A stretch of 12,292 bases of DNA from a virus (Duplodnaviria > Heunggongvirae > Uroviricota > Caudoviricetes): the IMG/VR virus record IMGVR_UViG_3300029060_000166; one strand, 5' to 3'. Made by a program: the position numbers and the translations under genes. How positions within the stretch are numbered: position 1 is the stretch's first letter; each line of letters begins with the position of its first letter. Positions 1 to 12,292 of this stretch are shown here, in pieces. The notes below the pieces were generated by a model. The model was given only the letters and a program-made list of their open reading frames with translations. It did no database searches and was not told where the DNA came from.

Positions 1-1
1 T

Positions 2-2452
2 ATGGCCTGGGTGGGTGGCGCGAATGAAGCCAGCGGAGCGACGAAAACGCTCTCCGGCGTGCTGAACGGTGTTGCCGGTAATATTGATAATGTGGCAACA
101 GCCGCGGGGGCGCTGGTTGCCGTCGGGGTTGCCCGGTACTTTGGCAATATGGCCTCCGGAGCGGTGTCTGCCACGGCAGGACTTGTGACGGCAGCACGTA
201 ATGAAGTGGCACTGGCGGAAGCACAGCTCAGGGGGACGCAGATTGCCACGGCGCGGGCAAGGGCAGCCGTGTACCGTGCACAGCAGGCTGTGGCGGCAGC
301 CCGCGGGACGGAGATGCAGATTGCTGCAGAAGCCCGTCTGGCGGCCACACAGGAACGCCTGAACAGAAATATTGCTGCCAGAACCGCAGCCCAGAATGCG
401 CTGAACAGTACAACGGCGGTGGGCTCACGTCTGATGACTGGTGCGTTGGGACTGGTTGGTGGCGTACCCGGACTGGTGATGCTGGGGGCAGCAGCATGGT
501 ATACGCTGTACCAGAATCAGGAGCAGGCCAGGGAGTCAGCGCGCCAGTATGCACTGACGATAGATGAAATCGCGCATAAAACGCCGTCAATGTCTTTGCC
601 TGAAGCCTCAGATAATGAAGGACGAACACGGGCGGCGCTGGCAGAGCAGAACCGGCTGATTGATGAACAGGCCAGCCGGGTGAAATCCCTGCAGGAAAAA
701 ATCGCTGGATATCAGTATGTTCTGGCTAACCCTGGCTGGACAACCGGTGACGGATTCATGATAAACCATCTGACATCGGTGAAGACCGTGACGGAAGGGC
801 TTTCTCAGGCAACAGAGCAGCTTGCCGTTGAGCAGTCCCGTCTGGCACAGATGCAGGAAAAAGCGCAGTCCATTCAGGATGTGCTTGCCGGGCTGGAAGA
901 CCGTCGTGTGGCGTTAATTCGTCAGCAGGCGGCAGAGCAGAATAAGGTGTACCAGTCCATGCTGGTTATGAACGGTCAGCATACGGAATTCAACCGTCTG
1001 CTGGGGCTGGGTAATGAACTGCTTCAGCAGCGTCAGGGACTGGTGAATGTACCGTTACGGCTGCCGCAGGCCACCCTGGATGATAAACAGCAGAGCGCCC
1101 TGACAAAAACAGAACGTGAGCTGGCCCTGTCCCGACTGAAGGGGGAGGAAAAAGAGCGTGCCCGGCTGGGGTATGCGGCGGATGACCTTGGTTTTGTGGG
1201 GGATTCGTATCAGGAGGCGAGACAGCGTTATATCAGTAATGCTCTGGAAGCCTGGCGTAATAACGAGGCGAATAAACCCAAATCCCGGGGGGGAAAATCA
1301 GAGACGGAAAAAGCGGAAGACAGTTTTTCCCGGCTACTGAAGCAGCAGAAAGAGCAACTGGCACTGGCGGGTCAGAATACAGAGCTGGCGAAGCTGAAGT
1401 ACCAGACTGCGCAGGGCGAACTGAAAACCCTGACGGAGATGCAGAAGCAGGAACTGCTGCGTAACGCGGCCCTGATTGACCAGCAAAAAATCCGGGAACA
1501 GTTGCGATCCCGGGAAGAGACCCTGAAGAATGATAATGTGGCTGCGCGTGCATCAAATGAAGCCGAACTGCTGGGGTACGGGCAGGGAGAACGAGCCAGG
1601 GAACGCATGCGGGAGTTGCAGCAGATCCGCGACAGCTTCCGCCAGAAGGATGCGGACCTTCAGTCTCAGTATCAGACCGGGGATATCAGTGAGGATTTTT
1701 ACAGACAGGCACGGGCACAGAATGCGCAGTATCTGAGCGAACGCCTTAAGGACCAGGCAGCCTTTTATGCCGAATCGGATGCGCAGCGTGCGGACTGGCA
1801 GAAAGGCTTGCAGGAGGGGCTCAGTAACTGGGTGGACAATGCATCCGATTACGCCTCTCAGGCAGCACAGCTGGCAACGGAGGGGATTTCAGGACTGGTG
1901 AATAACATCACGGAGATGCTGAACGGAAACAAAGTGGAATGGCGCAACTGGGCCTCATCCGTACTGCAGGAAATCTCAAAAGTTCTTATGAATGCCGCGA
2001 TTGTCAACGGAATTAAGACGGCGGCAAACGGTATGTCCGGTGCGGGAGGATTTATTGGCAGCATTGGTGACTGGCTGGGCGGTGCGGTGGCCAATGCAAA
2101 AGGCGGCGTGTATACCTCGGCAAACCTGAGTGCGTACAGCAACAGCATTGTGGACACGCCCACGTACTTTGCGTTTGCAAAAGGGGCCGGGCTGATGGGG
2201 GAAGCCGGACCTGAAGCCATTATGCCCCTGACCCGGGCGGCGGATGGCTCGCTGGGCGTACGCGCGGTGGGCAGTATGAACGGCAGTGCCGGTCTGGTGT
2301 ATTCCCCGGTCTACCACATCGCCATTCAGAATGACGGGGCTAACGGACAGATAGGGGCGGAGGCGGCAGGCAGTCTTGTGCAACTGATTGACCAGCGGGT
2401 GCAGGCGGTGATGCTGTCCATGCGACGTGACGGAGGAATGCTGAGTGGCTGA
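2..2452 (+). CDS. H: Tail tape measure protein, 5'-partial (C-terminal ~816 aa; the frame is open to the window edge, so the true start lies upstream)
   Basis: Long Ala/Gln-rich ORF with a Gly-rich hydrophobic C-terminal part, typical of lambda gpH-type tape measure proteins. It sits immediately upstream of M-L-K-I-J in conserved lambda order. Its stop (TGA 2450-2452) overlaps the GTG start of M (GTGGCTGA). Confidence 0.88.
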   Translation: MAWVGGANEASGATKTLSGVLNGVAGNIDNVATAAGALVAVGVARYFGNMASGAVSATAGLVTAARNEVALAEAQLRGTQIATARARAAVYRAQQAVAAARGTEMQIAAEARLAATQERLNRNIAARTAAQNALNSTTAVGSRLMTGALGLVGGVPGLVMLGAAAWYTLYQNQEQARESARQYALTIDEIAHKTPSMSLPEASDNEGRTRAALAEQNRLIDEQASRVKSLQEKIAGYQYVLANPGWTTGDGFMINHLTSVKTVTEGLSQATEQLAVEQSRLAQMQEKAQSIQDVLAGLEDRRVALIRQQAAEQNKVYQSMLVMNGQHTEFNRLLGLGNELLQQRQGLVNVPLRLPQATLDDKQQSALTKTERELALSRLKGEEKERARLGYAADDLGFVGDSYQEARQRYISNALEAWRNNEANKPKSRGGKSETEKAEDSFSRLLKQQKEQLALAGQNTELAKLKYQTAQGELKTLTEMQKQELLRNAALIDQQKIREQLRSREETLKNDNVAARASNEAELLGYGQGERARERMRELQQIRDSFRQKDADLQSQYQTGDISEDFYRQARAQNAQYLSERLKDQAAFYAESDAQRADWQKGLQEGLSNWVDNASDYASQAAQLATEGISGLVNNITEMLNGNKVEWRNWASSVLQEISKVLMNAAIVNGIKTAANGMSGAGGFIGSIGDWLGGAVANAKGGVYTSANLSAYSNSIVDTPTYFAFAKGAGLMGEAGPEAIMPLTRAADGSLGVRAVGSMNGSAGLVYSPVYHIAIQNDGANGQIGAEAAGSLVQLIDQRVQAVMLSMRRDGGMLSG

Positions 2453-2786
2453 GATAAAAACGCTGCATCTGGTCCCGCGTGAAGGGATGCAGGTGAGTGA
2501 GAAACCGTCGGTGGCGAGGGTACGGTTTGGTGACGGTTATGAACAGCGCCGCCCGACGGGACTTAATGCCCGACTGAAGACGTTTCAGGCGGTGTTCCGG
2601 GTGACGGATGAGGCGACCCGGCGATGGCTGGAAGAGTTTTTATCGTGGCATGGTGGTTACCGTGCCTTTTTGTGGCGACCGCCGAAACATAACCGGACGG
2701 TGAGGGTGGTGTGCCGGGAGTGGAGCGTCACAGATAACGCCAGGTACAGTGATTTCAGTTGTACGATTGAGCAGGTGGTGAACTGA
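2445..2786 (+). CDS. M: Minor tail protein M (113 aa)
   Basis: The translation (..VARVRFGDGYEQRRPTGLNARLKTF.. ending EQVVN) matches lambda gpM as I recall it, and the size matches (lambda M is 109 aa). GTG start at 2445 with a GGAGG Shine-Dalgarno at 2432-2436. The stop overlaps the L start (TGATG at 2784-2788). Confidence 0.9.
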   Translation: MAEIKTLHLVPREGMQVSEKPSVARVRFGDGYEQRRPTGLNARLKTFQAVFRVTDEATRRWLEEFLSWHGGYRAFLWRPPKHNRTVRVVCREWSVTDNARYSDFSCTIEQVVN

Positions 2787-3484
2787 TGCAGGATATTCAC
2801 GAAGAAAGTCTGAGCGAGTCGGTTAAATCAGAGCAGTCACCGCGGGTGGTACTCTGGGAAATCGACCTGACGGTACAGGGCGGTGAGCGGTATTTTTTCT
2901 GTAATGAGCTGAATGAAAAAGGGGAGCCGGTCACCTGGCAGGGGCGGCAATATCAGGCATACCCGATTGACGGCAGCGGTTTTGAGATGAGCGGGAAGGG
3001 CAGCAGTGCCAGACCGTCGCTGACGGTGTCCAATCTGTTCGGTCTGGTCACCGGGATGGCGGAAGACCTGCAGAGTCTGGTGGGGGCCACGGTGGTCCGC
3101 CGCCGGGTGTATGCCCGTTTTCTGGATGCGGTGAATTTCGTTGCGGGCAATCCGGAGGCCGACCCGGAGCAGGAGCTGACGGACCGGTGGGTGGTGGAGC
3201 AGATGTCAGCGCTGACAGCCATGACGGCCTCGTTTGTGCTGGCCACACCGACCGAGACGGACGGGGCGCTGTTTCCCGGTCGTATCATGCTGGCGAACAC
3301 CTGTATGTGGACCTACCGCTCTGATGAGTGTGGTTACACGGGCGGGGCTGTGGCGGATGAGTTCGATAAACCCACCACGGATATCCGTAAGGACAGATGC
3401 AGCAAGTGCATGCGCGGGTGTGAGATGCGCGGCATGGTGGCTAATTTTGGCGGTTTCCTTTCCATTAACAAACTTTCGCAGTAA
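2786..3484 (+). CDS. L: Minor tail protein L (232 aa)
   Basis: Same length as lambda gpL and near-identical motifs by recall (VVLWEIDLT, GGERYFFCNE, GEPVTWQGRQYQ, GRIMLANTC, C-terminal NFGGFLSINKLSQ). Carries the C-terminal Cys cluster (C-x9-C ... C-x2-C-x3-C). ATG overlaps the M stop, implying translational coupling. Confidence 0.95.
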   Translation: MQDIHEESLSESVKSEQSPRVVLWEIDLTVQGGERYFFCNELNEKGEPVTWQGRQYQAYPIDGSGFEMSGKGSSARPSLTVSNLFGLVTGMAEDLQSLVGATVVRRRVYARFLDAVNFVAGNPEADPEQELTDRWVVEQMSALTAMTASFVLATPTETDGALFPGRIMLANTCMWTYRSDECGYTGGAVADEFDKPTTDIRKDRCSKCMRGCEMRGMVANFGGFLSINKLSQ

Positions 3485-3489
3485 ATCCA

Positions 3490-4233
3490 ATGACACAGAC
3501 AGAATCAGCGATTCTGGCGCATGCCCGGCGGTGTGTGCCTGCGGAGTCGTGCGGCTTAGTGGTGAGAACGCCGGAGGGGGAGCGGTATATCCCTTGTGTG
3601 AATATCTCTGCAGAGCCGGAGGCGTATTTTCGTATTGCACCGGAAGACTGGCTGCGGGCAGAGATGCAGGGGGAGATTGTGGCACTGGTCCACAGTCATC
3701 CCGGTGGGCTGCCCTGGCTGAGCGAGGCTGACCGGCGGCTGCAGATAAAAAGCGCACTGCCCTGGTGGCTGGTCTGCCGGGGTGACATTCACAAATTCCG
3801 CTGCGTGCCGCACCTGACGGGACGGCGCTTTGAGCACGGGGTGACGGACTGTTACACCCTGTTCCGGGATGCATACCATCTGGCGGGGACTGAAATGCCG
3901 GATTTTCATCGCGAGGATGACTGGTGGCGCAACGGTCAGAACCTTTACCTGGACAATATGGCGGTCACCGGCTTTTACCGGGTGCCCCTGTCCTCTGCAC
4001 AGGCGGGCGATATTCTGCTGTGCTGCTTTGGTGCTTCGGTACCGAACCATGCCGCCATTTACTGCGGCAACGGTGAGCTGCTTCACCATCTGCCTGAACA
4101 ACTGAGTAAACGGGAGAGGTATTCCGAAAAATGGCAACGACGAACGCATTCTGTCTGGCGTCACCGCCACTGGCACGCATCTGCCTTCACGGGGATTTGC
4201 AACGATTTGGCCGCCGCCTCAGCCTGTATGTGA
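3490..4233 (+). CDS. K: Tail tip assembly protein K (247-aa ORF) with an N-terminal JAMM/MPN-type metalloprotease-like domain and a C-terminal NlpC/P60-like domain
   Basis: Starts MTQTESAILAHARR six nt after the L stop. A JAMM-type motif HSHPGGLPWLSEAD (H-x-H-x7-S-x2-D) is encoded at about 3691-3732, followed by a Cys-containing segment (GVTDCYTLFRDAYH) and downstream His, consistent with NlpC/P60. The 3' end overlaps I by 103 nt. The lambda reference annotation uses a shorter 199-aa K; the exact start is therefore uncertain, but the ORF is open from 3490. Confidence 0.88.
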   Translation: MTQTESAILAHARRCVPAESCGLVVRTPEGERYIPCVNISAEPEAYFRIAPEDWLRAEMQGEIVALVHSHPGGLPWLSEADRRLQIKSALPWWLVCRGDIHKFRCVPHLTGRRFEHGVTDCYTLFRDAYHLAGTEMPDFHREDDWWRNGQNLYLDNMAVTGFYRVPLSSAQAGDILLCCFGASVPNHAAIYCGNGELLHHLPEQLSKRERYSEKWQRRTHSVWRHRHWHASAFTGICNDLAAASACM

Positions 4234-4811
4234 ACACGGCAGCGGAAGCCATTCGCGCCCTGTCGATGCAGATGCCGGGCTTTCGCCGTCAGATGAACGA
4301 AGGCTGGTACCAGATACGTATTGCCGGTTATGACACGGCACCGGAGGCGGTGTACGCCCGTCTTCACGAACAGCTGGGTGAGGGAACGGTCATCCACATT
4401 GTGCCGCGACTGGCCGGGGCCGGAAAGGGTGGACTGCAGATTGTGCTGGGGGCGGCAGCCATCGTGGGCTCTTTCTTCACGGCCGGTGCCTCGATGGCGT
4501 TATGGGGTACAGCCCTGAGTGCCGGCGGTTTTTCTGCCACCACGATGCTGTTTTCACTGGGGGCCAGCATGATACTGGGCGGTGTGGCCCAGATGCTGGC
4601 CCCGAAGGCAAAAACACCGGATTACCGCGCAACGGATAACGGCAGACAGAACACGTACTTTTCCTCACTGGATAACATGATTGCCCAGGGGAACCCGATG
4701 CCGGTGCCTTACGGGGAAATGCTGGTTGGCTCCCGCCGTATATCCCAGGACATCAGCACCCGTGATGAAGGCGGGGGCGGAAAGGTCGTGGTTATCGGGC
4801 GGCAGGGGTAA
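4131..4811 (+). CDS. I: Tail tip assembly protein I (226 aa)
   Basis: Translation matches lambda gpI by recall (ARICLHGDLQRFGRR, VIHIVPRLAGAGKGG, NTYFSSLDNM, GEMLVGSR), including the Gly/Ala-rich hydrophobic C-terminal half. ATG at 4131 is preceded by GGGAGAGG; stop TAA at 4809-4811. Confidence 0.92.
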   Translation: MATTNAFCLASPPLARICLHGDLQRFGRRLSLYVNTAAEAIRALSMQMPGFRRQMNEGWYQIRIAGYDTAPEAVYARLHEQLGEGTVIHIVPRLAGAGKGGLQIVLGAAAIVGSFFTAGASMALWGTALSAGGFSATTMLFSLGASMILGGVAQMLAPKAKTPDYRATDNGRQNTYFSSLDNMIAQGNPMPVPYGEMLVGSRRISQDISTRDEGGGGKVVVIGRQG

Positions 4812-4856
4812 AAAGAATAAAAAAATCCCGCAGTGATCGCGGACAGGAACTGCGGG
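4811..4856 (-). terminator. Intrinsic (Rho-independent) terminator oriented for the minus strand
   Basis: GC-rich inverted repeat CCCGCAGT (4827-4834) / ACTGCGGG (4849-4856). On the minus strand it is followed directly by a U-tract (ATTTTTTTATTCTTTT, + strand 4811-4826). On the + strand the stem is preceded by A's and not followed by T's, so it is oriented for minus-strand transcripts. Confidence 0.6.
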
Positions 4857-4915
4857 AGAGTTACGAAGATTAAGTGTAAGGAATTATTCTTATATCACGA
4901 CAAAAAAATTAACGC
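4815..4915 (-). ncRNA. Candidate small noncoding RNA (~100 nt) bounded by a sigma70 promoter and an intrinsic terminator
   Basis: The predicted start is about 7 nt downstream of the minus-strand -10 box and the transcript ends at the 4811-4856 terminator. The span has no ATG and only 2-3 codon GTG/TTG frames, so it is ORF-less. It lies in an AT-rich insertion between I and J that is absent from the lambda reference layout. Confidence 0.35.
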
Positions 4916-4921
4916 AGAGAA

Positions 4922-4975
4922 ATTATACGCGCCACAGTCAGTTTGTGAAAATGTGAAGATATTCAGAATTTTTAT
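4922..4975 (-). promoter_or_regulatory. Near-consensus sigma70 promoter on the minus strand (-35 TTCACA, 16-nt spacer, -10 TATAAT) with an A/T-rich UP-like tract upstream
   Basis: Read on the minus strand: TTCACA (+ strand 4944-4949) matches TTGACA at 5 of 6; a 16-nt spacer; TATAAT (+ strand 4922-4927) matches 6 of 6. The upstream minus-strand sequence (+ strand 4950-4975) is A/T-rich (AAAAATTCTGAATATCTTCACATT). Confidence 0.5.
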
Positions 4976-5014
4976 GCCATTACCGGTTTTAACCAACAGG
5001 ATTATCGGTGGGCA

Positions 5015-5058
5015 TGAAAGAAAACCCCGGTATCTGCTGATACCGGGGTTTCTCTTTA
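5015..5058. terminator. Strong perfect hairpin with U-rich flanks on both strands; possible bidirectional terminator or insulator
   Basis: 12-bp perfect stem AACCCCGGTATC (5023-5034) / GATACCGGGGTT (5039-5050) with a 4-nt loop TGCT. It is followed by TTTCTCTTT on the + strand and by TTTTCTTTC on the - strand. Confidence 0.5.
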
Positions 5059-5154
5059 GCATGGCAGAAATGTGTTTCATGCTTTTCGGGCGAAGGATAT
5101 CCGACTTCTGTACGGAATGGCAAGTGGCGGTTAATTTATTCAGGGGAAGGCTGT

Positions 5155-8100
5155 ATGGGAAAAGGTGGCGGTAAGGCACACACGCCTCGTGAGGCGAAGG
5201 ATAATCTCAAATCCACGCAGATGATGAGTGTGATTGATGCGATTGGTGAGGGACCGATAGAAGGTCCGGTGAAGGGACTGCAGAGTATTCTGGTGAACAA
5301 AACCCCGCTGACGGACACGGACGGTAATCCCGTGATACACGGTGTGACTGCGGTCTGGCGTGCCGGGGAGCAGGAGCAGACACCACCGGAAGGCTTTGAG
5401 TCCTCCGGAGCTGAAACCGGACTGGGCGTGGAAGTGACGAAGGCAAAACCGGTGACGCGCACCATTACGTCCGCGAACATTGACCGCCTGCGGGTTACCT
5501 TCGGGGTGCAGTCACTGGTGCAGACCACGTCAAAGGGCGACCGTAATCCTTCCTCTGTCCGGATTCTGATTCAGTTACAGCGTAATGGCCGCTGGGTGAC
5601 GGAAAAGGATGTCACCATTAACGGCAAGACCACCTCGCAGTTCCTGGCCTCGGTGATTCTGGATAATCTGCCGCCCCGGCCCTTTAACATCCGGATGGTC
5701 AGGGAGACGGCGGACAGCACCACGGACCAGCTGCAGAATAAGACGCTGTGGTCGTCATACACCGAAATCATCGATGTGAAACAGTGCTACCCGAACACGG
5801 CCATTGTGGGGCTGCAGGTGGATGCGGAGCAGTTCGGCGGCCAGCAGATGACGGTGAACTACCATATCCGCGGTCGCATCATCCAGGTGCCGTCAAACTA
5901 TGACCCGGAAAAACGCACGTACAGTGGTATCTGGGACGGCAGCCTGAAACCGGCATACAGCAACAACCCGGCCTGGTGTCTGTGGGACATGCTGACTCAC
6001 CCGCGCTACGGCATGGGAAAACGTCTGGGGGCGGCGGATGTGGACAAGTGGGCGCTGTATGCCATCGGGCAGTACTGCGACCAGACGGTCCCGGATGGTT
6101 TCGGGGGGACCGAGCCGCGGATGACCTTTAATGCGTACCTGGCACAACAGCGTAAGGCGTGGGACGTTCTCAGTGATTTCTGCTCTGCGATGCGCTGTAT
6201 GCCGGTATGGAACGGCCAGACGCTGACGTTCGTTCAGGACCGTCCGTCGGATGTGGTGTGGCCGTACACCAACAGCGATGTGGTGGTGGATGATAACGGC
6301 GTGGGTTTCCGCTACAGCTCCAGTGCCCTGAAGGACCGGCACACGGCAGTGGAGGTGAATTACACCGACCCGCAGAACGGCTGGCAGACCTCCACGGAAC
6401 TGGTGGAAGACCCGGAAGCCATACTGCGCTACGGACGCAACCTGCTGAAGATGGACGCGTTCGGCTGTACCAGCCGCGGTCAGGCCCACCGTGCCGGGCT
6501 GTGGGTGATAAAGACCGAACTGCTGGAAACGCAGACGGTGGATTTCACGCTTGGGTCACAGGGGCTGCGTCACACACCCGGTGACATCATTGAAATCTGT
6601 GATAACGACTATGCCGGGACCATGACCGGCGGACGTGTCCTGTCCATCGATGCCGCCAGCCGTACCCTGACGCTGGACCGGGAGGTGACACTGCCGGAGA
6701 CCGGCACGGCCACTGTTAATCTGATTAACGGCAGCGGTAAGCCGGCGAGCGTGGCCATCACCGCACACCCCGCGCCTGACCGGATACAGGTCAGCACCCT
6801 GCCGGATGGTGTGGAGACATACGGTGTGTGGGGACTCTCCCTGCCGTCACTGCGTCGTCGCCTGTTCCGCTGTGTCTCCATCCGGGAAAACACGGACGGC
6901 ACGTTCGCCATCACGGCGGTGCAGCACGTACCGGAAAAAGAAGCCATTGTGGATAACGGGGCCAGCTTTGAGCCGCAGTCAGGCAGCCTGAACAGCGTTA
7001 TCCCACCGGCAGTGCAGCACCTGACGGTGGAGGTGAGTGCAGCTGACGGTCAGTATCTGGCACAGGCGAAATGGGACACGCCGCGGGTGGTGAAGGGTGT
7101 GCGCTTCAGTCTGCGTCTGACCAGCGGAAGCGGAGAAGACAGCCGTCTGGTGAGCACCGCCATCACCGCAGACACGGAGCACCGTTTCAGTGGTCTGCCG
7201 CTGGGGGAATACACCCTGACGGTGCGGGCCATTAACAGCTACGGCCAGCAGGGCGAACCTGCGACCACCACCTTCCGGATTAACGCGCCTGCAAAACCCG
7301 CCACCATTGAGCTGACGCCGGGGTATTTTCAGATAACGGCGGTACCGGTGCTGGCGGTGTATGACCCGACGGTGCAGTTTGAGTTCTGGTTTTCGGAAAA
7401 ACGCATCACGAACACGGCACAGGTGGAAAAATCTGCCCGTTATCTGGGGACCGGCAGTCAGTGGACTGTCCAGGGCGATCGGATTAAGCCGGGGATGGAT
7501 TTCTGGTTTTATGTGCGCAGTGTCAACCTGGTGGGCAAGTCTGCATTTGTGGAAGCCAGCGGGCAGGCCAGCAATGATGCAAAAGGGTATCTGGAATTTT
7601 TCCGTGGTCTGATAGATGAGACGCTGCTGGGGCAGGCACTGAAAGAGCGCATTGATGCTTCAGCGCTGCGTACGGAGGTCACGCAACTGGAAGAAGATAT
7701 CCGTCAGCGGATGGACACGGATATCGCAGAAGTGACCCGGAAAATCGGGAAGGCGGAAAACAGCCTCACGCAGCTGGTTGCGAAAAAGAATGAGGACCAG
7801 ACACTGGCCATCGCGCAGGTGAGCCAGAAAGTGGACCGGGTGAGCAGTGAAATCTCACAGACTGTCAGCCAGGGGCAGTCAGAAAACGCCCGACAGATAG
7901 CACAGGTCCGCCAGTACGTGGATAAAAAAGGGAGTGAAATTACCTCGACCACGGATAAAAAGCTGGGTGACCAGGCCGTGACCATACAGCAAATCCAGCG
8001 GGTTCAGTCAGACACGCGCAATGAGCTGAATGCCATGTATATGCTGAAGGTGCAGAAAACAAAAAACGGTATTCCCTATGTGGCCGGGATTGGCGCGGGG

Positions 8101-12292: not shown

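Follow-up and report, generated by a model that had tools for sequence, protein, structure and literature searches.

A probable allele of the prophage small RNA gene pasB in the spacer between tail genes I and J of a lambdoid prophage

The DNA analysed here, a stretch of 12,292 nt referred to throughout as the window, covers the tail region of a lambdoid prophage, where the genes run in the order H, M, L, K, I, J, lom and a tail-fibre gene. The 601 nt of the window that were searched are 100% identical to a prophage adjoining potB in E. coli SK1144. The genes that frame the region of interest are as follows.

2-2452: gene H (ORF list, RefSeq annotation, Pfam)
4230-4811, plus strand: tail assembly gene I, the upstream flank of the gap (Pfam Lambda_tail_I; RefSeq annotation of the identical prophage)
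5155-8847, plus strand: tip attachment/host specificity gene J, the downstream flank (Pfam FNIII-A_GpJ and Phage-tail_3; RefSeq annotation)
8915-9514: lom, 3′ of J in the window

With the stop codon of I at 4811 and the start of J at 5155, the I-J gap occupies 4812-5154, a distance of 343 nt. An original prediction had drawn attention to this gap as 343 bp of relatively AT-rich DNA, compared with about 60 bp in lambda, among tail genes H to J that are otherwise tightly packed, and measurement bears out each part of that description. The H/M, M/L, L/K and K/I junctions of the window either overlap or are 5 nt apart, and the lambda I-J spacing is exactly 60 nt (I ends at 15444 and J starts at 15505). 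GC content is 0.417 over the whole gap, or 42% as against about 58-61% in the flanks (0.61 in gene I, 0.575 in gene J), and it falls to 0.354 over positions 4812-4975.

It is in this AT-rich part of the gap that the elements of a minus-strand transcription unit are found.

4949..4944 (-35 hexamer, TTCACA) and 4927..4922 (-10 hexamer, TATAAT), minus strand: sigma-70 promoter with a 16-nt spacer (scan, 11/12)
4948-4975: the most conserved block of the unit, RNA strand ATAAAAATTCTGAATATCTTCACATTTT (family alignment)
4949-4970: CRP-like box, AAATGTGA-N6-TCAGAATT, agreeing with the CRP consensus at 14 of 16 arm positions
4819-4915, minus strand: predicted pasB-family small RNA of 97 nt (promoter/terminator scan, fold, PasB alignment)
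4862-4885, minus strand: the best-conserved segment of the RNA body, AAUUCCUUACACUUAAUCUUCGUA, mostly unpaired in the predicted fold (family alignments, per-segment identity)
4826-4857, minus strand: intrinsic terminator hairpin with arms UCCCGCAG...CUGCGGGA and a 16-nt loop (scan, fold)
4819-4825, minus strand: U7 tail following the terminator hairpin (scan, fold)

A near-consensus minus-strand promoter (TTCACA-16-TATAAT), a GC-stem terminator with a U-tract, and a transcript with ends near 4915 and 4815 had all been proposed beforehand; the scans recover the promoter, at 11/12, and the hairpin with its U7 run, and the predicted RNA, from 4915 to 4819, agrees with the proposed ends. When the gap was resampled with a first-order Markov model, promoter matches as good as 11/12 occurred in 0.6% of cases, a chance of 0.006 per gap. 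The U-tail starts 8 nt after the I stop codon. When folded, the RNA from 4915 to 4819 reaches -19.4 kcal/mol (z = -2.1), with a largely open, AU-rich body ahead of the terminator hairpin, and the U7 tail together with the terminator are the features that would be expected for binding to the proximal face of Hfq.

This unit has the I-J position and orientation, the sequence homology, the sigma-70 promoter of its own and the Rho-independent terminator with poly-U that characterize a family of prophage small RNAs. Taken as a whole, the observations are best explained if positions 4819-4975 of the window are an allele of the prophage sRNA gene described as pasB in EPEC and as EcOnc22/23/24 in EHEC, and we make this assignment with high confidence. 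Its anatomy, homology, position and distribution were computed here, and expression, size and Hfq dependence have been published for the homologues, from which we infer the expression, seed, targets and regulation of the window allele.

RIL-seq of EPEC E2348/69 brought to light five pathogenicity-associated sRNAs, of which PasB is one (Pearl Mizrahi et al. 2021, PMC8550237). It is encoded on the minus strand of prophage PP6 (NC_011601 1466343..1466261; Northern probe AATCCCGCAGTGATCGCGGAGCT; PMC8550237 table S6), and its length of 83 nt was derived from RNA-seq coverage and corroborated by Northern blotting. In an hfq deletion its level drops strongly, with log2 fold changes of -6.8 and -2.4, it engages in 37 RIL-seq interactions with partners from the core and accessory genomes, and its abundance is higher under the non-activating condition than under the activating one (PMC8550237). 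We located the PasB interval in E2348/69 at 6 nt after the stop codon of gene I and before gpJ, so that its place and antisense orientation match those of the window unit, and the two are of similar length. Pairwise alignment of the RNAs gives 72% identity, with a longest exact run of 25 nt. The similarity is unevenly spread: the terminator arms, the U/A run (U7 in the RNA), the -10 and -35 hexamers and the ~45 nt upstream of -35 are nearly identical, with ~94% identity over the promoter and upstream block (count from alignment), and the RNA body has accumulated many substitutions and indels. The PasB Northern probe matches the window at 20 of its 23 positions, at 4824-4846. The window differs from PasB in a terminator loop that is 5 nt longer and in carrying the long rather than the short form of the adjoining spacer segment, designated module B and described below.

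Because the published 5′ end of PasB falls, in the alignment, 13-15 nt further downstream than the consensus -10 hexamer would predict, the 5′ end of the window RNA is uncertain; position 4915, which was set by promoter geometry, and position ~4902, which is homologous to the published PasB end, are both possible as its true or mature terminus. Within the RNA body, segment 4862-4885 is made up of an anti-Shine-Dalgarno-like UCCUU and a UUAAUCUUC box, of which the box is unpaired in the predicted fold and UCCUU lies in a short weak helix. We regard this segment as the candidate seed. The PasB seed has also been placed just upstream of the terminator by Zhu et al. 2026 (bioRxiv 10.64898/2026.05.13.724894), and the RIL-seq study found no target motif for PasB (PMC8550237).

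The second set of homologues comes from EHEC O157:H7 Sakai, where EcOnc22 (prophage Sp15), EcOnc23 (Sp14) and EcOnc24 (Sp11) were reported as homologous Hfq-CRAC peaks (Tree et al. 2014, PMC4104026) and where EcOnc22 gives a Northern band of ~85 nt that is destabilised in an hfq deletion (PMC4104026 table S2). In NC_002695.2 their coordinates correspond to the I-J gaps of three prophages, antisense to the tail genes, a comparison that is ambiguous on coordinates alone, as those of Tree et al. are given on NC_002695.1 and an offset must be applied: AgvB gives +137 to +146, and a check with the PasA homologue allows either 0 or ~+140. The published probe for EcOnc22/23/24, which starts GGGAGAGAACGATGAAGATTAAC (PMC4104026 table S3C), matches 23 of 23 positions on the tail-gene strand in all three Sakai I-J gaps, and the match immediately adjoins the CTGCGGG terminator arm. 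This match resolves the ambiguity, and EcOnc22/23/24 and PasB are therefore alleles of one sRNA gene. The EHEC units share with the window the I-J gap, the strand, the terminator arms, the UUAAUCUUC box, the U-run and the upstream box; they differ from it in having another body allele and terminator loop, a weaker -35 hexamer (TTCCGG) and AATAAT as the -10 hexamer.

We did not find the equivalence of PasB and EcOnc22 in PMC8550237 or in the preprint of Zhu et al. 2026. The PasB entry in PMC8550237 table S6 gives no EHEC homologue, the text of the preprint contains no occurrence of 'EcOnc', 'promoter' or 'CRP', and in neither of the two PasB papers did we find a set of at least 63 predicted RNAs placed in every case directly downstream of I, arrays in which up to four units follow in tandem, or the conserved CRP-like box ahead of the -35 hexamer. 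Rfam holds no family for the pasB/EcOnc22 RNA, and searches of the whole window at gathering score, and of positions 4700-5250 at E values up to 10, returned only sub-threshold noise.

The CRP-like box at 4949-4970 is the sole match to the CRP consensus in the window, where 0.06 would be expected. It is retained even in alleles with a degenerate -35 hexamer, and in alleles with a promoter of their own the -10 hexamer is kept as TATAAT, TATCAT or AATAAT. The spacing from the box to the -10 hexamer is 24 nt in three alleles (hand count from the alignment). Its centre falls 32 nt upstream of the -10 hexamer, at about -44.5, which is off phase with the canonical class II position of -41.5. In the EPEC RIL-seq study, LB was reportedly the non-activating condition and DMEM the activating one. 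If this is so, the higher level of PasB in the former would fit cAMP-CRP control. We treat putative CRP control of the unit as a lead, and not as a result.

I-J junctions were gathered in three ways, with a gpI query, a terminator pattern and a promoter-box pattern. All 199 of the units found with the terminator pattern are downstream of gene I, and 193 of them lie within 40 nt of its end. The collection comprises 63 distinct predicted RNAs, and the window allele falls inside a continuum that includes PasB and EcOnc22. Conservation along the unit was compared among the 56 distinct alleles that have their own promoter. Mean pairwise identity is highest in the upstream block (ATAAAAnTTCTGAAnnTCTTCACATTT), at 0.91, and is 0.67 over the -35 hexamer and spacer and 0.77 from the -10 hexamer to the start. 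Within the RNA it is 0.65 for the 5′ part, 0.76 for the central part (AAYUCCUUA...UUAAUCUUC), 0.46 for the linker and 0.58 for the terminator loop, which exists in 17 versions. This set of 56 was selected on the terminator stem, and the invariance of the arms within it is a matter of ascertainment, in part an artefact of the search pattern; in the separate promoter-box search, the CUGCGGGA 3′ arm is present in 215 of 232 copies. A second subfamily uses a different self-complementary terminator stem, UCUCCCGU/ACGGGAGA. RNAalifold, applied to 24 diverse alleles, returned no consensus structure and predicted no pairs because the two terminator subfamilies had been aligned out of register.

A RefSeq-based search of 5426 complete E. 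coli genomes located the family at 4729 places in 1847 of them, and it was unannotated in all of the matches listed. For 633 of the records, the best match and the window allele agree at 99% identity or more. Among phages, 65 records contain the family, all of them Escherichia or Stx phages, and the window is matched at 99.8% or better in ExPEC lineages that include ST648 and ST1193. Within a single I-J gap, two to four diverged units can be arranged head to tail, and a four-unit array was found in 67 complete genomes, mostly STEC among the matches listed. All the variants that Zhu et al. 2026 report differ by just a few nucleotides, and the pasB copies they describe are at least 28 kb apart; their search of bacterial genomes used megablast with a word size of 28. 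The window allele shares no exact 28-nt run with the 83-nt PasB query and should therefore be missed by that search.

We aligned 25 distinct I-J gaps, and these alignments bound the unit to ~4812-4975. The remainder of the gap behaves as a second element.

4976-5154: module B, a separate, independently assorting spacer segment (gap alignment, fold)
5012-5041: 13-bp hairpin in module B, flanked by A-rich and T-rich runs (z = -4.3 on the plus strand, -5.1 on the minus strand)

Across the 25 gaps, the segment lying between the pasB promoter and J comes in different versions, and the pasB unit assorts freely among them. The gap had originally been read as a single insertion of ~340 bp; there is indeed extra DNA at the I-J junction, but on account of this free assortment it is a composite of two modules, ~4812-4975 and 4976-5154. 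Nor is the spacer common to all relatives, since lambda and one E. ruysiae prophage have a 60-nt gap that contains a plus-strand hairpin and T-run and no pasB unit. The window carries the long form of module B, whose hairpin is terminator-like in both directions and leaves ~106 nt to the J start. In E2348/69 and Sakai the long form is replaced by short forms, consisting of a different plus-strand hairpin followed by TTGTTTTT, and the stems of these short-form hairpins differ from one another by compensating changes. Some prophages carry sodC on the minus strand in place of the pasB promoter and module B, with the breakpoint at the predicted transcription start; in one contig, an IS lies between the pasB promoter and module B. 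A lipoprotein-like ORF was observed at the same I-J junction in Enterobacter.

Module B was also considered as the site of a second minus-strand unit. A weak promoter (TTGCCA-18-TATCCT, 5123..5094, minus strand, 9/12) lies upstream of a hairpin and U-tract at ~5048-5003. The proposal is unsupported: module B is almost invariant and therefore gives no evolutionary signal for such a unit, and none of the published RNAs falls within it.

At least 63 predicted alleles, four-unit arrays in 67 genomes, alternative modules, and insertions of sodC and an IS lead us to suggest, tentatively and as a reading that has somewhat less than an even chance of being correct, that the I-J spacer is a dedicated slot for sRNA cassettes. 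A constant frame, which may consist of the conserved upstream box (possibly a site for cAMP-CRP or another host factor), the -10 hexamer and the terminator, would surround a targeting segment that diverges rapidly and is shuffled by recombination, and the phages would between them carry a repertoire of Hfq sRNAs that respond to a common environmental signal. If this is true, the family is far larger than the one PasB described to date, and far more diverse, and it unifies PasB with EcOnc22-24. The element is not new in itself, as studies in two pathotypes have described it and validated it by experiment, and the window unit is most probably a diverged PasB allele. This analysis adds the link between PasB and EcOnc22-24, the modular, hypervariable structure of the family, its tandem arrays and the conserved upstream box that all units share. 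Roughly one in three complete E. coli genomes contains the family, for which there is no Rfam model; these points, together with the assignment of the window allele, should assist annotation and direct functional studies of the ways in which prophages reshape host regulation.

The best-supported account of what the unit does is that it produces, from the prophage in lysogens, an Hfq-dependent sRNA that would base-pair in trans. Host RNA polymerase carrying sigma-70 would initiate at ~4915 on the minus strand, from the near-consensus promoter with its conserved upstream block, and would terminate at the hairpin and U7 run that abut the gene I stop codon, giving an RNA of ~85-97 nt. By homology, the U-tail and terminator would bind Hfq, and the AU-rich body, most likely AAUUCCUUA...UUAAUCUUC just 5′ of the terminator, would pair with other RNAs, so that the prophage would plug into the post-transcriptional regulation of its host. 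The hairpin of module B is probably a terminator or an insulator between the sRNA promoter and J.

The RNA could instead act mainly in cis, by pairing with the I-J spacer of the late tail-operon mRNA, to which the window RNA is fully complementary, or through collision of its promoter with late transcription, and J and the genes downstream would then be tuned during lytic growth or leaky late transcription. We consider this unlikely. The unit is always antisense within the tail operon, immediately after I, it has been kept at this one position despite its variable body, and a terminator-like hairpin on the plus strand always stands between it and J. The RNA nonetheless overlaps neither the coding sequence of I nor the ribosome-binding site of J, which is ~230 nt away in the window, and lambda-type phages do without the unit. 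Its EPEC homologue forms Hfq-mediated chimeras with 37 partners in lysogens, in which the late operon is silent. Duplex scans of the RNA body against the translation-initiation regions of M, L, K, I, J, lom and stf in the window gave scores at background, no better than those of shuffled controls. A role confined to cis-antisense action on the tail mRNA is possible, though it has less support than pairing in trans.

If the RNA pairs in trans, its partner might be another small RNA. AgvB and AsxR (Rfam RF02702 and RF02703) are anti-sRNAs that bind Hfq, occur in several copies per EHEC genome and are located downstream of PR′ (PMC4104026). Like the window unit, they are short and prophage-encoded, occupy a fixed moron slot and combine a conserved 3′ terminator part with a variable 5′ targeting part, the architecture expected if the window RNA too were a sponge, titrating an sRNA of the host or of a prophage instead of repressing mRNAs (PMC4104026). 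One of the listed RIL-seq partners of PasB is, moreover, an RNA next to pasA (PMC8550237). We judge this reading improbable. AgvB and AsxR are 51-60 nt long, compared with ~85-97 nt for the window unit, and their locus is not the I-J gap. The window has no sequence similarity to them and no match to RF02702 or RF02703 at gathering score or at E values up to 10, in searches whose models do find AgvB in Sakai control loci; the PR′ locus (PMC4104026) and these searches with their positive control rule out that the window RNA is itself AgvB or AsxR. In addition, the conserved UCCUU fits pairing to ribosome-binding sites.

The probability is very slight that the gap is a scar of recombination without function, or just a terminator spacer, in which the motifs are fortuitous: AT-rich spacers readily yield promoter-like matches (0.7 sites of at least 9/12 are expected in 800 nt), but a promoter at the 11/12 level arose in just 0.6% of resamples, at least 56 distinct alleles retain the promoter block, -10 hexamer and terminator around a variable sequence, and a reading by chance is contradicted by published Northern, CRAC and RIL-seq data in which the homologues are Hfq-bound RNAs abundant enough to be seen on Northern blots. 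A small protein encoded in the gap, as in a classical moron, is similarly far-fetched: ORFs of 44-113 codons are found on both strands (4833-5174, plus; 4895-5179 and 4989-5123, minus) and the same junction carries protein morons elsewhere, namely sodC and the Enterobacter ORF, but the gap ORFs have no match in Pfam, extend across module boundaries that recombine freely, and are destroyed in short-module prophages and by indels of 1-3 nt among alleles, and none lies between promoter and terminator. With frames broken among alleles and no Pfam family, the protein-coding reading of these ORFs was rejected.

The moron concept is due to Juhala et al. 2000, as cited in PMC4104026. Like the lambdoid morons lom, bor and sodC, the unit is an extra, compositionally distinct segment within the late operon (GC 0.354, against 0.58-0.61), has its own promoter and terminator, and is absent from close relatives, in this case lambda and the E. 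ruysiae prophage. Lambdoid morons are expressed in the lysogen, and sodC is carried at the same I-J junction in other prophages. The unit differs from them in spanning only ~165 bp and in its product, a predicted non-coding RNA; the ORFs of the gap belong to no family and are not conserved, which leaves no candidate for a protein of benefit to the lysogen. The original prediction had described a moron antisense to the late operon and expressed in lysogens. Its antisense placement and lysogenic expression agree with the homologues PasB and EcOnc22/23/24, which were detected in lysogens by Northern blotting and depend on Hfq, with the qualification that the predicted product is a non-coding, Hfq-binding sRNA and not that of a protein moron. 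The unit works like a moron but is non-coding.

The boundary between tail genes I and J holds other elements as well as the pasB unit, a predicted minus-strand sRNA gene. Those in the window and in comparison loci carrying the I-J region are as follows.

Elements of the I-J gap
L161 (IMGVR_UViG_2728369607_000007), 300-1240: tandem array of pasB-like units; further arrays in L149, L154 and L224-L233
L003 (E. coli strain 107), 1613-2463, minus strand: sodC replacement; also in L014, L103 and others
L136, 4791-6004: insertion sequence that separates the pasB promoter region from the module B hairpin
L011 (Enterobacter wuhouensis), 3037-3700, and L012: gap with an ORF on the plus strand
Window, 4976-5154: module B, with a very stable 13-bp hairpin at 5012-5041 between A-rich and T-rich flanks
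Window, 4949-4970: CRP-like box of the pasB unit

In L011 and L012, distantly related prophages whose gpI is about 41% identical to that of the window, the ORF has a lipoprotein-like signal sequence and takes the place of the sRNA. This suggests that the I-J junction serves generally as an insertion site for morons. In the sodC-bearing prophages, sodC and its own terminator replace the pasB promoter and module B, and the pasB body and terminator are retained immediately 3′ of sodC. The breakpoint coincides with the predicted pasB transcription start, and any pasB RNA in these prophages might be a product of the sodC 3′ UTR, or the remnant might be silent. The L136 insertion sequence is putatively of IS3 type, judged by its overlapping two-ORF layout. 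This E. coli prophage I-J region also occurs on short contigs labelled Streptomyces flavalbus, Parendozoicomonas haliclonae and a Clostridiales MAG (L005, L007, L014); their gpI is 91-98% identical to that of the window, and assembly contamination is the most likely source.

Single I-J gaps can hold two to four diverged pasB-like units in tandem, and every unit has a -10, an upstream box and a terminator of its own. At a coverage of at least 80%, 67 complete E. coli genomes contain the four-unit array, and STEC form the majority among those listed. In a 2026 preprint on Pas sRNA distribution (Zhu, Shabalina and Storz, bioRxiv 10.64898/2026.05.13.724894), no pasB copies less than 28 kb apart are reported. 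Mapping of the EcOnc sRNAs, the EHEC Sakai homologues of PasB, onto the current RefSeq record requires an offset correction: coordinates in NC_002695.1 (Tree et al. 2014, PMC4104026) differ from those in NC_002695.2 by approximately +137 to +146 nt at 1.94 Mb, as gauged by the AgvB Rfam hit (loci L098-L102, L236).

Across alleles, conservation within the pasB unit is highest in the near-consensus CRP-like box, AAATGTGAagatatTCAGAATT. Its centre lies about 32 nt 5′ of the -10 (approximately -44.5), which differs from the canonical class II position, and the box could instead be a site for a different host factor. The published 5′ end of PasB, which like its 83-nt size derives from RNA-seq coverage, falls 13-15 nt further downstream than the start to which the perfect TATAAT points (4844 versus 4857-4859 in L001; about 4902 versus 4915 in the window) and directly 3′ of a U7 run. 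This mismatch reflects either 5′ processing of the RNA or loss of coverage within the U-run.

Module B makes up the half of the gap nearer to J and is separate from the pasB unit; its sequence is nearly invariant. Given its stable 13-bp stem and A-rich and T-rich flanks, the hairpin resembles a bidirectional terminator. In other prophages the place of module B is taken by unrelated short modules, each with a plus-strand hairpin and T-run, and the 60-nt I-J gap of lambda has both as well; it seems to be generally the case that a terminator-like element lies directly 5′ of J. The element may insulate J against non-Q-modified transcription. Window 5094-5123 also contains, on the minus strand, a weak match to a promoter (TTGCCA-18-TATCCT, 9/12). 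It is directed toward the hairpin and U-tract of module B, and might specify an additional, hypothetical minus-strand RNA of about 85 nt.

Follow-up and report, generated by a model that had tools for sequence, protein, structure and literature searches.

The window, by which we mean the whole analysed stretch of 12,292 nucleotides (IMG/VR record IMGVR_UViG_3300029060_000166), is the tail module of a prophage that resembles lambda, with the gene order H-M-L-K-I-J-lom-stf according to Pfam and the list of open reading frames. The genes for the tape-measure protein, M, L and K lie on the plus strand upstream of the tail assembly gene I (4131-4811, plus strand, Pfam Lambda_tail_I), and the tail tip gene J follows on the same strand (5155-8847, with Pfam J domains). 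Downstream of J is the Ail/Lom gene, lom (8915-9514, plus strand), and a side tail fibre gene is also present in the window. Strong plus-strand terminators stand at 8866-8885, after J, and at 9618-9647, after lom, which makes lom a classic moron unit within the same tail module. I and J are adjacent in phage lambda. In the window they are parted by a spacer of 343 bp, and on the minus strand of this spacer lies the predicted gene for a small RNA (sRNA) that is the subject of the present analysis. It lies antisense to the late transcription unit and wholly within its limits, and all the copies that we have seen stand likewise between I and J. The sequence from 4790 to 5170 is 100% identical in a large number of E. 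coli, for the most part extraintestinal, among them CFT073, S88, CE10 and ATCC 25922, and RefSeq annotates no feature in the I-J spacer. In CFT073 the predicted RNA corresponds to 1364148-1364244 of the chromosome, minus strand.

The sRNA promoter is composed of a -35 hexamer TTCACA (4949-4944, minus strand), which is the same in E2348/69, and a -10 hexamer TATAAT (4927-4922, minus strand), with 16 nt between them. It is close to the sigma-70 consensus, agreeing at 11 of 12 positions, and is the top promoter match that the scan gave in the 12.3-kb window. At the other end, the scan placed a minus-strand terminator at 4843-4827 plus ATTTTTTT, and RNA folding lengthens its stem to 9-11 bp, so that the hairpin occupies 4857-4826; the arms CCCGCAG and CUGCGGG are invariant in the alignment of alleles and the loop is variable. 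The hairpin is followed by a tail of seven U (4825-4819, minus strand), which has six to eight U in nearly all alleles and is the expected site for the proximal face of Hfq. Over the whole window, promoter-like matches (7 against 8.1 expected) and terminator-like matches (17 against 11.8 expected) are not enriched over shuffled sequences, and the case for the promoter-terminator pair thus rests on homology and conservation and not on the scan.

The predicted primary transcript of the window allele is 97 nt long and runs on the minus strand from G4915, a start placed 7 nt after the -10 hexamer, to U4819. When read directly it has no ATG, and its GTG and TTG codons open just two frames of two codons each. 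This agrees with a preliminary description of the same DNA, in which a minus-strand promoter-terminator pair was proposed to bound an RNA of ~100 nt without an open reading frame at 4815-4915, and all the features described there were found in place. The 5' limit of that interval is the same as ours, but the 3' limit was set about 4 nt too far, since the last U is at 4819. The terminator had also been said to abut the stop codon of I, and its U-tract does end 7 nt from it.

The preliminary description further held that the RNA could not be given to any named family from sequence alone. The gene does have homologs at the same position and on the same strand among sRNAs that have been detected experimentally. 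PasB (E2348CN_0006) is an 83-nt RNA transcribed from the minus strand of prophage PP6 in EPEC O127:H6 E2348/69 (NC_011601.1 1466343-1466261) and is listed between E2348C_1436 and E2348C_1437 (Pearl Mizrahi et al. 2021, PMC8550237 Table S6). The current record gives these two as the genes for tail assembly protein I and for J, with the 3' end of PasB lying 6 nt past the I stop. The northern probe for PasB matches the window at 4824-4846 in 20 of 23 positions, a match that was found in none of 200 shuffles. We also built a covariance model, R1, from nine alleles (PasB, PasB-2, the Sakai allele that equals EcOnc22, and six others), leaving out the window type. It gave a single match in the window, at 4915-4819, with model positions 1-94 of 94 covered, a score of 60.6 bits and E=7e-11; the next best score in the window was 12.9 bits. 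PasB and the window allele share the I-J spacer, the strand and the TTCACA-16-TATAAT promoter in register, and are ~90% identical over ~50 nt around the promoter. The U-run, the (AAN)3 tract and the AUCUU and UUAAUCUU cores are common to both, and the 3' half of the terminator (25 nt) is identical. In contrast, the body from the U-run to the terminator is only ~65% identical, with indels, the segment from UCCUU to UUAAUCUU is not the same, and the window allele has 5 nt more in its terminator loop. The spacer towards J is also of different length, 197 nt in the window versus 95 nt in E2348/69. The 5' end of PasB as mapped by RNA-seq, which gives the 83-nt RNA (PMC8550237), is ~15 nt downstream of the start predicted from the promoter, which points to processing of the RNA or else to an imprecise mapping. 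By analogy, the abundant species of the window allele may begin near 4900 and be ~82 nt long.

A second set of homologs comes from EHEC O157:H7 Sakai, where EcOnc22, EcOnc23 and EcOnc24 are homologous Hfq-CRAC peaks in the prophages Sp15, Sp14 and Sp11, and EcOnc22 gives a northern band of ~85 nt that is destabilised in an hfq deletion (Tree et al. 2014, PMC4104026 Table S2). All three are in I-J spacers, opposite to the late genes, with a PasB homolog in each spacer. They have the AACUCCAUAACGUUAAUCUUC core and the terminator arms in common with the window allele, from which they differ in a shorter 5' part and in the variable segment and the loop. The published Sakai coordinates refer to an older version of the genome, and for this reason we calibrated the offset at two other sRNAs. 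AgvB, as located by Rfam at 1941920-1941981 in NC_002695.2, compared with the published EcOnc01a peak gives an offset of +137 to +146; this peak is printed as 1941783-1841835, for which the correct value is 1941783-1941835. For EcOnc42, the homolog from E2348/69 maps to 2924155-2924336 as against the published 2924036-2924118, an offset of at least +119. With an offset of ~+140, the EcOnc22 peak falls at ~2352-2421 of the Sakai locus L124 in our set, inside the predicted homolog at 2333-2428. We note for other users of these data that the EcOnc coordinates of Tree et al. 2014 between 1.94 and 2.92 Mb are offset by ~+137 to +146 nt from the current RefSeq record, and that a reader who takes them as printed is led to the wrong side of the promoter. 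Mapped with this offset, EcOnc22-24 and PasB very likely make up one family, a link that is mentioned in neither of the two Pas papers (PMC8550237 and the preprint of Zhu, Shabalina & Storz).

To describe the family we scanned IMG/VR with a 17-nt promoter word, which gave 120 loci; two of these were chance matches, one was interrupted by an IS element and two more were cut by contig ends. The terminator is present in every related IMG/VR copy that is uncut and uninterrupted (117, and the window). The interrupted locus (IMGVR_UViG_2534681940_000025, ~642-658) is broken just after the -35 hexamer by an apparent IS end, followed by the start of an open reading frame, and would amount to a promoter knockout made by nature. 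With the copies from Sakai, from E. albertii and from the references added, the allele set comprises 126 copies with 41 distinct promoter-to-terminator sequences. In all 41 the distance between the hexamers is 16 nt and A2 and T6 of the -10 hexamer are kept; the hexamer itself is TATAAT in 24, AATAAT in 15, GATAAT in one and a form with one base deleted in one. The comparison with related prophages that the preliminary description had proposed thus shows both promoter and terminator to be kept, the -35 hexamer excepted, whose conservation in the IMG/VR set is there by construction because the retrieval word contains it. In the Sakai copies the -35 has diverged to TCCGGC and the -10 is AATAAT, and as the RNA is detected in spite of the poor -35, the strength of the promoter cannot be read from the sequence alone.

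Within the transcript, conservation is concentrated in a few short elements. The first is AAG-AAU-AAU (4891-4883, minus strand), an (AAN)3 tract that is a candidate site for the distal face of Hfq; RNA positions 25-26, 28-29 and 32 are invariant, position 31 has an entropy of 0.17 bits and the third positions have ~1 bit. It is followed by the core UCCUUA-CAC-UUAAUCUUC (4882-4865, minus strand), in which CAC is the variable part, and which includes UCCUUACACUUAAUCUUC in the window allele. In this core AUCUU is invariant and UCCUU nearly so, and the three nucleotides between them are the most variable of the body. Other conserved features among the 41 alleles are a 5' GCGUUA, the U-run, the terminator arms and the U-tail. 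The remainder is a mosaic of at least three 5' modules and at least five terminator loops in different combinations, and several versions of the three nucleotides between UCCUUA and UUAAUCUU are recombined with the 5' modules and the loops. RNAalifold predicts the terminator as the sole structure of the family and no consensus structure over the UCCUUA-NNN-UUAAUCUUC core. A check for covariation across homologs, which had been suggested earlier, found none; all seven pairs of the terminator arms are invariant in 16 diverse alleles, and there is then no covariation to count. A candidate helix of 5 bp between the 5' GUUAA and UUAAU of the core has its pairing kept in 97% of cells, but only one pair is changed on both sides, which is equalled by 29 of 500 shuffles, and a short 5'-to-core helix is thus possible and weakly supported. 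An Hfq-dependent sRNA is usually built like this, with an A/U-rich body that is long and unstructured, a repeat of the ARN type and a terminator ending in a U-tail, following the rules of ARN repeats for the distal face and poly-U for the proximal face as cited in PMC4104026.

Between the sRNA promoter and the start of J there is always a strong hairpin, which reads as an intrinsic terminator in the late direction. In the window it lies at 5013-5062 and resembles a bidirectional terminator, having an A-tract at one flank and a U-tract at the other (fold z-scores -5.1 on the plus and -5.8 on the minus strand), with its core stem at 5025-5034 and 5039-5048, and it is part of the spacer cassette. 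Short spacer types have a different hairpin in the same place (L002 1431-1454; L124 2242-2265), which the scan scores as a late-strand terminator. The stems differ between spacer types by compensatory changes (GGCACC/GGTGCC, GGCATCC/GGATGCC and GGCACCC/GGGTGCC). In one copy, IMGVR_UViG_2671180417_000014, a deletion of 47 bp between two TTTCT direct repeats has removed exactly the hairpin and left the sRNA gene intact. There is also a weak promoter-like site, TTGCCA-18-TATCCT (5123-5094, minus strand, 9 of 12 positions), from which the hairpin with its UUUUCUUUC tail lies ~65-70 nt downstream. The segment 5015-5123 is nearly invariant in the long spacer type, and from its sequence it is conceivable that a second small minus-strand transcript is made there, from ~5087 to ~5015.

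The window allele is found in 800 of 5,426 complete E. coli genomes (~15%), with 613 records at 99% identity or more. The PasB type is found in 956 of the same genomes, and the Sakai type in 542, with a median of two copies. None of the family matches in these genomes has an annotation; the family is without an Rfam model, and RefSeq therefore leaves the sRNA unannotated. A scan of one genome per species with a strict promoter-gap-terminator pattern, by which diverged copies beyond Escherichia would be missed, gave E. albertii and two short contigs and no others. This range agrees with the reported restriction of PasB to Escherichia and Shigella. Typical PasB-family loci are present in a 460-bp contig of Parendozoicomonas haliclonae (NZ_FWPT01000051.1) and a 3408-bp contig of Streptomyces flavalbus (NZ_JBHTEB010000006.1), where they probably are contamination from E. 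coli or its prophages.

A survey of PasB has been made by Zhu, Shabalina & Storz 2026 (10.64898/2026.05.13.724894), who used the 83-nt sequence of E2348/69 as the query, with a word size of 28 and a coverage of >75%, and a query coverage of >50% as the filter for phages. The variants of PasB were reported to differ by just a few nucleotides, and PasB-2 of that study (position 27, C to A) is one of the sequences in our allele set (the L008 type). Run on the window allele, the published query gives no match at word size 28, and at word size 11 it matches the 25-nt terminator alone, with 30% coverage. The body is so diverged that the window allele is missed by the published BLAST criteria, and as these criteria are blind to diverged alleles the published distribution of PasB is an underestimate.

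We consider the element in the window to be an unannotated sRNA gene and a divergent member of the PasB / EcOnc22-24 family, acting in trans with the help of Hfq, and would give this reading a probability of about 0.8. The gene is a self-contained, moron-like cassette, furnished with a sigma-70 promoter and an intrinsic terminator, which has presumably been inserted inversely between I and J in the tail gene cluster of a lambdoid prophage. With a promoter of its own, it could be active in the lysogen even when the late operon is not expressed. Its product would bind Hfq through the 3' U-tail and the upstream (AAN)3 tract, the contact sites being predicted from the known rules, and would then pair through UCCUUA-NNN-UUAAUCUUC with mRNAs encoded by the host or by other accessory elements. 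The window allele is accordingly best described as most likely a lysogen-expressed, Hfq-dependent, trans-acting base-pairing sRNA, by comparison with what is known of its relatives. The earlier suggestion that it is a prophage sRNA gains much from the I-J homologs on the same strand, which have been seen on northern blots (83 nt in EPEC and ~85 nt in EHEC) and are Hfq-bound or Hfq-dependent. PasB has been validated by northern blot and RIL-seq and depends on Hfq for its stability; its level is higher in the non-activating condition, it ranks 15th by number of RIL-seq interactions, and more than 67% of its partners are CDS or 5'UTR regions, of both core and accessory genes (PMC8550237). The seed of PasB has been placed just upstream of the terminator (Zhu et al., 10.64898/2026.05.13.724894), and the conserved single-stranded core would be the natural seed in the window allele. 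Since the window allele differs from PasB in the middle of this core, and its body is just ~65% identical with indels, it may have other targets. We found no mutation-validated target of PasB in the literature searched. When the seed was compared with the rest of the late strand in the window, the best duplex had -19.8 kcal/mol, weaker than the mean of -22.3 kcal/mol for the best duplexes of shuffled seeds (n=15), and so gave no signal of a target in the window.

The RNA could instead, or in addition, be an antisense regulator that acts in cis on the late operon, through RNase III cleavage between I and J or through transcription interference, and that sets the level of J or damps leaky late expression. 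Its sequence is the perfect complement of the late mRNA at the I-J junction, the RNA comes from inside the late unit with a promoter that fires head-on into late transcription, and the constant I-J position and the late-strand terminator-like hairpin that always accompanies the sRNA would also fit such a role. However, the RNA ends 7 nt short of the coding sequence of I, and its 5' end is ~240 nt (window) or ~140 nt (E2348/69) from the start codon of J, too distant for a ribosome-binding site to be covered. Pure antisense pairing would moreover allow an even spread of conservation, which here is focused in (AAN)3 and the short core, and the homologs are abundant in uninduced lysogens and form Hfq-dependent chimeras with many unlinked mRNAs (PMC8550237). 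A cis role, which can coexist with one in trans, seems to us rather unlikely; the preliminary description had left the choice between the two open, and the RIL-seq data for PasB would favour trans. An action on sRNAs is less probable still. An anti-sRNA, or sponge, like AgvB and AsxR would use the variable segment as a mimic of an mRNA site and titrate an sRNA of the core genome, and the conserved 3' module, the variable upstream segment, the ARN repeats and the prophage location are indeed as in AgvB and AsxR. But no Rfam family, these two included, matches at the gathering score or at E<=10, and the position among tail genes differs from the moron site downstream of PR' where AgvB and AsxR are found. 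PasB, for its part, qualified as an ordinary sRNA by the RIL-seq criteria and has the mRNA partners mentioned above (PMC8550237); in the two rows of the sRNA block that were covered its only partner is an intergenic RNA beside pasA, which is not a core sRNA.

It might also be asked if the spacer makes any functional RNA. A promoter and a terminator could persist in an inert remnant through recent, near-clonal spread of the tail module, and the spacer of the window type is almost invariant, with 51 identical copies of its upstream part besides the 613 near-identical records, so that purifying selection is inseparable from recent spread within this type. Across diverged and recombined alleles, however, the promoter spacing, A2 and T6 of the -10, the AAN periodicity, AUCUU, the stem and the U-tail are all fixed, and two other alleles are expressed (PasB, PMC8550237; EcOnc22, PMC4104026), which leaves little probability for a remnant. 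Least credible of all is a small protein encoded by the spacer on the late strand. The window does have an open reading frame at 4833-5174 (plus strand), and ON416862 and ON470597 annotate a protein of 66-77 aa in the spacer as 'hypothetical' or 'tail fiber'; these calls (484-684 in ON416862.2, 451-684 in ON470597.1) correspond to ~4940-5174 of the window, plus strand, and overlap the start of J. The frame matches no PHROG family, includes the sRNA promoter and a highly stable hairpin, and has an ATG at 4973 that is without a Shine-Dalgarno sequence. The segment is absent from short spacer types that keep the sRNA, RefSeq has no annotation there, and the gene call in the two records is probably spurious.

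Returning to the family as a source of trans-acting sRNAs, the shuffled alleles invite a wider hypothesis, which we put forward only tentatively and hold to be possible but on balance doubtful: that the I-J spacer is the site of one widespread Escherichia sRNA cassette with fixed promoter, Hfq elements and terminator, in which a few nucleotides within the seed, and the 5' module, are shuffled by recombination to give pathotype-specific regulons. If this were true, the targets of the ExPEC version (CFT073, S88, CE10, ATCC 25922) would differ from those of PasB in EPEC, and the published surveys would have overlooked both the window allele and the EHEC alleles. Apart from this, an unannotated element that in the window allele alone reaches ~15% of complete E. 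coli genomes now has a name and a function class with an experimental ground. Three literatures, on PasB in EPEC, on EcOnc22-24 in EHEC and on an ExPEC allele that has no name, apparently deal with one family, for which an Rfam model is warranted. The ExPEC allele is suited for target mapping because it often is the sole Pas-type sRNA of ExPEC strains. In the literature that we searched the window (ExPEC-type) allele is undescribed, and a full-text search with the terminator sequence found no paper that contains it; the family would thus be larger and more modular than published.

As to other named sRNAs of pathogenic E. coli, PapR and C271, Hfq-bound sRNAs of UPEC UTI89 (PMC4546395), could be set aside, as their probe and cloning-primer sequences are absent from the window, and sRNA-17 of NMEC RS218, in an mEp460-like prophage, was judged on its length only, 193 nt being a misfit. 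PapR, EcOnc08/21/42 and the intergenic sRNA of E2348C_1409-1408, all outside the window, seem to form one family; the cloning primers of PapR (...CGGGCTGAAGTCCGGAAGTT and the reverse complement of TCTCCCAGCGCGGGCTTTTTTT) are the 5' and 3' ends of a sequence of 182 nt. This PapR-like sequence is found at NC_002695.2 2924155-2924336 (656-837 of our locus L131) and at NC_011601.1 1444797-1444978 (298-479 of L134).

The kind of element that we describe is already known, since PasB and EcOnc22-24 have been detected experimentally, and its novelty is modest, with no new mechanism. The preliminary description had advised a search against Rfam, which gave 0 matches for the whole window at the gathering score and nothing meaningful for 4700-5250 at E<=10 (the search finds AgvB in Sakai at 96.5 bits), and a comparison with published prophage sRNA sets, which is where PasB (PMC8550237) and EcOnc22-24 (PMC4104026) were matched. 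AgvB and AsxR (RF02702, RF02703) are like the family in being short, prophage-borne and Hfq-binding, in the conservation of the 3' module as against a variable segment upstream of it, and in their ARN repeats. They are unlike the window sRNA in that they have no sequence or structure match to it, measure 51-60 nt and have sRNAs, not mRNAs, as their targets; their setting, a convergent sRNA pair downstream of PR' and a moron gene, is not the one in the window, which is a tail module. The closest parallel to the arrangement of the gene is that of the lambdoid morons, which as summarised in PMC4104026 (after Juhala et al. 2000) have their own promoter and terminator, stand between conserved late genes and can be expressed from the prophage. 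The cassette in the window differs from a classic moron in that its cargo is non-coding and that it is inverted relative to the late operon.

Follow-up and report, generated by a model that had tools for sequence, protein, structure and literature searches.

A hairpin of 13 perfect base pairs lies between the tail genes I and J of a lambdoid Escherichia coli prophage, and we judge it likely that this hairpin is an intrinsic terminator, namely a two-way allele of a conserved terminator in front of J that is read through by antiterminated late transcription. We found that a late-strand terminator-like hairpin is conserved by position before J in lambda-like, HK97/HK022-like and T1-like phages, in sequences that are unrelated to one another; a pre-J terminator is general in lambda-like and T1-like tail operons and not specific to this locus. 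The minus-strand promoter beside the hairpin belongs to the gene of a published small RNA, PasB. Both points are new relative to the initial annotation, which was made from the sequence alone.

Results

The hairpin occupies the sole spacer of the H to J block

The window (the whole stretch of DNA that was analysed, 12,292 nt of the viral sequence IMGVR_UViG_3300029060_000166) covers the tail genes H-M-L-K-I-J-lom-stf of a lambdoid E. coli prophage, and the layout in annotated E. coli prophages agrees with its gene order. Terminators were scored by combining hairpin stability per nucleotide with a weighted T-tail (the d'Aubenton Carafa formula, with energies from ViennaRNA), and the resulting scores are usable for comparison only. 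The protein-coding genes, the two terminators downstream of J and a promoter-like site in the J leader are as follows:

2-2452, plus strand: gene H
between H and I, plus strand: genes M, L and K
4131-4811, plus strand: tail assembly gene I (stop codon TAA at 4809-4811)
5094-5123, minus strand: weak promoter-like site, TTGCCA-18-TATCCT, inside the J leader and pointing at the hairpin
5155-8847, plus strand: tail tip / host specificity gene J
8866-8885, plus strand: J/lom terminator, strong, score +38
8915-9514, plus strand: Ail/Lom gene (PF06316)
9618-9647, plus strand: lom/stf terminator, strong, score +42
9666-11729, plus strand: tail-fibre gene (stf)

The J/lom and lom/stf terminators bracket the Ail/Lom gene, as terminators that bound a moron.

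Genes H to I form a block without spacers, the sole gap being the 343-nt spacer between I and J, across which the GC content falls from ~0.60 to 0.34-0.42, a drop expected of an inserted cassette. The hairpin sits in this spacer 104 nt before the J start at 5155, just upstream of J as had been described from the outset, and ~70 nt from the -35 box of the PasB promoter, on the upstream side of that promoter. It does not lie between convergent units: PasB (minus strand, from ~4915) and J (plus strand, from 5155) both run away from it, and gene I (plus strand) is the only unit that points into it. With three late-strand sites, the late operon within the window crosses at least three intrinsic terminators.

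Downstream of the hairpin, no convincing plus-strand promoter was found in the window. A plus-strand candidate between PasB and the hairpin (ACGACA-18-AATTAT, 8/12 by eye) fell below the scan threshold and was rejected; this match overlaps the PasB -10. On the minus strand, no source of transcription inside J was found, and the promoter-like site at 5094-5123 matches the consensus at 9 of 12 positions, a level at which the window contains 7 sites (8.1 expected in shuffles).

A symmetric hairpin with U-rich tracts on both strands

The elements of the hairpin, within the region 5013-5064 that reads CATGAAAGAAAACCCCGGTATC-TGCT-GATACCGGGGTTTCTCTTTAGCATG, are the following:

5013-5064: extended helix, ~22 bp in total with two small bulges, obtained by folding
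5016-5024, minus strand: T-tract TTTTCTTTC following the G+C core, where minus-strand transcripts are predicted to be released
5022-5051: core hairpin, AAACCCCGGTATC / TGCT / GATACCGGGGTTT, 13 perfect pairs
5049-5057, plus strand: T-tract TTTCTCTTT following the G+C core, where late-strand transcripts are predicted to be released

A repeat search returned perfect arms of 13 nt each (5022-5034 and 5039-5051) around the 4-nt loop TGCT; the perfect stem-loop of the initial annotation is thus present, with a stem one pair longer than the 12 bp it had been given. The 10-bp core (CCCCGGTATC/GATACCGGGG) contains six G-C pairs and has a free energy of -19.1 kcal/mol on the plus strand and -18.5 kcal/mol on the minus strand. 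Beyond the 13 perfect pairs, 5 + 4 more form across two bulges, the A-tract GAAAGAAAA pairing with the T-tract TTTCTCTTT with one bulged C and an outer CATG pairing with CATG. Folded as RNA, the segment 5005-5070 reaches a minimum free energy of -32.2 kcal/mol (plus) and -28.7 kcal/mol (minus), with z ~ -5.4, and none of 200 shuffles folded equally well, which bears out the earlier description of the hairpin as very stable. Among perfect hairpins with loops of 3-8 nt it is also the longest in the 12.3-kb window, and 13 bp was reached in none of 200 dinucleotide shuffles of the whole window, the maximum there being 12 bp, in two shuffles. The hairpin is real and non-random.

The features that mark an intrinsic terminator, namely a G+C-rich stem of ~5-14 bp, a loop of 3-8 nt and a U-rich tract 3' of the stem, were all found. 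The T-rich runs that had been noticed on both strands give U-tracts directly 3' of the stem (UUUCUCUUU on the plus strand and UUUUCUUUC on the minus strand), each with 7 U in 9 nt and each interrupted by C; both T-tracts overlap the terminal A-U pairs of the stem. The interruption of the plus-strand tract may make termination partial. The automated terminator scan of the window did not list the hairpin, probably because the A-U and G-U pairs at its ends were counted as stem, leaving too few T in the tail. Rfam gave nothing at gathering thresholds in the window and only sub-threshold generic hairpin matches within 4780-5200.

Coding readings of the spacer were rejected. Its spanning open reading frames (113 aa on the plus strand; 94 aa and 44 aa on the minus strand) run straight through the hairpin and the PasB promoter and have no Pfam or PHROG match. 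The 'hypothetical protein' gp9c of phage ASU11 (L125:1215-1415, equivalent to window 4974-5174) is a shorter, internal-start version of the spacer frame that crosses the hairpin and overlaps the J start; it likewise matches nothing in Pfam or PHROG and was probably miscalled as a gene.

The neighbouring minus-strand promoter belongs to PasB

PasB was described in enteropathogenic E. coli E2348/69 as an Hfq-dependent RNA of 83 nt encoded between E2348C_1436 and E2348C_1437 (Pearl Mizrahi et al., 2021; PMC8550237), and has been reported as embedded in a phage structural-gene operon and frequent in extraintestinal isolates (Zhu et al., 2026; bioRxiv 10.64898/2026.05.13.724894). In the window its gene has these parts:

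4820-4915, minus strand: PasB sRNA gene, 5' end predicted from the promoter
4826-4857, minus strand: PasB terminator, a hairpin followed by T7, score +30 on the minus strand
4922-4949, minus strand: PasB promoter, TTCACA-16-TATAAT, near-consensus with 11/12 matches

We identified the gene by its location between the tail assembly gene and J, opposite the late operon, by the published PasB Northern probe (AATCCCGCAGTGATCGCGGAGCT), which matches window 4824-4843 at 20 of 23 bases, and by alignment of the E2348/69 locus with the window over the PasB promoter and terminator. The RNA body differs in allele from that of E2348/69 and is the allele of Stx2c phages. The 5' end mapped in E2348/69 corresponds to ~4899 in the window, and expression, Hfq dependence and size are demonstrated for the E2348/69 RNA only (PMC8550237). 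Upstream of the promoter lies an A/T-rich stretch (4950-4975), and this block is conserved across spacer types. PasB has no Rfam family, at gathering or at permissive thresholds. Its terminator is not terminator-like on the plus strand, so unmodified polymerases arriving from gene I would cross both I and the PasB cassette and end at the hairpin.

Three types of spacer and a repeated insertion site

We compared spacers from the conserved PasB promoter block, which served as the anchor, to the J start, and distinguished three types:

Type A (the window): 186 nt from anchor to J start
Type B (E2348/69, Stx2c and Stx1a phages, YYZ-2008): ~83 nt
Type C: a minus-strand sodC-like gene in place of the PasB promoter, with no hairpin next to J

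Type A has ~100 extra nt between hairpin and J that are missing from the other types. The type B hairpin is unrelated to that of type A, reading CAGGCAYCC-loop-GGRTGCCTG and then TTGTTTTTG on the late strand. The type C spacer is exemplified by an IMG/VR prophage (L220:640-1500) in which the 3' part of PasB remains beside a sodC open reading frame with its own terminator; this minus-strand frame looks like a periplasmic Cu,Zn superoxide dismutase, its translation having been judged by eye. All four combinations of PasB allele and downstream spacer type were seen, and we conclude that alleles and spacer types recombine freely.

Other accessory genes lie at the same junction, including gp22 and srb, annotated as morons, in HK022 (L268:180-500) and morF in phi80 (L269:31-564). 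Since these genes, PasB and sodC all occur at one junction, I-J is a repeated insertion site for accessory genes.

Terminator-like hairpins precede J in unrelated sequences

In lambda (J02459, ~15462-15490) the I-J spacer is 60 nt long, lacks PasB and contains the hairpin AAACCGCC-TGCG-GGCGGTTTTGTCATTT, of which a lambda variant has the stem GAGCCGCC. HK022 has a pre-J stem of the GGCCACC class, in the hairpin AGCCACC-TTCG-GGTGGCTTTTTTT downstream of gp22 and srb, and the Serratia phage Bonzee has AAAGCCCC-TATCCT-GGGGCTTTTTTT. We surveyed 80 loci for each of three J families, applying a simple hairpin-plus-T-run rule to the 150 nt upstream of J and counting distinct upstream sequences. Plus-strand terminator-like sites were distributed as follows:

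EHEC-type J: 22/25 distinct upstream sequences
HK022-type J: 65/67 distinct upstream sequences
lambda-type J: 49/49 distinct upstream sequences

Across the three families this amounts to 136/141 distinct sequences, and the same rule found a terminator-like site in 0/423 control windows of the same size inside J. Minus-strand sites were present in 8 of the 141 upstream sequences, five of these being type A. Sequences within a J family are related, and the independent evidence is therefore the number of unrelated stem classes, of which there are at least six: lambda, lambda variant, HK022/HK97, Bonzee, type B (E2348/69) and type A. Within families the stems are kept and the loops vary (TGCG, TCCG, TCAG and TCTG; TTCG, TTCA, TCCG and TTTG). 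Covariation in type B is confined to one pair (C-G 4, U-A 4, U-G 1, mismatch 1) and is not significant, being reached by 50 of 500 shuffles. Among related prophages, the pre-J hairpin is missing from the sodC-carrying spacer, from phi80 and from one natural deletion.

Scores of the pre-J hairpins on the two strands were:

Type A (the window): +22 plus, +33 minus
Type B: +12 to +25 plus, -21 minus
lambda: +19 plus, -17 minus
HK022: +37 plus, -28 minus
Bonzee: +34 plus

Of the pre-J hairpins scored on both strands, type A alone is also positive on the minus strand, in keeping with the two-way terminator that the initial annotation had thought possible; those of lambda, HK022 and type B score -17 to -28 there. 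The lambda, HK022 and E2348/69-type hairpins are terminator-like on the late strand only, also in those spacers that have the same minus-strand promoter. Because plus-strand scores are positive throughout and minus-strand scores only in type A, the conserved property is predicted to be late-strand termination.

The T1-like virulent phages Jk06, phiEB49, IME347 and Klebsiella Sin4 have a terminator directly after gene I, which in the Sin4 GenBank record was annotated as a terminator by its depositors. About 10-20 nt past it, each of the four loci (L435, L436, L437 and L439, from Jk06, phiEB49, Sin4 and IME347, respectively) has a -10 hexamer, TAGAAT, TATAAT or TACAAT; as sequence evidence, this suggests that J in T1-like virulent phages has its own promoter, and the T1-like I/J junction looks like a boundary between transcription units. 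The idea that pre-J terminators are confined to phages with Q antitermination is refuted by these virulent phages, which have them. The type A string TGTACGGAATGGCA resembles TGTAGAATGGCA of Jk06 at the same relative place. Genes I and J overlap or abut, with no hairpin, in Dhillonvirus, Burkholderia phi644-2, Stenotrophomonas SBP3.1, Moraxella Mcat1, Erwinia Midgardsormr38 and phi80.

The type A element is common and nearly invariant

The spacer with its flanks (4790-5170) is present in 1668 of 5426 complete E. coli genomes, and the hairpin-bearing segment 4960-5160 in 1446 (about 27%). Identity in the latter is 99% or more in 1444 of 1451 E. coli records, and a search for more distant homologues in E. 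coli genomes and the phage collection found none; this near-invariance leaves no covariation signal for or against the type A structure. A block spanning the PasB promoter, the hairpin, the J leader and the first 145 nt of J (4944-5300) is 100% identical in a PPompW prophage, whereas the flanks of that prophage share only 90-94% identity with the window and its PasB body differs from the window's at 30 positions. In a pattern search of IMG/VR and one genome per species, the hairpin with its TGCT loop was confined to the I-J junction of prophages from E. coli and E. albertii. Stem matches in Hahellaceae, Actinomycetota, Clostridiales and other groups were rejected as relatives, their loops and flanks being different; they are chance-shared terminators, one example being the terminator after the 5S rRNA in a Hahellaceae genome.

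Natural variants of type A are rare and uncompensated:

L174: single change that breaks a stem pair
L138: single change in the terminal A-U pairs, at the first T of the plus-strand T-tract
other small variants: a one-base A deletion and two T-tract variants
L157: clean deletion of the hairpin between AGAAA repeats
L013: IS3-family insertion at ~5004
L003 (strain NZRM4165): deletion from inside gene I to 5042, inside the hairpin

The rearrangement end points in L157, L003 and L013 cluster at the hairpin. The copy in prophage Sp12 of O157:H7 strain Sakai (L126; NC_002695.2, 2217494-2217523) adjoins PasB and carries the T-tract variant TTTTCTTT, which gives an 18-bp perfect stem; Term-seq data exist for this strain, a carrier of the element (GSE143631; Sy et al., 2020). 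No paper in the searched literature contains the hairpin sequence.

Alternative explanations

The initial annotation had also offered an RNA processing or stability element and a protein-binding palindrome as alternatives, and both are less favoured than a terminator because the positional analogues share the hairpin-plus-T-run design and share neither stem length nor sequence. That the hairpin acts mainly on RNA, either as an RNase III site that parts J from the upstream tail message or as a protective stem-loop at the 3' end of I or the 5' end of J, is in our view unlikely, though it deserves some weight: the ~22-bp helix with its A/U extension and outer CAUG pairs falls within the lengths that RNase III accepts, the perfect stem of 18 bp in Sakai could likewise be a substrate, and the hairpin sits between cistrons of a very long operon and necessarily persists in the mRNA after Q-modified read-through. 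With only 7-11 bp, the stems of the lambda, HK022, Bonzee and type B analogues fall short of what RNase III requires; all of these hairpins keep a late-strand T-run directly 3' of the stem, which neither a decay barrier nor a processing site needs, and the type A hairpin is 104 nt from the J start and so not at a defined 5' end. We regard it as barely credible that the element acts as DNA, whether by binding a dimeric protein or by serving in recombination or cruciform formation. Its dyad symmetry is perfect over 30 bp, and rearrangement end points lie nearby (the NZRM4165 deletion, the IS at ~5004 and the hairpin-removing deletion); palindromes are generic deletion hot spots, however, so that such rearrangements can arise without a dedicated function, one DNA-binding protein is unlikely to serve analogues that have no sequence in common, and the same stem elsewhere belongs to ordinary terminators, as after the 5S rRNA in Hahellaceae.

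Two further explanations concern the history of the spacer and its minus strand. A functionless relic, left over from a former moron's terminator in the I-J hot spot and kept only by linkage with J and PasB, would fit the repeated use of this junction for insertion (gp22/srb in HK022, morF in phi80, sodC in EHEC prophages and PasB in many), and type A indeed has no compensatory changes and tolerates occasional stem-breaking single changes and one clean deletion. We nevertheless consider it very unlikely, as six unrelated forms in 136/141 sequences, with loops varying and stems preserved, are hard to explain without selection, and prophages with 6-10% divergence in their flanks share an identical block 4944-5300. 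The promoter-like site at 5123..5094 raises the question of a second small RNA: if real, it would, speculatively, give a ~75-nt minus-strand RNA antisense to the J leader and in tandem with PasB, of which the hairpin would be the terminator. On the minus strand, 36 nt separate the site from the hairpin downstream of it; the RNA is predicted to fold with a stem-loop at its 5' end, then an A-rich linker and the terminator with its U-tail (z = -7.3), a layout like that of small RNAs; type A alone has a good minus-strand T-tract, with a higher score on the minus than on the plus strand; and such an RNA would explain both the two-way design and the ~100 extra nt of type A. Against this, the 9/12 promoter match is at chance level (7 found, 8.1 expected), the z value is dominated by the terminator hairpin itself, Rfam has no match, and Tree et al. 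(2014) list no Hfq-bound sRNA at the Sakai Sp12 spacer, with ECs2235 and ECs2236 absent from two supplementary files of that paper. We hold this explanation to be quite unlikely, and place equally little confidence in a broader version, in which the pre-J terminator is an old, selected transcription-unit boundary of the lambda/T1 tail-tip module that became two-way here by also ending this ~75-nt RNA (5123..5094).

Discussion

We favour an intrinsic terminator that late transcription passes by antitermination, and its action could be as follows. The design is symmetric, an A-tract being mirrored by a T-tract, such that RNA of either strand would present a hairpin and then a U-run. In the lysogen, where Q is presumably absent, the hairpin would stop polymerase before J, lom and stf. 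In lambda and lambdoid late operons, Q-modified polymerase reads through terminators, and by analogy Q-modified polymerase would pass the hairpin after induction; the window itself holds neither Q nor pR'. After read-through the hairpin would stay in the late mRNA as an intercistronic stem-loop, where it could act as a barrier that delays 3'-to-5' degradation of the upstream message. On the minus strand, it would stop antisense polymerases leaving J ~70 nt before the PasB -35 box, and PasB would then arise from its own start alone, with a defined 5' end.

These two functions of the hairpin stand on different footings. The proposal that it is an intrinsic terminator requiring antiterminated late read-through was made in the initial annotation, and the comparative data and the sequence-based score now support it as a prediction. 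The minus-strand promoter that was to be insulated exists (4949..4922, 11/12); that the hairpin shields it is plausible from the sequence, with nothing comparative behind it, the analogues being terminator-like on the late strand only. In sum, the earlier interpretation largely holds on the late strand; on the minus strand it is plausible but lacks support.

The hairpin itself is most likely an ordinary terminator, in an informative context. Like the intrinsic terminators known from lambdoid late operons it has a G+C-rich stem, a short loop, a T-run and an intergenic site, but it is symmetric and scores on both strands; compared with other pre-J terminators, its stem is longer (13 perfect bp) and its distance to the J start is 104 nt, against 15-35 nt for them. 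The lambda I-J hairpin has the same slot, orientation and hairpin-plus-T-run design, and differs in its unrelated sequence, its shorter stem, its restriction to the late strand, its 60-nt spacer and the absence of PasB. Bidirectional terminators between convergent E. coli genes have the same A-tract/T-tract mirror, whereas PasB and J, the neighbours of the window's hairpin, diverge from it. The PasB cassette resembles lambdoid moron cassettes in having its own promoter and terminator, a lower GC content and an insertion hot spot as its site; unlike a moron's own terminator, which for PasB lies at 4857..4826, the hairpin is upstream of the PasB promoter. The T1-like I/J boundary, with its late-strand terminator directly after I, is comparable to the pre-J terminator of the window, but has a good -10 hexamer before J where the window has no convincing plus-strand promoter.

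According to the phage L genome paper (PMC8022706), terminators inside lambdoid late operons are common and their roles are unknown; its authors propose that termination is partial, or that spurious transcription without antitermination is blocked. Our analysis identifies PasB, distinguishes modular spacer types and shows that the pre-J terminator is conserved by position in lambda-like and T1-like phages. It fixes the anatomy of the locus as I, PasB on the opposite strand, a predicted two-way terminator and J, which helps in mapping or deleting PasB. Nature also provides ready-made comparisons, in the hairpin deletion, the 18-bp allele of Sakai and the one-way type B hairpin with the same PasB promoter. 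The positional conservation of the pre-J terminator offers a concrete, testable case for the role of terminators inside antiterminated late operons.
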